Origin: an uncultured Eubacteriales bacterium | GTDB lineage: Bacteria; Bacillota; Clostridia; Christensenellales; Aristaeellaceae | Direction: 5' to 3' | Assembly: GCA_902788445.1 (NCBI GenBank) | Contig: CADAKE010000007.1 | Span: 1,182-65,181 of the forward strand | Length of the DNA stretch: 64,000 nucleotides | Part shown: piece after piece, positions 1 through 64,000 of the stretch | How the letters are laid out: every line of letters begins with the position of its first letter | Position numbering within the stretch: position 1 is the first letter of the stretch | The notes under the pieces: generated by a model | Seen by the model: the letters and a program-made list of their open reading frames with translations, nothing else | The model's database searches: none | What the model was told of the DNA's origin: nothing | Translations under genes and position numbers: made by a program

Positions 1-81
1 CATGTTCACCTGCACGAGCAGGCGCAGGATGCCAGGAATATCCCGCTTCTCCGCCCGGCGAATCGTGTTGTGATCCATCAT
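1..81 (-). CDS. GNAT-family N-acetyltransferase, N-terminal fragment (gene runs off the window start)
   Basis: Minus-strand ATG at 81 overlaps the plsC stop (ATGA). The translation MMDHNTIRRAEKRDIPGILRLLVQVN resembles GNAT N-termini. Only 27 codons are visible. Confidence 0.35.
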   Translation of the reverse strand, partial: MMDHNTIRRAEKRDIPGILRLLVQVNM

Positions 82-746
82 TTCTTTCTGTTCTCCTGCT
101 CCTTGCGCAGATCAAAGAAGGCGTTCCGAATGCGGCTGCACAGCGCTTCCACCACTTCGGTATTAAACCCCTGGGCGGAGAGATCGGAAATGTCCATGGG
201 CTCGCCGATGTAGACGTGGTTGAAGCGCAGGAAGCGGGGCTTGGATTCGATGTACACCGGCAGAATCGGCACCTTCGCCCGCAGGGCCAGCACCGCCGCG
301 CCGGTTTCCACTTCCTCCATCAAATCCTTGTGGTGGCGTGTGCCCTCCGGGAAAATGCCCAGCACGTAGCCCTCCCGCAAGGTTTTAGCGCACAGGCGCA
401 TGGCGGCCATGTCGGAATTGTGCCTGTCCACGGTGATCATGTGCAGCCCGGCCAGCAGCTTGGTAATGAAGGGGTTGACGTTCAGTTCCTTCTTGCCCAC
501 AAACCGGACTTCATACTTCTTGCAGGGATAGGCCAGGATCAGCGGGTCAAGCGCGCTCTGGTGGTTGGACATGGTGATGTACGGCCCTTGCAGGGCATAG
601 CGCTCCTTGTGATAATACTTCACCGGGAAAATCGTGTGCACGCCAATCCAGGCCACGATCCGCGCGAGGGTGTAAATGAAGGTGCGTTCCTTTTCCGGAG
701 GAACCTTCTTTTCCGGTTCCTTTTTCGCTTCCGCTGGATTGCTCAT
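78..746 (-). CDS. plsC: 1-acyl-sn-glycerol-3-phosphate acyltransferase
   Basis: Acyltransferase HX4D motif (NHQSALD) and FPEGTR motif. The 222-aa ORF is translationally coupled to cmk. Confidence 0.85.
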   Translation of the reverse strand: MSNPAEAKKEPEKKVPPEKERTFIYTLARIVAWIGVHTIFPVKYYHKERYALQGPYITMSNHQSALDPLILAYPCKKYEVRFVGKKELNVNPFITKLLAGLHMITVDRHNSDMAAMRLCAKTLREGYVLGIFPEGTRHHKDLMEEVETGAAVLALRAKVPILPVYIESKPRFLRFNHVYIGEPMDISDLSAQGFNTEVVEALCSRIRNAFFDLRKEQENRKK

Positions 747-1414
747 CGCTTTGCCTCCACGAGAGAAAGAATCGCCTGAACAGTTTGTTCAAAAGTCAGA
801 TCGGAGGAATCCACCAGCACCGCGTCCTCGGCCCGGCGAAGCGGGGTCACTTCCCGGTGCATGTCCTGATAATCCCGTGCGTTGACCTCTTGCAGGATTT
901 CTTCAAACGGCGTTTCGTCGCCCTTTTCCCTGAGTTGCAGCATCCGGCGCTGGGCCCGGGCTTCCGGGGTGGCGGTCAGGTAGATTTTCACCGTGGCGTT
1001 GGGCAGCACGACGGTGCCAATGTCGCGCCCGTCCAGCAGCATGGGCTGTTCCTTCGCCATTTCCTGCTGGCGCCGCACCATGACGCGCCGCACTTCCCTG
1101 TATTTGGACACCGTGGACGTGGCCTGGCCTACCTCCTGGGTGCGGATGAGGCCGCTCACGTCCCGTCCGTTCAGCAGCGTTTTCTGGGTTCCGTTTTCAT
1201 ATTGCACGCTGACCTGCGCTTCCTCTTTTCCGCACAGGGCGGACACGGACGCTTCGTCGTTCAGGTCGAGGCCCGCTTCCATAGCGCACAGGCCGAACGC
1301 CCGGTACATGGCCCCGGTGTCCAGGTGCAGGATGCCCAGGCGCTTGGCGACCTCGTCGGAGATGGTGGATTTTCCCGCGCCCACCGGCCCGTCAATGGCG
1401 ATGGTTAATGGCAT
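743..1414 (-). CDS. cmk: cytidylate kinase
   Basis: IAIDGPVGAGKSTISDEVAKRLGILHLDTGAMYRA P-loop and CMP-kinase signature; 223 aa. Confidence 0.95.
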   Translation of the reverse strand: MPLTIAIDGPVGAGKSTISDEVAKRLGILHLDTGAMYRAFGLCAMEAGLDLNDEASVSALCGKEEAQVSVQYENGTQKTLLNGRDVSGLIRTQEVGQATSTVSKYREVRRVMVRRQQEMAKEQPMLLDGRDIGTVVLPNATVKIYLTATPEARAQRRMLQLREKGDETPFEEILQEVNARDYQDMHREVTPLRRAEDAVLVDSSDLTFEQTVQAILSLVEAKR

Positions 1415-1465
1415 GTGTAACCCCTCCTGCTTTTGTTATATGAAAAACATAATCAAAACCTTGAT

Positions 1466-1571
1466 GTAGGGGCGGATATCATCCGCCCGTTGTCTGTAAT
1501 TCTTTTTAACTGTGACATTTCAAACCGTCTGTAATGCTTCACATAAACGGGCGGATAATATCCGCCCCTAC
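1466..1571. repeat. Pair of 26-nt inverted-repeat arms, each itself a GC-rich palindrome (possible hslU terminator plus cmk leader hairpin or operator pair)
   Basis: Arm 1466-1491 is GTAGGGGCGGATATCATCCGCCCGTT. Arm 1546-1571 is AACGGGCGGATAATATCCGCCCCTAC, its reverse complement with 1 mismatch. Each contains GGGCGGAT..ATCCGCCC. The 54-nt AT-rich spacer holds the direct repeat GTCTGTAAT twice. Confidence 0.85.
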
Positions 1572-1585
1572 GAGGCGTTGATAGA

Positions 1586-2986
1586 TTACAAAATATATCT
1601 CCGCATATCCATTTCTTTTGCGGTTTTCAGGTGTTCCTTCACATAGTCCGCCGTGATGGTGAGGTACACGTCGGGCATGTTGTCCCCGCCCGCGTTGAAG
1701 GAAACGTCCTCCAGCAGTTCCTCAAACACCGCGTGGAGCCTGCGCGCGCCGATGTCCTCGCCCATTTCGTTGCTCAGCATGGCGATCTTGGAAATCTCGT
1801 TCAGCGCGTCGTCGTCGAAGGTCAGGTGCACCTTGTCCACTTCCAGCAGGGCGGTGTACTGCCGGGTGACGGCGTTATCTGTTTTCGTCAGGATGGCGAC
1901 AAAATCCTCCTGGGTCAGGGATTTCAAATTGACGTGCACCGGGAAGCGGCCCTGGAGCTCGGGGATCAGATCGTTGACCTTCGCCACGTGGAACGCGCCC
2001 GCGCCGATGAACAGCATGAAATCCGTGCGCACGGGGCCGTACTTGGTGTTCACCGTGGAGCCCTCCACGATGGGCAGGATATCGCGCTGCACGCCCTCGC
2101 GGCTCACGTCCGGGCCGCCCATGGCGGAGCGGCCGGCGATCTTGTCGATCTCGTCCAGGAACACGATGCCGCTTTGCTCACAGCGGCGGATGGCTTCTTC
2201 CTTCACCGCGTCCTCGTCGATCAGCTTCTGGGATTCCTCCTGGATGAGGATTTCCCGCGCTTCCTTCACCTTCACATGGCGCAGCTTGGTGCGCTTGGGC
2301 ATCATGCCGCCCATCATGTCGCCGATGCTGATGGACGCGCCGCCGACCTCCAGCTGGGGTGCGGCTTCCTCCACCTCGATTTCCAGTTCGTGGTCTTCCA
2401 GCTTGCCGGAACGGAGCTGCTCCAGCAGTTCGCCGCGCTTGCGGCTGATTTCCACTTTTTCCTCTTCGGTGGGTTCGGGCTCCTGCTTGGCGCGGCCCAG
2501 GAGCACGTCCAGGGGATTGTTGGAGGCGGTGTTTTTCTTCACCGGGTGCATGAGCAGCGTCACCAGCCGGTCTTCCGCCAGCACCTGGGCCCTCGTCTTG
2601 ACCCGCGCCACGTGCTCGTCCTTCACCATGCGCACGGCGTTTTCCGCCAGGTCGCGGATGATGGATTCCACGTCGCGGCCCACATAGCCAACCTCGGTAA
2701 ACTTGGTAGCTTCCACTTTAATGAAGGGTGCCTCTACTAACTTGGCTAAACGCCGGGCGATTTCCGTTTTGCCAACGCCGGTGGGGCCGATCATCAGAAT
2801 ATTCTTGGGATAAATTTCTTCCCGCATTTCGGGAGAAAGCTGGCTCCGGCGGTAGCGGTTCCGCAGGGCGATGGCCACGGCGCGCTTGGCGTCATCCTGG
2901 CCGATGATGTAGCGGTCCAGTTCCCGCACGACCTCCCGGGGCGTCAGTTCCCGGTTGCGGCCCGGCAGGTTCTTCACTTCGCTCAT
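1586..2986 (-). CDS. hslU: ATP-dependent protease ATPase subunit HslU
   Basis: LTPREVVRELDRYIIGQDDAKRAVAIALRNRYRR, Walker A GPTGVGKT, 466 aa, directly downstream of hslV. Confidence 0.95.
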   Translation of the reverse strand: MSEVKNLPGRNRELTPREVVRELDRYIIGQDDAKRAVAIALRNRYRRSQLSPEMREEIYPKNILMIGPTGVGKTEIARRLAKLVEAPFIKVEATKFTEVGYVGRDVESIIRDLAENAVRMVKDEHVARVKTRAQVLAEDRLVTLLMHPVKKNTASNNPLDVLLGRAKQEPEPTEEEKVEISRKRGELLEQLRSGKLEDHELEIEVEEAAPQLEVGGASISIGDMMGGMMPKRTKLRHVKVKEAREILIQEESQKLIDEDAVKEEAIRRCEQSGIVFLDEIDKIAGRSAMGGPDVSREGVQRDILPIVEGSTVNTKYGPVRTDFMLFIGAGAFHVAKVNDLIPELQGRFPVHVNLKSLTQEDFVAILTKTDNAVTRQYTALLEVDKVHLTFDDDALNEISKIAMLSNEMGEDIGARRLHAVFEELLEDVSFNAGGDNMPDVYLTITADYVKEHLKTAKEMDMRRYIL

Positions 2987-2989
2987 GAT

Positions 2990-3523
2990 TTACACCTCCT
3001 CCACGATGACGTTGTCATTGGTATACACGCAGATAGACGCGGCGATGTGCAGCGCCTTTTCCGCGATTTCCTTGGCGCTCAGATCGGTATTCTGCACCAG
3101 CGCCCGCGCCGCGGCCAGGGCGTAATTGCCGCCCGAGCCGATGGCCGCCACGCCATCGTCGGGGTCGATGACCTCGCCGGTGCCGCTGACGATCAGCATG
3201 CTTTCCTTGTTCGCCACGATCAGCATGGCTTCCAATTGGCGCAGGCCCTTGTCGCCGCGCCAGTCCTGGGCCAGCATCACGGCAGCCCGTTCCAGGTTGC
3301 CGCCGCACTGGGTCAGCTTGTCCTCAAACCGTTCGCAAAGGCTGAACGCGTCGGCCACGGAGCCCGCAAAGCCTGTCACCACGCTGTCGTTATAAATGCG
3401 TCGCACCTTCCGCGCGGTGGCCTTGAATACCGTATGCTCGCCCATCGTCACCTGGCCGTCGCCCGCTACGGCAATCTTGCCGTCCTTCTTCACGGCGCAG
3501 ATGGTGGTTCCCATCATTTTCAT
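2990..3523 (-). CDS. hslV: ATP-dependent protease subunit HslV
   Basis: [26 protein letters not shown] (N-terminal Thr nucleophile region). Start moved to the ATG at 3523, which has GGAGGA 7 nt upstream; the ORF-track start at 3565 lacks an RBS. Confidence 0.9.
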
Positions 3524-3606
3524 CGGTTTATCCTCCGTAATGGAAATTAGTCTTTCTTTGACCATTTCATATCATAACAGACTTTTGCCCATTTGACAAG
3601 TCATTA

Positions 3607-4908
3607 TCACATTTCTAATGCAATTTTCATTTGATCGACTGTTTCCAGCGCCCGGCTGGCGATCTTTTCATACCGGGCCTGCTTGCCGCCGCGCACCTTT
3701 TCCGGCCAGGAATCCATGATGCCGTAGGTGACGTTCATGGGCTGGAAGCTCTGGTTCTGCGCGGACACATAATGCGCCAGCGCCCCAAGGGCGGTGGTGC
3801 GCGGGAAGTCGGGCAGAGGTCTCCCCTGCTGCTGCATGGCCGCGCAGATGCCCGCCACCATGCCGCTGCCCGCGCTTTCCACATAGCCTTCCACGCCGGT
3901 CATCTGGCCCGCGAAGTACAGGCCGGGGCGGGAAATCATCTGGTAATGGCTGTCCAATAATCCGGGGCTGTTCAGGAAGGTGTTGCGGTGCATGACGCCG
4001 TAGCGGGCGAACTCCGCGTTCTCCAAGCCGGGAATCATGCCGAACACCCGCTTCTGCTCTGGGAATTTCAGCCGGGTCTGGAAGCCCACCAGGTTATACA
4101 GTGTCCCAGCCGCGTCGTCCTGGCGAAGCTGCACCACGGCGTAGGGGTCTTTTCCGGTTCTCGGGTCTGGCAAACCCACCGGTTTCAGTGGCCCGAAAGC
4201 CAGCACCATGTGGCCCCGCCGGGCCATGGACTCTACCGGCATACAACCCTCGAACACCTTCTTTTCCTCAAAGCCGTGGATGGGCGCGGTCTCCGCGTTC
4301 AGCAGCGCCTGCACAAAGGCGTCGTATTCCTCACGGCTCATGGGGCAGTTGAGGTAATCGTCTCCCCGGCCATAGCGGGACGCGCGGTAGACCTTGCTCA
4401 TGTCCAGGGATTCCGCCGTCACGATGGGGGCCGCCGCGTCGTAAAAGTTCAGGGTGCTGACCTCCGGCATGGCGGCGATGGCCTCCGCCAGCGCGTCGCT
4501 GGTGAGCGGCCCGGTGGCGATGATGGCGGGGGCATCGGGGATTTCCTTTACTTCCCTGGCCTCGAAAGTGACCAGGGGATGGTTTTTCAGCGTGTCGGTG
4601 ATATACCCGGAAAACGTGTCCCTGTCCACCGCCAGCGCCCCGCCCGCGGGCACCCTTGCCTTGTCCGCCGCCGCCAGCACCAGGGAATCCATGCGGCGCA
4701 TTTCCTCTTTCAGCAGGCCCACGGCGTTTTGCAGCCGGTCGGAGCGCAGGGAATTGGAGCAGACCAGTTCCGCAAACAGCGGCGAATGGTGGGCGGGGCT
4801 GTAGTTTTCTGGCTTTTGCTCGATCAGCGTCACGGGGATGCCCCGCTTCACCAGCTGCCACGCGGCCTCGCAGCCCGCCAGCCCCGCGCCGATGACGGTG
4901 ACGCTCAT
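3607..4908 (-). CDS. trmFO: methylenetetrahydrofolate--tRNA-(uracil-5)-methyltransferase
   Basis: [20 protein letters not shown]-binding N-terminus; 433 aa; conserved position after topA. Confidence 0.95.
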
Positions 4909-7031
4909 GCCTCGTCCTCCGTTTCCTCCGGCGCCTTCACCTCCACCCGGTGGCGGCAGGTTTCATTGCTGCACAGATACCAGGTCTCCCCCTTGCGGGA
5001 GCGCTTGAGCGTCATGTAACTGCCGCACTTTTCGCACTTCTGGTCAACCGGCATCTCCCAGGACACGAAATCGCATTCAGGGTAGTTTTCGCACCCGTAG
5101 AACTTGCGGTTCTTGCGGCTGGTCTTTTCCAGCAGCCGCCCGCCGCACTTGGGGCACTTGGCCTCAATATAGGTCAGGATGGGCTTGGTGTTCCGGCAGT
5201 CCGGGAAATTGGGGCAGGCCAGGAATTTGCCGAACCGCCCCACGCGGTACACCATCTGGGCCCCGCACTTATCGCAGATCACATCACTGGGCTCGTCCTT
5301 GATTTCCACCTTTTCGATTTCGTCCTCGGCGTGCTTGAGCATCTTTTCAAAGGGCGGGTAGAATTCGCGCAGCACCTTGTGCCAGTCCTCGCCGCCTTCT
5401 TCCACTTCGTCCAGTTCTTCTTCCAGTTCGGCGGTGAATTCCGTGTCCACGATGGGGCCGAAGTATTCGATCATCATGGCGTTGATCGTTCGGCCCAGTT
5501 CCGTGGGATAGAGGCGCTTGTTTTCGCGCATCACGTAGCCCCGGGCAATGATGGTGGTGATGGTCGGGGCGTAGGTGGACGGCCTGCCGATGCCTTTTTC
5601 TTCCAGGGTCTTGACCAGGCTGGCTTCGGTGTAGCGGGCGGGCGGCTGGGTGAAATGCTGCTGGCTCTCCACCGATTCGATGGTGACGGGAGCCCCTTCC
5701 TCAAACTGCGGCAGGGTGGTTTCCGCCGCTTCCTGGGTTTCGTCCGTGCTTTCCTCGTACACACTGGTGAAGCCCGCAAAGCGCTTGTGTTCGCCGTAGA
5801 AGCGCATTCCTACGCCGTCCCCGGCCACGTCCATGCTCATGGTGTCGTACAGGGCGGGCCGCATCTGGCTGGCCAGGAAGCGGGAATAGATTAGGCGGTA
5901 GAGTTGGAACTGCTCTTTGGTCAGCGAAGCTTTGATGGATTCCGGCGTGCGCGTCACGTCCGTCGGGCGGATGGCCTCGTGGGCATCCTGGGCATTGCGG
6001 CGGCCCTTAAATTCATTGGGCGTTTCGGGCAGGTATTCCGCGCCGAAGCGTTCCGGGATGTAAGCCCGCACGGCGTCCAGCGCTTCCTGCGACACGCGCA
6101 CGCTGTCGGTACGGATGTAGGTCACGATGCCCTGGGTGCCCTCGCCCTCCAGATCGACGCCTTCGTAAAGCTGCTGCACCACCTGCATGGTCTTTTGCGT
6201 AGTGAAATTCAGCTTGCGGCCCGCCTCTTGCTGCAAGGAGGAGGTGGTGAACGGCGGCGCGGGCACCTTTTTCTTTTCCCCGTGCTTGATGCCATACACC
6301 GCGAACCGGGCGTTTTCCACGCGCTTCTGCGCTTCCTGAGCCTGGGCTTCGTTGTGGAGCTCGGCCTTTTCGCCGTCCAGGGTGTTGAGGCGGAGCAGGA
6401 ACGTGGTCTTGCGGCCCCGGGCGCTGGGCAGGAGGGCGTTGGCGGTGATGTCCCAATATTCCTCGGGGATGAAATCCTCGATGTCCTGTTCGCGGTCGAC
6501 CACCAGCCGGGTGGCGACGGACTGCACGCGCCCGGCGCTCAGGCCCTTTTTCACCTTGGCCCACAGCAGCGGGCTGATCTTGTAGCCCACCAGCCGGTCC
6601 AGGGCGCGGCGGGCCTGCTGGGCGTCCACCCGCTCCATGTCGATGGGCCGGGGATTTTTCAGCGCGTTTTCCACAGCCTTTGCCGTCACTTCGTGGAATT
6701 CGATGCGGCAGGGCGCGGTCACGTCCATGCCCAGGGTCTGGGCCAGATGCCAGGAAATGGCTTCTCCCTCGCGGTCAGGGTCGGTCGCCAGGTAGATTTT
6801 GGAAGCGTTCTTCGCTTCCTTGCGGATCTTGGTCAAAATCTTGCCCCGGCCATGGATGGTGATGTATTTCATGGCGAAGTCCTGATCCACGTCCACGCCC
6901 AATTGGGACTTGGGCAGGTCGCGCACATGCCCCTGAGACGCCTCCACCTTGTAGCCTCGCCCCAGGAATTTTGCGATGGTGCGCGCCTTGGCGGGAGATT
7001 CCACGATAATCAGTTTCGATGCAGTTGCCAC
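4905..7031 (-). CDS. topA: DNA topoisomerase I
   Basis: [18 protein letters not shown] Toprim start and C-terminal Cys4 zinc ribbons ([25 protein letters not shown]). GTG start with GGAGG RBS. Confidence 0.95.
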
Positions 7032-7083
7032 GGTTTTGTTCCTCCAAGTTATTATACTGAAAAAAGTCTATTGCAGGATATAG

Positions 7084-7203
7084 GAGAGTACAGAGTACAG
7101 AGTTCAGAGTGCAGAGTTCAGATAATCTTGTTTTACACTTTATTGTATTATCAAATGCAGAAACAAAAATCTCTGCACTCTGTACTCTGAACTCTGTACT
7201 CTC
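7084..7203. repeat. Heptad-arm hairpin element H1 (unit CAGAGTN)
   Basis: The left arm 7084-7116 (GAGAGTA CAGAGTA CAGAGTT CAGAGTG CAGAG) pairs with the right arm 7171-7203 over 33 positions with 2 mismatches. 54-nt AT-rich spacer. Lies between the dprA stop and the topA start. Confidence 0.9.
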
Positions 7204-7215
7204 AGCTATCATTCG

Positions 7216-8316
7216 TTACCGAACCAAAGCATATGATCGTCCGGCCCTCCGCTCGACCTTGCCGCTGATTTCCAGCATCGTGAGCTGGGCCCCCAGTTCC
7301 CCGGCGGTGCGGCCCGTTTCCGCGATCAGTTCCTCCAGCGTCTTTTCCTCCAGGGCCAGCGCTTTCAGGATGGGATAGTTGGGGTCGTTTTCGTCCATCT
7401 CGGGTTCTTCCGGCAGGAAGGAGGGCTGCTCGGCCCGCTGCTCCTGCCAGCCCATTTGCAGCAGCACGTCCTCCGGGCCGGTGCACAGATACGCCCCATC
7501 CTTCAGCAGCATCAGCGGCAGCTCGCTCCCCGGCGCGTCCACATTGCCCGGCAGGGCGAACACCTCTTTTCGCTGGGCCTGGGCATATTCGATGGTGGTG
7601 TGGGTGCCGCTTTTGAGTTGGGCCTCGATCAAAAGCACGGCGGACGAGAGGCCGGAAATGATGCGGTTCCTGGCGGGAAAATGGTACGGGAGCGGCTGCG
7701 CGTCAGGCGCAAGCTCGGACACGATGGCTCCGCCCTCATCCAGGATACGCTGTGCCAGTTCCTTGTTTTCCGCCGGATACATCCGTCCAAGCCCGCTGCC
7801 CAGCACCGCCACGGTGGGGCCGCCGCCGTCCAGCGCGCCCTGGTGGGAAGCCGCGTCAATGCCGCGGGCCAGACCGCTGACGACGCAAACGCCCTTTTCC
7901 GCAAGTCCTTTCGCAATCCGCCGGGCCTGAGAAGAACCGTACCGCGTCGCCCGGCGGGAACCCACCATGGCGATGGAACGGGCGAAATCCTTCGGCAGCG
8001 AACCCCGGACAAATAATACGTCCGGCGGGTTCTGGATATGAAGCAGCGGCTCAGGATACCCTTCCTCCCCGAAAAAGACGGGAAAAGCCTTTAAGCCTTC
8101 CAGCGCCTGCCATACCCGGGAACACCGCGACGCGCGAAGGTCGGCCAGGTAAGCGAAGGTTTCCTCGCCCAGCAGTTCATAGTATTGCGGCGTAAAGCTT
8201 TCCCATACGCCCATCGCCCCGCCGCGCTGTTCTTTCAGCGCGTCCAACCTGTTCCACGCGGCCATCGGCGCGCATTGCAGCCACAGCCGGGCCAGATGTT
8301 CGCGGGAATCATCCAT
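7216..8316 (-). CDS. dprA: DNA-processing protein DprA (Smf)
   Basis: MVGSRRATRYG, GLARGIDAASHQGAL and FPARNRIISGLS motifs; 366 aa. Confidence 0.9.
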   Translation of the reverse strand: MDDSREHLARLWLQCAPMAAWNRLDALKEQRGGAMGVWESFTPQYYELLGEETFAYLADLRASRCSRVWQALEGLKAFPVFFGEEGYPEPLLHIQNPPDVLFVRGSLPKDFARSIAMVGSRRATRYGSSQARRIAKGLAEKGVCVVSGLARGIDAASHQGALDGGGPTVAVLGSGLGRMYPAENKELAQRILDEGGAIVSELAPDAQPLPYHFPARNRIISGLSSAVLLIEAQLKSGTHTTIEYAQAQRKEVFALPGNVDAPGSELPLMLLKDGAYLCTGPEDVLLQMGWQEQRAEQPSFLPEEPEMDENDPNYPILKALALEEKTLEELIAETGRTAGELGAQLTMLEISGKVERRAGRSYALVR

Positions 8317-8317
8317 A

Positions 8318-9853
8318 TTATATCCCCCAATACTTGCTGTCCAGCGCCCGGTACTGAATGGCCTCGGCGATGTGGACAGGCTGGATCTCCTGTTCCCCGG
8401 CCAGGTCGGCGATGGTGCGGGCCACCTTGATCACGCGGGTGTAGCCGCGCATACTCATGCCCATCTTTTCCACAGCGGCGGTCAGCATTTGCTGCGTTTG
8501 CGTGTTCAGCGGGCAGAACTCCTTCATCATCGCCCCGTCCATCTGCGCGTTGGCGTAAGCGCCGGAAGCGGCAAAGCGCTTTTGCTGGATTTTCCTGGCT
8601 TTCTCCACGCGACCGCGCACGGAGGCGGAGCTTTCCGCCGGTGCGGAGGCGTTGATTTCGCTCACCGGCACCGCGTCCACCTCCACCTGCAAATCAATCC
8701 TGTCCAGCAGCGGGCCGGACACGTGGCTGAGATACCGCCGGATGGCGGCTTCCCCGCAATGGCACTGCCGGATTCTGCTGCCGTAATACCCGCAGGGACA
8801 GGGGTTCATGCCCGCGATCAGCATACAGCGGGAGAGGTACTGCGCCCGGGCCCGCACCCGGGAGATGGTGGCAAAGCCGTCCTCCAATGGCTGGCGCAGG
8901 GCTTCCAGCACGTTCGGCGCGTACTCCGGCAGTTCGTCCAGGAACAAGACGCCGTTATGCGCCAGCGAAATTTCCCCCGGCTTCGCGTCGGTGCCGCCGC
9001 CCACCAGCGCGGGCGCGGACACCGCGTGGTGCGGCGTGCGGAAGGGGCGCTGGGTCATGAGGCCCTGGCCGGGCTTTACCAGGCCCGCCACGGAGTAAAT
9101 GCGCGTAGTTTCGCAGGCTTCCTCAAAGGTCATGGGCGGCAGGATGCCGGGCAGGCACCGGGCCAGCATGGTTTTTCCGCTGCCGGGCACGCCGATCATG
9201 AGCATGTTGTGCCCGCCCGCCGCGGCGATTTCCAAAGCGCGGCGCGCGCCTTGCTGGCCTTTGACCAAAGACAGGTCAAGCATCGGCCTGCTTTCCTTCA
9301 AGGAATCGTTATAAGAGGTTTGAATCTGGGCGCTCAGCGGTTCCTGTCCGCTCAGGTGGCCGATGACTTCGGCCAGATTATTGGCGGGATAAATGAGCAT
9401 CCCGGTCAAAGACTGCGCTTCCGGCGCGTTGCCTTTGGGCAGGATCACGCTTTCGATACCCGCCTGCCGGGCGGCAATCACCATCGAAAGCACCCCGCGC
9501 ACGGGAATCAGGGAGCCGTCTAATCCCAGTTCGCCCAGCAGCAGCGTTTTTTCCAGATGGGGCAGCGCCGCCTGGCGGCTGGCCGCCACGATGGAAACGG
9601 CGATGGGCAGGTCAAAGGCCGCGCCTTCTTTCTTCAAGTCAGCGGGCGACAGGTTCACCGTCACCTTTCCAGCGGGCATGGCAAAGCCGGAATTGCGCAG
9701 CGCGCTGCTGACCCGGTCTTTGCTTTCCCGGACGGCGGTGTCCGGCAGGCCCACCATGGCCCAGTTATACAGGCCGCCCGACACGTCGGTCTCCACCGTC
9801 ACGGGCCGTCCGTCCACCCCTTGCAGGGCGAAACATATCGTTCTTGCCAACAT
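8318..9853 (-). CDS. comM: Mg-chelatase-like ATPase YifB/ComM
   Basis: Lon-like N-domain, Walker A GVPGSGKT, LFLDELPE, C-terminal ChlI-type domain; 511 aa. Confidence 0.9.
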   Translation of the reverse strand: MLARTICFALQGVDGRPVTVETDVSGGLYNWAMVGLPDTAVRESKDRVSSALRNSGFAMPAGKVTVNLSPADLKKEGAAFDLPIAVSIVAASRQAALPHLEKTLLLGELGLDGSLIPVRGVLSMVIAARQAGIESVILPKGNAPEAQSLTGMLIYPANNLAEVIGHLSGQEPLSAQIQTSYNDSLKESRPMLDLSLVKGQQGARRALEIAAAGGHNMLMIGVPGSGKTMLARCLPGILPPMTFEEACETTRIYSVAGLVKPGQGLMTQRPFRTPHHAVSAPALVGGGTDAKPGEISLAHNGVLFLDELPEYAPNVLEALRQPLEDGFATISRVRARAQYLSRCMLIAGMNPCPCGYYGSRIRQCHCGEAAIRRYLSHVSGPLLDRIDLQVEVDAVPVSEINASAPAESSASVRGRVEKARKIQQKRFAASGAYANAQMDGAMMKEFCPLNTQTQQMLTAAVEKMGMSMRGYTRVIKVARTIADLAGEQEIQPVHIAEAIQYRALDSKYWGI

Positions 9854-9917
9854 GGCCCTTTCCCCTTACCTGAAAGCAATCGTAATGAGTCAGTCATTGA
9901 GTCGGGAGTCAATTCAA

Positions 9918-10028
9918 GAGAGAAGTTAGGAGATAAGAGTCAGGAGTTTTATCGTGTCCCGATCAGCAAGCTTCCAGCCTGTGTCCATTGTCCAAGCCAG
10001 ATAACTCCTATCTTCTATCTCCTCACTC
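9918..10028. repeat. Heptad-arm hairpin element H8 (unit TAGGAGA/TAAGAGT, imperfect)
   Basis: The left arm GAGAGAAGTTAGGAGATAAGAGTCAGGAGTT (9918-9948) faces AACTCCTATCTTCTATCTCCTCACTC (10003-10028). It starts 5 nt after the stop of the giant glycosyltransferase gene. Confidence 0.75.
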
Positions 10029-10033
10029 CAAAC

Positions 10034-13000
10034 TTAATACCACAGCCACCGGTCGAACCACTTCGCGGCGTCCATCCATTCGCGCTTCACCGCCACGCCG
10101 GAGGCATAGGGGAAGAAGAAGATAAACAGCGCGGCGGCAGTCTGGAGCAGCAGGAGCAAGAGAATGAAAGCAATCCGTTCTGCTCGCTTCTGTTTCTTTT
10201 CTTCTTCGGACGCTGCCAGGCGGAGGCCGTTCGCGGCCTCGGCGGCAATTCCAGTATCCGCCAGCAGGTCAAGGCACACCACGATGGCCAGGATCAGGAA
10301 CGGAACGCAGGGAAAGTAATGGTAAATATACGTTCCGCGCGGCACCAGGATCCAGGGCAGCAGCTGGCCGAAATAGCACAGCAGGAGCAGCCCGGTCCGG
10401 GGGTCGTCCGTTTTCACGCGCAGGGACAGGGAGGTGTCTTTCCGCAGATGCCGCATGATCCAAACGGCCAGGCAAACGACAATGCACACCAGGCCGCCCC
10501 ACCAGACCACGGGATTGCCCATCGCCATGATGGAGCTTTCATAGCCCTCCGGTTCAAAGCTGTTGGCGGCGTACCACATGGGCTTGCCGATCACCGGCCA
10601 CTGATACCACGGCGAATAGAAATCATGATCCATGCCGCGGCCCGGCTCGCTGTGGTAGCCCAGCATCCCGCCCATCTGGCCGTTGGTGAAATAGGTGCCC
10701 ACGGCGGCCTCGATCACCTTCTTGGGCGTCACGCCCACGCCGTCAAAAGCGAAGTAGGGAATGTAAGAGCAGTAGTAAATCACCACGGGAACCAGGACAA
10801 AGAAGATCAGGCAGCTGGCTACCGTTATCAAAAGCTGCTTTGTTCCTTTTTCGGCGGCGGTCTTTTGGCCGTCCGTCCGCTGTTTTTCGGGCGTTTTCTT
10901 TGCCGCCGAAATCAAGCGGGCGCGCCGCCAGACGCCGATAAAGAAGATGATGGCCAGGATCACGCCCGCGTAGCAGGCCGTCCACTTGCTGGCCACGCCC
11001 AGGCCCATGCACAGGCCGGACAGGCCCAGCGGCACCAGCGTCTTCCAGAAGGGCATATGGAAAAAGTCCTGGAAGAACCAGCGGAACATGAAGTACATCA
11101 TCCAGATGATGAACAAAACCACGAAGCTGTCGATGGTGGCGATGCGGGTCTGGGTAAAGTGCATGAGGTCAAAGGCCATGAACAGCGCAGCCGCCATGCC
11201 GCCCCACCAGCGCTTTACGAACAGCTTGCCCAGCAGATACATGCCCGGCAGCATCAGCACGCCCGCCAGCGCCCCGGCGAAGCGCCAGCCAAAGGGCGTC
11301 ATGCCGAAGATGGCGATGGCCCAGCTGATAAAGACTTTGCCCAGCGGCGGATGGGTGGTTTCATAGGGCTGCAGGTGATGGAGATGCTCGTATCCCGTGC
11401 GGGCATGGTAGATTTCATCAAAATAGGTGGAGTTATACCAGCCGGGGTCGCCGCCCTCCATGCTGTCCGGCTCGTCGATCAGGTTCGCGGCCGTCTCGTT
11501 CCCATCGCTGTTGAAAGCGATTTCAACGGGGAAAAACACGTTTTTGTCGTTTATGTCCCGGAACAGCAGTTCATGCAGCGTCAGGCTGTAATTGTTCGCC
11601 GTCAGGCGGATATAGCGCCCGTTCAGCGTGACCGGGAAGGTGCCGCCCGGGATGTAGGAAACATACTGCCATTTGAAGCAGTCCCCCTGGTTCATGGAAG
11701 CGGTGTAGCTCTGCGTCCAGAACGCGCCGTCCTCGCTCACTTCCACGGTGAAATTGTAGTCGTAATGGTGAATGCCGCCGTAATAGAGCATGTTAAACTC
11801 TTTGACTTCACCTAAGTCGAAGATGATCTGCTCCTCCGGCGATTCGGACACATACGCCGTCTGCGGCGCTTTCATGGAGCCGAGGTTCGTAAAGGCCAGC
11901 ACAGCGTAGGCCACGGTGACGCAGGCCAGGATGATCCAATCCCGCAGGGTCATTTTTCGCGTCGGTTTTTCCGTAGGGAGCGGGGAAGCGGTCCTTTCTT
12001 CGGGAACAAACTCCAGGGTTCCGTTTCTGCTCAGCACGCCGCACAGGGCGAGCGACGCAAAGCAGACCAGGCAGTTCATCGCGGCGGAGGCGTACTCCAG
12101 CACGTTCATGTCGCTGTTGATGCCCGCCATGGGCGCGTCCAGATGCCCCGAAGCGCCGCCAATGCGGATGTTGCGATCCAGCGCGCAGCCCACATTCAGG
12201 AACCCGGCCACCGTCACGCCGACCGCCAGCCACAGGATGCGCGCGTCGCGGTTCAGCAGGTATCCCAGCAGCAGCAGCGCGGCAGCGGGGAACAGATACC
12301 GCTCGTGCATCATGGAGCCCGTGTTGAAAAGCAACAGCAGCATGGCCGCGCCGAACACCGGCAGGTGTTTGATGTCCTTCGCAAAAACGTACAGCGCTGC
12401 CATCACAGCCACGGAATACACGATCATCGCCGTGCCCAGCGTGGCATAGCTCAATTGCCCGCTCTGGGACAGGATCACCAAAGCGACGCCCAGCGCCGCG
12501 GCCAGCCCGCCTAAGGTATAGAGCCTGATTTGATCTTTTTTCTCTCCCAGCTTTCCGCGAAACAGCGGCGCGTGGGGAATCGCGGCGGCAAGCAGCGGCA
12601 GCACGGCCAGGCAGTAAGTCAGGAAGGGCAGCAGGAATTCCCCGCTGAGGCTGCTTTCAGCGGCCGCCCAATTCTTTCCAAACAGGAAATACAGGTTGCA
12701 GGCGTTCACCGTGGCGTAGGCGTAGCGGCCCATGGTTTTGCTGTACAGGGTGATGAGCCAGTCAGCGGGCAGGTGGATAGAGAAGGGAACCACGATCAAA
12801 AGCGCGGCCCCGGCCATCACCAACAGCCCCTTGCCAATGTCCAGCAGGAGTGTTTTCCGCGCGTCGGCGTCCTTCCAATTTTGGATGCATTGCAGCACCA
12901 GCGCCAGCAATCCCAGCGGGCCGAACATCAGCGCCTGGGGCTTCATGAGCACGGACACGATATAGAAGGGCAGCACGAAAATCCATTTCCCCTTGACCGC

Positions 13001-14209
13001 GTACAGCACTGCCAAAACGAGGAACAGCGTCATCAAAGAATCCGCCTGGCCCCAGGCCGCGCCGGTCAGGATAACGAGGGGATTCACCGCGTACAGCGCA
13101 AGGATCGCCAGCGTCGCTGGGCCGGAGAGCTTTTGCCGCTTTGCTTCCTGATATAGAACAGCGCACAGCGCAATGTCCGCCAGGATGGGCGGCACCTTCA
13201 CCATGAACTCCGTCGCGCCGGTGCCCGTCAGCTTGCCGATCCAGCCGACGACCCACAGGATGAGCATGTATCCCGGCGGGTAGTCGCAATAGCTGAACGG
13301 ATCAACGGGGTCATAGAACCCCGCCGGGCCCGTTTCCGCCATGCGGTTCGCCCAGGCGCGGAAGCAGCCGATATCCACATCGTAGCCGGACACCCGCCCG
13401 GCGATCACCAGCCGCAGCGCGCAGGCCATTAGCAGAATGATGGCCGCAAACCACGCGCTTTCAGAAAGCGGCTTCTTTTTCAGTTCCCGCGCGGGACGGC
13501 GCAGGAAATGGCAGAGCAGGGCAAAGCAAACCACATACGCCAGGCTGACGCCCACCAGCAGCAGCCCGGCATTGGTTTGATTGCCATAGGTGGAATTCAG
13601 CGGAGCGTAATACGTCTCCCGGAACCAGGACTGGGCGGTGTATCCCTCGGGCATGCCTTCTACTTTCGTCAAGGAAATATTCCGGTAATACGCTTCGCCG
13701 ATGGCCTCGCCGCTGTATCCGCCCAGGCGGACGAACACGTTCACGCTGTGCTGTTCTTTTCCCGTGCGGCCATAGAGGTACACCGTCCGCCATTCCCCAT
13801 CGGTCTGGTACACGTTGTCAGAATACAGGTACACGTCCTCAACGGACAGATTCGCGCCCCAGCCGCTTTCCGCGTCGGCCTTGATTTCGCCGCTCAGGCA
13901 GTACAGGGTATCCGGCTCCACCTCCACCGTCTGGGCGAAACGCGCGTCCTTGAGGATGTGGTTCACGATATGGGCAACGGGGCCGTCCTCCGTTTCCACC
14001 ACCTCAAAGTCCGATCCTGTCAGCCCGGCATAGGCGTCCTTGTACCAGCCGACGGGGCTGCCGTCCTTCGTATCGGAAAAATCGCTGTTGACCAGCAGGT
14101 TTTCCCCGGCGGCCGCCTGCTTCTGCGCCGGGCGGAAAACAAAAAAGCAAACCGCGATGACCACCAATACAGCCGCGGCGATGCCGCCGTACCGCTTTAG
14201 ATTCTTCAT
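10034..14209 (-). CDS. 1391-aa polytopic membrane protein with two GT-C glycosyltransferase modules plus CBM-like and discoidin-like extracytoplasmic domains
   Basis: N-terminal anchor followed by a beta-rich CBM-like domain. First TM module has the FRAWANRM...CDYPPGY motif. F5/8-type-C-like segment (NFTVEVSEDGAFWTQ...GRYIRL). Second module has the PMT/GT39 signature YFDEIYHARTGYEH..THPPLGK and a C-terminal 4TM region. Start set at ATG 14209 (AGGAG RBS). Confidence 0.8.
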   Translation of the reverse strand: MKNLKRYGGIAAAVLVVIAVCFFVFRPAQKQAAAGENLLVNSDFSDTKDGSPVGWYKDAYAGLTGSDFEVVETEDGPVAHIVNHILKDARFAQTVEVEPDTLYCLSGEIKADAESGWGANLSVEDVYLYSDNVYQTDGEWRTVYLYGRTGKEQHSVNVFVRLGGYSGEAIGEAYYRNISLTKVEGMPEGYTAQSWFRETYYAPLNSTYGNQTNAGLLLVGVSLAYVVCFALLCHFLRRPARELKKKPLSESAWFAAIILLMACALRLVIAGRVSGYDVDIGCFRAWANRMAETGPAGFYDPVDPFSYCDYPPGYMLILWVVGWIGKLTGTGATEFMVKVPPILADIALCAVLYQEAKRQKLSGPATLAILALYAVNPLVILTGAAWGQADSLMTLFLVLAVLYAVKGKWIFVLPFYIVSVLMKPQALMFGPLGLLALVLQCIQNWKDADARKTLLLDIGKGLLVMAGAALLIVVPFSIHLPADWLITLYSKTMGRYAYATVNACNLYFLFGKNWAAAESSLSGEFLLPFLTYCLAVLPLLAAAIPHAPLFRGKLGEKKDQIRLYTLGGLAAALGVALVILSQSGQLSYATLGTAMIVYSVAVMAALYVFAKDIKHLPVFGAAMLLLLFNTGSMMHERYLFPAAALLLLGYLLNRDARILWLAVGVTVAGFLNVGCALDRNIRIGGASGHLDAPMAGINSDMNVLEYASAAMNCLVCFASLALCGVLSRNGTLEFVPEERTASPLPTEKPTRKMTLRDWIILACVTVAYAVLAFTNLGSMKAPQTAYVSESPEEQIIFDLGEVKEFNMLYYGGIHHYDYNFTVEVSEDGAFWTQSYTASMNQGDCFKWQYVSYIPGGTFPVTLNGRYIRLTANNYSLTLHELLFRDINDKNVFFPVEIAFNSDGNETAANLIDEPDSMEGGDPGWYNSTYFDEIYHARTGYEHLHHLQPYETTHPPLGKVFISWAIAIFGMTPFGWRFAGALAGVLMLPGMYLLGKLFVKRWWGGMAAALFMAFDLMHFTQTRIATIDSFVVLFIIWMMYFMFRWFFQDFFHMPFWKTLVPLGLSGLCMGLGVASKWTACYAGVILAIIFFIGVWRRARLISAAKKTPEKQRTDGQKTAAEKGTKQLLITVASCLIFFVLVPVVIYYCSYIPYFAFDGVGVTPKKVIEAAVGTYFTNGQMGGMLGYHSEPGRGMDHDFYSPWYQWPVIGKPMWYAANSFEPEGYESSIMAMGNPVVWWGGLVCIVVCLAVWIMRHLRKDTSLSLRVKTDDPRTGLLLLCYFGQLLPWILVPRGTYIYHYFPCVPFLILAIVVCLDLLADTGIAAEAANGLRLAASEEEKKQKRAERIAFILLLLLLQTAAALFIFFFPYASGVAVKREWMDAAKWFDRWLWY

Positions 14210-14244
14210 AAAAACTCCTAACAATCAATATTGTCAAGGCGAAA

Positions 14245-14653
14245 AAACGACGAGGCAGGGGCCTGTTCGGCCCCCGTACCCCTGAACCAGGAGGTTTCAC
14301 CTCCTGGACCTCTTGCCCCGGAAGATGCTTGTGCGGTGAAATGAAGTTGGTTCCCGGTGATGCGGGGAAGGACGCGGAAGTTTGACTTGACGCCGTTGTG
14401 CTTCTGGCCCGGCGTCCTTTGGACGCCAACCGGATGCGAAGCATCCGGGAAAGCCGGGGAATAATCCGCAGGGGAAAGCGAGCTTTCCCCCTCGGATTTT
14501 CCCGGGCTTTCTTGGGCCAGAAGCCTTCAAACTTCCCGTAACCCCAGCGCGGCAGGCGGAACTTGCTTTCTATCCCAAACGGACTCAATCGCCTGCTGGG
14601 ATGCAAGGGATGAAATCCCTTGCCGCAGGTCTGGGGGCGCGTAGCCCCCAGCG
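14245..14653. ncRNA. Structured element copy A (candidate large ncRNA, unclassified; orientation unresolved)
   Basis: Sits in a 479-bp gene-free gap. A nested multi-stem core (14402-14522) is closed by TTCTGGCCC/GGGCCAGAA. It is roughly nine-tenths identical to 52482-52602, with paired indels in stems. ORFs across it are not conserved in frame. Confidence 0.5.
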
Positions 14654-14703
14654 TTCCTCTTGCTGCATTTTCTGGATGTTTGTATCTTTGGGGAGCATGA
14701 CGA

Positions 14704-15039
14704 TTAAAAAGCGTTTTTTACATGGCGCAGGCCGTCTGCGCTGATTTCGACGACGTCGAACCGCACCTGCTCCCAGGGATGGGACTGCAAATAATACAGC
14801 GCGGCGTAGCGCAGATGCCCGCGCTTTTTCGCGTTCACTGCCATCAGCCCTTCCCCCGCTTTGCCATTGGGCCGGGCCTTTACTTCCACAAAGACAAGGG
14901 TATCCTTTTCCTGGGCGATCAAATCAATTTCGCCGTGCGGCGTTCGGAAGCGGGTGTGCAGGATGCGCATCCCCTGCTTTTTCAGGTACGCCGCCGCCTG
15001 CTTTTCGCCCAGCAGGCCGGTCAGGAAAACGCTGCTCAT
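14704..15039 (-). CDS. yraN: YraN-family (UPF0102) endonuclease
   Basis: [21 protein letters not shown] motif; 111 aa; overlaps the rnhB stop. Confidence 0.85.
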
Positions 15040-15606
15040 ACGCTGACGAAATGCCCGATGAAGGAGCGCCTGTGCTCCGGGCAGGGGCCGAGGTCTTTCA
15101 GCGCGGCAATGTGCTGGGCGGTGCCGTAGCCCTTGTGCTTCGCAAAGCCATAGCCGGGATACAGCCTGTCCAGTTCCTCCATCTGCCGGTCACGGGTCAC
15201 CTTGGCGATGATGCTCGCCGCGGCGATGCTGTAACACAGCGCGTCGCCATGAATGATGCCCCGTTCTTCCCCGGGCAATCCCAGCCCTTGCAGCGCGTCC
15301 GTTCAGGATGTTGTATTCGTCAATCTCCGCCGCGCTGGCCTGGCCGACGCCCACGAACAGGGCGGTTTCCATGATTTGTTCATACAACTTTTCCCGCCGG
15401 GATTCGGACAGCTTCTTGCTGTCGTCCACCCACAGGAGCAGCGGCTCCTTCGGCATCACCACGCAGGCGGCCACCACATTGCCCACCAGCGGCCCGCGCC
15501 CGGCCTCGTCCATGCCCGCGAAGCGAACGCCCGCCGCCCACAGGGGCTGGTCAGTCCGAATCAGGGTGTCCAGCCGCTCCCGGCGTTTCTCTTCCTGCTT
15601 GCTCAT
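15036..15606 (-). pseudogene. rnhB: ribonuclease HII, disrupted by an internal out-of-frame deletion
   Basis: The N-part (GMDEAGRGPLVGNVVAA ... [11 protein letters not shown]) and C-part ([37 protein letters not shown] ... HRRSF) are in different frames, joining near 15285-15295. About 25 residues expected between NIL and the GD motif are missing. Confidence 0.6.
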
Positions 15607-16465
15607 CTTCGGTTTCTTCCTCTTCCTGACGCGGCGCTTCCAGGGTGATGCGGCCCAGCTTGCCGCCCCGGAATTCATCCAGGATCACCTGGCAGGCCCG
15701 TTCAGTGTCGTATACGCCGCCCTTCATCAGGAAGCCGCGCCCCGCGCACACCGCGTCCAAAAGCGCCGGTCCACGGAGGGAAATGTCTTTGATCTTGAAC
15801 CGTTCCCGCACCTTGTCCGGGGCCATCTCCAGCAGGTCGGTCAGCAGCTGGATGGACAGGGCGGCGGTGTCCACCACCTCGTCCCGGATGGCGGCGATAT
15901 AAGCCAGCCGCCGCGCGGCCACTGGGTCGTCCAGCCGGGGCCAGAGCAGGCCCGGCGTGTCCATGATTTCCAGGTAAGGCGTCACGCGCACCCACTGGTT
16001 GGCGCGGGTCACGCCCGGCTTATCCCCCACCTTGGCGATGCTGCCGCCGTGCAGGCGGTTGATGAGCGTGGATTTGCCCACGTTCGGCACGCCCACGATC
16101 ATGGCGCGAACCGTTTTTTTGATGCCGCGCTGGGCCGCGCGTTCCACCGTTTCCTTCGCCGCGCGGTCGATCAGGGTCAGGGCGTTCTTTGCCTGTTTAT
16201 TCATATCCAGCGCCACGCAGTTGTCGATGCCCCGGCGCTTGAATTCCTTCAGCCATTGAGCGGTCAGGTTCGGGTCGGCCAGGTCGCTTTTCCCCAGCAG
16301 GAGCACCCGCTCCTTCCGCGCGGTCAGGCGCATCAGATCCGGGTTCCGGCTGGAAAAGGGCAGCCGCGCGTCGCAAAGCTCAATCACCACATCCACCCGG
16401 GAAAGCTGATCCGACAGGAGCCGTTTGGCCCGCGCCATGTGCCCCGGATACCAGTTGATTTCCAT
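15551..16465 (-). CDS. rbgA: ribosome biogenesis GTPase A (YlqF)
   Basis: INWYPGHMARAKR, circularly permuted GTPase motifs (LLGKSDL, VGVPNVGKST), 304 aa. Confidence 0.9.
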   Translation of the reverse strand: MEINWYPGHMARAKRLLSDQLSRVDVVIELCDARLPFSSRNPDLMRLTARKERVLLLGKSDLADPNLTAQWLKEFKRRGIDNCVALDMNKQAKNALTLIDRAAKETVERAAQRGIKKTVRAMIVGVPNVGKSTLINRLHGGSIAKVGDKPGVTRANQWVRVTPYLEIMDTPGLLWPRLDDPVAARRLAYIAAIRDEVVDTAALSIQLLTDLLEMAPDKVRERFKIKDISLRGPALLDAVCAGRGFLMKGGVYDTERACQVILDEFRGGKLGRITLEAPRQEEEETEDEQAGRETPGAAGHPDSD

Positions 16466-16659
16466 AAAAAAGAACCTTCCAATATTTGTAAGTTAAACGC
16501 TCAATCGCGTTCTGCTTATAATAAATAGCACTTTTTATAAAAAAACGCAAGAGCCAATTTCACGGTTTTACATTTTTGCCGCATTTGGATGGAAGCATAG
16601 CCGCTTTGCAAAAGGCGCATACTAAGCCCAACCAAACGAGGCAAAAGGAGCGATGAACG

Positions 16660-18921
16660 TTGGCCATGCAGGCAATCATTATGGCGGGCGGCGAAGGGGT
16701 GCGGCTGCGTCCGCTGACGGCGCACACGCCCAAACCTCTCTGTCCGCTGCTGGGCGAACCGGTGATGGGGTACGCGCTCAAGCTGCTCAGGCGGCACGGC
16801 GTCTCCGACGTCGGCGTGACGCTGTGGTACCAGCCGCAGAAAATCAGGCGGTACTTCCATAAGGGCGAACGCTACGGCGTGAAGCTGAAATATTACGAGG
16901 AAAAGGAACCGGTTGGCACGGCGGGCAGCGTGAAGATGGCGCAAAAGCAATTGACAGACACCTTTTTCGTGCTCTCCGGCGACGGGCTGACGGACTGCGA
17001 TTTGACGGACGCCCTTCGTTTCCATAAAGAAAAAAACGCCCTGGCGACATTGGTGCTCAAGCGCGTGCCTGTGCCCCTCACCTATGGCGTGGTGCTCACG
17101 AACAGCGACAGCCGCGTCACCCGCTTCATCGAAAAGCCCGACTGGAAACGGGTGTTCAGCGACCTGGTGAACACCGGCGTGTATATCCTGGAGCCGGAAA
17201 TCTTTGACTATATCCCCGATCACGGGATGCCGGATTTCGGGAAGGACATTTTTCCCGCGCTGCTCTCCGGCGGCCTGCCGGTGTACGGCTATGAAACGGA
17301 CGGCTACTGGTGCGACGTGGGCGACCAGCGGGCGTACTTGCAGGCTCAGATGGATTTGCTGGCGGGGAAGGTCAGTCTCCCCCACGTTTCCGGCGTCCAT
17401 GAAACCGCCCGGACGGACGCGGCGGCGAGAATCGAGGGAACCTGTTATATTGGAGAGGAGGCCATCCTTTCGCCCGGCGCGGTCATCCGGGACGCCGTCA
17501 TCGGCAGCAGGGCGTATATCGGCCCCGGCGCGGTGGTGGAAAACAGCTGTTTGTGGCAGGATACGACGGTGCAGGAAAAGGCGCGGGTCTGCGGCAGCGT
17601 GCTCTGCGACGGCGCTGCGGTACGCCTTGGCGCGGAGCTGTCCGACGGCTGCGCCCTGGGCCAGCGGGCGGCGGTCGGAGCTTACGCGCTGCTCAAGCCC
17701 GGCGTGAAGGTAGGCCCGCATTTCCGGGTCGCGCCCGGCGCGGTGGTATCGCAGAACGTAGTGAACGGGGACTTGAACGCCCCGCAGTGGACGCCCTCCG
17801 GCGCGGCATCGGACACGGCGGAAAGCGCGTGTTCGCTGTGCGGGGCGTATGCCAAGGTGACGGGCGCGCGCCGTGTCGCGGTGGGCGGCAGCGGCGCGGC
17901 GGCGCTTGAAACATTGGCGGCGGGTGCCCTCAGCGCGGCGGGCGTCCAGGCGTATTGCATAGGCGAAACGACGGAGCCCATGCTGAGCGCGCTGGTTCGC
18001 GCCCTGCGGCTGGATGGCGGCGTGTTCGCCAGCGGGCAGACATTATTGTTCCTGGATAAGACCGGCGTGGCGCTGTCCGCGAAGCAGAGCGCCGCGATGG
18101 ACGCCTGCGTGCTGCGCCAGGACATGCCGCCCGCGTTCGCGCATCCGGCGTCCGTCAAACGCTTCCATGGCGCGGAGGAAGTCTACCTGGCCTCCCTCCT
18201 GCCGCCCGACACGTCGCGGCCTTTGTTTTCCCCGCTGGCGGTATTCAGCGATTCCCCGCTTCTGCTGAAGCTGGCCGAAGCGGGCCTTCGCCGCATGAAC
18301 GCCCGGGACGTTCGCTTCGCGCCGGTGAGCGAGGCGGAACTGCGTCCCGTGGAAACAGGGTTCCTTTTGTCCCCCGATGGGAAAGACGCGACGGTGTTCA
18401 CCGCTTCCCATACGCTGACCCAGGAGCAGAAAACCCTTTTGCTCCTCGCGCTCCTGTATCAAAAAAACGGCAGACTCTACGATCTGCCGAATGTACCGCG
18501 GGCGGCGGAAAACATCGCGCCGCTGCTTTTGCCGGATCATGGAACGGACTGCGCTTTCCAGCGCGCCGCACTGTCCGACGGCCTTGCCGGCCTGTTCCTG
18601 ATCGCCGACACGCTGCGGAACGGCCCGTTGGAAACCCTGCTGCAAGGACTGCCGGAAACGCACATCCTGGCCCGGGACATTGCCTGCGGCGTGCGGGACA
18701 AAGGCCGCATCCTGAACAAGCTTTGCAGCCAGACCACCCTGCCCCGCACCTTGGGCGAGGGCGTGCGCATCCAGCACGAGAAGGGGTACGCTACCATCGT
18801 GCCCGACGCCCACCGGAACCTGGTTCGCGTCACCAGCGAGGCGGTGAACAGTGAATTTGCCCAGGAACTGTGCGATTTCTATGCTGAGGAGATTCAGAAA
18901 ATCACGAATCAGGGGAAGTGA
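16660..18921 (+). CDS. NDP-sugar pyrophosphorylase (mannose-1-P guanylyltransferase-like) with left-handed beta-helix and a degenerate PGM/PMM-like C-terminal half
   Basis: IIMAGGEGVRLRPLTAHTPKPLCPL nucleotidyltransferase motif and hexapeptide-repeat region. The C-terminal alpha/beta region lacks an obvious TASHNP phosphoserine loop. TTG start 9 nt after AAGGAG. Confidence 0.75.
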   Translation: MAMQAIIMAGGEGVRLRPLTAHTPKPLCPLLGEPVMGYALKLLRRHGVSDVGVTLWYQPQKIRRYFHKGERYGVKLKYYEEKEPVGTAGSVKMAQKQLTDTFFVLSGDGLTDCDLTDALRFHKEKNALATLVLKRVPVPLTYGVVLTNSDSRVTRFIEKPDWKRVFSDLVNTGVYILEPEIFDYIPDHGMPDFGKDIFPALLSGGLPVYGYETDGYWCDVGDQRAYLQAQMDLLAGKVSLPHVSGVHETARTDAAARIEGTCYIGEEAILSPGAVIRDAVIGSRAYIGPGAVVENSCLWQDTTVQEKARVCGSVLCDGAAVRLGAELSDGCALGQRAAVGAYALLKPGVKVGPHFRVAPGAVVSQNVVNGDLNAPQWTPSGAASDTAESACSLCGAYAKVTGARRVAVGGSGAAALETLAAGALSAAGVQAYCIGETTEPMLSALVRALRLDGGVFASGQTLLFLDKTGVALSAKQSAAMDACVLRQDMPPAFAHPASVKRFHGAEEVYLASLLPPDTSRPLFSPLAVFSDSPLLLKLAEAGLRRMNARDVRFAPVSEAELRPVETGFLLSPDGKDATVFTASHTLTQEQKTLLLLALLYQKNGRLYDLPNVPRAAENIAPLLLPDHGTDCAFQRAALSDGLAGLFLIADTLRNGPLETLLQGLPETHILARDIACGVRDKGRILNKLCSQTTLPRTLGEGVRIQHEKGYATIVPDAHRNLVRVTSEAVNSEFAQELCDFYAEEIQKITNQGK

Positions 18922-18956
18922 TCTGATTTGTTTGATAAAGGGAAATTTAAGTCGTT

Positions 18957-19059
18957 AAGGCAATAGGTATTAGGCATTAGGCAATAGGCATTAGTGATCT
19001 ACAATAGAAACTCGAAGCGCAGTTCAACTTTTTTCCTAATGCCTAATACCTATTGCCTT
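18957..19059. repeat. Heptad-arm hairpin element H3 (unit TAGGCAW)
   Basis: AAGGCAATAGGTATTAGGCATTAGG (18957-18981) pairs perfectly with CCTAATGCCTAATACCTATTGCCTT (19035-19059). The heptads continue into the spacer. Lies between convergent genes. Confidence 0.9.
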
Positions 19060-19091
19060 TTCTTACTTAAAGGATCGTTTATAATAATGGC

Positions 19092-21441
<2,350 letters not shown>

Positions 21442-21493
21442 GAGGAAAGCGTCCTTCCAAAGTAATGTATCGGGCATTATTGTAACATATTGT

Positions 21494-22591
21494 TCAAGTC
21501 GCCGCAAGGCTTCTTTTGCCGAAGCCCGCTTCGATCAGCTTCTGATTTTCCAGAAGCCGTTTGTTTTGGGGCGATAATTTCAGCGCTTCCCGGATGGCGG
21601 CATCCGCTTTTTCCATTTGCCCGGTATAGTAAAACGCCAGGGCCCGCAAATCCCAGGGCAGGCTGCCCCAGGCGGTGTTTTCGGTGATGTAGTTCCGGCT
21701 TCTTTCCTGAATCGCCAGGGCCAGGCCGGTCAGGTAAATAACGGCTTCCCAATTTTGCTGTTGGTACTTTTCCAAGGCCAAATCCATAAATGGCTCGCGG
21801 AGATACGGCGCTTCCGCCATCGCCCGCCAGAGCCATTGCTCGGCGGCGGCAGCGTCGCCTTTCCTGCGGTACGCTTTGGCGATGTAGCGCATGGATGCGC
21901 AGCGCTCGTCCTTCCACGTCGCGGAGGGCATGGAAAGATGGCGCGTCAGCGTGTGGATACAATCGTCCCAGCGTCCATGAAAATAGTATTCCCGACCCAG
22001 GTAGTGGACGTTGCGGTCGTCGTCCGGCGCTTCCTGAACGGACAACTCCAGCAGCGGCAGATACTGCGCCCGGGATTTTTCCGGGTCGGCGTGGTGGTTT
22101 AACTGCATCCCCGGCACCGTGACCTGCTTTTCTTTGCCTTCGCCCATCCAGGTGAGCACCTCGTGGACAGGATGCGTCCATTGGTAACCATGGCGGCAGT
22201 GCGCCTTGTTCAGCCAGAACACGCGGTCCTCCGAGCCATCGGGTTCAAAATTCCAGGTATAGCGGTAGGACGCGCGGGTCGTTCCCTCCTTCCAGGCGTC
22301 CTCCAGGCGAACGCGCCAGCCGGGTTCAAACGCCTCGTCCAGGTCGGTGCAGACGCAAATGTCCGCATCCTGCGGAATCAGCTCCAGGGAAGCGTTTCGA
22401 GCCGTGTCAAAGCGCCAGGGCTCAATCAGGGCTTCCAGCACATGAACGCCTTTTGAACGCAATAAAGAAACAGTATCGTCCTGGGAGCCGGTGTCCAGCA
22501 CATAGATTTCATCCGCCTCAGCCATGGATTCCGCCCAGCGGAGGGCAAACTTGCTTTCATTCTTGGCGATGGCATACACGCAGATTTTCAT
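21494..22591 (-). CDS. family-2 glycosyltransferase with C-terminal TPR-like repeats
   Basis: KICVYAIAKNESKF...VLDTGSQDDT GT-A (DxD-type) N-domain. The helical-repeat C-half has W/Y/A periodicity. Confidence 0.7.
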   Translation of the reverse strand: MKICVYAIAKNESKFALRWAESMAEADEIYVLDTGSQDDTVSLLRSKGVHVLEALIEPWRFDTARNASLELIPQDADICVCTDLDEAFEPGWRVRLEDAWKEGTTRASYRYTWNFEPDGSEDRVFWLNKAHCRHGYQWTHPVHEVLTWMGEGKEKQVTVPGMQLNHHADPEKSRAQYLPLLELSVQEAPDDDRNVHYLGREYYFHGRWDDCIHTLTRHLSMPSATWKDERCASMRYIAKAYRRKGDAAAAEQWLWRAMAEAPYLREPFMDLALEKYQQQNWEAVIYLTGLALAIQERSRNYITENTAWGSLPWDLRALAFYYTGQMEKADAAIREALKLSPQNKRLLENQKLIEAGFGKRSLAAT

Positions 22592-22645
22592 AGCGTCCCC
22601 CCTGAAAAAAGGGGCTGTGCGGAAACACAGCCCCGGTCGGTTCGG

Positions 22646-23320
<675 letters not shown>

Positions 23321-23418
23321 TCAGCTTTTCATATCGTTTCGGCAGGCGGTTTTCCCTGCCACTATCAGCGTATGATTCAGATGAAAAAGGGTGACAAAAA
23401 GGAGACTTTAAGTTATTA

Positions 23419-23628
23419 AAGGCAATAGGCAATAGGCATTAGGCATTAGGCAATAGGCAATAGTTCTATTTGGCTTTCGATATCATAACTGTTCAGTCCA
23501 GTTGCTTTCAAGAAAGTAACTATGTCATCCCGACCGGAGCGCAGCGGAGTGGAGGGACCTAAAAGCCGGGTATTCTTTTTTCTGGCGTGCTAATTCCCTA
23601 ATGCCTATTGCCTAATGCCTATTGCCTT
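23419..23628. repeat. Heptad-arm hairpin element H4 (unit TAGGCAW) with an enlarged spacer
   Basis: The left-arm heptad run is 23419-23463. The right arm 23596-23628 is CCCTAATGCCTATTGCCTAATGCCTATTGCCTT. It shares TTTAAGT/ACTTAAA outer flanks with H3. The 132-nt spacer carries a 36-nt motif (23524-23559) and a T-run. Confidence 0.85.
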
Positions 23629-23667
23629 AGTCACTTAAAGTACCCCGTCCATCAATCCGAAAACGCC

Positions 23668-24537
23668 TTACGCCCGGTGCACCCACAGCACGCCCGGCAG
23701 GATGCGGGCCGTGGCTTCGGGTTCGCCAACGATTTCGCCGTCAATGTTGACGCGCATATGGGGAGCAGAGAACGTGACGGCTGACGCGCGGACGAACGTG
23801 GTTTCAGGGAAAGAAAGGATCTTTCCCTGCATGAGCCCCGCCAGCCGGGCCAGCAAATGCCGTTTTTTGATCTTGCCCACGATCACCACGTCAAACAATC
23901 CGTCGTCCGCTTTCGCTTCCGGCGCGATGGGAATGCCGCCGCCGATGATGCCGCCGTTCGCCACAGCGACCACAAAAGCGTCCGACGTGACCGCTTCGCC
24001 GCCGTCAATGGAATACGTGAGCGGAATGGAGCGGAAGCGGAACAGGGTCTGCAATACGCCGTAAAGATACGGAAGCAGTCCCCGGCAGTACCGCTTGGCC
24101 TTTTCCGCATAGTCCAGCACGGACACGTCGAAGCCCGTGCCGATTTCGTTCAGGAACATGCGCCCGTTGATCTCCCCCGCGTCGGTTTTCTTTGGCGGAT
24201 GGGAGAGGATAAATTCCAGCGCCGCTTTGGGTTCCTTGGGCGAATGGAGCGTTTTCACAAAGTCATTGCCTGTTCCGGCGGGAATCACGCCCAGCGCGGT
24301 ATCTGATCCCAGCAATCCCTGCGCCGTTTCAAACGCCGTGCCGTCCCCGCCGATGGAGAGCACGGTTTCAGCGCCCGCTTCGCTGGCTTGCTTCGCCAGG
24401 TCAGAGGCGTGGCCCGGTCTTTCCGTCCACAGCATCCGGAACGGGATGCCCTTTTCCTTCAGCATCGCTTCTATTTCTTCTCCCGCTTTTCGCCCGCGGC
24501 CATTCCCGGCGACGGGATTGCAGACAACGTAAATCAC
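23668..24537 (-). CDS. diacylglycerol/lipid kinase (YegS/DagK family)
   Basis: NPVAGNG N-terminus and SIGGDGT catalytic-domain motif; 289 aa. Confidence 0.85.
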   Translation of the reverse strand: MIYVVCNPVAGNGRGRKAGEEIEAMLKEKGIPFRMLWTERPGHASDLAKQASEAGAETVLSIGGDGTAFETAQGLLGSDTALGVIPAGTGNDFVKTLHSPKEPKAALEFILSHPPKKTDAGEINGRMFLNEIGTGFDVSVLDYAEKAKRYCRGLLPYLYGVLQTLFRFRSIPLTYSIDGGEAVTSDAFVVAVANGGIIGGGIPIAPEAKADDGLFDVVIVGKIKKRHLLARLAGLMQGKILSFPETTFVRASAVTFSAPHMRVNIDGEIVGEPEATARILPGVLWVHRA

Positions 24538-24658
24538 ACGCGGCGCTCCCTTTCGTGTTTAGGATGAAATTACTTTATCGGAAATCCTTCCATTTGTAAA
24601 GCCATTTTTTGGACAAATCCCCGAAACGGATATTTTACATTTCATCCGATTTTTCAGA

Positions 24659-24687
24659 TTGACAAACGAAAGCCGCTGGGATAAGAT
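24659..24687 (+). promoter_or_regulatory. sigma-70-type promoter candidate
   Basis: TTGACA (24659-24664), 17-nt spacer, TAAGAT (24682-24687), about 50 nt upstream of the 24736 ATG. Confidence 0.5.
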
Positions 24688-24735
24688 GGGGAAGAAAACG
24701 AACGGAGAAAAATTGCTCAGGAAAGGAGCGGGATC

Positions 24736-25473
24736 ATGGTCAGAAGATTCTTTGCGGCGCTTCTCGCCTTGATGCTTTTATGCGCCGCCTGTCCCGCTTT
24801 CGCGGAAGAAACGGGCCTGACGCCCCGGGAAGAACTGATCGACGCGATCATCGAAACGGGCCATCAGCTTTTCGTCAAAGCGAACGGAAAGCTCCAGCGC
24901 GCGCAGAAGGCCGGGGATATTTACGTGTGCAAGAATTTCACGGTGCACGTGTTCAAAGAAAGCGCTTCAAATTTCCGGATGGCGGAGTTCCCCGAGGCGG
25001 CCCTGAAGGTGCCCAACAACCTGCCCGCGGACAAATGCAAGCCCTACGCCTACGGCTACTGCTGGGAGGACGTGGCCCCGGAGGACGGCAATCCCTTCTA
25101 CATCGCCGCGCAGTTTGTGTATGACACCAGCGAAAGCAAGCAGGAGAACCTAAAGCGCGCTATTGATTTTATGAAGCAGGTTCAGCGCGGCGACTACTTC
25201 CAGATGTCCGCCGAATACTACTACGGCATGGGCGCCCACAGCGCCATCATGATTGCGGATTACGACCCCGATTCCAACACTGTGCATTGGATGGACAGCA
25301 ACATGGTGGGCGAAAAGCGGGACGGCGTGCGCTACGGCAAGGTGCAGTACGACGCGGTGAAGGACATTTCCTGGTGGGCGGACGCTTTTTGTAAAAAGAA
25401 GCGCGGCGCGACCATCTACCGCCTGCGGAACGACATCGTGCGGGCGGATGCCGCCGGGGGAACCCAGGAATGA
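24736..25473 (+). CDS. secreted hypothetical protein
   Basis: Signal peptide MVRRFFAALLALMLLCAACPAFA. No family recognised; possible Cys/His hydrolase fold (YVCKNF...GAHSAIMI), which is speculative. Confidence 0.6.
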   Translation: MVRRFFAALLALMLLCAACPAFAEETGLTPREELIDAIIETGHQLFVKANGKLQRAQKAGDIYVCKNFTVHVFKESASNFRMAEFPEAALKVPNNLPADKCKPYAYGYCWEDVAPEDGNPFYIAAQFVYDTSESKQENLKRAIDFMKQVQRGDYFQMSAEYYYGMGAHSAIMIADYDPDSNTVHWMDSNMVGEKRDGVRYGKVQYDAVKDISWWADAFCKKKRGATIYRLRNDIVRADAAGGTQE

Positions 25474-25522
25474 TTCTTCCGGCTTTTGCGGAATTCTTCG
25501 CCAAAAACCTCACAAACAGGGA

Positions 25523-25551
25523 TGTACATTTTCGGGAAAAAATGCTATAAT
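25523..25551 (+). promoter_or_regulatory. sigma-70-type promoter candidate (extended -10)
   Basis: TGTACA, 17-nt spacer, TGcTATAAT (25546-25551), upstream of the PucR-like gene. Confidence 0.55.
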
Positions 25552-25619
25552 ATGATTTGCGTGATTCATTGAAGCGAACAATAGCAGGCAGCCTCCACAT
25601 TGAGAAGGGAGAATACGGC

Positions 25620-26690
25620 ATGGATAATCGTCTATTATTTCAGCTTCAGCAGATTTTTTCCCGTCTCCGCACCCCCATATCCCTATTGGATACGGAGGGA
25701 AACAGCCTGATTCCCAATGAAGACATTCGCTTTTCCCTGCCGTCCCTCAGCCAGCCCGGCGTGCCGGTCGCCCAGGACGGTCGGCTGTACCAGCAATGCG
25801 CGTCCGCGCCCGGCTGGGTGATCATGACCACGATCACGGACGCCGACGCCGCGCGGGACGCGTTTGTTCTGTGCGACGCCATGATCGGCGCGGCCATTAC
25901 CGCGAACGAAGCGGGGAACGATTTAAACAACGCCTACCAGCGGATTTTGCAGAATGAACTGTCCCTGGCCGAGCTGGACGCCGTCGTGGACGAGCACGGC
26001 ATTGCGGCGGGGATGCCCCGGTGCGTGCTGCTGATGCATATGGTGCAGGTGCAGCAGCGCTCCGCTTACGAGATCCTGGATGAATTCCTGCCCCGCGCGA
26101 ATACGGACGTGCTGGTTTCCATGGATAAGCACACCGCCGCTTTCGTCAAGGATGTGAGCGGCCTGGAGGACGAGGACGAACTGCGCCAGTTCGCCTGCGC
26201 CGTGCAGGAAACGCTGATGGGCGAAATCGCGCTGCCGGTGATGATCGGCATCGGCGAGGTGGCCAAGTCCGTGGGTGAACTGCATTCCTCCTACCGCCAG
26301 GCGCGGCGGGCGATTGAGATTGGCCGGGCCTACGCCCCGGAACGCACCATCCACGTGTACCGCTCCATGATGCTGGAACGCTTCCTTTCCGACCTGTCCC
26401 CCGAGCTTGCGGAGCATTACCACGGCCTGCTCTTTAACCGCTCCACCGCCCGGCTCTTCGGCGAGGAAATGCTCTATACCATCGAAATGTTCTTTAAGAA
26501 AGACCTGAACCTCTCCGACACCGCGCGGCAGCTGTACATCCACCGCAACACCCTGGTGTACCGGCTGGACAAGGTGCAGCGCCAGGTGGGGCTCGACCTG
26601 CGCAAATTCGAGGACGCAGTCACATTCAAAATGCTGCTTGAAATGCGCAAATGCGGCAATAATAAAACAAAGGTGAAAAAGGGGCGCTGA
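25620..26690 (+). CDS. PucR/CdaR-family transcriptional regulator
   Basis: C-terminal HTH ARQLYIHRNTLVYRLDKVQRQVGLDL. Start set to ATG 25620, after the GAGAAGGGAGAA RBS. Confidence 0.75.
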   Translation: MDNRLLFQLQQIFSRLRTPISLLDTEGNSLIPNEDIRFSLPSLSQPGVPVAQDGRLYQQCASAPGWVIMTTITDADAARDAFVLCDAMIGAAITANEAGNDLNNAYQRILQNELSLAELDAVVDEHGIAAGMPRCVLLMHMVQVQQRSAYEILDEFLPRANTDVLVSMDKHTAAFVKDVSGLEDEDELRQFACAVQETLMGEIALPVMIGIGEVAKSVGELHSSYRQARRAIEIGRAYAPERTIHVYRSMMLERFLSDLSPELAEHYHGLLFNRSTARLFGEEMLYTIEMFFKKDLNLSDTARQLYIHRNTLVYRLDKVQRQVGLDLRKFEDAVTFKMLLEMRKCGNNKTKVKKGR

Positions 26691-26720
26691 GAAGCGCCCT
26701 GAACAGCGAAGGGAGATTAC

Positions 26721-27935
26721 ATGAAGAAAAAAGTATTGATCGTTTTTATCCTGCTCCTGGTGCTCTGCGGCGCGCTGATCGTGAGCGCGAACGCTTCGAG
26801 TCTTTTTGGGCCCAGGAACCAAAAGACCGTCGTGATCTCGCAGGAAGAGTATGACCGTCTGAGCCGGTTCAAGAAAATGGACACCATCCTGCAATACGTG
26901 GAAACCTACTACATCGAAGAGCCCGACACGGACAAAATGATCGAAAACGCGACCAAGGGGCTGCTCTTCGCCCTGGAAGACCCCTATACTTACTATTATG
27001 ACGCCGAGGAATGGCAGCAGATGTGGGAGAATGATGAAGGGGAATACGGCGGCATCGGCATCATGATGCTGGGCAATCCCGAGGATTATTCCGTCACCAT
27101 CACCCAAGTATTCAGAGATACCCCCGCCGAAAGAGCAGGCGTGCTCAGGGGAGACGTGCTGGTGCGGGTGGAAGACCTGGAAGTGGACTTCTACTCCATG
27201 CAGAACGCTGTCAATATTATGCGCGGCACAGTGGAGGAACCCGTTGAAATCGAGGTCAAGCGCGGGGAAGAGTACATCACCTTCCAAATCCCCCGCGCCA
27301 TCATCCACGTCAACCGTGTGGAATACACCATGCTGGACGGCGACGTCGGCCTGATCGCGCTGTATGATTTTGCCGGGGAAAGCGAAAAAGAATTCACCGC
27401 CGCGCTGGATGTGCTCAAGCAGCAGGGCGCGAAAGCGCTGATTGTTGACCTGCGCAACAACGGCGGCGGATGGGTGGACTCCGCCCGTCAAATCGGCGAT
27501 CTGTTCCTGGACGACGGCCTTCTTTTCTACAGTGAAGACCGGTACGGAAACCGCGAAGAAAACGCCATGAAGGCTGGCGCGGACGATATCCCGCTGGTAT
27601 TCCTGATCAACCAGGGCACCGCCTCCGCTTCTGAAATCCTCTCCGGCGGCCTGCACGACCGCGGCCGCGCTACACTGGTCGGCACGCAGTCCTACGGCAA
27701 AGGCATCATGCAGGCTGTGATCCCGCTCGGCAACAACGACGAGGACGGCTTCCAGATGACCATTGAGCAGTATTTCATGCCCTCCGGCGAGAAGGTGCAT
27801 AAGATCGGCCTGACCCCGGACATCGTGTCCGAAATGCCGGAAGAACTGGCAACCGTGTATTTCGCTCTTGGCGACCTAGCGGACCCGCAGATGAAGGACG
27901 CCTGGAACGCCGCCAAAGACCTGATCAAGGATTGA
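26721..27935 (+). CDS. S41 carboxyl-terminal processing protease (Ctp)
   Basis: Signal anchor, PDZ segment, DLRNNGGG and GTASASEI catalytic motifs; 404 aa. Confidence 0.9.
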   Translation: MKKKVLIVFILLLVLCGALIVSANASSLFGPRNQKTVVISQEEYDRLSRFKKMDTILQYVETYYIEEPDTDKMIENATKGLLFALEDPYTYYYDAEEWQQMWENDEGEYGGIGIMMLGNPEDYSVTITQVFRDTPAERAGVLRGDVLVRVEDLEVDFYSMQNAVNIMRGTVEEPVEIEVKRGEEYITFQIPRAIIHVNRVEYTMLDGDVGLIALYDFAGESEKEFTAALDVLKQQGAKALIVDLRNNGGGWVDSARQIGDLFLDDGLLFYSEDRYGNREENAMKAGADDIPLVFLINQGTASASEILSGGLHDRGRATLVGTQSYGKGIMQAVIPLGNNDEDGFQMTIEQYFMPSGEKVHKIGLTPDIVSEMPEELATVYFALGDLADPQMKDAWNAAKDLIKD

Positions 27936-27952
27936 TCTTTTTCCTGGATTTC

Positions 27953-27984
27953 AACGCCGCGAAGTAAAGCTTCGCGGCGTTTTT
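27953..27984 (+). terminator. intrinsic terminator after ctp
   Basis: AACGCCGCGAAG / CTTCGCGGCGTT 12-bp stem, 5-nt loop, T-run. Confidence 0.8.
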
Positions 27985-28092
27985 GCAATCCTTTTGACAT
28001 TTCTGGCAATTGTAACATCCCGGTGTCATCGGTGGATTTTGGCCGGTCGGTGTAGTATAATGAAGCTTATCATGGAGGAAGGGAGAAGAGAC

Positions 28093-29574
28093 ATGCGCTT
28101 TTTTAGAATCGCGTTTATCGTATTGTGCCTTCTCCTTCTGACTCCATTTCTCCGTTCCGCATCTGCCGAGGCGGGCCAGCGCCGGGCGCTGCTGATCGGC
28201 TGCGACCATTTTGTCAGCCAGCCGGACACCTGGCCCGCGGCGGAAAACAACCTGCGGCTGGTTGCCAACGCATTGTTTTCGGATGTTCGGCGGTATGCCC
28301 TGGTGCGTACCGTTTCGGACGGCATCGCTACGAAGGAAGCCTTTGAGGAGGCTGTTAAAGCCGCTTTCCAAAGCAGCGGGGAAAACGATACATCCGTTCT
28401 GTATATCAGCACCCACGGCATTTTTGAAGAAAACGTCAGCAACGCAGACGCCGGGTTCCTGCTCAGCGACGGCACGGCGGAAGCGCTGATTACCGGCGCG
28501 GATTTGCAGCGCGTGCTGGATCAGGTGCCGGGAAAAAAGGTCGTAATCCTGGACGCCTGCAATTCCGGCGCGGTCATCGGCAAGGGCCTGTCCGGCGGCG
28601 CGGATCAAATCTTCCTGTCCGGGCCGGACTACAAGGTGCTGTGCAGCGCGGGCGGCAGCGAAGCCAGCTGGTATTTTCAGAGCCCGGACGCCGCGGCGGA
28701 AGGGGCCAGCTATTTTGCCGCTGTGCTGGCATTCGGCCTGGACGCGACGGGCGGCCACGCCGCCGACCGGAACAGCGACGGGGAAATCACCCTCGCGGAA
28801 ACCTACGCCTATCTGTTGGAGCATTACGCCGCGTCGACGCCCCAGGTGTATCCTGAGATGGAAGAAACGGAAGTCCTGTATGCCTATGATCCCGACGCGC
28901 CTGTTTCGATCCAGAAAGCCGTCACCGACCTGACCTTTGAAGATACCCTGCTTACCGCCGGGGAAACCGAAGTTTCTTTTTCCTTTACCGTGCAGCGGCA
29001 GACCGAACTGTACTATCAAATCGTTTACCACCGCGAAGGGCAGTGGCAGTTTTCCCAGGCGCAGATGATCCCGGATCATGAACAGGACGATGGCACCATC
29101 CTGCCCGGCCGGAAAATGCGCGTGCTCTCCCTGAACACCGGCGACGGGGACTACGGCTACGCCATGCTCCAACTGTTCACGATGGAATCAGGAAGCCCCG
29201 TTTTCCAGGGTGCGCGGCTTTTGTGCGTGCGTCCGGCGGCGGGCAGCGTGACGCTCTCAATCGAAACGGGAAAATCCTTCGTTCCGGAACTTGGGCAGGA
29301 AATGCCCATTCTGGCGCAGCACGACGTGCCCTGCGGGCTGACGGTGAACATCCTGAACGGAGAAAACCGCGCCGTTCGCCGCCTGGCGTTTGACATGCCC
29401 TCCCGCCCCCAGCAGCTTTCCCCCGCCGCTTCCAGCTTTTTCTGGGACGGGAAAACAAGCGATGGCGAATACGCGCCGCCCGGGCTGTATACGGTGCAGG
29501 TGAAAACGGAGATCAACGGCGCCCAGTTCCTCTGCCAGAGCGAACCGTTCACGCTGGAAGAGGCGGCATATTGA
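28093..29574 (+). CDS. secreted caspase-family (peptidase C14) protein with FlgD-Ig-like C-terminal domain
   Basis: Signal peptide MRFFRIAFIVLCLLLLTPFL. His/Cys dyad context (YISTHG ... VVILDACNSG). C-terminal FWDGKTSDGEYAPPGLYTVQV. Start set to ATG 28093 after GGAGGAAGGGAG. Confidence 0.8.
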   Translation: MRFFRIAFIVLCLLLLTPFLRSASAEAGQRRALLIGCDHFVSQPDTWPAAENNLRLVANALFSDVRRYALVRTVSDGIATKEAFEEAVKAAFQSSGENDTSVLYISTHGIFEENVSNADAGFLLSDGTAEALITGADLQRVLDQVPGKKVVILDACNSGAVIGKGLSGGADQIFLSGPDYKVLCSAGGSEASWYFQSPDAAAEGASYFAAVLAFGLDATGGHAADRNSDGEITLAETYAYLLEHYAASTPQVYPEMEETEVLYAYDPDAPVSIQKAVTDLTFEDTLLTAGETEVSFSFTVQRQTELYYQIVYHREGQWQFSQAQMIPDHEQDDGTILPGRKMRVLSLNTGDGDYGYAMLQLFTMESGSPVFQGARLLCVRPAAGSVTLSIETGKSFVPELGQEMPILAQHDVPCGLTVNILNGENRAVRRLAFDMPSRPQQLSPAASSFFWDGKTSDGEYAPPGLYTVQVKTEINGAQFLCQSEPFTLEEAAY

Positions 29575-29605
29575 GCCTTTCATTTTCATCATTACGCAAT
29601 AAATC

Positions 29606-29658
29606 AAACAGCTTCTGCGTTTTGCCAGAGATTTCTGACAAGACCCAGAAGCTGTTTT
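29606..29658 (+). terminator. hairpin between convergent genes (possible terminator)
   Basis: AAACAGCTTCTG / CAGAAGCTGTTT 12-bp stem with a 28-nt loop and a short T-run. Confidence 0.4.
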
Positions 29659-29770
29659 CAGCGTGCATTGTTATCCTGAGCAAAGCGGAACGGAGCCGAA
29701 GGACCTGCTTTTTTCGTGGACGCATGAATCTTTGGAAACTTGTATCAACCACGATCGTGGAAAGTATTGT

Positions 29771-30847
29771 TTACTGATAGTATTCAGCGTACCATTCGGC
29801 GAAGGCCCGCAGGCCCTCGCGGATACCGATCCTGGGCGTAAAGCCGTAGTCTGCTTCCAGCGCGGCGGAATCCGCGTAGGTCACAGGCACGTCGCCCGCC
29901 TGCATCCCGACCAGTTCCCGGTGGCCTTCAAAATCGTAGTCCTGGGGCAGCACCTTCGCCCGCACCAGTTCCTCCTGGAGCGTGCTGATGTAGTCCAGCA
30001 GGTTTTCCGGCTGGCCGCCGCCGATGTTGTACACCGCGTAGGGCGGGAGCGGCAGGCCGTCCTGGCCATTCTTCTTTTCCGGCGCGCCCTGCATCACGCG
30101 CAGGATGCCTTCCACGATATCGTCGACGTAGGTGAAATCGCGCTTCATATCGCCGTAATTGAAAATCTGGATGTTCTTTCCGGCGGCCAGCTTCTGGGTC
30201 GCGCTGAAATAGAACATATCGGGACGCCCAGCGGGGCCGTATACGGTAAAGAAGCGCAGGCCGGTGGAGGGAATATTATACAGCTTGCTGTAAGCATGGG
30301 CCAGCAGTTCATTGCTCTTTTTGGTGGCGGCGTAGAGGCTCACGGGATTGTCCACCTTGTCGTCCGTGGAGAAGGGCACCTTTTTGTTTCCGCCGTATAC
30401 CGACGAGGAACTGGCGTACACCAGATGCTCCACCGGGTTGTGGCGGCAGGCTTCCAGGATATTGTAGAAGCCGATGATGTTGCTTTCGATATAAACGTCG
30501 GGATGGTCAATGGAATAGCGCACGCCCGCCTGGGCCGCGAGGTTGACCACGATGTCGAAGCGATACTGCGCAAACAGGCTGTCGATCAAGCCCTTATCCG
30601 CGATCGAGCCTTTGACGAATACGTGGTTCACCGGCGAAGCCGCCGCCGCTTTCTCCACCAGCCCCAGCCGGTATTCTTTCAGGGCCGGGTCATAATAACT
30701 GTTCATGTTGTCCAGGCTGACGACCGTGCCGGAGGCCATTTCCCGTAGCAGCCGCATGACCAGGTTCGCGCCGATGAAGCCGGGAGAACCCGTGACCAGG
30801 ATGGTTTTGTTGTTTAAATCAATATGCCGCTTGCCCATCTCGTTCAC
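29771..30847 (-). CDS. NAD-dependent epimerase, UDP-glucuronate 4-epimerase-like
   Basis: ILVTGSPGFIGANL Rossmann motif and YAATK catalytic motif; 358 aa, the typical length for this subfamily. Confidence 0.8.
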   Translation of the reverse strand: MNEMGKRHIDLNNKTILVTGSPGFIGANLVMRLLREMASGTVVSLDNMNSYYDPALKEYRLGLVEKAAAASPVNHVFVKGSIADKGLIDSLFAQYRFDIVVNLAAQAGVRYSIDHPDVYIESNIIGFYNILEACRHNPVEHLVYASSSSVYGGNKKVPFSTDDKVDNPVSLYAATKKSNELLAHAYSKLYNIPSTGLRFFTVYGPAGRPDMFYFSATQKLAAGKNIQIFNYGDMKRDFTYVDDIVEGILRVMQGAPEKKNGQDGLPLPPYAVYNIGGGQPENLLDYISTLQEELVRAKVLPQDYDFEGHRELVGMQAGDVPVTYADSAALEADYGFTPRIGIREGLRAFAEWYAEYYQ

Positions 30848-31581
30848 CTCAAAATCCCCTGATAGGTTTTCTGTACGTTTTCATAGGTTTCCAGGCTGCC
30901 AATGTCGTACCGCTTCCCCGGCATTTCCATGCTGTGAAGCACGGCGTGCCTGCACATCCAGGAAACCAGGCTGCCCGGCGCATCCGTGCCGCAGCCGTCG
31001 GCAATGGCTTCTTTGATCCGCCTGGCGTCCTCCGCCTTGTAGAAATAGAACGGCGGCGTGCACCAGGGAGACTTGGGTTCCGCGGGCTTTTCTTCCAGTT
31101 CAAGCAGCCGTTCGTTTTCGTCGATCACGGAAACGCCGCTCTTCCGCAGGCGCTTTTCATCCGCTTCGTAATACCGCATCGTGCAGGAGGTGTTCTTTTC
31201 CCGCGCGTAGCGGAGGAAGTGGGTCAGGCTGAAATCCAGCACGTTGTCCCCGGCGATGATCAGCAGGTCGTCGTCCAAACCAAGCCGGTCGATGGCGAAC
31301 TGGATATCGCACACCGCGCCCAGCCGCGTTTCGTTGGTGCTCGTGCCGTCGTCCACCACAGTGATGGGCAGCGTGTGCGCGTCGGCCCATGCCTGGAAAT
31401 GGCCCGCAAATTTGTGGTTGGAAATCACGATGTACTGATCCACCACGCGGGCGGAATCAATATCCTCCAGCAGCCAGTCGAGGATCGTTTTGTCCCCGAC
31501 CTTCAGGAGCGGCTTGGGAAAGTTTTCCGTCAGCGGGTACAGCCGGGTGGCGTAGCCCGCGGCAAGAATGACGCATTTCAT
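30844..31581 (-). CDS. sugar-1-phosphate nucleotidylyltransferase
   Basis: KCVILAAGYATRLYPLTENFPKPLLKVG signature. Start set to ATG 31581. Confidence 0.8.
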   Translation of the reverse strand: MKCVILAAGYATRLYPLTENFPKPLLKVGDKTILDWLLEDIDSARVVDQYIVISNHKFAGHFQAWADAHTLPITVVDDGTSTNETRLGAVCDIQFAIDRLGLDDDLLIIAGDNVLDFSLTHFLRYAREKNTSCTMRYYEADEKRLRKSGVSVIDENERLLELEEKPAEPKSPWCTPPFYFYKAEDARRIKEAIADGCGTDAPGSLVSWMCRHAVLHSMEMPGKRYDIGSLETYENVQKTYQGILR

Positions 31582-31591
31582 AAATTTATCC

Positions 31592-32776
31592 TCACTTTTG
31601 ATTGGCGATGCCATCGGCGCTGCTACACAGATGGAAGCTGTATTTGCCTTTCATTTCAGGGAACGCCGTCAGGTATTCCCGCTCCACGCGCTCCTGAATC
31701 GCGTCCGCTTTTTCCGGGTCGACCAGCGCCATGCAGCAGCCCTTGAAGCCCGCGCCGGAGAAACGGCCGCCGTAGATGCCGTCGGTTTCCCGCATGATTT
31801 CATACAGCCTGATCTGTTCCGGCGCGCCGGATTCCCAGTTGTGAATGCTGCTCCAGCCGGATTCAAAGCTCAGCCTGCCGTATGTTTCCAGGTCTCCCCT
31901 GCGCCACGCTTCCGCGCCGGCCTCCACCCGCTGAAACTCCGTGTACCAGTGTTCGCACCGCCGCGCCCACGGAACGGGCAGCCTGTCCTTAAATTCCTGA
32001 TACGTTTCAAAGGAAACGTCCCGGGCGTTCGTCTGGTTGAATTTCCCGTAATCATAGCCGCTGAACGCCTGGAGGGCATACACGCCCGCCCGCAGTTCGT
32101 CCACGCGCATGTTGAATTTGCTGCCTGCCAGGCTGTGTTCCAGGCCGCTGAAAAAAATAGCGATCCGGTAGGGCTTCATTTGCGGATGGGTCGGGATCAG
32201 TTCATAGTGATTGTCCCGGCAGTCCAGGTACAGCAGATGGTCTTTCTTGCCCAGCACTTCGCAGCTCTGGTCCAGCGTGCCCACGTTCACGCCGACGAAG
32301 TTCTTCTCCGCGTCATAGGCGACGGCGATCAGTTCGCTCGCGGAGAGGGTAATATTGTTCACCTTGCAGAGCGCGTCCAGGAAGGCCAGAATCACGGCGG
32401 CGGATGAGCTCAGGCCGCCGATGGGCAGGCTGCCCTCGATCACGCCGCACAGGCCGACGGAGAGCGAATGCTCCTTGCCCAAAGCCCAGGTGGCGCCGCG
32501 GAGATAGTCCGCCCAGTCTCCCGTCTTTCCCCCGATTTCTTTGATGTGCCACTGGGCGCGCTTCGGGAATTGCAGGCTCTGCATTTCAATCACGCCGTTG
32601 TGCTTGACGCAGTAGGCGATATGGATGCCCTTGTCGATGGCGAAGCCGGTGATTTTGCCGAGGTTGTGGTCGCTGTGCGCGCCGATGGGACAAATCCGAT
32701 AGGGAGAGAAAGCGATGGCTTCCGCGTCCCGGCCGTAAATGTCATGGAATTTCTGTTCACAAAGCATGGTTATCAT
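31592..32776 (-). CDS. GHMP-family sugar-1-kinase (galactokinase-like)
   Basis: Galactokinase-type N-motif RICPIGAHSDHNLG and GHMP ATP motif GGLSSSAAV; 394 aa. Confidence 0.8.
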   Translation of the reverse strand: MITMLCEQKFHDIYGRDAEAIAFSPYRICPIGAHSDHNLGKITGFAIDKGIHIAYCVKHNGVIEMQSLQFPKRAQWHIKEIGGKTGDWADYLRGATWALGKEHSLSVGLCGVIEGSLPIGGLSSSAAVILAFLDALCKVNNITLSASELIAVAYDAEKNFVGVNVGTLDQSCEVLGKKDHLLYLDCRDNHYELIPTHPQMKPYRIAIFFSGLEHSLAGSKFNMRVDELRAGVYALQAFSGYDYGKFNQTNARDVSFETYQEFKDRLPVPWARRCEHWYTEFQRVEAGAEAWRRGDLETYGRLSFESGWSSIHNWESGAPEQIRLYEIMRETDGIYGGRFSGAGFKGCCMALVDPEKADAIQERVEREYLTAFPEMKGKYSFHLCSSADGIANQK

Positions 32777-32785
32777 CCTCTTTTC

Positions 32786-34279
32786 TTAGTCCCTGCGGAA
32801 CAGGTCGCGGGTGTAGACCTTTTCTTTCACATCGTCCAATACGGAATCATACCGGTTCGCAATGATGCAGCCGCACATGCGCTTGAACTTCTTCAGGTCG
32901 TTGACCACCTGGGAGCCGAAGAACGTGGAGCCGTTTTCCAGCGTCGGTTCATAAATGACCACCGTCGCGCCCTTGGCCTTGATGCGCTTCATCACGCCCT
33001 GGATGGAGGACTGGCGGAAGTTGTCGCTGTTGCTCTTCATCGTCAGGCGGTACACGCCGACCACGGCCTGCTTCTGATGCTGCTCCAGCAGGTAGTCATA
33101 ATGGGCGGAGGCCGTGTATGTCCCGGCGATTTCCATCACGCGGTCGGCGATAAAGTCCTTCCGGGTGCGGTTGCTTTCCACGATGGCCTGGATCAGATTG
33201 TTCGGCACGTCCTGATAGTTGGCCAGCAGCTGCTTTGTGTCCTTGGGCAGGCAGTAGCCGCCGTAGCCAAAGGAGGGGTTGTTGTAATAATCGCCCACAC
33301 GGGGATCGAGGCAGACGCCCTGGATGATGGGCGCGGTGTTCAGCCCCTTCACTTCCGCGTAGGTGTCCAGTTCATTGAAGTAGCTGACGCGCAGCGCGAG
33401 GTACGTATTCACGAACAGCTTGGTCGCCTCGGCTTCCGTGGTGCTCATGAACAGGACAGGAATATCGGTTTTGACCGCGCTCTGCCGGAGCAGCGCGGCG
33501 AACGTCCGCGCCGCTTCCATGTTCGCTTCGTCGGCCCCGACGATGATGCGGCTCGGATAGAGGTTATCATACAGCGCCTTGGATTCGCGCAGGAACTCCG
33601 GGCTGAAAATGATGTTGTCCATGCCCATCTTTTTGCGCGCAAACACCGTATAGCCGACGGGGATGGTGGATTTGATCACCACCGTCGGCTTTGCGTCTCT
33701 TCCTTCCGTCGCTTCCTTAATGACCGACAGGACGGATTCCACCGCGCTGCAATCAAAGAAATTGTTCTTGGGGTCGTAATTCGTCGGCGCGGAGACGATG
33801 ATGAAGTCCGCGGAAGCATACGCCGCCCGGGCATCCGTCGTGGCCGCCAGGCTGAGCTTCCTCTCTTCATGCTCAGCCAGGAATTTTTCGATGTAATCAT
33901 CCTGGATAGGAGATTCCCAGCGGTTGATTTTTTCGACCTTCTCCGGAATAATGTCCACGGCGGTCACGTCGTTATGCTGGGAAAGCAGCACCGCCAGGGA
34001 CAGGCCGACATAGCCAGTTCCGGCGACGGCGATTTTCCTCCTGTCCAGCAGCGCCGTTTCTTCCCGATCTTCCGCCAGGACGTCCGACATCTGGAACCCG
34101 AGGACGGAAGAAAGCGACAGCAATTGATCGACGGACGGGCTGTAATCCCCCGCTTCCAGGCGCGAGAGGATCGACCGGTTCATGCCCACTTTTTCCGAAA
34201 GGGCTGTCTGAGACAGCTTGAGTTTTTTTCGCTTCTGCGACACGGTTTCGGCCAGCAGTTTCAGGGAGAGGTGTTTCAT
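32786..34279 (-). CDS. ugd: UDP-glucose 6-dehydrogenase with N-terminal XRE-type HTH domain
   Basis: N-terminus: [33 protein letters not shown]. Then [18 protein letters not shown] Rossmann and GGYCLPKD catalytic Cys motif. Start set to ATG 34279 after GGAGG. Confidence 0.85.
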
Positions 34280-34421
34280 TCGCGCGCCTCCTGCCTCGAG
34301 ATGAGGTTCATTCTGTCCTGCGCGTTTTCCGCATGACAAAAATATTGTATCAGGGGGCGCTGAGAAAATCAATAGGTTTGTGTGTGAAAAAGCGGGAGAT
34401 ATTCAAGAAAAAGTGAAGAAA

Positions 34422-34454
34422 TTTAAAAATACTGTTGCTGATAGCAACAGTATT
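34422..34454 (-). terminator. intrinsic terminator candidate after the lctD-like gene
   Basis: AATACTGTTGCT / AGCAACAGTATT 12-bp stem with a 3-nt loop, followed on the minus strand by TTTAAATTTCTTC. Confidence 0.5.
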
Positions 34455-34479
34455 CATTTCCCTTCAAAGACGTGTTTCT

Positions 34480-35880
34480 TTATTCCACGATCTTCCCCGG
34501 GTTCAGGATGCCGTTCGGGTCGAAGGCGGCTTTGATGCCGGCCATGAGGCGCATCTGCGTCTCCCCCACGCTCTCTTTCAAAAACGCTTTCTTGGCATGG
34601 CCGATGCCGTGCTCGCCGCTGACCTCTCCGCCCATTTCCCGCGCCGCGGAATACAATTGTTCCATCACCCAGGCGACCTTCTGTTTCCATGCGTCCTCCG
34701 GCAGATCATCCCGGCAGACGTAGATATGCAGGTTCCCGTCCCCGGCGTGCCCAAAGGAGCGGATGCGCACCTCCGCTTCCTTCCCGATTTCGACCATCCG
34801 GTGCACAAAAGCAGGAATCAAATCGCGCGGCACCACCACGTCGCATTCGTCCATGGTGGTCGTGCTGCCCTTGATGGCCTCCAGGAACGCGCCCCGGGCG
34901 TTCCAGATGCTTTCCTTGCGTTCATCGGTATCCGCCAGCAGCACGTCCTTCGCGCCGATGGACAGGGCCAGGTTCGTGAGCTCATCCATGGCGGGCTGGA
35001 GCGCTTCGGCGCTGGGGCCGTCCAGCCGCACCAGCAAATAGGCGTTCGCGCTGGTATCGGGGAACTGCTTGCCGAGGTAGGTTTCCGCGCAGGAGATCAC
35101 CTCGCGCTCCATGAACTCCACGGCTGTGGGCTCGCAGCCGGAGGCAAGCACCTGGGGCACCGCCTGGATGCAAGCGTCCAAATCGTCAAAGGGCATGAGC
35201 AGGGACAGGTTCACCTTGGGCTCCGGCACCAGCTTCACCGTCAGGCGGGTCAGGAAGCCCAGCGTTCCTTCGCTGCCGATCATGAGGTCGATCAGGCTGT
35301 AGCCCGAGGAGGTTTTCACCGTCTTTCCGCCCAGGTGAATCAGCGTGCCGTCCGCCAGCGCCACGTCCATGCCGAGCACATAATCCCGGGTGACGCCAAA
35401 GCGCACGGCCCGCATCCCGCCCGCGTTGGTCATGGCGTTGCCGCCCATGGTGGCGGTTTTTTCGCCGGGATCGGGCGGATAAAACAGGCCCGTCCCCTCC
35501 AGCGCCTTGGGGAATTCCATCAGCAGCACGCCCGGCTCCACCGTGGCGGTCATGTTCCGGGTGTCCACCTCCAGCACCTTTTTCATTTTTTCCGTGCTCA
35601 GCACCACGCCGCCGTGAATCGCCACGCACCCGCCGCAAAGCCCCGTACCCGCGCCGCGTGGCGTGACGGGAATCAAATGCTCGTTGCAGTATTTGAGGAC
35701 GGCGCAAATCTCTTCGGCGCTTGCCGCCTGCAAGACCGCTTCCGGCAGGAAATGGCCGTACTCCGTCATTTCATCGTGGTCATAGTCGTTGGATATTTCT
35801 TCGCCGCTGAACACGCGGCCCGGCATCAGGCCGCGGAAAAAGCTGAGATCGGCTTCCGTTACACGGTTGAATGTTTTCAT
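34480..35880 (-). CDS. FAD-linked oxidase (GlcD/D-lactate dehydrogenase family), LctD-like
   Basis: FAD_binding_4-type N-half ([13 protein letters not shown]) and C-terminal [10 protein letters not shown] motif. Overlaps the etfA stop. Confidence 0.8.
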
Positions 35881-37073
35881 GGCTGCGCCTCCTTGAGCTT
35901 CTGAATCAGCGCGGGAACAATTTCATACAGATCTCCCACGATGGCGACGTGGGCCACCTGGAAAATCGGCGCGTCCGGGTCGGTGTTGATGGACACGATG
36001 TGGTCGCTGCCGTTCATGCAGGCGGTGAATTGAATGGCGCCGCTCACGCCGCAGGTGATGATGAGCCGGGGCCGCACCGTGCGCCCGGACAGGCCGATCT
36101 GGCGATCGTTCGTCGCCCATCCTTTTTCCACCAGCGGACGGGACACGGCCCAGTCGCCGCCCAGCAAACGCGCCAATTCTTTTACCATTTCCAAGTCCGC
36201 TTCCTTTTGCAGGCCGCGGCCGCCGACCACCAAAATCTCCGCGTCGGAAATGCTCTTTTTCGGCGGGATGGGCGTCACGCTGACGCAGGACACCTTGGAA
36301 TCAAACACTGCCTTGGGGATTTTCTTTTGCGCGATCTCCCCCGTCGCCGCGTCGTCCCTAACCGGCGTATTCATCACCTTATAGCGAACCGTGGCGAACT
36401 GGGGCCGGGTGCGGGTGGTGATGATCTGGGCCATGATGTTGCCGCCGAACGCGGGACGGATCTGCACCAGGTCGGTGTTCTCCCGCAGTTCCAGGGTGGT
36501 GCAGTCCGCCGTCAGGCCGGTATGGAACCGGGTCGCCAGGCGCGGGGCCAGGGAACGGCCCAGGCTCGTCGCGCCGACCAGCACCACGCTGGGGCGCGCC
36601 GCTTGAATGTAATCCTCCACGCAGGCGGCGTAAGCGTCCGCCCGGAAATAGGAAAGCTCCGGGTCATCGTACACCGCGATTTCGCTCACGCCGTAATGCC
36701 GCAGTTCTTCCGCGAAGGGCTGAACATCCTTGCCCACCAATACCGCCTTTACCTTGAATCCAATGGGCGTTCCAAGCTCCCGCGCTTTGCCGATCAGTTC
36801 CAGCGACACGGGATGCAGCCTTCCGCCGCTGACCTCGGCAAACACCAGGATGTCCTTCCACTGGCTTTTGTCCACGGAATCCTGTTTGGTTTCCAGTTTG
36901 ATGATCGCCTTCTCCGGACAGGTTTTCACGCAGATGCCGCAGACCTTGCAGGCAGCGTTCAGTTCCGGCTTCCCGTTCGGCATGTCGATCGCCCCGAACG
37001 GGCAGTTGGCCGCGCAGAGGCCGCAGCCGGTGCATTTCCGTTCCAGTACCGCAATTTTCGCCATGGCTGCCAT
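35877..37073 (-). CDS. etfA: electron transfer flavoprotein alpha subunit with N-terminal 2x[4Fe-4S] ferredoxin domain
   Basis: [12 protein letters not shown] and [12 protein letters not shown] cluster motifs, followed by the EtfA FAD domain (SGAIQF..). Confidence 0.85.
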
Positions 37074-37079
37074 CCTCCT

Positions 37080-37859
37080 TTAAATGAACTTCCACTTCTT
37101 CAACTGCGCGCGCAGCTTGTCCGCGCTGTCTTTCCCCGTCCATACTTCATGCTCCACGTCGTTTTGCGGCGGGAAGATGCGCTCCACCTGGGTGGGGCTG
37201 CCGGTCAGGCCGTAGTGCGTTTCGTCGGTATCCAAAAAGCTGTCCAGGCCCTGGATGTGGATTTCTTTGTTTTTCACCTGCTTCGCGGTTTTGAGCGAAG
37301 GCAGGCGCGGCATGTAGATATCCTGCTCCACGGTAATCAGGCATGGGAACGGGATATGCACGGTTTCGATCACGTCCTGCAATTGCTGTTCCGCGTCCAC
37401 GCCGTCGCCGTTCACCGTCAATTTACTCACCCATGCCGCGTGCGGGATGCCCATGTGCTCAGCAATCGCGGGGCCGACCTGCGCGGTATCCCCGTCGGTG
37501 GTCTGCCGTCCGCAGAGGATCAGGTCAAAGTCCCCCACGCTCTGAATTGCCTGGGACAGGGTGTAGCTGGTGGCCAGCACATCCGCGCCACCCAAACGCC
37601 GGTCGGAAAACACATAGCCCTCGTCCGCGCCCATCATGTAGGCTTCCCGGATGATGGCCTGGGCCTGCGGCGGGCCCATCGTGCCCACAGTCACCTTGCC
37701 GCCGTACTGCTCCTTTAAGCGAAGCGCCGTTTCCAGCGCATAGAGATCGTAGGGGTTCATTTTGCTCGCCACGCCGCCGCGCTTGAGCACCCCTGTCTTT
37801 TCGTCCACCTGCACCTTGTTCGTGGCAGGCACCTGCTTGATGCATACAAAAACATTCAT
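37080..37859 (-). CDS. etfB: electron transfer flavoprotein beta subunit
   Basis: MNVFVCIKQVPAT N-terminus typical of EtfB. Start set to ATG 37859. Confidence 0.85.
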   Translation of the reverse strand: MNVFVCIKQVPATNKVQVDEKTGVLKRGGVASKMNPYDLYALETALRLKEQYGGKVTVGTMGPPQAQAIIREAYMMGADEGYVFSDRRLGGADVLATSYTLSQAIQSVGDFDLILCGRQTTDGDTAQVGPAIAEHMGIPHAAWVSKLTVNGDGVDAEQQLQDVIETVHIPFPCLITVEQDIYMPRLPSLKTAKQVKNKEIHIQGLDSFLDTDETHYGLTGSPTQVERIFPPQNDVEHEVWTGKDSADKLRAQLKKWKFI

Positions 37860-37974
37860 GGCTTTGTTCCTTCCCTTTGAATCATCATGGATGGGCAACG
37901 GGCTTGATCTGTTCAGGATTTTCTTTTCCCAGTATATCACAGTTTATTGCGCATTTCCACCATTTTTTCAAGGC

Positions 37975-38014
37975 AAAAAAAGAAACCGTTCCCTGATATG
38001 CAAAGAACGGTTTC
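37975..38014 (-). terminator. intrinsic terminator after the COG0523 pair
   Basis: On the minus strand: GAAACCGTT / AACGGTTTC 9-bp stem followed by T7. Confidence 0.75.
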
Positions 38015-38036
38015 GCTCCGTCTGTAAAAAGACGCT

Positions 38037-38987
38037 TCAATTGAAGGTGATATACTTTTCCCGGGGCCGGGCGGCGGGTTCCGTCGATACCTCGGCAAAG
38101 GTGAGGATGGCCCGTCCGTCGCCGCCGGTCATTTTGTGACACTTGGCGGTGAGCTTATAGAAATGCCGCGTGGTGGGCTTCAGCTTGCCCTGCGTCACCC
38201 ATCCCATCTGCTGGATATCGTTGGCGCAGCAGGTCATGGCCAGACGGCCGAAATAATAGTATCCGGCGGGAATGGCGTTGTCCGGGAAAGGCTGACCCAC
38301 GAAGCGGACAGTCTTGCCGTCGTAACGCTCGGGATGGTCCAGGGAGTCGATGTAGAAAATGCCCAGCTGATCGTCGGCAATGTCGATGATCTCGGCTTTC
38401 ATGTCGTAGGGTAAGTCCTCGTCGGCAATGCCGTCCTCGGAGGAGCCGTCCTTGTTTTCAAAGAGGATGTTAGTGTTGGGGTTCAGGGCGCGGATGGCCC
38501 GCCGCCACTGGGACTTTGGCATGTCCTCGGTGCAGCGGTTGAACAGCACCAGGTCAGCTTCCTTCATGGGGTCGGTGAGGATGGTGCGCACGTTGGCCAT
38601 GTAGTTGTCAAACGTGGTGGCGTCCACCGTGGTAATCACCTGCACCACCCGCCACAGGGCAGGCATTTCCACCTTGCCCATGTAGTCGATGGTCCACATG
38701 TTGTTGTACTCGATAATGACCCGCTCGGGCTGTACCTGGGCGTCAATGCGGCGCAGGCTTTCTTCCGTCCACTGGTCCTTGTCGTCCATGGTCACCAGGG
38801 TGCAGTTGTTTTCCTTGAGCAGGGCTTCATCGTATTCCTCGATGCCCTCCTCGCAGCTGATGATCAGGGTTTTTTCGCCCCGGGAAAAGCCCTTATCCTC
38901 CAGCATGGAGTGGATGAGCGTGGTCTTGCCGCTTTCGATGAAGCCGGTCACAATGTAGACCCCGGCGATTTTCTGTGTTGTTTTCAT
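38037..38987 (-). CDS. P-loop GTPase-like (degenerate CobW/COG0523 N-domain) fused to a DUF1980-like CC-motif C-terminal domain
   Basis: Walker A GFIESGKT but no CxCC. C-terminal RLAMTCCANDIQ motif resembles the TIGR03943/DUF1980 family. Confidence 0.6.
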   Translation of the reverse strand: MKTTQKIAGVYIVTGFIESGKTTLIHSMLEDKGFSRGEKTLIISCEEGIEEYDEALLKENNCTLVTMDDKDQWTEESLRRIDAQVQPERVIIEYNNMWTIDYMGKVEMPALWRVVQVITTVDATTFDNYMANVRTILTDPMKEADLVLFNRCTEDMPKSQWRRAIRALNPNTNILFENKDGSSEDGIADEDLPYDMKAEIIDIADDQLGIFYIDSLDHPERYDGKTVRFVGQPFPDNAIPAGYYYFGRLAMTCCANDIQQMGWVTQGKLKPTTRHFYKLTAKCHKMTGGDGRAILTFAEVSTEPAARPREKYITFN

Positions 38988-39010
38988 AGTTATCTGTTCC
39001 TATGTCTTTC

Positions 39011-39111
39011 AAAGTTCAAAGTTCTAAGTTGTAAGTTCTAAGTAATAGAATATTCTACTTGCTGCGCTTCATAAACTCCGTCTCAGAACTTAGAACGAAG
39101 AACTTAGAACT
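39011..39111. repeat. Heptad-arm hairpin element H5 (unit AAGTTCW)
   Basis: AAAGTTCAAAGTTCTAAGTTGTAAGTTCTAAGT (39011-39043) faces CAGAACTTAGAACGAAGAACTTAGAACT (39084-39111), giving 9 bp, an internal loop, then 12 bp. It ends 6 nt from the upstream gene's stop. Confidence 0.8.
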
Positions 39112-39117
39112 AATAAA

Positions 39118-40236
39118 TCAAATATTGAACAGCGCTTTCAGCGCTTTTTCGTCGATGTTAGTGCCAATGACCACCAGGCGGCCCGCGTAGTCCGGCGTGC
39201 TGGGACGAATCTGCAATTCGCCGGGCACGTAGTCAAACTGGAACCAATCCCCTTCGGGCGTCTGCAAAATGCCCTTGGCGCGCAGGATCAGGCCGTATTC
39301 CTCCTGGTCGGACAGCGCGTCGGTCATGCCGCGGATCTCGTCCTGAGTGAAGCGGCGGGCCGTTTCCACGCCCACGTTTTCAAACACCTCGTCCGCGTCG
39401 TGTTCGCCGGGATGATGGTGATGGTGGTGATGATGCTCATGATCGTGGTCATGATGATGGTGCTCATGCTCATCCTCGTCATGGTCATGATGGTGATGTT
39501 CGTGCTCATCCTCATCTTCGTCGTGATCATGATGATGGTGTTCATGTTCGTCCTCATCATGATCGTGGTGGTGATGATGTTCATGCTCGTCCTCGTCGTC
39601 GTCATCATCGTCCAGTTCCACGTGGATTTCGATGGGCTTGCCGCTCTCGATCACTTCCAGCATGGTGTCGGGGTCGAGATCATCCCAGGGGGTGGTGATG
39701 ATGCGGGCGTCGGGATGCTGCTCCAGGATCAGGGCGCGGCTCTTTTCCACCCGGTCAGCGGCCAAAAGCTGGGTGCGGCTGAAAATGATGGTGGCGGCGG
39801 ACTTTACCTGGTCAATGAAGAATTCGCCGAAGTTCTTCATATACATGCGGCACTTGCTGGCGTCCACCACGGTGGCGCAGCCCGCGATCGTCAGGTCGTC
39901 ATGGCGGCTCTTGGCCTTTTCCACAGCGGCGATGATCTCGCTCAGCTTGCCCACGCCGGTGGGCTCCACCAGGATGCGGTCGGGATGATAGGTGTCGATC
40001 AGTTCGTCGATGGACTTCTGGAAGTCCCCGGCCAGGGTGCAGCAGATGCAGCCGGAATTGAGCTCCGTCACGGTGATGCCGGCGTCCTTCATAAAGCCGC
40101 CGTCAATGCCGATTTCGCCGTATTCGTTTTCCAGCAGGATCACCTTTTCCTTGGCGATCTTGCCGCCCAGGAGCTTTTTAATCAGCGTGGTTTTGCCAGC
40201 GCCGAGAAAACCGGAAATAATGTTGACCTTTACCAT
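39118..40236 (-). CDS. COG0523 (CobW/YjiA/ZigA-type) metallochaperone GTPase with a long His/Asp/Glu-rich insert
   Basis: GFLGAGKTTL Walker A, GCICCTLAGDF CxCC metal motif, and about 70 aa of HEHHHHDHDEDE-type repeats. Confidence 0.85.
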   Translation of the reverse strand: MVKVNIISGFLGAGKTTLIKKLLGGKIAKEKVILLENEYGEIGIDGGFMKDAGITVTELNSGCICCTLAGDFQKSIDELIDTYHPDRILVEPTGVGKLSEIIAAVEKAKSRHDDLTIAGCATVVDASKCRMYMKNFGEFFIDQVKSAATIIFSRTQLLAADRVEKSRALILEQHPDARIITTPWDDLDPDTMLEVIESGKPIEIHVELDDDDDDEDEHEHHHHHDHDEDEHEHHHHDHDEDEDEHEHHHHDHDEDEHEHHHHDHDHEHHHHHHHHPGEHDADEVFENVGVETARRFTQDEIRGMTDALSDQEEYGLILRAKGILQTPEGDWFQFDYVPGELQIRPSTPDYAGRLVVIGTNIDEKALKALFNI

Positions 40237-40332
40237 CGTTTGTTCTCTCCTTTTTGCGTCGCAGAAACATCTTTGATCTGCCGCACTATTTATTATAACA
40301 GATATGTCAAGGGGCTTTTTGTATTTTTTTGA

Positions 40333-41535
40333 TTATTCGGCAGCTTTTTCAAAGCCGCTCGCGCTCAGCCGGATTTTCAGCGCCAGCACGCGCAGCACGC
40401 TTTCCTCAATCCGCTCCATGGTCAGTTCCCCCTGGCTGACCGCGGTTTGAATGGCGCGAACCGCTTTGCTCAAATCGGGCGGGAGCAGCAGCAGATCGGC
40501 CCCGGCTTTCAGCGCGGCCACGCATTCCTGGCCGGTCTTATAGTTGGAAGCAATCACATTCATCCGCAGGGAGTCCGTCACCACCACGCCCTGATAGCCC
40601 AGTTCCCCGCGCAGCAGGCCGTTCACGACCCGGTTCGAGGTGGAGGCCGGAATCTCTTCTTCGATCAGCCGCATGTATCCGTGGGAAACCATGATCATTT
40701 CAATATCATCTGCGATGGCGTCCCGGAAGGGAATCCATTCCGAAGCGCGCATTTCCTCCACCGTCCGCTTGATGGACAGCTTTTTCAGCGTGACGCCCTC
40801 AAAGGAGCCGCGCCCCGGGAAGTGCGTGTAGCATGGCGCCACGCCGCCCTCCCGCAGGCCCTTCGCCATGGCGGCGGCCATGCGGGACACCAGCGCCGGG
40901 TCTTCCCCGTAGAACTGCATCCCGTCGATCAAATCCTCCAGCGCGGTATCGGCGGTGGGCGCGAAGGTCAGGTTGATCCCAAGCGGATTCAGATATCCGG
41001 AAATATATTTTCCCGCGTCGTATGCTTTTTGTTCGTCGCCGCCTTTCCCGATTTCCTCGGGAGAGGCCGCCAGCTCATAGCCCAGCTTATTGGCGACCCG
41101 GGAAACGAGCCCGCCCTCCTCGTCCACGGCGATGAACAGCGGATACATCTTTGCCGCCGCGGCCTGGCTGTTGATTTGATTCGTCAGGAGGCGAAGCTGC
41201 TCTTCCGATTCGATGTTCTGGCCGAACAGCATGATTCCGCCGACAGGATACTGGCTGAACGTGTTTTCCGTTGGCAGGGCCGTGGTGCGCTTTTCCCTTG
41301 TCAAGGCTTCCGGCTCGACGATGAATAATTGGCAAATCTTTTCCAAGTCGCTCATCCGCCGCATCATCACCCGCGCCTGGAACATGGAATCGGGCGGCAT
41401 GACATCGTCTTCATCAATCACGACATAGCTTTCTTCTTCCGCACAGGCGTTTCCAAAGGAACAGGTGAATAATAAAAAAATAATCAAAAACCCGATGGCG
41501 GTTTTCCGCAAAGCGCTCCCTCCTTTCCCGCGCAA
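40333..41535 (-). CDS. glycoside hydrolase family 3 N-terminal-domain protein (NagZ-like beta-hexosaminidase), secreted
   Basis: Signal peptide and GH3 motifs (IAVDEEGG, THFPGRG, VVVTDSL). Confidence 0.8.
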   Translation of the reverse strand: MRGKGGSALRKTAIGFLIIFLLFTCSFGNACAEEESYVVIDEDDVMPPDSMFQARVMMRRMSDLEKICQLFIVEPEALTREKRTTALPTENTFSQYPVGGIMLFGQNIESEEQLRLLTNQINSQAAAAKMYPLFIAVDEEGGLVSRVANKLGYELAASPEEIGKGGDEQKAYDAGKYISGYLNPLGINLTFAPTADTALEDLIDGMQFYGEDPALVSRMAAAMAKGLREGGVAPCYTHFPGRGSFEGVTLKKLSIKRTVEEMRASEWIPFRDAIADDIEMIMVSHGYMRLIEEEIPASTSNRVVNGLLRGELGYQGVVVTDSLRMNVIASNYKTGQECVAALKAGADLLLLPPDLSKAVRAIQTAVSQGELTMERIEESVLRVLALKIRLSASGFEKAAE

Positions 41536-41615
41536 GTACGCATGGAATTCTCAACCATGTTACACCAGAAACGCGGGAAAATCAAGCGTCGGGAATGGAT
41601 TCTGGCAAAAGTTAC

Positions 41616-41655
41616 AGAAGAAAAGCAGCCAGACGGATATGTTCCGCCTGGCTGC
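41616..41655 (-). terminator. intrinsic terminator candidate after the lipoprotein gene
   Basis: On the minus strand: GCAGCCAG / CTGGCTGC stem followed by TTTTCTTCT. Confidence 0.6.
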
Positions 41656-41673
41656 GTCCCGTGCGCCCGCGTA

Positions 41674-42468
41674 TCAGATTTGCTTCAGGCTGTCGCGCAC
41701 ATGGTTGATAACCGCTTTGTAGCTGCTGTTGAAATACCCGTCGGGGCAGGAAATGTGCAGCATAATGACCTGATTGTTGTCCAGCAGCGCCATCATCACG
41801 CGGCCATAGATCGAAACGCCGCTGGTGTAGGTGCCCTCATAGTCCGCGTAGAAGCCGTCCTTTTTCAGGATCGTGCGGCTGGCCAGCTCGGTGGTTTTCC
41901 AGTTGGTGAAATTGTACTGGCCCAGGTTCTTGAGGGTATCGCGCAGTTCGGTTTTCAGGTCGTTGGTTCTGAAGGTGCTGGCCACGGAATACACGCGGAT
42001 GGTGATCTGCGCGTTGTAGCCGTCCAGCTCGTTGGGATTGATCAGCGTGACAGCGTCCGCCTCGGAATCGTCAATGCCCCAGCCGGCCGGCGCGTCGAAG
42101 CTCAGCCGGATCTTTTCCGCGTTCACCGTGCCGTACTCGAAGGTCAGCGTAGGCTTGGGCGTCGCGGTCGGCATGTCGATGGGATCGAGCGGGATGGGCG
42201 TCGCGCCCGCGTACACATTGCGGCCATAGTCGTCGTACACGGCGCTTTCGTTGAAGTCCTCTTCCCCGCCCTCCTCGGACGCGGGATCATACCCCTCCGG
42301 CAAGTCCAGTTCCAGCCGCGGCACCGCCGTGCTCAGGTCCATGGGGTCCTTCTGCTGGGCACTGACCTGCGCGGTGTCCGCGTCGGGGAAATTCTGCTCC
42401 TGCGCGGCGCAGCCGGTCAGCAAAACCGCCAGCATCACCAGTGCCAATACTCGTAACGCTTTTTTCAT
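41674..42468 (-). CDS. hypothetical lipoprotein
   Basis: MKKALRVLALVMLAVLLTGC lipobox. Start set to ATG 42468 after AAGGAGG. Confidence 0.6.
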   Translation of the reverse strand: MKKALRVLALVMLAVLLTGCAAQEQNFPDADTAQVSAQQKDPMDLSTAVPRLELDLPEGYDPASEEGGEEDFNESAVYDDYGRNVYAGATPIPLDPIDMPTATPKPTLTFEYGTVNAEKIRLSFDAPAGWGIDDSEADAVTLINPNELDGYNAQITIRVYSVASTFRTNDLKTELRDTLKNLGQYNFTNWKTTELASRTILKKDGFYADYEGTYTSGVSIYGRVMMALLDNNQVIMLHISCPDGYFNSSYKAVINHVRDSLKQI

Positions 42469-42541
42469 CCGAAAGATGCCTCCTTGGATCAAGATCGTTT
42501 TCCACATCCGGAAAACGAAGAAATCAAAGTTTTGTAGTAAT

Positions 42542-42570
42542 ATTGTAACATTTCCTTCATCTTTCGTCAA
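42542..42570 (-). promoter_or_regulatory. sigma-70-type promoter candidate for the lipoprotein gene
   Basis: On the minus strand: TTGACG, 17-nt spacer, TACAAT. Confidence 0.55.
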
Positions 42571-42609
42571 GCACTTTGGCGGGTACAGCGCGGGATTTCC
42601 GAGGAGAAT

Positions 42610-43614
42610 TTACAAAAGACCGGAATACATGTCGCCGTTTCGATCCGTTTCCTCGGAGGAAACGTCTTCCGCCGTGACGCGGGGATGGTACAGCCTGCGG
42701 TCGAGGGTCCAGATTTTTTCGCTGAACGCGCCCACGGGCGTGCGGCGCATCACGCCTTCCATCTCGTTCATCTTGGCGTCCATGTCGTCCAGCAGATGGA
42801 GCATCTCCGCCTCGGGAAACATGGGCGGGCGCGGGCTGCCGTGCTCAGGCAGGCCATGGTGGCTGATGATCATGTGGGACAGGAGCAGCACATATTCTCC
42901 CGTCACGTTCGCGCGGCGGGCCGCCTCGCGCACCTGCGCCACGCCGTGCACCAAATGGCCCAGCAGTTGCCCTTCGGCGGAATAGTCGGACACGTTGCCG
43001 CCCTCGTCGCTGATGAACTCGGCGGTCTTGCTCAGGTCGTGGGCGATGGCCCCGGCGCGGAGCAGGTCGCCGTTCAAAAACGGATACAGCGGCAGCACCG
43101 CTTCCGCCGCGCGGAGCACGCCCAGGGTGTGGTGCAGCAGGCCGCTGCGTTCCGCGTGGTGCACGCGCTGGGCGGCGGGATAATAGATCAGCTTATCGCC
43201 GCACATTTTCAGCATTTCCCGCAGGATGGCCTGGAGTTCCGGCACGCGCATCCGGTCGATGGTGCGGTTGATTTCGGAGAGCATGTCCTCCGGCGGTTCC
43301 GGCGCGCAGGGCATGAGCAGGGACATATCCACCATGTCGTCCGGCCGGGAATCGCGCATCTGGTCGATGCGCATTTGCAGCCTGCCATTGAACTCCTGCA
43401 CCGTGCCCGCCACCTTGATCACGCTGCCCTGCTTGGGGGGCGGAACCGTGCCGTCCCATTTCTTGCAGTTGATTTCGCTGTCCTTGTCGCACAGCGTCAG
43501 GTCGAGGTATTTCCCGCCCTTGGCGGAAGTCCGCTGCTCCGCGGAGCGCACCAGCAGGAATCCTAAGAAGCGGTCGTCGGGCTTGAGGGAAGCAATGGCA
43601 AGCTGCTGCATCAT
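42610..43614 (-). CDS. yhaM: 3'-5' exoribonuclease YhaM (OB-fold + HD domain)
   Basis: N-terminal OB fold and HD-domain motifs HHAERSGLLHHTL, AIAHDLSK; 334 aa. Confidence 0.8.
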   Translation of the reverse strand: MMQQLAIASLKPDDRFLGFLLVRSAEQRTSAKGGKYLDLTLCDKDSEINCKKWDGTVPPPKQGSVIKVAGTVQEFNGRLQMRIDQMRDSRPDDMVDMSLLMPCAPEPPEDMLSEINRTIDRMRVPELQAILREMLKMCGDKLIYYPAAQRVHHAERSGLLHHTLGVLRAAEAVLPLYPFLNGDLLRAGAIAHDLSKTAEFISDEGGNVSDYSAEGQLLGHLVHGVAQVREAARRANVTGEYVLLLSHMIISHHGLPEHGSPRPPMFPEAEMLHLLDDMDAKMNEMEGVMRRTPVGAFSEKIWTLDRRLYHPRVTAEDVSSEETDRNGDMYSGLL

Positions 43615-43628
43615 GTGATTGATTTCCT

Positions 43629-44108
43629 TTACTCGTTTTCTTCCGCGCCCGTTTCATCCGGGCACGCGCGGATCATGTCGTTCAGTTTGTTTAAGTGGCC
43701 CTTTTCTTCTGTTTCGATCTGGCGGAACGCTTCGGCGGCGGGGCCGGTCAATTGGGCGGCGAACGCCCCGTACCGGGCGGCGGCCTCCTGTTCCTCCCGC
43801 GCGGCGTACTGGTAGAGCCGCAGGACAGAGGAAAACGCCCCTTTCCGCTGCGCTTCCATGAGGCCGCCGGAAAAGAGCATTTTCGTCGCCTGGGCGGCAA
43901 GCAGCTGCGCGCGCTCAAAGCCGGGCGTTTCGCCGCTCATTTCCGAAAAACGGATGAGATGCCGCCTTTCTTCCAGCAAAATGTCACGGATGGCCTCCTG
44001 GCAGGGGCCATCCGCAAAGACGGCCAACGCCCGCTCATACAGGCGGATGGCGCGTTTTTCCATTTCGCAGGCAATATACAGGGCTTCCGCCGTGCCGCGA
44101 ACCCGCAT
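43629..44108 (-). CDS. ferritin-like/rubrerythrin-family protein
   Basis: Paired E-x-x-H-type helices (EMEKRAIRLYE, EERRHL, ETEEKGHL); 159 aa. Confidence 0.6.
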   Translation of the reverse strand: MRVRGTAEALYIACEMEKRAIRLYERALAVFADGPCQEAIRDILLEERRHLIRFSEMSGETPGFERAQLLAAQATKMLFSGGLMEAQRKGAFSSVLRLYQYAAREEQEAAARYGAFAAQLTGPAAEAFRQIETEEKGHLNKLNDMIRACPDETGAEENE

Positions 44109-44113
44109 GGCGA

Positions 44114-44323
44114 TTACTGCGCCTCGGCCAGGAATTCGTTCAGCTGGTGCACCAGTTCATCCACGTTGGTGCCGTGCACGGCGCAGGCGTCCTCCAGCGA
44201 TTCCATGATCGAATGGGGGCAGCCCAGGCAGTGCATACCGAACTGCATCAAAATGCGGGCGGTGCCGCGATGAATGTTCAGAACGTCGCCAATGCTCATG
44301 CTCTTGTTGACAGTGTTTTCCAT
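44114..44323 (-). CDS. DUF1858-type small redox protein (hybrid-cluster-protein-associated family)
   Basis: MSIGDVL...FGMHCLGCPHS motif; 69 aa. Confidence 0.7.
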   Translation of the reverse strand: MENTVNKSMSIGDVLNIHRGTARILMQFGMHCLGCPHSIMESLEDACAVHGTNVDELVHQLNEFLAEAQ

Positions 44324-44513
44324 TTTCGTTTCTCCTTTCGGGTTTCGGCCTTTCAGCCCGCTTCATGATACGCTAAACATAACGGATTGTCAATAAAAAA
44401 TCGCGTTTCTTTCTTATGCTTTCAGGCCCTTCGCTTTTCAGCAATCCCTTGCTTTTTGGAATGATGTATGGTATCATTATTATGGTATTTTGTGTGAAAA
44501 AGGAGATCATGAA

Positions 44514-45461
44514 ATGCGAAAGAATGCTCTTCTGATCCTCGTCCTTTGCCTCCTGGCAATCTGCTTTTCCGCGGCGGCGGAAAGTCTGACGCCCCTGCCC
44601 ATGGATGCTTTCACGGCTGGCCCGATGCCCGCCGCGGAAAACTATCTTTCTCCCACAGAATACAGGGATGAATCCATCTCGGTGAGCATTTACCAGGATC
44701 GCTTCGCTGATACGGATTATTATTACGCGCATATCAAAATCGCCCATCCGTCCCAGCTGCGCACCGCCCCGGCGGGCATCGTGGGCGCGCCTTCGGCTAC
44801 GTTCTCTTTTGAAACGGAAAACAAAGCCACCCAGATTGCCAAAGCGGCCAACGCCGTCATCGCCATCAACGGCGACTACTACACCAAGTCCGACAAGTGT
44901 CACGTGGCGCTGCGGCAGACCCGGCAGTACCGCAACTTCGCCAACGGCACGATGGACGTGCTGGCGATTGATATGAACGGCGATTTGCACATCCTGCAAA
45001 ACTGCACCAAGCAGGCCTACAAGGAGTATCATGACCAGATGGCCGGGCAGCTTTACAACGTGTTCTGCTTTGGCCCGCTGCTGGCGCTGGACGGCGAGAG
45101 CGTGATCTCCCCCGCCTATTCCAACACCTACATCGGTTCCCAGAACGCCACGCAGCGCTCCGCCATCGCCCAGCTGGGCCCGCTGGAATACATGCTCGTT
45201 TCCACCAACGGGCCCCAGTCCCCCGGCAACAAGGGCCTGACGATCTATGAATTTGCCGCGGTGTGCGCCGAGGCGGGCAAGCGTCTGAGCGAAAACGGCT
45301 GCCAAATCGCCTATAACCTGGACGGCGGCAACAGCGCCGCGATGGTTTTCCGCGCGGTGAACCCGGAAAACGGCAGGCTGGCGATGAAGCGGGTCAATTC
45401 CTCGGATATCAGCGAACGCCACCTGAGCGATATTATTTACTTTGCGACCCTGGTGAAATGA
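44514..45461 (+). CDS. phosphodiester glycosidase (DUF2233/NAGPA-like), secreted
   Basis: Signal peptide; AINGDYY and NLDGGNSA motifs. Start set to ATG 44514 after AAAGGAG. Confidence 0.75.
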   Translation: MRKNALLILVLCLLAICFSAAAESLTPLPMDAFTAGPMPAAENYLSPTEYRDESISVSIYQDRFADTDYYYAHIKIAHPSQLRTAPAGIVGAPSATFSFETENKATQIAKAANAVIAINGDYYTKSDKCHVALRQTRQYRNFANGTMDVLAIDMNGDLHILQNCTKQAYKEYHDQMAGQLYNVFCFGPLLALDGESVISPAYSNTYIGSQNATQRSAIAQLGPLEYMLVSTNGPQSPGNKGLTIYEFAAVCAEAGKRLSENGCQIAYNLDGGNSAAMVFRAVNPENGRLAMKRVNSSDISERHLSDIIYFATLVK

Positions 45462-45462
45462 T

Positions 45463-46431
45463 ATGATGGAAGTGAAAATGATTTCCCTGCCCGGCGGGGA
45501 AATCAGTCTCTACGGGCTGCTCATGCTGATCGGCTGCCTGGCCGCGGCTGGATGGCTGATTCTGCTGGCGGGCAGGAGGGGCATCCGGCGCTCCCACGCG
45601 CTTTTGCTCTGTCTGCTGGCCGCCGCGCTGGGATTGGGGCTTGGCAGGATCGTCTACTGCGCCGTGCGGTTTGGCCGCATGTTTTACGACGAGATGGGCG
45701 ACTATGCCGGGCTCGCGCCGTTCTTTGATTTTGGCGTGGGCGGCGTGAACATCGGCGGGGTGATGCTGGGCTGCATCCTGGCCGCCTGGCTTGCGGCAAA
45801 GATCGTCCGGGGAACAACCGGTGATTTCCTGGACTGCCTCGTCTTTCCCGGCCTCGCTTTATTCATTCTGGAACGGTTGTGCGAGCCGTTGGCGGGCAGG
45901 GGGTACGGCGTCTATCTGTACGATTCCCCGCTCAGCTTCTTTCCCTTCGCCCTGGAAACCTACATGGACGAATACGCGCTTTCCGTTTTCTTTATCGAAG
46001 CGGTTCTGGCGTTCATCCTCGTTCTCGCGCTGCTAATTCTCAAGAAAAAATGCACGAAAAGCGGCCAGTTTTTCCTCTGCGCGCTGACGCTTTTCTGTGC
46101 CAGCCAGATCATGCCGGAGAGCCTGCGGCATGACGACGTGCTGTTCATTTTCATTTTTGCCCGCGTGACGCAAATCATCTACGCCGTGATGCTGGCGGGC
46201 GCGCTCATCGCCGCGCTGATTCCGGCGGTCAAAAAAGGCTTGCCGGTGAAACAGGCTGTTCTTGAATTTTTCCTGCTTTTGGTTGGCGTGGGCGTCTGCA
46301 TCGGCGCGGAATTCGCGCTGGACAAAACCAACCTCTCCCACACGCTCATTTACATCGTGATGATCGCCGCGCTGGCTGGCATGGCCGCGCTGATACTGCG
46401 AAGGATTTTCAGGGAGGAAACCGCTTTATGA
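45463..46431 (+). CDS. polytopic membrane protein, weakly Lgt-like (prolipoprotein diacylglyceryl transferase family)
   Basis: About 7 TM segments and Gly/Arg-rich loops (GLGRIVYC, AGRGYG). Tightly coupled to both neighbours. Confidence 0.45.
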   Translation: MMEVKMISLPGGEISLYGLLMLIGCLAAAGWLILLAGRRGIRRSHALLLCLLAAALGLGLGRIVYCAVRFGRMFYDEMGDYAGLAPFFDFGVGGVNIGGVMLGCILAAWLAAKIVRGTTGDFLDCLVFPGLALFILERLCEPLAGRGYGVYLYDSPLSFFPFALETYMDEYALSVFFIEAVLAFILVLALLILKKKCTKSGQFFLCALTLFCASQIMPESLRHDDVLFIFIFARVTQIIYAVMLAGALIAALIPAVKKGLPVKQAVLEFFLLLVGVGVCIGAEFALDKTNLSHTLIYIVMIAALAGMAALILRRIFREETAL

Positions 46432-47612
46432 AACACATTCGTTTGCTGGCACTTGCGCTGATTCTGTGTTTGCTGGCCGTACCTGCCAGCGCCGCCCGAT
46501 TTGACCTGGAGGACGGGCGGTATTTCATCCTGTCCACGGGCGGGAGTTTTGCCTATTCCCGGGACACCAGCGGCGTCTTTCGTGTGTGGGGCGACAACCA
46601 GTACGGCCAGCTTGGCAAGGGCCATTTCAACAACGCGAACGGGATTCTGGGCATTTATCCATCCGATTTTAAAACCAAGAATGCTGACATAGATTTGTCC
46701 CAGGTGAAGGACATTGTCAGCGGCAGCAATTACAGCTTTTTCTGGATGAACGACGGCACGCTCTACGCCGTCGGCAACAGTGATTACGCCACCCTGGGCA
46801 AGCAGGAAGGCTCCTATTCCACCCACAAGCAGTTCTATTTGCCGGAAAAGCCCGTGGCGATTTCCTGCGGCTTCGGCCAGGTGCTGGCGCTGACGGAGAA
46901 CGGCGAGGTCTACGCCTGGGGCCGCAACAACAAGGGCCAGGTCGGCAACGGAGCCCGTCAGAACGTTCTGTCGCCCTACAAACTGCCCCTGCAGAACATC
47001 GTGCAGATTGCCGCGGGCGGCCAGTTTTCCCTGGCGCTGGACAGCAGCGGCCAGCTTTGGGGGTGGGGGGATAATGAATTCAACATCCTTTCCCCCGGGT
47101 CTGAGCCTTTCTTTGCCGTGCCTGTGCAGGTCAATGTCGGCGATATTCGGATCGGCTCCATCCAGGCGGGCGGATACCATGCTGCGCTGATCGACATGGA
47201 AGGAAACGTGTGGGCTTGGGGCAAAAACGACGTGTACCAGGTAGGGATTGAATCAAACGGACGCACGGTCGCCGCGCCGACAAAGGTCGCGCTGCCGCAG
47301 CCCGTGGTGAACCTCACGGTGTATTCCTCCCAGAACTTCGCCATCCTGGAGGATTCCTCCCTCTGGTCATGGGGAAACAACGGCTATGGCCAGCTGGGCC
47401 AGGGCCTGCGCGGCGTCGTTGGCGGCCTGCCCGGCCAGTGTGTGGAGAAGGATGTGATTCTGGTGCAGACCGGCAGCATGTTCGCCCTCTGCGTCCTGCG
47501 GGACGGCACGATGCTCTGCGCCGGGTTCAACAACCACGCCGAGCTTGGCGACGGCACGACCTTCCACAAGAACGTCATGGCCCCCAACGGCATGGACCTG
47601 ATTCTGAACTGA
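46428..47612 (+). CDS. secreted RCC1-repeat (beta-propeller) protein
   Basis: Signal peptide plus repeated WG.N..GQLG blocks (WGDNQYGQLG, AWGRNNKGQVG, WAWGKNDVYQVG, WSWGNNGYGQLG). Confidence 0.85.
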   Translation: MKHIRLLALALILCLLAVPASAARFDLEDGRYFILSTGGSFAYSRDTSGVFRVWGDNQYGQLGKGHFNNANGILGIYPSDFKTKNADIDLSQVKDIVSGSNYSFFWMNDGTLYAVGNSDYATLGKQEGSYSTHKQFYLPEKPVAISCGFGQVLALTENGEVYAWGRNNKGQVGNGARQNVLSPYKLPLQNIVQIAAGGQFSLALDSSGQLWGWGDNEFNILSPGSEPFFAVPVQVNVGDIRIGSIQAGGYHAALIDMEGNVWAWGKNDVYQVGIESNGRTVAAPTKVALPQPVVNLTVYSSQNFAILEDSSLWSWGNNGYGQLGQGLRGVVGGLPGQCVEKDVILVQTGSMFALCVLRDGTMLCAGFNNHAELGDGTTFHKNVMAPNGMDLILN

Positions 47613-47655
47613 AGCGGTAACTATTCAGTTGCGCTTCAAAAGAACAAGATCGATC

Positions 47656-47780
47656 AGATAGGAGATAGGAATTAGGAGATAGAAGATTGATCGTGTCCGA
47701 TGCAAAAGCGCAAGCGGATGCAGCAAATAAAACGCATCATCATTTTTTCATCTCCTATCTCCTCTCTCCTAACTCCTCTC
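47656..47780. repeat. Heptad-arm hairpin element H6 (unit TAGGAGA/TAGAAGA)
   Basis: AGATAGGAGATAGGAATTAGGAGATAGAAGAT (47656-47687) faces CATCTCCTATCTCCTCTCTCCTAACTCCTCTC (47749-47780). Pairing is imperfect and register-ambiguous. Confidence 0.8.
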
Positions 47781-47882
47781 TGGCATGGAGTTCTTATGCG
47801 GTAAGCGACTGAACAATTACTTGAAGCGATTGAAAAACCTGATGAACAAAAGTCTCCGTCCGCGGGGAGAAGGGCAGGATAG

Positions 47883-50800
47883 ATGATGTCGGACCTATAC
47901 AACGGCGAGCAGGCACGGAATGGAAAGCGCAGGATTCTGGTGGTCGAGGACGAACCGATCAACCAGGCCCTCCTGGGCCAAATTCTGGAGGAGCAATATG
48001 ACGTTTCCTTTGCCGCGACCGGCGGGGAAGCGCTTCATATGATTGAGGAGCAGCGCATGGGGTTCAGCCTGATGCTGCTCGACCTGCTTCTGCCGGACAT
48101 GAACGGCATGGATATCCTGCGAAATCTTCGGGAGGATGGCGCCATGTCCTCCTTCCCGATCATCGTGATGACGTCGGACAAGGAAGCCGAGGTGCAGTGC
48201 CTGACCCTGGGCGCGACGGACTTCATTCCCAAGCCCTACCCGATGCCGGAGGTCATTCGCGCGCGCGTGTTCCGCACCATCGAGCTGTTTGAAGGAAAGC
48301 ACATCATCCAGCTCACCGAGCGCGACCAGCTGACCGGCCTGTATAACCGCGATTATTTTTACCGCTACGCCGAGCAGCTGGACCAGTTCCAGCCCGACCA
48401 GGCCATGGACGCGATCGTGATCGACGTGAACCACTTCCACATGATCATCGAGCGCTACGGAAAAAGCTACGGCGACGAGGTGCTCAAGCGCATCGGCGAA
48501 AGCGTGAACGGAACGGCCAGGAAAACGCGGGGCATCGCCTGCCGCTACGAGGCCGACACCTTCATGCTATACTGCCCGCACCAGGAGGATTACGAAAAGC
48601 TGCTGGAAAGCGCCTCCCAGGGTCTGTTTGGAAACAAAAACGAAAACAACCGCGTCCGCCTGCGCATGGGCGTGTATTCAAACGCGGACAAATCCATTGA
48701 TGTCACGCGGCGTTTTGACCGGGCGAAAACAGCGTCCGATACCATCCGCAACAGCTTCACCAACACCATCGCCAAATACGACGTCGCCTTCCATGAGGCG
48801 GAAGTGTTCTCGGAACAGCTGTTGGAGGATTTCCATGACGCCATCGCCAGCCGCCAGTTTGAGGTGTACTACCAGCCCAAGTTCGATATCCGGGGCGAAA
48901 CGCCAAGGCTCAGCAGCGCGGAGGCGCTGGTGCGCTGGCGGCATCCGACGTTCGGCATGATCAGCCCCGGCATCTTCATCGCCCTGTTTGAGAAAAACGG
49001 CCTGATTCCGGAGCTGGATCGCTATGTGTGGCGCGAAGCGGCCGCCCAGATCCGGGATTGGAAAAAACGGCTGGGCTTGGCCGTGCCGGTTTCCGTGAAC
49101 GTGTCCCGAATTGATATGTATGACCCGCATCTGGTGGAAACGATGCAGGGGTTGATTCACGAATTTGGCATCAATACGGAAGAGTTTCTGCTTGAAATCA
49201 CGGAATCCGCCTACACGCAGGAATCCGACCAGATCATCGAAACAGTGAACCAGCTTCGCGCGCTCGGCTTCCGCATTGAAATGGACGATTTCGGCGTGGG
49301 ATATTCCACGCTGAACATGATTTCCACCCTGCCCATCGACGCCCTGAAGCTGGACATGATGTTCATCCGCAGCGCGTTTGAGGAAAAGAAGGATACCCGC
49401 ATCATCGAGGTCATTATCGAAATCGCGGACTACCTGTCCGTGCCGGTGATTGCCGAGGGCGTGGAAACGGAGAACCAGGTGAAGGTGCTGCGGCAGATGG
49501 GCTGTGATATCGTGCAGGGCTATTTCTTCTCCAAGCCGGTGCCAGCCGAGCGATTTGAAGACTTCCTGGTCGCCCTGCGGGATGAGAAAGAAGGCGGCGT
49601 ACCGGAGCGGAGCCCGGAGGAGGACGCGGGCGCGAATGTGCCGGACGTGGCCTCTACCGCCGGTCCGGCCCTCCGGGGCGGCGACCTGGAAAACCAGGCG
49701 ACGAGCGAAAAAAAGCGGCGAGCCATCCCCCTGCGCGGCGCGAGCTTTGTGTTCGTGACCATCGCGTTCATTTTTGCGATCGCGCTCTTTGCGGCGAACG
49801 CCAGCGTCACCCGGGGCTACCAGCAAATGGAGCAGGCCAGCAGCCGCTATATCCAAGCCCAGCAGGCCGCCAACGCGCTGGAGGTCACTTCGGATTATAT
49901 GACGGACAAGGCGCGCTGTTTTGTGGCGACGGGCGAGATCGAATACCTGAACGACTTTTTCCAGGAAGTGGAGGTGACAAAGCGCAGGGACGCCGCAGTC
50001 GCCGAACTGGAAAACCTGCTCAACGGCAGCGACAGCGCGGCCTATGCCCATCTGTCGGCGGCGCTTGATCTTTCCAATGAACTGATCGCTTATGAACACC
50101 AGGCCATGAAGCTGCGGCTTTCAGCAGGAAGCTATCCCGAAGATCAGATTCCCGACGCGCTGAAAGCGCTGGAGCTCTCTCCCGAAGAAGACGCCCTGCC
50201 CGTGCCGGAAAAAATCACCACGGCGATTGATCTGGTCTATGGCAAGGCCTACATGGATTATAAAACCCGCATCAAGGGAAACATCGCCCTGTGCACCGAG
50301 GACCTGATCGCCGAGTCCGACGGCGCGCTCCGGCAGTCCGCCCGGCGCATGACCAGCCTGCTGCGGCTGCAAACCACGCTGACCGTGCTGATGCTGCTGG
50401 TGGTGCTGGTGATGGTGGTCTTTATCTCGCTATGGGTGCGTAAGCCGCTCACGCGCATGGTGTCCCTGATGAAGGACAAAAAGACCGTGCCGCCCGACGG
50501 CGCGGAGGAATTGCAGTTTGTGTCGCAGACCTACAATGAAATCCTCGAGGAAAACGAAAAGGCCAACGACCGCCTGACCTATGAGGCCATGCACGATACG
50601 CTGACCGGACTGTACAACCAGAACGGCTATGATATCCTGCGCCGGAGCGTCGACCTGGCCCACGTAGCGCTCCTGATTCTGGACATCAATGGAATCAAGG
50701 GCGTCAGTGAAGCCTATGGCCGCGACATTGCCGACCAGGTGATCCGTGAGGCGGCTGAAATCATGCAGCGCAGCTTCCGTTCGGTGGACTTGAAGTTCCG

Positions 50801-51050
50801 CATCGGCAGCGACGAATTCGTAATCATCATGGCGCGGGTGAACAGCTCCATGCGCGAGCTGGTCGAGGCCAAAGTGGAGCAGATGAATATCATGCTCCAG
50901 CATCCCAAGAATGGCCTGCCGCCTGTGTCGCTGAGCGTCGGCGTGGCATTCTCCGACCGCCAGAACCCGAAGGGCGATCTGTTCCGCGACGCCGACAGCG
51001 CTTTGAACCGCTTGAAAGAATCCAGCCGGATCGGGTGCATGATTTATTGA
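47883..51050 (+). CDS. c-di-GMP signalling protein: REC - degenerate GGDEF - EAL - TM/4-helix sensor/TM - GGDEF
   Basis: REC: RILVVEDEP...LLLDLLLPDMNG. GGDEF-1 is degenerate (YEADTF). EAL motifs are intact (EALVRW, DDFGVGYS, AEGVET, QGYFFSKP). Two TM helices flank about 270 aa. GGDEF-2 has RSVD I-site spacing and GSDEF. Confidence 0.85.
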   Translation: MMSDLYNGEQARNGKRRILVVEDEPINQALLGQILEEQYDVSFAATGGEALHMIEEQRMGFSLMLLDLLLPDMNGMDILRNLREDGAMSSFPIIVMTSDKEAEVQCLTLGATDFIPKPYPMPEVIRARVFRTIELFEGKHIIQLTERDQLTGLYNRDYFYRYAEQLDQFQPDQAMDAIVIDVNHFHMIIERYGKSYGDEVLKRIGESVNGTARKTRGIACRYEADTFMLYCPHQEDYEKLLESASQGLFGNKNENNRVRLRMGVYSNADKSIDVTRRFDRAKTASDTIRNSFTNTIAKYDVAFHEAEVFSEQLLEDFHDAIASRQFEVYYQPKFDIRGETPRLSSAEALVRWRHPTFGMISPGIFIALFEKNGLIPELDRYVWREAAAQIRDWKKRLGLAVPVSVNVSRIDMYDPHLVETMQGLIHEFGINTEEFLLEITESAYTQESDQIIETVNQLRALGFRIEMDDFGVGYSTLNMISTLPIDALKLDMMFIRSAFEEKKDTRIIEVIIEIADYLSVPVIAEGVETENQVKVLRQMGCDIVQGYFFSKPVPAERFEDFLVALRDEKEGGVPERSPEEDAGANVPDVASTAGPALRGGDLENQATSEKKRRAIPLRGASFVFVTIAFIFAIALFAANASVTRGYQQMEQASSRYIQAQQAANALEVTSDYMTDKARCFVATGEIEYLNDFFQEVEVTKRRDAAVAELENLLNGSDSAAYAHLSAALDLSNELIAYEHQAMKLRLSAGSYPEDQIPDALKALELSPEEDALPVPEKITTAIDLVYGKAYMDYKTRIKGNIALCTEDLIAESDGALRQSARRMTSLLRLQTTLTVLMLLVVLVMVVFISLWVRKPLTRMVSLMKDKKTVPPDGAEELQFVSQTYNEILEENEKANDRLTYEAMHDTLTGLYNQNGYDILRRSVDLAHVALLILDINGIKGVSEAYGRDIADQVIREAAEIMQRSFRSVDLKFRIGSDEFVIIMARVNSSMRELVEAKVEQMNIMLQHPKNGLPPVSLSVGVAFSDRQNPKGDLFRDADSALNRLKESSRIGCMIY

Positions 51051-51063
51051 TGGAAACGCAACA

Positions 51064-51090
51064 TGCCGCGCGGTTCATTGCCGCGCGGCA
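51064..51090. terminator. GC hairpin between convergent genes (no clear U-tract)
   Basis: TGCCGCGCGG / CCGCGCGGCA 10-bp stem with a 7-nt loop. Confidence 0.4.
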
Positions 51091-51110
51091 CGATTGTAAA
51101 GAATGGGCGT

Positions 51111-51584
51111 TTACTTTTTGCCGATGCTGGAAAGGATGTCCATCAAGCCATCCACAAGGGGACTCGCGCTGTCGCTCTGCACCTGCTTTTCGCCTTTCAG
51201 CACGGCTTCCGCGTCTTTCCGCAGGGCGGCGCTGGCGGCGCGGTACAATTCCAGCACGCGCTTTTCCGCGGCGGTCAGCTTGATTTCAGCGGCCGTCTTG
51301 GCTGTGGTTTTCTTGGCCGTGCTGGTTTTGGCCGCCGTGCCGGACGCGGGCTTTTTCGCGGTGGAGGACACATACCCCGCCGCTTCCAGCAAGGACTTCT
51401 GCGTCACGCCCGTGGCTTTGGCGATGCCCTTTAATTCCGCCTGGGTCAGTTCTTTTTCTCCGCGTTCCGCTTTGCTTACTTCGCTGGCGGACAGCCCGTC
51501 GACCATTGAAGCCAGCTTTTCCTGGCTGAGGCCCGCTTTCGTCCGGGCTTCCTTGATCAGTTCCCCCACTTTCTTTTGCGCCAT
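51111..51584 (-). CDS. XRE-family HTH protein with Ala/Lys-rich C-terminal half
   Basis: VGELIKEARTKAGLSQEKLASMV HTH; 157 aa. Confidence 0.7.
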   Translation of the reverse strand: MAQKKVGELIKEARTKAGLSQEKLASMVDGLSASEVSKAERGEKELTQAELKGIAKATGVTQKSLLEAAGYVSSTAKKPASGTAAKTSTAKKTTAKTAAEIKLTAAEKRVLELYRAASAALRKDAEAVLKGEKQVQSDSASPLVDGLMDILSSIGKK

Positions 51585-51722
51585 GGTATCTTCCCTCCCG
51601 GCATTTTTTCTTTATTTTACCACACGATTTCCCTGTTCACAAGATTGTCTTGTATTTTTCATGGCATTTTTTCGCCAGATCGCATCTGTTCAATCGACAA
51701 GATTTCAAGAACGATTCGACGT

Positions 51723-51840
51723 AGATAGGAGTTAGGAGAGAGAAGATAGGAGATGAATGATAGACAAATCATAAAGAAGGCTGACTTGCGTTCCTGATTA
51801 CAAGCCTTCACTCCTATCCCCTATCTTCTATCTCCTATCT
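51723..51840. repeat. Heptad-arm hairpin element H7 (unit TAGGAGA family)
   Basis: AGATAGGAGTTAGGAGAGAGAAGATAGGAGATG (51723-51755) faces CACTCCTATCCCCTATCTTCTATCTCCTATCT (51809-51840). Lies between divergently transcribed genes. Confidence 0.8.
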
Positions 51841-51883
51841 TGGATGAACGTGCCTTTGAAGTATTACATCAAATCATTGAAGG

Positions 51884-52258
51884 ATGGAGGCAGCCGTCAT
51901 GCAGCCGTTGTTACTGTGTATGGGCATGGAGCAGAATTTTTTGATGCGCGTTTCCTTTTCCGCGCTGACCCTGGGGATTCAGGTCAAGGCCATTCAGGAC
52001 GATGCGTGGGGCCAGACCCTCGCCGCGCTGTGCGGCCTGGAGCCTGAAAAGGCGAATCCGCCCAAAGCGGCCGTCCGCGGGCCGATGCTCGTGATGGCGT
52101 TCTTTGACAGCGCGCTCATGGACAAGCTGCTCAAAAGCCTGCGCGACGGAAAGCAGACCGTGCGCCTGAAAGCCGTCCTCACGCCCTATAACCAGCATTG
52201 GACATGCGAACGTCTCTATCAGGAGCTTTCCCAGGAAGCGGCGCAGTTTGAAAAATGA
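51884..52258 (+). CDS. DUF3783-like small protein
   Basis: The C-terminal VRLKAVLTPYNQHWTCERLYQELSQE resembles the DUF3783 signature. Start could be 51884 or the ATG at 51899. Confidence 0.6.
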   Translation: MEAAVMQPLLLCMGMEQNFLMRVSFSALTLGIQVKAIQDDAWGQTLAALCGLEPEKANPPKAAVRGPMLVMAFFDSALMDKLLKSLRDGKQTVRLKAVLTPYNQHWTCERLYQELSQEAAQFEK

Positions 52259-52270
52259 GTCTATCCACCC

Positions 52271-52294
52271 GGAGGCCAAGGGGCCTCCTTTTTT
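52271..52294 (+). terminator. intrinsic terminator
   Basis: GGAGGCC AAGG GGCCTCC followed by T6, 13 nt after the stop codon. Confidence 0.9.
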
Positions 52295-52327
52295 GTTGTT
52301 ACCGTCCAACTATCACATGATGTTTGT

Positions 52328-52648
52328 TAACCAGAGCGAGGGCCTGTGCGGCCCTCGTGCACCTGCACCAAAGGACTTCGTCCTCTGGACTCCAGCAGCG
52401 GAATAGACTTGCGCGAATGATTCAAGCTGCTTCCCGCTGATGTTTGGAAGGACGCGGATACTCCACTTGGCCGCGTTGTGTTTCTGGCCCGGCGTCCTTC
52501 GGACGCCATCCCGGATGCGAAGCATCCGGGGAAAGCCAGGGAATAATCCGCAGGGAAAGCTCGCTTTCCCCTCGGATTTTCCCGGGCTTTCTTGGGCCAG
52601 AAACCCTCACCACCCTGGCGCAGGTCTGGGGGCGCGGAGCCCCCAGCG
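52328..52648. ncRNA. Structured element copy B (candidate large ncRNA, unclassified; orientation unresolved)
   Basis: Same architecture as 14245-14653. Core 52482-52602: closing stem TTCTGGCCC/GGGCCAGAA; hairpins GGCGTCC-TTC-GGACGCC and CCCGGATGC-GAA-GCATCCGGG; three-tier stem GAAAGCCAGGG..AATCCG..GGGAAAGC/GCTTTCCC..CGGATT..CCCGGGCTTTC. Terminal hairpin CTGGGGG-CGCGGAG-CCCCCAG. Confidence 0.5.
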
Positions 52649-52724
52649 TAACCTTTATTGGTTTAGCATTATGTGAAAGGTAACTTTTGGTTCAACAAAA
52701 TTGAAACATTTTTGTAGCCTTTTC

Positions 52725-52753
52725 TTTTCATTTTGGCGCGGCTGTGGTATACT
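52725..52753 (+). promoter_or_regulatory. polA promoter candidate (extended -10)
   Basis: TTTTCA, 17-nt spacer, TGgTATACT (52748-52753), 48 nt upstream of the polA ATG. Confidence 0.5.
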
Positions 52754-52800
52754 GAATTGAATATTCCCGCCGGATGCTTTCCGGCTGACGAGGTGATTGG

Positions 52801-55341
52801 ATGCGCGAAACGCTGCTGGCCGTAGACGGCAACAGCCTGATGCACCGGGCTTTTCACGCCCTGCCGCTGCTGGACGCGGGCGGGGTATATACCAATGCCG
52901 CGCACGGATTTTTGTCCATGCTGCTCAAAGCCGTTTCGGATTTGTCGCCGCGTTATATCGCGGTGGCGTTTGACCTGCCTGTGCCCACGTTCCGCCACAC
53001 CGCCTACGCGGATTACAAGGCGGGACGACGGGCCATGCCGGAGGAATTAAAGCCCCAGTTCCCTTTGATCAAGGAAATCTTAGGCGATATGAAGCTGGGC
53101 GTGCTGACCTCCGAGGGCTACGAAGCCGACGACATTCTGGGCACGCTGTCCCAAAAATGCCGGGAGAGCGGGCTGGACTGCGTGCTGCTCACCGGCGACC
53201 GGGACGCGCTGCAATTGATCGGCGACGGCACGCGGGTGCTGTTCACCCGCAAGGGCATCACGGAAAGCACGCTGTTTGATTCCGCGGGCGTGAAGGAAAC
53301 CTTTGGCGTGACGCCCGAACAGGTGACGGACTGGAAGGGGCTGATGGGCGACGCCAGCGACAATATCCCCGGCATTCCCGGCGTGGGCGAAAAGACGGCG
53401 GTGAAGCTGCTGAACGAATACGGCAGCCTGGAAAACGTGCTGGCCCACGGGGACGAGATCAAGGGCAAGCTGGGCGAAAAGGTGCGGGACAACGCGGAAC
53501 TGGCCAGATTCAGCAAAGACCTGGCGACCATCCGCCCCACCGCGCCGATCGACTTTGATCTGAACGCTTTCGACGCCTCCCACATGGCGGACGGCCTGCA
53601 GACCCTGCGGAAATACCAATTGAACGGCATCGCCTCGCGCCTGGAAAAGATGGCTCCGGGCGGCGCTCCGGCAGCGGCGGAACCGGAAGCGGGAGCCGTG
53701 TTCACCGAAGAAACCCTGCGCAGCCGGGATGAAATCGCGTCCTTCCTTTCGTTGATTCAGGGACAGCCCACCGCCCTGCACGTCTCCCCCACGCGCATGA
53801 CCGTCGCCGCGGCGGGACGCCTGGCGGAAATCCAGTTGCAGCAGGATATGCTGTCGGATGGATTGCTTCCCGACGAAGCCTGGCAGGCGCTGAAACCGCT
53901 GTTGAGTGAAAAGCTCTACGTTCACGACGGCAAAGCCCTGTTGCACCAGTTGGCCGATCTGGGCCTGCCGCTGCCGGAATTTGCCTGGGACACCATGCTG
54001 GGCGCGTACCTCCATAACCCCCAGGAAAAAACCTACGCCCTGTCCCAGTTCGCCCGGGAGGACGCGGCGGGCGTGCTGACGCTGGCGGAAAAGCAGCAAA
54101 AGCAATTGGAAGACGAGGGCATGACCGCCCTCATGCGGGAGATCGAAATGCCGCTGCTGTACGTGCTCTTCGACATGGAGCAGGCGGGCTTCCAGGTGGA
54201 TGGGAAGGTGCTTTCCGACCTGGGCAAGGAGTTTACCCAGCAGGCGGAAGAACTCAAGGAAGAAGTGTACAAACTCACCGGCGTGCGCGGCTTCAACCTG
54301 AACAGCACCCAGCAGCTTGGCAAGGTGCTGTTTGAAACGCTGGATTTGCCCCACGGCAAAAAGACCCAGCGGGGCTACTCCACCGACGCGGACACGCTGG
54401 AAAAGCTCATCGACCTGCACCCCTGCATTGCTCCGATTTTAAAGTACCGCCAGGTGGTGAAGCTGAACAGCACTTACATCGACGCGCTCATCCGCAAGAT
54501 GGACGCGACAGGCCGGGTGCACACGTACTTTGACCAGACCGGCACCGCCACGGGCCGCATATCCTCCAGCGAACCGAACCTGCAAAACATTCCTGTCCGC
54601 ACGGAAATGGGCCGCGAGATCCGCAAAGCCTTTATCACCAAGCCCGGCTTCGTGCTGGCCGACGCGGACTACAGCCAGATCGAACTGCGCGTGATGGCCC
54701 ACTTCTCCGGCGACCACGCCATGGTGGACGCTTTCCGGAAAGGCCAGGACATTCATACCCGCACGGCGGCGGAAGTCTACGGCGTGCCGATGGAGCAGGT
54801 GACGCGGGAAATGCGCTCCAGCGCCAAGGCGGTGAACTTCGGCCTGGTGTACGGCATCAGCGAATTTGGCCTGGCCCGGAACATCGGCGTCAGCCGCAGG
54901 CAGGCGGGGGACTTTATCGCCCGGTATTTTGAGCGGTATCCTGGCGTAAAGAAATTTATGGACGAGGCCGTCAAGAAGGGCTACGACCAGGGCTACGCCG
55001 TGACCATGATGGGCAGGCGGCGGCAATTGCCGGAACTCAAGGCCAGCAACGCCAACACCCGCAACTTCGGCGAACGCGCCGCCATGAACACGCCCGTCCA
55101 GGGCACGGCGGCGGATATTATCAAGCTGGCCATGGTGCGGGTGCACGACGCGCTGAAAAAGGAAGGCTTGCAGGCCAGGCTGATTTTGCAGGTGCATGAC
55201 GAACTGCTGATCGAAGCGCCGAAGGATGAGGAAGAAACCGTCTGCCGCATCCTGCAAGAGTGCATGGAACAGGTGTATCAGCTTTCCGTCCCGCTGGTGG
55301 CGGAGGTCAAGACGGGGCAGAGTTGGTTTGAAACGAAATGA
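52801..55341 (+). CDS. polA: DNA polymerase I
   Basis: 5'-nuclease N-domain (LLAVDGNSLMHRAFHA), pol motifs DYSQIELRV, QVHDELL; 846 aa. Confidence 0.95.
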   Translation: MRETLLAVDGNSLMHRAFHALPLLDAGGVYTNAAHGFLSMLLKAVSDLSPRYIAVAFDLPVPTFRHTAYADYKAGRRAMPEELKPQFPLIKEILGDMKLGVLTSEGYEADDILGTLSQKCRESGLDCVLLTGDRDALQLIGDGTRVLFTRKGITESTLFDSAGVKETFGVTPEQVTDWKGLMGDASDNIPGIPGVGEKTAVKLLNEYGSLENVLAHGDEIKGKLGEKVRDNAELARFSKDLATIRPTAPIDFDLNAFDASHMADGLQTLRKYQLNGIASRLEKMAPGGAPAAAEPEAGAVFTEETLRSRDEIASFLSLIQGQPTALHVSPTRMTVAAAGRLAEIQLQQDMLSDGLLPDEAWQALKPLLSEKLYVHDGKALLHQLADLGLPLPEFAWDTMLGAYLHNPQEKTYALSQFAREDAAGVLTLAEKQQKQLEDEGMTALMREIEMPLLYVLFDMEQAGFQVDGKVLSDLGKEFTQQAEELKEEVYKLTGVRGFNLNSTQQLGKVLFETLDLPHGKKTQRGYSTDADTLEKLIDLHPCIAPILKYRQVVKLNSTYIDALIRKMDATGRVHTYFDQTGTATGRISSSEPNLQNIPVRTEMGREIRKAFITKPGFVLADADYSQIELRVMAHFSGDHAMVDAFRKGQDIHTRTAAEVYGVPMEQVTREMRSSAKAVNFGLVYGISEFGLARNIGVSRRQAGDFIARYFERYPGVKKFMDEAVKKGYDQGYAVTMMGRRRQLPELKASNANTRNFGERAAMNTPVQGTAADIIKLAMVRVHDALKKEGLQARLILQVHDELLIEAPKDEEETVCRILQECMEQVYQLSVPLVAEVKTGQSWFETK

Positions 55342-55353
55342 ACGGATAAAAAT

Positions 55354-55950
55354 ATGAGCAAATATGTAATCGGCTTGACCGGCGGCATCGCCTGCGGGAA
55401 GAGCAACTTATCCAAAGCGTTAAAGGAACAAGGCGTGCCGGTGATCGACGCGGATGAAATATCCCATTCGCTGACCGCCAACGGCGGCGCGGCGCTGCCC
55501 GCGATTCGTGAGCATTTTGGCGACCAGGTATTCGATGGCGAACAGCTGAACCGCCGCGCCTTATCGGACATTGTGTTCAGCGACCCAAAGGAACGGGAGG
55601 CGCTGAACGGCATCCTGCACCCCATGGTGCTGTCTGAAATCCACCGGCAGATGGACGCGGCCGACGGGCCGGTGGTAATGGACGTGCCGCTGCTCTACGA
55701 AGTCGGCATGGATTCCTGGTGCCAGGAAATCTGGTGCGCCTATGTGCCGCAGAAGGAGCAGGTGCGCCGGGTGCGCAAGCGGGGGCAGATCACCTATAAG
55801 GAAGCTCTGCGCCGCATCCACTCCCAGATGCCCGTAATGGAAAAGCGACGCCGCGCCGACCACGTCATCCGCACGGAGGGCTCCAAGGAACAAAGCGCGC
55901 AAATCGTGCTGGGGCTGTGGCGGGACGCTTTAGAACGCAGCAAAACTTAA
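55354..55950 (+). CDS. coaE: dephospho-CoA kinase
   Basis: IGLTGGIACGKSN P-loop; 198 aa; conserved position after polA. Confidence 0.9.
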   Translation: MSKYVIGLTGGIACGKSNLSKALKEQGVPVIDADEISHSLTANGGAALPAIREHFGDQVFDGEQLNRRALSDIVFSDPKEREALNGILHPMVLSEIHRQMDAADGPVVMDVPLLYEVGMDSWCQEIWCAYVPQKEQVRRVRKRGQITYKEALRRIHSQMPVMEKRRRADHVIRTEGSKEQSAQIVLGLWRDALERSKT

Positions 55951-55982
55951 GGCTTTGTTTAAAGAAGGAAGCAGTGGGGCAG

Positions 55983-56115
55983 AGAGTTCAGAGTGCAGAG
56001 TACAGAGTTCAGAGAATATAGATAAACATTCGGTTTCCCACTTTATCATGTAAGAGCGTTGCTTGATGCATTTTCACATGATTCTCTGTACTCTGAACTC
56101 TGCACTCTGAACTCT
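55983..56115. repeat. Heptad-arm hairpin element H2 (unit CAGAGTN)
   Basis: AGAGTTCAGAGTGCAGAGTACAGAGTTCAGAGAAT (55983-56017) faces ATTCTCTGTACTCTGAACTCTGCACTCTGAACTCT (56081-56115): 35 positions with 2 mismatches at unit position 7. Confidence 0.9.
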
Positions 56116-56156
56116 TCCACCTGTGTTCCCCATCAACCCACAACAGGAGTTGCAGC

Positions 56157-56882
56157 ATGAATGACTTTTCCCCTTCCCCCACGCCTTATACCGCGCCGCC
56201 CGCGCAGCGCAACCGGAGATCGGGCCGCCCGCAGGGCCGCCACGCAAAGCCGAAAAAGCAGGGCCCGCTTGCCTGGTGGCAATGGCTGGTGCTGGCCGCG
56301 CTGGCGGGCGTGATCGTGTATCAGGCTTTCCAACTCAGCCAGGCCAACGCGCGGCTGAACGCCCTGTACAAAGCCCGCCAGGAAGCGCAGGAACGCTACG
56401 AAAAAAACGTGCAGGCCCACGCGCCGCGCTACCGTGACCTGATCGAGCAGTACGCCGCGGAATACAACCTGAACCCCGCCTATGTGTCGGCGATCATTAA
56501 GCAGGAAAGCGACTACAACCCGCGGGCCGTGAGCAGCAAAGGGGCAAGGGGACTGATGCAGTTCATGCCCGACACCTTTGACTGGGTGAAGAATAACTGC
56601 GGCTACCGTTCCTCCGATTTCGACGTGGTGTATGAGCCAGAGGCCGCCATCAAAATGGGCTGCTACCTGCTGAACTATATCACCAAGCAATTGGGTTCAT
56701 CCGATCCGGTGCTGGTCGCCTGCGCGTACCACGCGGGCTGGGGCGTGGTGCCCACCTGGCTGCAAAACTATTCCGCCGACGGTCAGAGCCTGAAAGTTTC
56801 CGAAATTCCCAAATCAGATACGCAAACCTACGCGGGAAGGGTGGTGAACAGCTATGCGATCTACTTGCAGCACTACTATTAA
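56157..56882 (+). CDS. lytic transglycosylase (SLT domain), membrane-anchored
   Basis: AIIKQESDYNPRAVSSKGARGLMQFMP catalytic Glu context and an N-terminal TM anchor. Confidence 0.85.
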   Translation: MNDFSPSPTPYTAPPAQRNRRSGRPQGRHAKPKKQGPLAWWQWLVLAALAGVIVYQAFQLSQANARLNALYKARQEAQERYEKNVQAHAPRYRDLIEQYAAEYNLNPAYVSAIIKQESDYNPRAVSSKGARGLMQFMPDTFDWVKNNCGYRSSDFDVVYEPEAAIKMGCYLLNYITKQLGSSDPVLVACAYHAGWGVVPTWLQNYSADGQSLKVSEIPKSDTQTYAGRVVNSYAIYLQHYY

Positions 56883-56885
56883 GAC

Positions 56886-57011
56886 GAGCGAGAAGTTAGG
56901 AGATAGGAGAGCGGAGATGGATCATGTTTCCAATTGCGCGGCTGAAAAAAATACAGACGCGAAGCAAACACATCATATAACTCCTCTCTTCTCTCTCCTC
57001 TCTCCTCTCTT
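56886..57011. repeat. Heptad-arm hairpin element H9 (unit TAGGAGA/GAGAGGA, imperfect)
   Basis: GAGCGAGAAGTTAGGAGATAGGAGAGCGGAGATG (56886-56919) faces AACTCCTCTCTTCTCTCTCCTCTCTCCTCTCTT (56979-57011). It starts 3 nt after the SLT stop. Confidence 0.75.
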
Positions 57012-57021
57012 ATTACGCATC

Positions 57022-58563
57022 ATGGCGCTGGTTCTCGCCCTGACCCTCCTCTGTCCCTCCGCCTTTGCCACCACGATGGACGATATGCTGTCGCTGGGCA
57101 TGATTTCGGTCAAGACCCAGTACCTGAATCCGCTGGTGTCGGAAGAACGGGAATTCCAATCCCTCACCGCGCTGATTTACGAGGGACTGTTTTACCTGGA
57201 TGACGACTACATGCCCCAGCTTGGCCTGGCCGCCTCGTGCGATTCCACCACCGACGGCAAGCACTGGGCGATCCGCATCCGGCCGAATATTTACTTCCAC
57301 GACGGCCAGCCCTGCACCGCCTATGACGTGGAGGCCACCATCAACGAAATCCTGCGCCTGGCGCAAAACGATCAGGGCCAGTACAACCAATTGAAATATA
57401 TCATCAGCAGCGTGTCGGTGAACAGCGCGGAGTCCCTGCAAATCACCGTCAGCCGGCCCTATTACGCCGTCCGCTTCGCCTTCACCTTCCCCATCCTGCC
57501 CCGCGACCAGGTGCAGGCCGCCCAGCCCGCGGGCACCGGTCCCTTCAAGGTGGATCAGTTTTTGCCCGCGAATCTTTTGCAGCTTTCCGCCAATGAAAAC
57601 TATTGGAACGGCGCGCCGACCGTGAAGGGCATCAACGTGGATTTCAAGGCCACCAACCGCGAGCTCATCATGGACTATGAATACAACCGCATCGACGCCG
57701 CCATCACAAGAAGCGCATCCGCCGGGCAGTACCAGACGGGCCTGACCAACCTGAACATCGCCTACCGCACGCGGCAGCTGGAAACCCTGCTGCTCAACGA
57801 CAGCGCCAACGCTTTCCCGCTGAACAACCCGGAGATCCGCAAGGCCATCCGCTATGCCATCGACTTTGACACCATCGCCAACACCGTCTATTTCGGCATG
57901 GCCAAGCGCACCGACACGCCCCTGCCCGCCGGCACCTGGATGTACAAGGACAACGAAACCGCATACAGCTACAACCCGGAGAAGGCCCGGCAGATTCTGG
58001 ACGAACAGGGCTGGAAGTCCAACCCCAACCGGGACAACGGCATCCGGTACACCACCGTGATCGTCAGCGGAAAGCAGGAGGAACGCCGCCTGCGCCTGGG
58101 CCTGTATGTCTATGAGGAGCAGGACAATTCCGTGCGCGTGCAGGTGGCAGGCTTGATTGCCGACTATCTGGAAGCCGTCGGCATCAGCGTGCACGTGGAA
58201 ACCGTCAGCTTCGCCACCGCCGCCGCGAGATTGCAGGCCCGGAACTACGACATGGCCATCGCCGCGTTCCAGATGGACGTGGTGCCCGACCCCGGCTTCC
58301 TGCTGATGAGCGGCAACACCGGCAACTACACCGGCTACCGTTCCTCTGCCATGGACAAGCTGTGCAAGGCCATGCGCGAGGAAAGGGAGTTTACCCAGTA
58401 CAGGCAGCTGCTTTGGGACATTCAGGATCAGTTTGCGGAGGACTGTCCTTTTATCTGCATGTGGTACCGCGCCGGGGCGCTGCTCACCCGCAAGGTGTTC
58501 ACCACCGTCCGCGACGTGCGGGAGCCGGAAATCCTGCGCGGCATCGAGAGCATCGGGAAATAA
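57022..58563 (+). CDS. ABC-transporter substrate-binding protein, family 5 (peptide/nickel type)
   Basis: Signal-like MALVLALTLLCPSAFA followed by an SBP_bac_5-like body. Start moved to ATG 57022 because the upstream part of the ORF is the H9 repeat. No clear RBS. Confidence 0.7.
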   Translation: MALVLALTLLCPSAFATTMDDMLSLGMISVKTQYLNPLVSEEREFQSLTALIYEGLFYLDDDYMPQLGLAASCDSTTDGKHWAIRIRPNIYFHDGQPCTAYDVEATINEILRLAQNDQGQYNQLKYIISSVSVNSAESLQITVSRPYYAVRFAFTFPILPRDQVQAAQPAGTGPFKVDQFLPANLLQLSANENYWNGAPTVKGINVDFKATNRELIMDYEYNRIDAAITRSASAGQYQTGLTNLNIAYRTRQLETLLLNDSANAFPLNNPEIRKAIRYAIDFDTIANTVYFGMAKRTDTPLPAGTWMYKDNETAYSYNPEKARQILDEQGWKSNPNRDNGIRYTTVIVSGKQEERRLRLGLYVYEEQDNSVRVQVAGLIADYLEAVGISVHVETVSFATAAARLQARNYDMAIAAFQMDVVPDPGFLLMSGNTGNYTGYRSSAMDKLCKAMREEREFTQYRQLLWDIQDQFAEDCPFICMWYRAGALLTRKVFTTVRDVREPEILRGIESIGK

Positions 58564-58631
58564 AAATGTTTCCGCCGCCGCTTCATTTCTTCCATCCCCC
58601 CGCATAGGATAGAAAAAGAGGGGGTGATGAG

Positions 58632-58886
58632 GTGAGCCTGTCGGAACTGCGCACGAAGGATGTGGTGAACACCCTGGACGGAAAGCGCCTGGGAAAGGTG
58701 ATGGACATTGAGTTCGACGAGCGCGACGGCCGCGTGGACGCGCTGGTGGTGCCAGGCGAATTCAAGGTCGGCAACATGATCCGGGGCGAAAAGTGCGGCA
58801 TCGTTATCCCCTGGCAGCGAATCTGCAAGATCGGAGAAAACGTGATCCTGGTGGAACTGGAACCGGGTGATCTTGCGGATGATTAA
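58632..58886 (+). CDS. ylmC: YlmC/YmxH-family sporulation protein (PRC barrel)
   Basis: LSELRTKDVVNTLDGKRLGKVMDIEFDERDGRVDALVVPG; GTG start after GAGGGGG. Confidence 0.8.
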   Translation: MSLSELRTKDVVNTLDGKRLGKVMDIEFDERDGRVDALVVPGEFKVGNMIRGEKCGIVIPWQRICKIGENVILVELEPGDLADD

Positions 58887-58955
58887 TAAATGAAATATTT
58901 TTGAAATAATTTTGTAAATATTATGGACAAATTGAAAGAAAAAAGTTATAATAAT

Positions 58956-58992
58956 GACTGCGAAGGAAGGGATATTCTTCGCGGTCTTTTTT
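58956..58992 (+). terminator. intrinsic terminator after ylmC
   Basis: GACTGCGAAGGA / TTCTTCGCGGTC 12-bp stem (two G-U pairs) followed directly by T6. Confidence 0.8.
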
Positions 58993-59054
58993 ACATTGAT
59001 TTGCTTTTCGGTTGACCTTGTGAAAGTTCAGCCGGTTTCAAAGGAGGAAGAGCC

Positions 59055-59525
59055 GTGAAATGCCAGTTTTGTAATTGCGCCGACAGCCGCGTGGTAGACT
59101 CCCGTCCCACCGATGACGGTAACTCCATCCGCCGCCGCCGCGAGTGTATTAACTGCGGCAGGCGCTTCACCACCTATGAAAAGATCGAGGTGCAGCAGCT
59201 GCTGGTCATTAAAAAGGATAACTCCCGCGAACTGTTCGACCCCAAGAAGGTGCGCAGCGGCATTATCGCAGCCTGCCACAAGCGGCCCGTGAGCGCGGCG
59301 GAGATTGAGAAAGTGGTCAATTCCATTGAGCAGTTCGCGTATAATAATCTCCAGGAGGAAATCACCACCCGGCAGATCGGCGAAATGGTGATGGAATCCC
59401 TGCGCAAGCTGGACGAGGTGGCCTATATCCGCTTCGCCTCGGTGTACCGTTCCTTCACCGACATCCCCACCTTTATGCAGGAATTGAAGGCGCTGGTCGG
59501 CGACAAGGAAGAAGAAAAAGAATGA
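59055..59525 (+). CDS. nrdR: transcriptional repressor NrdR
   Basis: MKCQFCNCADSRVVDSRPTDDGNSIRRRRECINCGRRFTTYE zinc ribbon followed by an ATP-cone. GTG start after AAAGGAGG. Confidence 0.95.
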   Translation: MKCQFCNCADSRVVDSRPTDDGNSIRRRRECINCGRRFTTYEKIEVQQLLVIKKDNSRELFDPKKVRSGIIAACHKRPVSAAEIEKVVNSIEQFAYNNLQEEITTRQIGEMVMESLRKLDEVAYIRFASVYRSFTDIPTFMQELKALVGDKEEEKE

Positions 59526-59538
59526 CCTGTTTTTCCCG

Positions 59539-59566
59539 CGGCTGGTGTTGAAACCAGCCGTTTTTT
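59539..59566 (+). terminator. intrinsic terminator after nrdR
   Basis: CGGCTGGT / ACCAGCCG stem followed by T6. Confidence 0.85.
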
Positions 59567-59592
59567 CATGCGCGATTTATTCTGAGAAACGA

Positions 59593-59622
59593 TTGACAAA
59601 CAGCCTTATCTCCTGCTAAAAT
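59593..59622 (+). promoter_or_regulatory. sigma-70-type promoter candidate
   Basis: TTGACA, 18-nt spacer, TAAAAT, about 50 nt upstream of the phosphoribosyltransferase gene. Confidence 0.55.
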
Positions 59623-59671
59623 AAACAGTAACAATCTGTTACGAATACGAAGGAGAGAAGGCTTCTTTGAT

Positions 59672-60232
59672 ATGGGCATGACTTATCCGATGCATGTGGC
59701 CGGGCTGAAGCGCGACCTGCCGCTTTGCAAAGTGACCGATGACCTGTACATTGGCGCGTTCGTGATTTTTGGCGACGTGGAATTGACCGTCGCCTGCGCG
59801 CGGGAACTGCTGAAAAAGGCCCCGGAATACGACGTGCTGATCACCGCCGAATCCAAAGGCATCCCGCTGGCCTACGAAATGGCGCGGCAGGCGGGCACCA
59901 ACCGCTATCTGCTGGCGCGCAAATCCCCCAAGCTGTACATGAAGAATGTGTTTACCGTGAAGGTGAACTCCATCACCACCGCCAAGGAACAAATCCTGTG
60001 CATCGACCAGGACGACGTGGACTTCATGCGGGGCAAGCGCGTGCTGATCGTGGACGACGTGATTTCCACCGGCGAGTCCCTGCGGGCCGTGGAAGAACTG
60101 GTCAAGCAGGCGGGCGGCAACATCGTGGGCCGCATGGCGATCCTGGCCGAGGGCGACGCCACCGAGCGGGACGACATCATCTACCTGGAAAAGCTGCCGC
60201 TGTTCAACGCCGACGGCACTGTGAAAGAATAA
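59672..60232 (+). CDS. phosphoribosyltransferase-family protein (purine/adenine PRT-like)
   Basis: PRPP-binding motif VLIVDDVISTGESL; 186 aa. Confidence 0.8.
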   Translation: MGMTYPMHVAGLKRDLPLCKVTDDLYIGAFVIFGDVELTVACARELLKKAPEYDVLITAESKGIPLAYEMARQAGTNRYLLARKSPKLYMKNVFTVKVNSITTAKEQILCIDQDDVDFMRGKRVLIVDDVISTGESLRAVEELVKQAGGNIVGRMAILAEGDATERDDIIYLEKLPLFNADGTVKE

Positions 60233-60245
60233 TCCTTTGTCAAAC

Positions 60246-60280
60246 AAAAAAGGCCGATGCTTCCGCAACGGTCTTTTTTT
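60246..60280. terminator. bidirectional intrinsic terminator between convergent genes
   Basis: A6, then GGCCGATGC-TTCC-GCAACGGTC (one mismatch, one G-U pair), then T7. Confidence 0.8.
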
Positions 60281-60297
60281 CTTGCTGATTCCGCGGA

Positions 60298-60525
60298 TCA
60301 GGCCTTCTGCCATTCGTCCGCCTTGGCGGCAGAGATGCGCTTGATGGTTTCTTCCGCGTAGGGAGATTCCGCGCCGCCGACGCCGTACAGGAACAGCTTG
60401 CCGTCCTGGGTCTTATACAGCACTTCCTCATAACCGGTGGGATCGCCGAAGGAGCCGAACGCTTTCTTCTGGATCACTTCGGAAGCATCTGTATCATATT
60501 CGACCTTGCAAATAACCTTCTTCAT
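60298..60525 (-). CDS. small hypothetical protein
   Basis: 75-aa ORF MKKVICKVEYDTDASEV... with coding-like composition. No family recognised. Confidence 0.5.
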   Translation of the reverse strand: MKKVICKVEYDTDASEVIQKKAFGSFGDPTGYEEVLYKTQDGKLFLYGVGGAESPYAEETIKRISAAKADEWQKA

Positions 60526-60648
60526 GTTGCCGAGTCCTTTCATATACGGCCTGTGCCGTTTTCTTTCCGTGCTCCCCTGAGCACGGCTATATCATATCAC
60601 AGATAGATAATGAACGCAATGTCACTCATTTGTCTGAAAATTGCCAAA

Positions 60649-61449
60649 TCAGGCAAGTTCAGGCATTTTTCCCCAGTTTTTTGGCGCTTCCCCTGCCTTT
60701 TTTTCCATGCGGTGGGAAAGCTCCCGGCGCACATGCCCGGAGATCATCGAAAGGAATTCAGCATTTGTCGGCTTTCCCCGCTCCGCGTCCACGGAATATC
60801 CGAACAGGGATTGGATCGCGTTCAGGCTGCCGCGGAGCCAGGTGGCTTCCACTGCGGTGCGGATCGCTTTTTCTACTGCCTGGGGCGACGTATCAAAGAC
60901 GGACGCAAGATATGGATACAGCAGCCCGGCGTAGGAAGCGCCAAGCTGCGGCGCGCAGGCCAGCACGGACGCCGCCCGGCAGATATATTGTTCCCCCCGA
61001 TACCCCTGTGGTATACCCAGAAACGCCGCGTATTTTTCCGCGATGCTGTCCCTCTCTTTTTCCCACGGTTCCGCCAGGCGCGGCAGAGGCTTCCGGGCGG
61101 TTTCCTCAATCAGGCGAAGCAATCCGGTTTCATCGCTGTTCCATCGCGCCGCCGCGTCAGCGCCCTTTTGAAGCGCCATGCGAATCCATGCCTGTTCCCG
61201 GGCCAGATAGAGAACCCGGGGCGGCGCGGGCATCTCCGCGCTCATCTGTTCCAGGAAAGCCAGGCTGTCCACGCCCGCCAGCACGCCGTCCAGCAGCAAA
61301 AAATCCGGGCATAAGGCACGGACTGCCCGCGCCGTTTCTTCGCCCGAACCGCCGCCCAGCACATTTAAATCCTCCGCCAGGCCCAGCAGGGCTTCAAACC
61401 GCAGCGGCTCCATCGCGGCGATATAAACGCTCCGTTTCGCGTTTAACAT
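60649..61449 (-). CDS. Spo0A-like transcription factor with a degenerate receiver domain
   Basis: C-terminal Spo0A signature SPQAVEKAIRTAVEATWLRGSLNAIQSLFGYSVDAERGKPTNAEFLSMI. The N-terminal receiver-like fold lacks the acidic pair (AAME instead of ADD). Start set to ATG 61449. Confidence 0.7.
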   Translation of the reverse strand: MLNAKRSVYIAAMEPLRFEALLGLAEDLNVLGGGSGEETARAVRALCPDFLLLDGVLAGVDSLAFLEQMSAEMPAPPRVLYLAREQAWIRMALQKGADAAARWNSDETGLLRLIEETARKPLPRLAEPWEKERDSIAEKYAAFLGIPQGYRGEQYICRAASVLACAPQLGASYAGLLYPYLASVFDTSPQAVEKAIRTAVEATWLRGSLNAIQSLFGYSVDAERGKPTNAEFLSMISGHVRRELSHRMEKKAGEAPKNWGKMPELA

Positions 61450-61901
61450 GAAGCGCCTCTTTTTTTCCGGTTCGGATGCCAGAAGCTGGAAAAGATAACG
61501 GAAGAAATGGTGATCGCCATGGCGATGCCGCAAATGCCCAGGAGCGTGGCCGCGCCGGTCTGCACGGCGAGGCTGTATTCGCCGTCCACCACAAAGCGCA
61601 TCGTCCGGTACAGCCCGACGCCGGGCACCAACGGAACAATCGCGCCCGTTACAAACAGCGTCGCCGCTCGCTTCATCAGCCGGGCGGCCAGTTCACAGCT
61701 CAGCCCAATCAACAAACTGGCCAGGAAGTAGGCCAGCGTGCTTTGCCCAAGGAGCAGGAAAACGCTGTAGCCGACGATGCTCACCAGGGAACTGACCGGG
61801 ATGGTGTTCCTGGGCTCGCGCAGCAGCACGGAAAAACTGGCCGCGGCAATGCCGCAGGCGATCAGCTGAACCCACCAGCTCACCGCAGTCCACCTCCCCA
61901 C
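61443..61901 (-). CDS. threonine/serine exporter family protein (ThrE C-type, DUF3815)
   Basis: Four to five TM helices; 152 aa; overlaps its partner gene. Confidence 0.7.
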   Translation of the reverse strand: MGRWTAVSWWVQLIACGIAAASFSVLLREPRNTIPVSSLVSIVGYSVFLLLGQSTLAYFLASLLIGLSCELAARLMKRAATLFVTGAIVPLVPGVGLYRTMRFVVDGEYSLAVQTGAATLLGICGIAMAITISSVIFSSFWHPNRKKRGASC

Positions 61902-62644
61902 ATGCTCAGCGTCAGCCCAATGCCGGCGGCCAGCATCATCACGGACAAAATGGCCTCTCCCAGCCTCGCGCCGCCGGAGACCAGGTCGCCCCGGATGGTA
62001 TCGCGCATGGCGTTGGTGGTGGCAAGGCCCGGCAGCAAGGGCATGATGGCCCCGCTGATGACAGGCTCAATATTCACGGAATCCACAATCAGCGTGCCCA
62101 GCAGGGCCAGCAGCGTCGTCAAAGCGCCCGCGATCATGCTGGAAATCAGCGGCGGGATCTTCATTTTTCCCAACGGCGTCAGCACCCACTGCACCAGCGC
62201 GCCGCAAAAAAAAGAAACGCCGAAGTCCGTCCAGCCGCCCCCCAGCATGACCGTAAAGCTGGCGGCGGTTACCGCGCTGGCGGCGATCAAAAGAAACCGC
62301 TTTTCTTTCCGGGGCTGCTTGATTCTCCGCAGGGCTTTCAGCGCTTCGTCGGCCGTCATGTTTCCGGAGGCCACTTTCCGGGAGATGTTATTGCATTCGT
62401 CGATCCGGTTCAGGTCGATCGACCGGCTGTGTACGCGCACCAGGCGGGTCAGCGTATTGTCCTCCTCCAGGGTCAGGGTCAGCATTAGCCCGGTCGGCAG
62501 CGCCATCACGTCCACCCGGGGGATGCCCAGCCCCTGGCACATCCTTTCCACTGTTTCCTCCGCGCGGTAGGTTTCCCCGCCGTTTTCCAGGATCAGCTGG
62601 GAAGCCAGGCATACCGCGTCCAGCGTGGTGGTGATGGAATCCAT
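61880..62644 (-). CDS. threonine/serine exporter family protein (ThrE N-type, DUF1212)
   Basis: ENGGETYRAEETVERM signature followed by TM helices; 254 aa. Confidence 0.8.
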   Translation of the reverse strand: MDSITTTLDAVCLASQLILENGGETYRAEETVERMCQGLGIPRVDVMALPTGLMLTLTLEEDNTLTRLVRVHSRSIDLNRIDECNNISRKVASGNMTADEALKALRRIKQPRKEKRFLLIAASAVTAASFTVMLGGGWTDFGVSFFCGALVQWVLTPLGKMKIPPLISSMIAGALTTLLALLGTLIVDSVNIEPVISGAIMPLLPGLATTNAMRDTIRGDLVSGGARLGEAILSVMMLAAGIGLTLSMWGGGLR

Positions 62645-62672
62645 GCCGAAATCCTCTCTTTTCCCCTGTGTA

Positions 62673-63302
62673 TTAAATCACCGTGGCCACGGCGAACAGG
62701 AACTGGGCCAGGTAATAGCAGCCCAGGCACACGTAATCGTACTTCTTGGAAGGGATGTTTTTCACGATGCGGAACAAAAGCATAGCGTCCGAAACGGCGA
62801 ACAGCAGCGCCGCCCCGAGGCAGAGCTTTCTCTGGGTCACAGCCATGGAAAGCATTGCGCTGATGATCAGGGCGTACCCCACATAGGGCAATACGCTTTT
62901 CCCGCCCGACAGTTTTTTCAGGGTCGGATACAGGGCGAACACGAGGCCTGCCAGCGCCAGGAAAACAATCACATTGATCACGCCCGGCGGGTTGAACGAT
63001 ACCATCGCCGCGCAGTAGCATAGATGCGCAAAGCCAAAGGCGACCGTCCCCGCGAGGAAATGACGATCCAGAATCACGTCCGCCACAACGCAAACGCAAA
63101 GCCCGACGACGATCAGGAGGCGAATGGCCGAAGGCTGGGAGAAATACCCGTACATGGCCAGCAGCGCCGACAGCGCGGTGGTGGAGCCTTTAAAAAACCA
63201 TTCCTGCCATTTATGATCCTCGGAACCCCATTTGATGGACTGATAGATCAGATACTGAACAATCATCAGCGCGAGGCAGCCGACGATCCAAACCCACTTC
63301 AT
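62673..63302 (-). CDS. YhhN-family (lysoplasmalogenase-like) membrane protein
   Basis: Seven or eight TM helices; FLAGTVAFGFAHLCY and LFAVSDAML motifs. Confidence 0.7.
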   Translation of the reverse strand: MKWVWIVGCLALMIVQYLIYQSIKWGSEDHKWQEWFFKGSTTALSALLAMYGYFSQPSAIRLLIVVGLCVCVVADVILDRHFLAGTVAFGFAHLCYCAAMVSFNPPGVINVIVFLALAGLVFALYPTLKKLSGGKSVLPYVGYALIISAMLSMAVTQRKLCLGAALLFAVSDAMLLFRIVKNIPSKKYDYVCLGCYYLAQFLFAVATVI

Positions 63303-63407
63303 GCGCCATGCTCCTTCCCCTCGGGACAGGTTGATAAAACCATTGCAACAATTCGACCGTTCCTGTTGGAATCCCGCAATCTCCTTTGCTGTTTAAAAAG
63401 CGCGCGG

Positions 63408-63737
63408 TCACGCAATTTCTGAAAGGCGATAGCCCGCCGCCTCGATCTTCCTGCGCATCTCCTGAAAGCGTTCCCTGTCCGACGTCTTTTTGGTAAACAG
63501 CGCCTTGAGCGCCGGTTCTTTTTCAAAAGCGATGCGCGTGTAGATCCGCTCGGAATAAAACAGGATATACTTAACATTTCCTTCCGCGCGGCACTCCCCC
63601 ACGCATTTGCCGTCGCCGCCGCGTTCCTGCTGGTACCGGGCCGCGCACTCGGCAAAGTCGATAAAGCCGCCCAGGGTATGAATCCCCTCGCTGGTGACTT
63701 CCTCCACGTCCCGATCCCAAAGTGTGAAGAAATCCAT
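63408..63737 (-). CDS. hypothetical protein
   Basis: 109-aa ORF with coding-like composition. Its start lies 12 nt downstream of the murC stop. No family recognised. Confidence 0.5.
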   Translation of the reverse strand: MDFFTLWDRDVEEVTSEGIHTLGGFIDFAECAARYQQERGGDGKCVGECRAEGNVKYILFYSERIYTRIAFEKEPALKALFTKKTSDRERFQEMRRKIEAAGYRLSEIA

Positions 63738-63751
63738 TTTTCTCCCCCCGT

Positions 63752-64000
63752 TTATCGGTCAGTATCTCCATGCAGCTGCATTTGCTCGTTCAGCAGGTTG
63801 ATGTTGCCGCAGCCCATGGTGAGCACCAGGTCGCCGGGCTGCCAATGGGCGCGGAGGTATTTTTCCGTGTCGTCAAAGGTGGCGGTATGCACGGCGTCAA
63901 TGCCGTGGGCTTTCATCCCCTCCACCACCATTTCGGCCTTAATGTCGCCGGGGTCTTTTTCCCGGGCGGCGAAAATGTCCGTCACCAGCGTATAGTCCGC
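63752..64000 (-). CDS. murC: UDP-N-acetylmuramate--L-alanine ligase, C-terminal fragment (gene continues beyond the window end)
   Basis: TDIFAAREKDPGDIKAEMV...PGDLVLTMGCGNINLL matches the MurC C-terminal domain. Confidence 0.8.
   Translation of the reverse strand, partial: ADYTLVTDIFAAREKDPGDIKAEMVVEGMKAHGIDAVHTATFDDTEKYLRAHWQPGDLVLTMGCGNINLLNEQMQLHGDTDR

Follow-up and report, generated by a model that had tools for sequence, protein, structure and literature searches.

Tandem heptamer repeats have been known in bacteria since 1990, and those described as STRRs are mostly direct arrays that are paired only sometimes. In Xanthomonas campestris and X. axonopodis pv. citri, arrays of the heptamer GGGAATC occur as convergent inverted pairs (Rehm et al., 2015, PLoS One, PMC4692102). 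Most of these arrays contain about 4 units, and each genome has 70-75 pairs, whose two arrays lie on opposite strands with the G-rich strand first (PMC4692102). They are 89-93% intergenic, lie mostly between co-directional genes, are mostly transcribed and are found at a mean distance of 28 nt from the upstream ORF versus 160 nt to the downstream ORF; their length varies between species, with the single or paired type being retained (PMC4692102). The 7-bp STRR hairpins of the cyanobacteria Nostoc and Anabaena (hupS-hupL, upstream of hoxW) are dispersed and intergenic with several units per genome, and the roles suggested for them are in transcript stability, translational coupling and termination (PMC2670836). 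The Nostoc hupS-asr0689 spacer contains TTGTCAG arrays and, about 85 nt further on, CTGACTA arrays (PMC2408588). Heptanucleotide repeats are described in PMC4679880 as the commonest long simple-sequence repeats of prokaryotes and are attributed there to slippage. In REPINs, a spacer separates the two halves of an inverted doublet (PMC3116915).

The DNA studied here is a 64-kb window, meaning the whole stretch that was analysed, from a MAG of rumen Clostridia that is Christensenellales-like. An earlier note had described a family of nine hairpins with tandem heptamers as arms, all of them intergenic. All nine are present and each folds far better than its shuffled versions (z = -3.7 to -10.7; 0/200 shuffles equal them), which establishes the family as real. 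The elements fall in the non-coding share of the window, which amounts to 9.3%, except for the copy at 56886-57011 that sits inside an ORF (the reading frame of an SBP), so that the intergenic location does not hold for every copy. The type example consists of the following parts:

7084-7122, unstranded: 5' arm, GAGAGTA (CAGAGTD)x4 CAGA; TRF period 7, 5.4 copies
7123-7169, unstranded: AT-rich unique spacer, 47 nt, about 22% GC
7170-7203, unstranded: 3' arm, reverse complement of the 5' arm units; CTCTGCACTCTGTACTCTGAACTCTGTACTCTC

The 5' arm reads GAGAGTA CAGAGTA CAGAGTT CAGAGTG CAGAGTT CAGA. The element follows the dprA stop (7216, minus strand) at a distance of 12 nt and precedes the topA start (7031) by 52 nt, and its spacer showed no similarity to the spacers of the other elements. 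The MFE fold of the RNA has an outer stem of 31 pairs (dG -62.8 kcal/mol, z -10.7) with two mismatches, both single and both at the 7th position of a unit, to which they had been said to be confined. Re-pairing in registers shifted by 7 nt, which had been suggested from the common period of the arms, is possible in that two registers, which lie multiples of 7 nt apart, have an equal complementarity of 88%.

In general, each arm holds 3-6 heptamers with a fixed 6-nt core and one free base, and the two arrays face each other across a spacer that is unique, mostly rich in AT and 37-134 nt long. TRF detected period-7 arrays exclusively as inverted pairs, at 8/9 of the listed loci, the ninth being the degenerate copy at 9918-10028. 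When the window was scanned for arrays of at least 4 units, 11 were found at period 7 and 0 at periods 6 or 8-11; period 7 is the sole over-represented tandem period, and each array has an inverted partner. The units CAGAGT, TAGGCA, AAGTTC, TAGGAG, AAAGTG and GAGAGTT coexist in this clade. A purine-rich arm at the 5' side had been reported for 9/9 copies; it is actually present in 8/9, as the AAGTTCW copy (39007-39111) is balanced, its purine fractions being 0.50 (left arm) and 0.67 (right arm), without purine bias. The 5' arm is richer in G than in C in 9/9 window copies and in 41/44 other pairs. At the free 7th base the two arms match in 28/44 cases against 29.5 in shuffles, and covariation is absent. 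As this base pairs no better than chance, the stem is a run of 6-bp blocks and not a continuous duplex, and selection on pairing is visible only via the conservation of the core. The sense fold is more stable in 10 elements and the antisense fold in 11. This absence of strand bias indicates that no G-U signature marks a transcribed strand. About one-third of the elements carry the -10-like motif WWTATAG after the 5' arm (7 sense versus 3 antisense among 24 co-directional elements); it was rejected as a portable promoter, its orientation bias being weak and a promoter scan having shown nothing systematic.

The other copies in the window are:

9918-10028, unstranded: TAGGAGA/TAGAAGA copy, degenerate, z = -3.7
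18957-19059, unstranded: TAGGCAW copy between the convergent NTP-transferase gene and mnmA, with an outer TTTAAGT/ACTTAAA stem
23419-23628, unstranded: TAGGCAW copy with a 134-nt spacer, 39 nt past a DAGK/YegS-like stop
39007-39111, unstranded: AAGTTCW copy between two cobW-family genes, 6 nt past the stop and 19 nt before the start
47656-47781, unstranded: TAGGAGA copy, 43 nt past the stop of an RCC1-repeat gene
51723-51840, unstranded: TAGGAGA copy in the divergent region between an HTH gene and a DUF3783 gene
55983-56115, unstranded: CAGAGTD copy between coaE and an SLT transglycosylase gene
56886-57011, plus strand: TAGGAGA-type copy, 3 nt past the SLT stop and inside an SBP_bac_5 lipoprotein ORF (start 56854)

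The degenerate copy at 9918 is located 5 nt past the stop of a PMT-family glycosyltransferase gene and 64 nt ahead of a comM-like start. The spacer of the 23419 copy has a GC-rich insert, of which no second copy was found among the fetched loci. The outer motif CACTTAAAG occurs solely in the TAGGCAW copies and is not enriched overall. That eight of the nine begin shortly past a stop codon was borne out (8/9, at 3-43 nt), the exception being the 51723 copy, the only one in the window without an adjacent stop. Among the co-directional elements of the window and related loci, the distance to the upstream stop is the shorter one in 16/17, with medians of 15 nt to this stop versus 59 nt to the downstream start (sign test p = 0.0003). 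Some elements sit between polA and coaE, genes that overlap (ATGA) in relatives. The 56886 hairpin is read through in frame, as a predicted insert of 45 residues in the lipoprotein, and the SBP frame also stays open at the counterparts in the related loci L002, L004 and L054. At this SLT/SBP site the arms are of the TAGGAGA type in the window versus CAGAGTD in these three loci, and the alignment shares only two 8-mers, which are spaced differently; the idea that arms had been exchanged here around an orthologous spacer was given up. The in-frame copy together with the polA/coaE copies implies that read-through is required.

This kind of element has already been described, as the convergent heptamer pairs of Xanthomonas and the cyanobacterial STRR hairpins, and the present lineage adds a new member to it. 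At least three units of exactly 7 nt, converging G-rich strands and a dispersed location near the end of the upstream ORF are found here as in those systems, whereas the units (CAGAGTD, TAGGCAW, AAGTTCW, TAGGAGA) have no G3 tract and are neither GGGAATC/GGGGAYT nor STRR1-3. Since the tandem heptamers, the inverted pairs and the position match but the unit sequences differ, membership is by architecture and not by sequence or G-quadruplex (G4) chemistry. Of the described family that the earlier note had proposed to look for, the architecture class turned out to be already reported (PMC4692102, PMC2670836), but an Rfam family is absent: at the gathering threshold Rfam 15 gave 0 matches in the window, and a permissive search gave just sub-threshold hairpins of eukaryotic miRNA precursors on both strands. 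Xanthomonas has one G-tract unit, read there as G-quadruplex-forming, and many solitary arrays; in the present Clostridia lineage at least 4-6 units without G-tracts coexist, all arrays of the window are paired and the spacers are long and AT-rich. The STRRs differ in unit sequence and belong to another phylum, and homology with them is not expected.

CRISPR and the REP/BIME consensus had been set aside in the earlier note, and the comparison agrees. CRISPR arrays consist of direct repeats of 24-48 nt with unique spacers, whereas the elements have 7-nt units, inverted arrays and a single spacer. With REP, BIME and REPIN sequences they share the nature of high-copy extragenic palindromes sited past genes. 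REP elements are known to stabilise the upstream mRNA. REPs are palindromes of 20-40 nt with a GTAG/CGTC tag and are linked to a RAYT, whereas the heptamer elements have tandem heptamers as arms, termini that vary by unit type, no such tag and no tandem-free palindrome, and none of the window genes encodes a RAYT. A separate doublet that is tagged with GTAG lies at positions 1466-1571 of the window and is unrelated to the heptamer elements. The RNase III hairpins of phage T7, like the stem-loops found past phage major capsid genes, resemble the elements as long imperfect intercistronic stems with internal mismatches, past which transcription proceeds into the next gene, the folds being predicted ones in our case; T7 sites are not made of tandem repeats. 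Rickettsia palindromic elements (RPE) are palindromic repeats that are inserted in frame in coding genes and kept open. They are comparable with the one in-frame site found here, which is conserved across four genomes, but their sequence family is unrelated.

The possibility that the hairpins are an assembly artefact was dismissed on the basis of an independent metagenome scaffold (L001), which contains the same hairpins, and of separate MAGs that hold orthologous copies. L001 is 99.93% identical to the window in the larger aligned block and 100% in the other; it differs by 9 SNPs and one 59-nt indel, and the hairpins at 7084 and 9918 are identical. The family was seen solely in the closest relatives (8/12 loci with a PolA at least 84% identical versus 0/68 more distant ones). 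Within this group no element separates polA from coaE (0-21 nt) in the window or in L003, L004, L006, L080, L008 and L009, and one is present at this junction in L005 (the sister of L006), L007 and L029 (the sisters of L080) and L054. At the orthologous site of the 55983 copy, L002 has an element and L003, L004 and L021 have none. A whole element with 90% identity, set in non-homologous flanks, is common to L226 and L238, both of them contigs under IMG/VR source number 2799112440. Whole-element gain and loss at orthologous junctions and 90%-identical copies at non-homologous loci fit the suggestion of a mobilised miniature element. Evolution of the arms by slippage, also suggested before, was seen as a different number of units in L007 versus L080 and in L002 versus L004. 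Between L007 and L029, the one species pair on which the estimate of arm conservation rests, 0/129 differences were found in the arms, 6/96 in the spacers and 67/407 (16.5%) at the four-fold sites of polA. This indicates that an arm sequence, once installed, is kept by what appears to be purifying selection, and the conservation might equally stem from a DNA-binding or transposition function.

The same architecture, with other cores included, is also found in metagenome contigs of unrelated lineages as well as in structural operons of bona fide phages. Four such hairpins are present in the phage contig L211 (terminase, portal, major head and tail fibre genes) and six in the phage contig L222 (portal, major head and tape measure genes). 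Most of them start within about 20 nt of the upstream stop, except for one L211 copy 63 nt downstream of a stop and one L222 copy that has no called gene close upstream. In both contigs a hairpin is located directly 3' of the major-head gene, in L211 also of the terminase gene, and past the hairpins lie the Shine-Dalgarno sites of the next gene. Phages thus site equal hairpins right after their most highly expressed structural genes, a placement that turns the purpose of heptamer repeats into a concrete hypothesis on mRNA ends and mRNA stability.

We consider the chances about even that the elements are palindromic repeats, dispersed and prone to slippage, with a role in the mRNA as intercistronic or 3' hairpins. 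The mRNA of the upstream gene would carry the element as its tail, and the RNA would fold into a long stem interrupted by mismatches. This stem may be a barrier to 3'-exonucleases, a processing site for a double-strand RNase, or both, by which the relative stability of the upstream message could be set without halting transcription into the next gene. Such a role would be like that of REPs in E. coli operons and of the RNase III hairpins between T7 genes. Because a hairpin joins its own two ends, it would be tolerated between tightly coupled genes and even within the coding region of a signal peptide. More speculatively, the polarity with G or purines first may keep the arm that is transcribed first, and is transiently single-stranded, from a C-rich, rut-like state. 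The divergent copy at 51723 has no upstream mRNA to protect and counts against this role, and the model leaves the unit size of 7 nt unexplained.

The elements may instead be purely selfish non-autonomous mobile DNA of the MITE or REPIN kind, which we regard as possible but rather unlikely. In that case a transposase encoded elsewhere would bind the arrays as multi-site ends, the arms would be conserved to stay mobilisable, and the sites after stop codons would be harmless spots for insertion. The presence or absence of whole elements at orthologous sites, the L226/L238 copy that includes the spacer, and the patchy, lineage-limited distribution are in keeping with this. So are the compound elements, in which outer TAGGCAA arms and inner CAGAGTD arms have a common spacer core (twice in L116 and once in L006), and the contig break inside an element in L006. 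However, a comparison of filled and empty polA/coaE and coaE/SLT junctions revealed an ambiguous overlap of at most 2 nt and no target-site duplication, and no convincing insertion consensus was found in the flanks of the elements. Spacers are unique nearly throughout the 82 pairs, loops being common only to orthologues and one paralogous pair, and no long-spacer copy enclosing an ORF was detected among the pairs searched out to 2.5 kb. The presence of at least six unrelated units in one clade would demand several transposases, whereas no transposase, RAYT or reverse transcriptase is encoded among the approximately 52 annotated genes of the window. Several copies are moreover found at expression-relevant positions in compact phage structural operons.

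It is improbable, in our judgement, that the elements are unusual bidirectional terminators, in which the RNA:DNA hybrid formed by the pyrimidine-rich 3' arm would be weak and a hairpin could close behind the polymerase in several registers owing to the periodic arms. A location 0-45 nt past stop codons would suit a terminator, as would the symmetry of the polarity on both strands and the equal complementarity of the alternative registers, and between some convergent gene pairs (18957 in the window, 15903 in L005 and 15559 in L007) the element is the sole strong structure. The U-tract is absent, however, as had been remarked before: past the 3' arm 3.4 T per 10 nt are present in sense and 3.6 in antisense. 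The loops of 37-134 nt are far above the size found in intrinsic terminators. A terminator scan called none of the elements, though it found canonical sites with a hairpin and a T-tract elsewhere in the window, e.g. at 22611-22634, 41625-41655 and 52271-52288. Copies within coding sequence, between the formerly overlapping polA and coaE, upstream of essential phage structural genes and, in one case, between divergent genes also speak against termination. Classical termination by these elements is disfavoured.

GATAGRA units recur in Chloroflexus and CAGAGTD units in soil, water and rumen contigs. The heptamer-array hairpins could form one cross-phylum class, partly borne by phages, with dedicated machinery to make or read it, a proposal that we hold to be decidedly doubtful. 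Candidates would be a polymerase or reverse transcriptase that writes G-rich 7-nt repeats on 3' ends, or a heptad-reading protein. If true, this would explain the invariant 7-nt unit, the polarity with G or purines first, the uncorrelated 7th base, the many units and the recurrence of some of them. Still less probable is an array of protein-binding sites at the DNA level, where the 6-bp cores would be recognised by a protein of the nucleoid-associated or regulatory kind, three units making two helical turns and the pair a symmetric platform. The conserved core, the free and non-covarying 7th base and the absence of an asymmetry of the transcribed strand are as expected for such arrays, but many unrelated cores exist in the same genome and clade and still other cores in unrelated lineages, and we know of no candidate protein that reads the heptamer arrays. 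That the arms are functionless, immobile by-products of neutral slippage on pre-existing inverted repeats agrees with the changes in unit number between orthologues and with the abundance of heptanucleotide repeats mentioned in the opening, and is nevertheless very unlikely in view of the invariance of the arms (0/129 substitutions versus 16.5% at neutral sites), the whole-unit insertions that carry foreign spacers, the paralogous copies and the strong biases in position and polarity.

With this lineage a paired, hairpin-forming version of heptamer repeats is added from a Gram-positive anaerobe, with several units that are unable to form G-quadruplexes, which speaks against G4 chemistry as a general account of heptamer repeats. 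The apparent purifying selection on heptamer arms, seen in one species pair, is a second addition. In practice, the elements break assemblies, yield spurious extensions of ORFs and may sit in frame within genes.

The nine hairpins of the window belong to a dispersed, lineage-limited palindromic repeat family whose arms are heptamer arrays (units CAGAGTD, TAGGCAW, AAGTTCW or TAGGAGA/TAGAAGA). The surrounding DNA has about 60% GC, a GC3 near 0.8 and a non-coding share of 9.3%. Its gene order is of the Firmicutes type and largely housekeeping (rnhB, yraN, a PMT-family glycosyltransferase gene, comM, dprA, topA, trmFO and hslVU; further along polA, coaE, a transglycosylase gene (SLT), an SBP_bac_5 lipoprotein gene (SBP), nrdR and spo0A). 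The closest genomes by PolA are uncultured rumen or gut Clostridia, in some records Christensenellaceae or Christensenellales. The type example is composed as follows.

7084 onward, plus strand: 5' array, GAGAGTA CAGAGTA CAGAGTT CAGAGTG CAGAGTT CAGA
7084-7203, interior and 3' part: 47-nt spacer of about 22% GC, followed by the reverse complement of the 5' units

At eight of the nine loci Tandem Repeats Finder (TRF) reported arrays with a 7-nt period, each time as an inverted pair; the ninth (9918-10028) is degenerate and its fold still has a z of -3.7. At period 7 a tandem-array scan of the window (at least 4 units, at least 85%) gave 11 arrays, whereas periods 6, 8, 9, 10 and 11 gave none. 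The fold of every one of the nine elements was better than that of all its shuffles. For 7084-7203 the RNA fold reached -62.8 kcal/mol (z = -10.7 against 200 shuffles), with an outer stem of 31 pairs interrupted by two single mismatches, both at 7th positions, and two registers, shifted against each other by multiples of 7 nt, had equal complementarity (88%). The nine heptamer-arm hairpins, the position of the two mismatches and the shifted registers proposed in the earlier note were thus all recovered. Its claim that the purine-rich arm is always 5' and the pyrimidine-rich arm 3' has to be reduced to eight of nine, as the arms of the AAGTTCW copy at 39007-39111 have no purine bias.

Eight of the nine elements start 3-43 nt past a stop codon, in agreement with the 3-45 nt claimed before, and one is situated between divergent genes, in their promoter region. 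In the window and related loci, 17 elements have co-directional neighbours, and for 16 of them the upstream stop is nearer than the downstream start (p = 0.0003), the median distances being 15 and 59 nt, respectively. All nine had been described as intergenic, which is correct for eight, but the copy at 56886-57011 is inside the SBP reading frame. In element-free relatives the N-terminus of this lipoprotein (MRSxCSIIIK) overlaps the SLT 3' end and is directly followed by the hydrophobic signal peptide. In the window and in the related contigs L002, L004 and L054 a heptamer element immediately follows this N-terminus; the frame is open throughout the insert (38-47 codons) and the signal peptide is regained in frame. 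Only two adjacent units of the window copy contain TAG, the maximum without an in-frame stop. The element at this site is transcribed and very probably translated. It can therefore not be an efficient terminator. The elements are placed just past stop codons, and read-through is tolerated.

For comparison 80 polA loci were fetched. Of the 12 loci whose PolA has 84% identity or more, 8 contained inverted heptamer pairs, which were missing from all 68 more distant ones; L003 and L021 lack them even though they belong to the close group. The relatives contained the additional units GAGAGTT, AAAGTGR and TAGGAGG. Whole elements were present or absent at orthologous gene junctions. The polA-coaE junction is empty in the window and in L003, L004, L006, L080, L008 and L009, where the genes overlap (ATGA) or are 16-21 nt apart, whereas it is occupied by a hairpin of about 145 nt in L005, L007/L029 and L054. 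Sister pairs are split at this junction (L005 filled and L006 empty; L007/L029 filled and L080 empty). At the coaE-SLT junction the window and L002 carry an element; it is degenerate in L054, and the site is empty in L003, L021 and L004, the last being the sister of L002. The spacers of inserted elements are foreign to the empty-site sequence, and no target-site duplication was evident on comparing filled with empty junctions. In addition, L080 has two units fewer than L007, in one arm only, and unit number also differs between L002 and L004; such changes are the signature of slippage.

Between L007 and L029, 67 of 407 four-fold sites in polA differ (16.5%), whereas in the two elements that they have in common 0/129 arm positions and 6/96 spacer positions differ. 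This indicates that the arms are strongly constrained and the spacers somewhat; the arm cores are under purifying selection. The 7th base of CAGAGTD units is A, T or G, almost never C, and tends to differ between neighbouring units, hence the additional period of 14 in the TRF output. Between the two arms the 7th bases matched no better than by chance (28/44, shuffle mean 29.5). This implies that the stem is a chain of conserved 6-bp blocks split by often-mismatched positions. Among 25 elements with a defined gene direction there was neither a strand bias of the fold (sense better in 10, antisense in 11) nor a G-U signature for a transcribed strand.

A metagenome scan with the pattern CAGAGTN x3.5 yielded at least 31 further inverted pairs, on contigs of 35-69% GC. 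Among the matches listed are rumen-family members (L116, L149, L150, L155, L186 and L196) and many pairs with other units and from other source samples. Some of the rumen-family matches listed are compound, with TAGGCAA arms on the outside and CAGAGTD arms on the inside. Compound hairpins of this kind at L006 1-90, L116 5330-5499 and L116 10080-10260 have the spacer core ATCCAGACTTGGAAYG in common, and the L006 contig ends inside one, indicating that these repeats break assemblies. Two scans of viral contigs added 26 inverted pairs. Among the matches listed, 41 of 44 pairs showed the polarity, the 5' arm being purine-rich and likewise having more G than C. Contig L211, on which terminase, portal, major head and tail fibre genes form a genuine phage structural module, has four hairpins. 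For three of these the distance from the stop codon is at most 10 nt, for the fourth 63 nt. The major-head and terminase genes have a hairpin directly 3', and in each case the Shine-Dalgarno site of the next gene follows the hairpin. On L222 (portal, major head and tape measure genes) five of six hairpins start 3-21 nt past stops, and two of these five bracket the major-head gene. Phage copies are placed after highly expressed genes. Besides, a 67-68% GC viral-contig lineage carries TAGGCAG-array hairpins (L248 504-586, 919-1005, 4600-4671 and 9651-9718; L256 3430-3530) with a conserved loop, GGGAAGTGCTCCGTGCAC, about 18 nt long; with respect to the flanks it is found both ways round, in flip/flop fashion.

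At the mRNA level the heptamer element most likely serves as a hairpin between cistrons or at the 3' end. It would stabilise or process the upstream message, while transcription would continue past it into the next gene. Such a role agrees with where phage copies are placed, with the asymmetric position between genes, with the absence of a U-tract and with the cases of read-through. Compatible with it, and of substantial weight, is the reading of the element as a selfish MITE. L226 and L238, both under IMG/VR source number 2799112440, have only dispersed repeats in common, among them one whole heptamer element that is 90% identical, spacer included. Complete elements can thus be copied to new sites. 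The family evolves by whole-unit gain and loss, occasional copying and unit-number slippage, as expected for the mobilised miniature element with slipping arms proposed earlier, but the lack of a target-site duplication is against it; among the window genes there is none for a transposase, a RAYT or a reverse transcriptase. An intrinsic terminator was rejected, in line with the earlier note, because the loops are far too large and a U-tract is absent (3.4 T per 10 nt sense, 3.6 antisense); canonical hairpin-plus-T-tract terminators were found elsewhere in the window. An assembly artefact is ruled out by orthologous copies in other MAGs and by the independent scaffold L001 (two aligned blocks, the larger with 99.93% and the other with 100% identity to the window), in which the hairpins at 7084 and 9918 are unchanged. 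Promoter-like matches in the spacers were sporadic. A WWTATAG motif follows the 5' arm in about a third of the elements, its orientation bias not being significant. Rfam gave no match at gathering thresholds; a permissive search returned only sub-threshold miRNA-precursor look-alikes, on both strands.

The heptamer-array hairpin is a known, if obscure, kind of architecture, of which a limited literature search found no description in Firmicutes. Xanthomonas genomes contain about 185 GGGAATC arrays each; convergent inverted pairs make up 70-75 cases, and 89-93% of the arrays are intergenic (mean distances of 28 nt to the upstream and 160 nt to the downstream ORF), the majority is transcribed, and array length varies among species (Rehm et al., 2015; PMC4692102). 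These arrays were read as G-quadruplex formers (PMC4692102), whereas the units of the window clade have no G-tract. G-quadruplex formation can therefore not be the common denominator of the class. In heterocystous cyanobacteria, hairpins between e.g. hupS and hupL are formed by STRR, sequences 'usually made up of 7 bp repeats' (PMC2670836; also PMC2408588), for which roles in transcript stability, translational coupling or termination were proposed (PMC2670836). The (GATAGRA)n arrays of Chloroflexus aurantiacus (PMC6749651) have the same unit as the TAGGAGA/TAGAAGA copies. The TAACTGA repeats of Beggiatoaceae are direct and located upstream of start codons (PMC4679880), an arrangement different from that of the window elements.

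Other repeats were seen in the window and its clade. At 1466-1571, in the gap from the stop of hslU to the start of cmk, there is a REPIN-like doublet of two inverted copies of the GTAG-tagged mini-palindrome GTAG-GGGCGGAT-ATC-ATCCGCCC, separated by 54 nt of AT-rich DNA. Its overall layout is that of the heptamer elements, with arms that are not tandem repeats, and neither the rest of the window nor any of the fetched loci contained a second copy. A non-coding repeat of about 270 nt, rich in GC and in structure, is present twice, at about 14250-14550 (upstream of the PMT-family gene) and 52330-52610 (upstream of polA). The copies are about 81% identical over roughly 270 nt (BLAST), their whole intergenic regions align with 77% mean column identity (MAFFT), and both contain the identical terminator-like hairpin CTCGGATTTTCCCGGG; Rfam gave no match for this repeat at the gathering threshold. 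Instead of a heptamer hairpin, the polA-coaE junction of L002 (6585-6836) holds a GC-rich dispersed repeat. This is one of several such families in the clade (also L226 1932-2076 and 11000-11840; L238 865-975, 1493-1638 and 8087-8199), whose common motifs include CCTTCCCCTGAAGGGGAAGG and CCTCATCCG. At 15299/15300, inside rnhB (RNase HII), 59 nt of L001 (99.9% identical) are missing from the window. This gap has a short ACG microhomology on either side and puts the gene out of frame (162 aa in the window, 209 aa in L001); it represents a pseudogene at the strain level or else an error of the assembly. Finally, 22646-23269 codes for a collagen-like Gly-X-Y repeat protein (Pfam Collagen) and 39411-39612 is a histidine-rich tandem-repeat stretch within a CobW-family gene; both are coding and unrelated to the heptamer elements.

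Follow-up and report, generated by a model that had tools for sequence, protein, structure and literature searches.

Two copies, A and B, of an element lying in the 64,000-nt stretch of DNA analysed here (the window) are probably members of a family of large extragenic palindromic repeats of the REP/BIME/ERIC/MITE-like kind, passively co-transcribed, and not a dedicated RNA gene. The family unit spans about 410 nt, or as much as about 500-550 nt when the outer inverted arms are included, and comprises about nine hairpins arranged pseudo-symmetrically about a conserved but asymmetric four-way-junction core. No account of the element was found in the literature and the family appears to be undescribed before. 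The initial annotation had proposed a two-copy large structured RNA and had itself named evidence of a mobile or repeat element as what would overturn that proposal, which is essentially what we found.

Architecture of the two copies

The family profile (nhmmer, 414 positions) was built from 14 full-length copies, and the core was folded with RNAalifold. The features referred to in the text are given below.

14252-14660, plus strand: copy A, full-length member of the family, covering positions 2-413 of its model (401 bits, E 1e-120)
14219-14251, unstranded: degenerate left outer arm of copy A (TAACAATCAATATTGTCAAGGCGAAAAAACGA), which aligns with the outer extension TTAACAGTCATGTTGTGAAGGGTGAAAATCAAAGA common to both ends of many copies
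14661-14703, unstranded: right outer arm of copy A, also degenerate, which aligns with the left extension in reverse complement
14258-14274, unstranded: terminal hairpin T1, GGGGCC-TGTTC-GGCCCC, mirror of T1' at the opposite end
14287-14307, unstranded: arm hairpin H2, CCAGGAGGT-TTC-ACCTCCTGG, read in the sequence
14400-14524, plus strand: conserved four-way-junction core with closing stem P1, P2, P3 and three-tier arm P4, from family comparison and RNAalifold
14400-14410 / 14514-14524, plus strand: closing stem P1, GCTTCTGGCCC/GGGCCAGAAGC, read in the sequence
14411-14427, plus strand: hairpin P2, GGCGTCC-TTT-GGACGCC, read in the sequence
14430-14448, plus strand: hairpin P3, CCGGATGC-GAA-GCATCCGG, read in the sequence
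14449-14511, plus strand: three-tier arm P4, read in the sequence
14552-14596 (14552-14558 / 14590-14596), unstranded: 3'-arm long-loop hairpin H3', GCAGGCG/CGCCTGC, in nearly all full-length copies, deleted in copy B
14603-14623, unstranded: 3'-arm hairpin H2', GCAAGGGA-TGAAA-TCCCTTGC, read in the sequence
14631-14651, unstranded: terminal hairpin T1', CTGGGGGC-GCGTA-GCCCCCAG, weakly terminator-like on the plus strand
10034-14209, minus strand: flanking gene for a large PMT-type glycosyltransferase (Pfam PMT, PMT_2, PMT_4TMC), whose ribosome-binding site adjoins copy A
14704-15039, minus strand: flanking gene yraN (UPF0102; Pfam PF02021, E 8e-27), directly past whose stop codon copy A begins
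52335-52656, plus strand: copy B, member with an internal 84-nt deletion (nhmmer, 254 + 31.5 bits)
52271-52288, plus strand: intrinsic terminator predicted for the DUF3783 gene, upstream of copy B
52725-52753, plus strand: predicted polA promoter-like site, TTTTCA-17-TG-TATACT, downstream of copy B

With its degenerate outer inverted repeats, copy A makes up the whole 494-nt spacer 14210-14703. Its left outer arm (14219-14251) adjoins the ribosome-binding site of the glycosyltransferase gene (a 1391 aa gene call in L001), and its right outer arm is limited by the yraN stop codon (14704-14706). All stems that the initial annotation had listed for copy A are present in the sequence. The element it delimited is real, but the extents it gave, 14245-14653 and 52328-52648, have to be shifted to the family limits 14252-14660 and 52335-52656. 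The second copy that it had noticed in the window is indeed there, on the same strand.

Identity between copies A and B, which lie in the same orientation, was 89% in the core, close to the nine-tenths estimated earlier, 69% in the 5' arm, where a difference in sequence had also been pointed out, and 88% at the 3' end. The extra G/C pair of copy A and its loop CGAG in place of CTCG are as described, and the differences between the two copies leave the stems paired. What had been taken for an insertion in copy A is instead an 84-nt deletion in copy B (model positions 281-364 are absent), as nearly all of the 96 long copies found elsewhere have the architecture of copy A. Copy B thus aligns in two segments, model positions 4-280 at 52335-52609 and 365-414 at 52607-52656, with its core at 52480-52604; at the junction near 52610 the 3' half alone is left of H2' (CCACCCTGG). 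Both contigs bearing the polA of the window break inside or beside copy B. An empty site for copy B was sought via polA and coaE, where the contigs found all break at the element or stop short, and via two alternative DUF3783 starts, for which none is on record.

The fold of copy A, as compared to dinucleotide shuffles, was far beyond chance on both strands (z = -7.6 on plus, -8.7 on minus), and copy B gave z = -9.6 and -8.9, respectively. The element has no coding potential, and differences in loop and G-run length break any reading frame, in agreement with its initial description as non-coding. The search against Rfam that had been suggested as a check was run on the whole window at gathering thresholds and returned 0 hits, including none to 6S, RNase P, tmRNA, SRP, group I/II introns or riboswitches, so that the earlier failure to recognise a known RNA family was borne out. 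In the E-value mode of Rfam 15, both copies gave weak matches alone (12-28 bits, as compared to gathering scores of 37-90), mostly to microRNA-precursor models on the long hairpin, along with a few sRNA and other models. The ROOL, GOLLD, OLE, raiA and HEARO models did not match even in this mode.

Copy number, genomic position and palindromic behaviour

The element is not an RNA gene with one or two copies, as dozens are present per genome. We found a 20-mer of the core in 31 metagenome contigs, and an independent 21-base core pattern in at least 110 stretches from at least 12 uncultured Clostridia species representatives. Copies were collected through core patterns, as 8-kb stretches around the matches, and the profile gave 184 non-overlapping hits in 0.95 Mb of such DNA. 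At least 37 copies were present in the sampled loci of MAG RUG14706, including five in 18 kb of one contig. The carriers are uncultured rumen and gut Clostridia (one MAG is labelled Christensenellaceae) and the copies are chromosomal; a plasmid or phage origin was rejected, as blastn of copy A against PLSDB plasmids and INPHARED phages gave no match. Scans of viral contigs returned 0 and 2 matches. On a 4.3-kb contig, a full copy lies between two convergent genes; the second match, a partial one of ~35 nt inside an ORF, had no profile hit and was treated as chance.

Full-length copies measure ~370-415 nt, mostly 400-415 nt. They are old: 67 of 72 are less than 93% identical to one another, and identity averages 70%. 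Inside its own genome, a copy has no neighbour above 90% identity and none closer than its nearest relative in a different genome, with no sign of a recent burst. No near-identical copies, such as recent transposition would leave, were found. In some rumen MAGs the element punctuates a large share of gene ends, one contig having a copy roughly every few kb, and it therefore makes up a sizeable, unexplained fraction of these genomes. Many family matches sit at contig ends; the family breaks assemblies and is a practical cause of their fragmentation in Christensenellales-like organisms.

The element lies almost only between genes, mostly downstream of them, in either orientation. By a crude home-made gene caller, 134 of 147 hits were extragenic and 13 overlapped called genes. 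On the same crude calls, the element occupied 27% of convergent spacers, as compared to 12% of tandem and 4% of divergent ones (p = 0.011 when tested by count, 8e-6 when tested by length), and orientation relative to tandem neighbours was 27:27. The genes between adjacent copies are ordinary housekeeping genes. A scan of the copy A spacer for promoters found none, the consensus of the GC-rich unit showed no conserved promoter or terminator on inspection, and the terminal hairpins are without a clean U-tract. A promoter-like site on the minus strand (TTGAAC-16-CATAAT, 52695-52668) is aimed into copy B. Promoters in the outer arms, facing inward or outward, were considered as a general feature and rejected: motifs such as TTAACA-17-TATTAT fit some copies by eye, but the spacing is missing from short-form ends, and in copy A this position is taken up by a ribosome-binding site and start codon.

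In their behaviour the hairpins match DNA palindromes: pairing is strictly Watson-Crick, loops are inverted, and modules recur from arm to arm in inverted orientation. When the profile was matched to the element's own reverse complement, it aligned over the full length (E 1e-20 to 1e-32), making the whole unit a pseudo-palindrome. The termini are imperfect inverted repeats (CGAGGCRGGGGCC / GGCCCCCAGCGTTCC), and outer arms of the types TTAACAGTCATGTTGTGAAGGGTGAA and AAGGGCACTTTAAGTCAC are common to both ends. Of the cells in the 40 pairs predicted on both strands, 98% (2582) were Watson-Crick; G·U numbered 15 on the plus and 14 on the minus strand, and 17 cells had other mismatches. These pairs displayed no G·U excess and no strand asymmetry of wobble, which was as rare as other mismatches. 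Attempts to assign a strand from wobble counts, from the difference in minimum free energy (-1.95 ± 7.6 kcal/mol, no preference) or from a split by the direction in which neighbouring genes are transcribed (no tracking of fold energy, p = 0.80) gave no signal. Loops occur in both senses. In P3 we counted TTT 41 and AAA 24, GAA 8 and TTC 8, and at the tip of P4 CGAG 20 and CTCG 14, TTTA 17 and TAAA 5, TGAA 11 and TTCA 9, the difference between copies A and B in this tip being one such flip to the reverse complement. The inner stem of H2 differs among copies and is complementary in every case, and a 5'-arm hairpin of some copies, the H2 variant CCAAAGGCC-TTC-GGCCTCTGG, is the exact reverse complement of a 3'-arm hairpin in others. 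The loop flips imply that the hairpins form in DNA, or that template switching takes place across them. Strict Watson-Crick pairing on both strands together with loop flips means that the 'compensatory changes' represent the behaviour of a DNA palindrome and are not evidence for a selected RNA fold.

It was pertinent to weigh these data against stand-alone large structured ncRNAs having their own promoters and the four-way junction as functional core. The very stable fold (z about -7.5 to -9.6), the pairing kept at 70% identity with compensatory change in 15 of 46 core pairs, the asymmetric, conserved core with its conserved bulges, the absence of coding potential and the promoter-like site aimed into copy B would all suit such RNAs. 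But dozens of diverged copies per genome, strands that fold equally well without G·U excess or asymmetry, loops that flip to their reverse complements, random orientation of copies tied to gene 3' ends, the lack of a promoter or terminator in the consensus and of a promoter in the copy A spacer scan, the absence of an Rfam family match, and loss, truncation or replacement among close relatives, with exchange of patches and whole units (described below), speak against them. One-strand G·U tolerance, an own promoter and terminator, a defined orientation, a low copy number and a conserved locus, as expected of a stand-alone ncRNA, were not what we observed. We therefore give very little credence to the proposal of a large structured RNA gene. 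This removes a false lead, since a 400-nt, multi-stem, covarying, Rfam-negative segment resembles a new ornate RNA, and copy number, wobble symmetry and loop flip/flop are usable as a screen for other RNA candidates derived from structure in metagenomes.

The same symmetry raises the question of a role at the DNA level, in which the element would be a cruciform-prone site under negative supercoiling, bound by nucleoid proteins, gyrase or junction-binding proteins and managing transcription-driven supercoiling at gene ends, with the RNA being incidental. Strand-symmetric, strictly Watson-Crick complementarity, loop flip/flop, the conserved four-way-junction geometry of the core and the enrichment between convergent genes, where positive supercoils accumulate, are consistent with it, and E. 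coli BIMEs, which are bound by gyrase, IHF and Pol I, offer a precedent. The stems, however, are short (6-11 bp) and interrupted and would extrude poorly as compared to long perfect palindromes, and no binding protein is known. Sequence data alone cannot separate this role from a REP-like role in mRNA. We regard the DNA-level explanation as improbable.

Exchange between relatives and the conserved core

Copies are exchanged, gained and lost between relatives. In two genomes whose flanks are 96-99% identical, a 95-nt patch has been swapped, and with it one hairpin for another. In strains with an identical YraN protein and identical flanking genes, a heptamer-array hairpin module stands in place of copy A, and in strains L003 and L004 all sequence from the yraN stop to GTTAGGAG is replaced. 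In an orthologous GNAT-gene spacer, the element is present in one species and absent in another; presence/absence or replacement was thus seen at two orthologous sites. One 'solo' mini-unit was also found. (A)AGGGCACTTTAAGTCAC, an outer inverted repeat, is found as a frame around the ~410-nt element (14 pairs) and likewise around the unrelated heptamer-array hairpins (2 pairs).

Like MITEs, the element has terminal inverted repeats and no ORF, measures under about 600 nt and is multi-copy. No consistent target-site duplication was present in the flanks of 72 full-length copies and 16 framed units; the ends are not sharply defined, and a clean empty site was not recovered. The 8-kb stretches around matches contained no partner transposase or autonomous element with the same ends, and no multi-copy or transposase-like protein was found among the 715 predicted proteins of these loci. 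IS630/Tc1-like ends with TA or TTAA duplication, suggested by TTAA-CAGT ends, were dropped because the inverted repeat runs on outward and the duplication is inconsistent. An autonomous partner or composite transposon was also rejected, as the genes between adjacent copies are housekeeping genes and no protein is multi-copy.

A purely selfish non-autonomous element of the MITE/REPIN kind, moved in trans by an enzyme encoded elsewhere (e.g. HUH/RAYT-type, or another ssDNA-recognising transposase) that would recognise the hairpins and core, has to be considered at this point. It would account for the inverted-repeat termini and pseudo-palindromic layout, for the gain, loss and replacement at orthologous sites, and for the avoidance of divergent, promoter-bearing spacers, which is common to many MITEs. 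The outer repeat shared with the heptamer-array hairpins resembles a shared transposase-binding end, and recognition of folded ssDNA by a protein would agree with the strict Watson-Crick pairing and the conserved bulges and mismatches. Yet neither a target-site duplication nor a partner gene was found in the loci examined, no two copies within a genome exceed 90% identity as a recent burst would require, the 27:27 ratio is without the strand or orientation bias expected of lagging-strand ssDNA transposition, and the core is better conserved than the modelled ends. On this evidence a purely selfish element seems rather unlikely to us.

The core (14400-14524 in copy A) is the best-conserved part of the family, and an asymmetric four-way junction. 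RNAalifold on 42 diverse cores gave 46 pairs, 15 of them with compensatory change. P4 has a conserved 1x1 mismatch, non-Watson-Crick in 55 of 68 copies, and a conserved 5' bulge. The core exceeds the ends of the modelled 414-position unit in conservation among copies that were selected through core patterns; as a check on this selection, 20 of 21 copies picked on one pattern carry the other too. The conserved mismatch and bulge, with pairing kept at 70% identity, point to selection on a folded single strand. We argue that these imperfections and the maintained pairing are left unexplained by a purely selfish or neutral DNA repeat. For a bacterial repeat, the element is unusual in being very large, branched, old, constrained in length and pairing, and better conserved in its core than at its modelled ends.

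Returning to the preferred reading, a co-transcribed palindromic repeat, we envisage that the family arose by the spread of a non-autonomous element bounded by inverted repeats, and that it is by now largely immobile. Its copies may be kept up by recombination at the DNA level, gene conversion and template switching, and may be tolerated or selected at gene 3' ends. They would be transcribed passively, whichever their orientation, as 3'-untranslated or intercistronic parts of mRNAs; copy A would be embedded in a minus-strand transcript of rnhB, yraN and the glycosyltransferase gene. Stacked hairpins in mRNA may then act as in REPs and BIMEs, blocking 3' exonucleases, terminating transcription weakly or serving as an insulator; in DNA, the copies are possibly cruciform-prone sites. 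By analogy, we infer that the copies are transcribed and may terminate transcription and stabilise mRNA; a role at the RNA level, as part of neighbouring mRNAs, is possible.

More tentatively, the element might be a long-lived genomic replicator or domesticated module, the folded single strand of which (ssDNA or RNA), through its asymmetric junction core with fixed bulge and mismatch, would be recognised by a dedicated protein (e.g. junction-binding or HUH-type), the pseudo-symmetric hairpin arms serving as carriers of this core. This would amount to a giant REPIN-like system of a Christensenellales-like clade; the element and the heptamer-array hairpins possibly have their outer 'frame' repeats in common because a single mobilisation machinery would move either as its cargo. 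We offer this as a speculative extension.

Relation to known RNAs and repeats

Ornate RNAs (ROOL, GOLLD, OLE, raiA, HEARO) share with the element their size range, their many stems and their occurrence in Firmicutes and rumen metagenomes. However, a genome or prophage contains one or a few of them, with a defined strand and G·U-mediated covariation, in contrast to dozens of copies with flipping loops and no strand signal.

Integron attC and other folded-ssDNA recombination sites likewise have variable hairpins that keep structure over sequence, and attC sites are strictly Watson-Crick with conserved extra-helical or mismatched bases and located at gene 3' ends. The element differs in being 3-7 times longer, with a conserved centre rather than conserved ends, and in lying between housekeeping genes in both orientations, with no integron integrase or cassette array.

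MITE-like repeats are shorter and far less branched. Typical MITE families are less diverged than our copies at 70% identity and have the opposite pattern of conservation, the centre being better conserved than the modelled ends here; neither a target-site duplication nor a matching autonomous IS was found for our element. ERIC/IRU, BOX, RUP and Correia (NEMIS) repeats are, like the element, non-coding and intergenic, with inverted-repeat ends and stable predicted folds, at sizes of 100-300+ nt. They have variants arising by internal insertion or deletion, comparable to the deletion in copy B, and can be co-transcribed with their neighbours. Neisseria NIMEs, in which differing internal blocks lie within one short framing repeat (dRS3), recall the outer repeat around the element and around the heptamer-array hairpins.

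REP/BIME and REPIN-RAYT systems resemble the element in being extragenic, high-copy and palindromic in both orientations. REPs and BIMEs, too, follow genes or separate genes within operons and are seldom found between divergent ones; they are built as mosaics from hairpin units and linkers, their stems have conserved imperfections, and they are old and inherited vertically, not products of recent bursts. The imperfect palindromes described here, at gene 3' ends and rare between divergent genes, conform to this pattern. Almost 80% of E. coli REPs are transcribed, and passively so (PMC4550694); we propose by analogy that the same may hold here. A REP is a short unit (about 20-40 nt) with a RAYT (IS200-like Y1) gene, and no such gene was identified in the loci around matches to the element. 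There is no sequence similarity, and the hosts are Proteobacteria (Enterobacteria) in one case and a Clostridia lineage in the other. At ~410-550 nt and roughly nine hairpins, the element is about ten times larger than a REP of 35 nt, and it has an asymmetric, sequence-conserved four-way-junction core which REPs and BIMEs lack. If this junction is a protein recognition site or an mRNA-end device, the REP/BIME/REPIN concept reaches Clostridia in a structurally new form.

Two copies of a large palindromic repeat

Profile search revealed only two copies of the family in the window, copy A and copy B. Their features and surroundings are as follows.

Features of copies A and B in the window
10034-14209, minus strand: PMT-type glycosyltransferase gene (1391 aa), one flank of copy A
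14210-14703: copy A spacer (494 nt), from the yraN stop codon to the glycosyltransferase start
14219-14251 and 14661-14703: degenerate outer arms of copy A
14252-14660: copy A
14704-15039, minus strand: yraN (UPF0102), the other flank of copy A
52271-52288: terminator of the DUF3783 gene, beside copy B
52335-52656: copy B, same orientation as copy A, between the DUF3783 gene terminator and the polA promoter
52725-52753: polA promoter, beside copy B

All the stems that the initial annotation had listed for a candidate structured RNA are present at their positions in the copy A spacer, and the multi-stem folding it described goes far beyond dinucleotide shuffles on each strand of both copies (plus and minus strands: z = -7.6 and -8.7 for copy A; z = -9.6 and -8.9 for copy B). 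The second copy it reported is likewise there in the same orientation; its core is 89% identical to that of copy A, its 5' arm 69% and its 3' end 88%. The CGAG/CTCG loop difference was also confirmed, and is one loop flip to the reverse complement. The insertion ascribed to copy A is instead an absence from copy B of positions 281-364 of the family profile, one hairpin being reduced to its 3' half; since full-length copies share the layout of copy A, copy B is a deletion derivative. In line with the annotation, which had recognised no common RNA family, Rfam 15 gave no match across the whole window at gathering thresholds, and no Rfam 15 family fitted the element; E-value mode gave only weak matches, far below gathering scores and mostly to microRNA-precursor models on the long hairpin.

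The unit consists, in order, of a terminal hairpin (T1), an arm hairpin (H2), a long-loop hairpin, a linker, a four-way-junction core (closing stem P1, P2, P3 and three-tier P4), a linker, a long-loop hairpin, H2' and T1', and its termini are imperfect inverted repeats. The profile matched the reverse complement of the element at full length (E 1e-20 to 1e-32), so the left arm is the right arm in inverted, diverged form. Beyond the 414-position unit, outer arms common to both ends were of two types, ...TTAACAGTCATGTTGTGAAGGGTGAAAATCAAAGA and (A)AGGGCACTTTAAGTCAC, alignable with one another; since copy A has degenerate outer arms, its unit occupies the entire spacer. Conservation was highest in the core and lowest at the termini as modelled, a comparison biased by the choice of fetched copies through core patterns; as an independent check, 20 of 21 copies chosen by one core pattern also bore the other.

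An old, high-copy repeat at the 3' ends of genes

A core 20-mer was present on 31 metagenome contigs, and an independent 21-base core pattern in at least 110 stretches from at least 12 GTDB species representatives. Hosts among the matches listed were all uncultured Clostridia MAGs, mostly from ruminant gut or rumen samples, one of them labelled Christensenellaceae. Many listed carriers had the core-pattern match close to where a contig stops (about 250 nt or less), and both metagenome contigs encoding the exact window polA ended in or beside copy B, as assemblers behave at repeats. The family profile, made from 14 full-length copies, gave 184 non-overlapping matches (about 83 nearly full length) in 0.95 Mb of fetched DNA; loci of a single MAG, RUG14706, held at least 37 copies, including five in 18 kb of one contig. 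Plasmid (PLSDB) and phage (INPHARED) collections gave no match to the element. Two convergent ORFs flank a full-length copy (424 bits) at 1826-2234 of L150, a 4.3-kb contig classed as viral in IMG/VR; this contig may be misclassified host DNA.

Full-length copies measure about 370-415 nt (mostly 400-415); 67 of 72 stay below 93% identity among themselves, with a mean pairwise identity of 70%. The nearest neighbour inside a genome is at most 90% identical, and the best counterpart from another genome is at least as similar, which argues against a recent burst. The family would have dispersed in non-autonomous form, with inverted repeats at its ends, and would now be mostly immobile. A selfish REPIN/MITE-like element moved by a putative enzyme would also have such ends; we regard this as rather unlikely, no recent burst being visible. 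Copy flanks and framed units showed no consistent target-site duplication. Among 715 predicted proteins of the fetched loci, none was multi-copy within a genome, and the genes between two copies were ordinary housekeeping ones (glycogen phosphorylase, Lon, glutamate dehydrogenase, ABC transporters and others).

When matches were placed by simple codon-usage gene calls, only 13 of 147 matches of at least 200 nt overlapped a called gene. Between tandem genes the element was co-directional and anti-directional equally often (27 each), while convergent pairs held 25 and divergent pairs 3. Spacer occupancy was 27% (convergent), 12% (tandem) and 4% (divergent), and divergent spacers were depleted by count (p = 0.011) and by length (8e-6). 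Copies would be co-transcribed passively; copy A, whose spacer yielded no promoter-like site, would lie inside an rnhB-yraN-glycosyltransferase transcript. Near copy B, a promoter-like TTGAAC-16-CATAAT (52668-52695, minus strand) faces leftwards into the copy, divergent from the polA promoter; such a site is no general trait of the family.

DNA-type pairing dynamics

Forty pairs are predicted whichever strand is folded; across 67 non-redundant copies, 2582 of their cells were Watson-Crick, 15 were G·U on the plus and 14 on the minus strand, and 17 were other mismatches. Wobble matches the other mismatches in rarity and is free of strand bias. Minimum free energy favoured no strand: it differed on average by -1.95 ± 7.6 kcal/mol, copies were split 38 to 28, and the difference did not vary with the strand that neighbouring genes would transcribe (p = 0.80). 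Hairpin loops occurred as reverse-complement pairs with few intermediates, in P3 (TTT 41/AAA 24; GAA 8/TTC 8) and at the P4 tip (CGAG 20/CTCG 14; TTTA 17/TAAA 5; TGAA 11/TTCA 9); no loop flip was seen at P2. The 5'-arm hairpin CCAAAGGCC-TTC-GGCCTCTGG, when reverse-complemented, is identical to CCAGAGGCC-GAA-GGCCTTTGG, a 3'-arm hairpin of other copies, so modules pass between arms in inverted orientation.

Loop inversion and multi-base template-switch 'correction' of quasi-palindromes are established DNA-level processes, and both yield paired changes without selection on an RNA. Such processes were reportedly described by Kelchner and Wendel for chloroplast spacers, and by Ripley and by Lovett for quasi-palindrome mutagenesis. 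The pairing behaves like that of DNA palindromes, unlike that of an RNA under selection. A stand-alone structured RNA would accord with the compensatory changes found by RNAalifold (15 of 46 pairs, 42 diverse cores) and with variable arm hairpins complementary in all variants seen; however, the rare wobble, lack of strand bias, flipping loops and high copy number make it very improbable, and the structured-RNA reading of the initial annotation is unsupported.

A 1x1 mismatch in P4 persists, 55 of 68 copies having a non-Watson-Crick combination there; a 5' bulge is also kept. Such an asymmetric core with specific bulges, kept at 70% identity, points to recognition of the folded single strand by some factor, and is not well accounted for by a REP/BIME-like repeat. 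The element may also be a cruciform-prone DNA site; we consider a mainly DNA-level role, through cruciform formation or protein binding, improbable as the chief explanation.

Gain, loss and exchange between relatives

The yraN-glycosyltransferase spacer carries copy A on two metagenome contigs and a different palindromic module on two others with identical YraN (L003 798-975; L004 452-629). There an AGAGTAC/AGAGTTC heptamer-array hairpin with two arms replaces copy A and takes up the region from the yraN stop to the glycosyltransferase ribosome-binding site; thus alternative palindromic modules occupy one spacer. In an orthologous GNAT-gene spacer the element is present in one species and absent from another, and a genome pair with 96-99% identical flanks differs by a swapped 95-nt 3'-arm patch, including a different hairpin. 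A 'solo' unit (locus L105, 6648-6720) has just one terminal hairpin, CGAGGCAGGGGGC-GCGCA-GCCCCCAGCGTC, along with the outer arms; its whole interior is gone, as if DNA had been deleted from one terminal hairpin to the other.

Several further modules were observed. Two partial copies (model ~179-414 and ~179-362) meet head to head at contig ends (L022 12455-12845; L062 4455-4845), overlapping by 20 nt, and form a palindromic rearranged variant. Another small element, rich in GC (...CCGATGACCGCCTGTGGCGG...GCAATGTCCGCATGAAGCGGACTTGCGACGATTGAG...), is inserted in or beside some ~410-nt copies in loci L013, L016 and L026 (around 700-1130 in the last), and its sequence recurs upstream of those of L064, L088 and L097. 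Heptamer arrays comprise 4-7 tandem 7-mers, a 27-130-nt spacer and the reverse complement of the array, in the families AGAGTAC/AGAGTTC/AGAGTGC, AGGAGAT/AGATAGG and AGGCAAT/AGGCATT; they also occur in other genomes (L033 2378-2524; L106 3175-3315).

Intergenic heptamer-array hairpins in the window (at least eight)
7086-7205
9917-10034
18940-19080
23398-23645
47656-47781
51723-51840
55979-56127
56887-57013

Interiors of two unrelated kinds lie between the short outer inverted repeat (A)AGGGCACTTTAAGTCAC and its reverse complement (e.g. L020 2411; L061 1156). Sixteen such pairs were found within 1200 nt: 14 around the ~410-nt element, 2 around heptamer arrays and none empty. The repeat at 18945-18965 and 23625-23645 brackets a 4.6-kb segment (18940-23645) framed by AGGCAAT heptamer modules, in which 36-nt tandem repeats (22770-23160, minus strand) encode a collagen-like stretch of a gene at about 22646-23269. 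Repetitive coding at 39380-39630 (minus strand) gives a His/Asp/Glu-rich run (…HEHHHHDHDEDE…) in the gene at 39118-40236.

Together the copies make up a new family of large palindromic repeats between genes, in the REP/BIME/ERIC/MITE class, and a DNA repeat of this kind, passively co-transcribed, is in our judgement the probable explanation as a whole. One report gives almost 80% of E. coli REPs as transcribed (PMC4550694); by analogy with these, the element may act REP-like, forming an RNA structure at transcript 3' ends or between cistrons. No description of this repeat family was found in the literature searched. Unsupported as the original RNA reading is, the family is unusual and uncharacterised. 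Like MITEs, it has inverted ends, lacks an ORF, is multi-copy and falls within their size range. The REP/BIME and REPIN systems are closest in function, but the unit size of this element sets it outside them.

Follow-up and report, generated by a model that had tools for sequence, protein, structure and literature searches.

The analysed stretch of DNA (64,000 nt, referred to below as the window) carries a hairpin-rich intergenic sequence upstream of polA, and the question raised by this locus is whether such a sequence is an RNA gene, a polA regulator or selfish DNA. A preliminary description had treated it as copy B of a structured non-coding element that occurs twice in the window and placed it at 52328–52648. 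The existence of two related non-coding copies was confirmed: in the comparison within the window, positions 52340–52609 of copy B showed 80% identity over 273 nt to positions 14259–14529 of copy A, and the terminal hairpin (52613–52649 in B, 14618–14654 in A) was 92% identical between them. No third copy was found in the 64-kb window. The presence of an element at this place was thus corroborated, but its extent had to be revised, as the nhmmer profile of the family matched from about 52307 to 52705 (in two parts, 52307–52609 and 52606–52705). Copy B was accordingly placed at 52313–52705 on the plus strand, with approximate limits.

The 5' arm of copy B, TCACATGATGTTTGTTAACC, begins after a TA at 52311–52312 as read from the sequence; the terminal arms of this copy are diverged and a clean TA...TA flank is not readable. 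The left internal inverted-repeat block (52338–52388), defined by folding and by its inverted homology to the right block, consists of two hairpins, GAGGGCC-TGTGC-GGCCCTC and CCAAAGGAC-TTC-GTCCTCTGG. The folds and the alignment located the central three-way junction, which shows the highest conservation in the family, at 52481–52603, where the closing stem TTTCTGGCCCGG/CTTGGGCCAGAAA surrounds hairpins at 52491–52508, 52511–52529 and 52529–52593. They also placed the terminal hairpin CTGGGGGC-GCGGA-GCCCCCAG at 52626–52646, within the right internal inverted-repeat block.

All the context features listed in the preliminary description were present. Copy B lies directly downstream of the intrinsic terminator of the upstream DUF3783 gene (52271–52298, plus strand; 52271–52288 plus its T run), which is outside the repeat; an exact look-up of the DUF3783 protein found no record. 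The polA promoter-like site, TTTTCA-17-TATACT with TG, occupies 52725–52753 on the plus strand, beyond the profile match, which stops at 52705. On the minus strand, the right arm of copy B contains an inward-facing promoter-like sequence, TTGAAC-16-CATAAT (52668–52695).

Copy B proved to be the same element as copy A, as had been assumed, but not a complete copy of it. A module of about 86 nt, which is present in copy A, in most family members and at the same locus of L079 (same species, 100% identical PolA), was missing from it. The alignment of the L079 copy with the window's copy B revealed 424 identical bases among 426 aligned and an 86-nt gap, with the junction of this internal deletion at 52608–52609, found only in the window's copy B. 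Since the L079 copy was otherwise nearly identical, the form in the window reflects a deletion at strain level or, possibly, a collapse in the assembly. In two same-species assemblies with 100% identical PolA, one of them L079, contigs end inside copy B.

To follow the element beyond the window, one-genome-per-species contigs were searched with an 18-mer from the core. It identified 78 stretches, about 60 of them from two rumen metagenome-assembled genomes (MAGs), RUG563 and RUG14706; the remaining matches were a few in other rumen or gut Clostridia MAGs and otherwise chance matches in unrelated phyla. A second core 20-mer was found in 46 metagenome contigs, 44 of which carried a copy. A profile built from full copies and applied to DNA retrieved from both MAGs detected 40 copies in RUG563 and 35 in RUG14706. 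A lineage of uncultured rumen Clostridia thus carries the element in at least 35–40 copies per genome, and such copy numbers point to selfish DNA and not to a regulator of polA or an RNA gene confined to one locus. Phage genomes and plasmids (BLAST) and viral contigs (pattern scan) contained no match to the element. Many copies were located at contig ends. Short-read assemblies were interrupted inside the repeat in L079 (1–503), L080 (1–202) and at many other loci.

All copies were intergenic, the apparently overlapping ORFs being start-codon extensions. The element itself showed no coding frame: the six frames were equally open, indels broke each of them and none was preferred. Between co-directional genes, 19 copies were antisense and 17 sense, with a further 5 copies between convergent and 3 between divergent genes. 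The two copies in the window are opposite in this respect, copy A being antisense to yraN and the PMT-like gene (both on the minus strand) and copy B being sense to the DUF3783 gene and polA (both on the plus strand). The orientation relative to neighbours is thus random. The preliminary description had proposed asking which genes flank the homologues; these were unrelated housekeeping genes (ABC ATPases, LepA, BipA, polA) at loci that are not conserved. Only ABC ATPases and translational GTPases recurred near copies, and the loci examined, about 0.6 Mb in all, contained neither a multi-copy protein nor a transposase close to a copy. The homologues had been expected at conserved loci, with a distribution tracking mobile DNA named as evidence to the contrary. 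Essentially the latter was observed: the homologues behave as dispersed mobile DNA, polymorphic for presence or absence and with a TA duplication.

A typical copy was 467–484 bp long. From the outside in, it consisted of terminal arms, two hairpin blocks and the central junction, with the module of about 86 nt preceding the right block. The class I arms form imperfect terminal inverted repeats, TA|ACAGTCATGTTGTGAAGG ... CCTTGAGAACATGACTGT|TA; a second arm class has the form GGGCACTTTAAGTCACAA ... TTGTGACTTAAAGTGCCC, and some copies had no arms. Under a strict match, class I arms were present at both ends of 14 of the 62 complete copies, with a diverged form in others. Among these 14 copies with good terminal repeats, 12 had TA on both sides and 11 were 467–484 bp long. 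The two blocks, of two hairpins each, are mutual inverted copies (38 of 61 aligned bases identical). The mean pairwise identity was 87% for the junction, 78–81% for the hairpin blocks and 36–41% for the arms.

Partial or mosaic copies were numerous. An arms-only variant was detected in L004 (1312–1462), which shares its arms and its downstream gene with L041 (1921–2454) and in which an unrelated interior of about 110 nt replaces the 410-nt structured core. In L075 (5150–5220), a solitary right arm, TCTTGAGAAAATGGCTGTTAAGCATTTAGAAAATGG, precedes a ribosome-binding site and start codon by about 30 nt and resembles a promoter region that arose from the end of the repeat. A search for solitary ends flanking an autonomous element gave only the arms-only variant, a displaced arm and this promoter-like solitary arm. 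A different element of about 150 bp, whose terminal inverted repeats TTAGGGAGTGTTCACACTAC are nearly perfect, was found nested in the right arm of two copies (L028, about 4430–4565; L042, about 4760–4900) and is absent from the window.

The clearest view of an insertion was provided by copy A. The synteny ylqF-rnhB-yraN-PMT is kept in relatives, and in four sister lineages (YraN 79–86% identical) the yraN-PMT junction is empty, with only 9–15 nt and the sequence TTTTAA|GGAG or TTTTTGA|GGAG. In all four, the yraN stop codon abuts the PMT ribosome-binding site, and the empty site has one TA-type junction. The window and L132 have 484 bp at this junction, with a TA on each side. Comparison with the empty sites and with L132 delimited copy A as a complete 484-bp element at 14221–14704 on the plus strand. 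It is bounded by the terminal inverted repeats ACAATCAATATTGTCAAGG and CTTTGGGGAGCATGACGAT and separates the yraN stop codon from the ribosome-binding site of the PMT-like gene. The duplicated TA target is found at 14219–14220 (left copy) and 14705–14706 (right copy). The right TA forms the present yraN stop codon together with the last base of the element, and the other TA precedes GGAG. The insertion has moved the giant PMT-like gene 484 bp away from yraN (14203–14225 and 14704–14706), and copy A is oriented so that the sense strand of yraN-PMT has no terminator-like hairpin.

In four same-species assemblies (YraN 99% identical), the TA used by copy A is occupied by an unrelated, repeat-rich insert of about 170 bp, which may represent a second TA-targeting repeat family. 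This insert (L130, 2837–3023; also L131, L133 and L134) is composed of inverted arrays of CAGAGTT/CAGAGTA heptamers. Several YraN homologues were located on contigs of only 525–630 nt, which suggests that repeats flank yraN in many related genomes. In the neighbourhood of copy A, the RNase HII gene rnhB (15036–15678, minus strand) is split into two frames: residues 1–102 of the homologue match the ORF at 15190–15678 and residues 130–209 the ORF at 15036–15278 (96–99% identity to the L130 rnhB). This split suggests a frameshift near 15280–15300, resulting from an assembly error or a pseudogene.

Polymorphism was also observed between RUG563 and RUG14706. Most copies occupied the same sites in both MAGs, with flanks 85–97% identical, and the orthologous copies themselves were from 79% to 99.5% identical. 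A second pair of empty and filled sites was provided by L066 (empty) and L049 (filled), in which a clean duplication was not seen. For L046 versus L042, both orthologous copies were inverted. At one orthologous intergenic site, the element is present in L032 (4676–5158) and a different hairpin-rich filler of about 340 nt in L020 (2749–3086); the filler (CCTTCCCCTCGGAGGGGAAGG and others) has similar short flanking inverted repeats.

The data are best explained if the element is a non-autonomous, MITE-like transposon that targets TA and has imperfect terminal inverted repeats, a reading to which a probability of about 0.7 was assigned. As expected of a MITE, terminal inverted repeats, a TA duplication (copy A), polymorphism at orthologous sites, a lack of coding capacity and many copies were found. 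Selfish DNA of this kind is well known; the family itself is new and stands out chiefly by its size and its ornate arrangement of palindromes. For a bacterial MITE, an element of 470–485 bp with about ten hairpins is large and elaborate. The TA duplication was cleanly resolved at one site only, that of copy A: because TA is palindromic, the flanking TA of the other copies cannot be told apart from the inverted repeat. No autonomous partner with the same ends was found in about 0.6 Mb of loci. The arms are the least conserved part (36–41%) and the junction the most conserved (87%), which is the reverse of the expectation for an active MITE and hints at a function of the interior.

Such an element would depend for its mobility on a TA-targeting DDE transposase of the IS630/Tc1-mariner type that acts in trans from a gene at another place in the genome. 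This type is suggested by the TA target together with the ACAG termini, which we take to resemble IS630/Tc1-mariner-type ends. The interior would be composed of nested palindromes, with two hairpins at each end, in inverted arrangement, around the conserved three-way junction. Complementarity is probably held at the DNA level, by conversion from copy to copy, inversion of hairpin tips and hairpin-templated correction, and not through selection on a single RNA strand. Copy B would be a deletion derivative of a non-autonomous transposable element of about 470–485 bp, which at polA would simply fill the space that separates the DUF3783 terminator from the promoter of polA. When read through from a neighbour, the element would fold into stable RNA hairpins and may alter the polarity or stability of the transcript, presumably as an orientation-dependent side effect. 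By analogy with Correia, ERIC and REP sequences, effects on neighbours through polarity, transcript stability or promoter donation are plausible.

The first alternative is a family of mobile structured non-coding RNAs, in which the three-way junction would be the functional RNA (a scaffold or guide, as in HEARO, omega and bridge RNAs) and the outer parts dispensable. Hairpin pairing is strongly maintained in the family. Both strands of copy B folded far better than dinucleotide shuffles (z of −8.5 for plus and −10.1 for minus), and the same was true of copy A; stability of this degree speaks for an RNA family. In an alignment of 30 copies, 98.1% of cells were paired and 21 pairs (117 cells) were changed on both sides, none of 500 shuffles performed as well and slid controls collapsed. 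Compensatory changes were observed in helices 1 and 3 of the left block and were extensive in four hairpins. They speak for this alternative, but a DNA palindrome would yield them as well. The helices of the central junction, the proposed functional part, were invariant and lend no covariation support. The higher conservation of the junction and of several apparently unpaired stretches than of the termini, and the persistence of copies at orthologous sites between species, are in keeping with this alternative.

A functional RNA should also reveal its strand, and no such sign was detected. The consensus-fold energies were −140.3 (plus) and −139.3 (minus), G·U pairs in helices common to both strands numbered 13 on plus versus 24 on minus, and no strand asymmetry was found in consensus-fold energy, in G·U versus A·C counts or in single-sequence fold energies. 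The preliminary judgement that neither strand could be preferred thus remains valid. The random neighbour-relative orientation likewise argues against this alternative. The loops of some hairpins were flipped to their reverse complement: one read TTT in 43 copies and AAA in 12, and another TTC in 22 and GAA in 1. Near the loops, the changes were mostly CG/GC or UA/AU swaps, outnumbering G·U intermediates, and one-sided intermediates were almost absent. Such strand-symmetric changes are the behaviour of a DNA palindrome (hairpin-tip inversion, templated correction) and not of one-strand RNA selection.

The preliminary description had considered a free-standing RNA gene driven by the minus-strand promoter-like site of copy B; this could not be maintained, since that site is not conserved in the family, and no inward promoter conserved across the family was found. 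A T-rich, terminator-like tail after the last hairpin was present in only 29 of 96 family copies. Rfam yielded nothing anywhere in the window at the gathering score, and in E-value mode (with E values as high as 10 and with the HEARO and IS605-orfB models covered) only chance miRNA-like matches to the long hairpin; no description of the family was found in Rfam or in the literature searched. The lack of a recurrent adjoining protein gene also argues against a mobile RNA, which is considered unlikely. Two further structural proposals were evaluated. The outer arms were rejected as an RNA closing helix, because, within a copy, each arm diverges on its own and two G·G mismatches between the arms are conserved. 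The alternative pairing of AAGGACGC with GCGTCCTT, suggested earlier for both copies, was not borne out, as 8 of 8 pairs were possible only in the window copy aligned, 3 of 8 in most others, and no covariation was seen.

A second alternative is a domesticated cis-acting intergenic module that stabilises or terminates mRNAs, insulates operons or donates outward promoters, as described for REP/BIME, ERIC and Correia sequences. Its appeal lies in the location of copies right after terminators or gene ends, or just 5' of ribosome-binding sites, in the solitary arm of L075 in front of a gene and in copy A, which splits the formerly coupled yraN-PMT pair without placing a terminator-like hairpin in the sense transcript. 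Outward −35-like hexamers, TTGAGA and TTCACA, occur in both arms, but promoter-like sites facing outward were few and only about 10 of 72 arm ends passed a strict scan. Genes pointing away from the element were not enriched (53 away versus 66 towards). The presence polymorphism within a species and the unrelated insert at the same site speak against a required local function, and this alternative appears distinctly improbable.

A related and equally doubtful possibility is that the junction of about 125 nt is a functional nucleic-acid module riding on the MITE, perhaps serving as an RNA or single-stranded-DNA scaffold for a recombinase, a nuclease or a host factor. If true, rumen Clostridia would harbour structured RNA or DNA of a new class, mobile and present in many copies.

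A 5' leader or riboswitch-like regulator specific to polA, for which only the position about 100–490 nt 5' of the polA start codon speaks, was refuted by the distribution of the element and has a negligible probability, in line with the preliminary description: polA has a promoter-like site of its own on the 3' side of the element, relatives with PolA 87–90% identical (L081–L083) have other genes and no copy upstream of polA, and the other copies (about 80) adjoin unrelated genes such as those for ABC transporters, LepA and BipA.

If the element is a MITE-like repeat, as favoured here, a TA-targeting mobile element is active, or was until recently, in an uncultured rumen lineage. A repeat of this kind resembles an ornate non-coding RNA or riboswitch and would be mis-annotated as such, and it fragments short-read rumen assemblies. 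Its presence/absence, orientation and indel variants offer convenient strain markers. The yraN-PMT case indicates that such elements can separate translationally coupled genes without destroying the operon. The element also raises the question of why its interior junction is better conserved than its ends.

Among known systems, HEARO/IscB omega RNAs and IS200/IS605-associated RNAs share with the present element a large, ornate structure, many copies, some of them without an adjacent ORF, and mobility. They differ from it in that TA duplication and terminal inverted repeats belong to the present element and not to IS200/IS605. An IS200/IS605-derived or omega-RNA identity was rejected on the basis of the Rfam result, the absence of an adjoining recurrent IscB/TnpB-like gene and the lack of strand asymmetry.

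REP/BIME/REPIN sequences, mobilised by RAYT (PMC2817692, PMC3116915, PMC3733652), resemble it as GC-rich palindrome mosaics that are extragenic, occur in both orientations, often follow gene ends and keep their complementarity. REP units are 20–40 bp long, carry a GTAG or CGTC tag and produce no target duplication, whereas the present element is a composite of about 480 bp with terminal inverted repeats and TA duplication. No GTAG-tagged units were visible in the family alignment; together with the TA duplication at copy A, this excluded membership in that group. ERIC/IRU, BOX and RUP elements of enterobacteria and pneumococci are likewise imperfect-palindrome or modular intergenic repeats found in both orientations, with size variants due to internal insertions or deletions and with presence/absence at orthologous sites. 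They are, however, about 107–300 bp long and have no sequence similarity to the present element, and the two inverted hairpin blocks, the junction and the optional 86-nt module are specific to the present family.

Correia elements (NEMIS/CREE) of Neisseria (PMC2229807, PMC3184786) offer a further parallel. To our knowledge, no cognate transposase has been identified for them, and the same holds for the present element. They are likewise non-coding, dispersed intergenic repeats in both orientations with a TA target duplication, terminal inverted repeats of about 20–26 bp, a long hairpin if transcribed and outward promoter-like ends. A Correia element is a single simple hairpin of 100–155 bp, in contrast to the 470–485 bp and about ten hairpins of the present element. 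The latter is further set apart by its nested inverted repeats, its conserved three-way junction combined with poorly conserved termini and its host, which belongs to another phylum.
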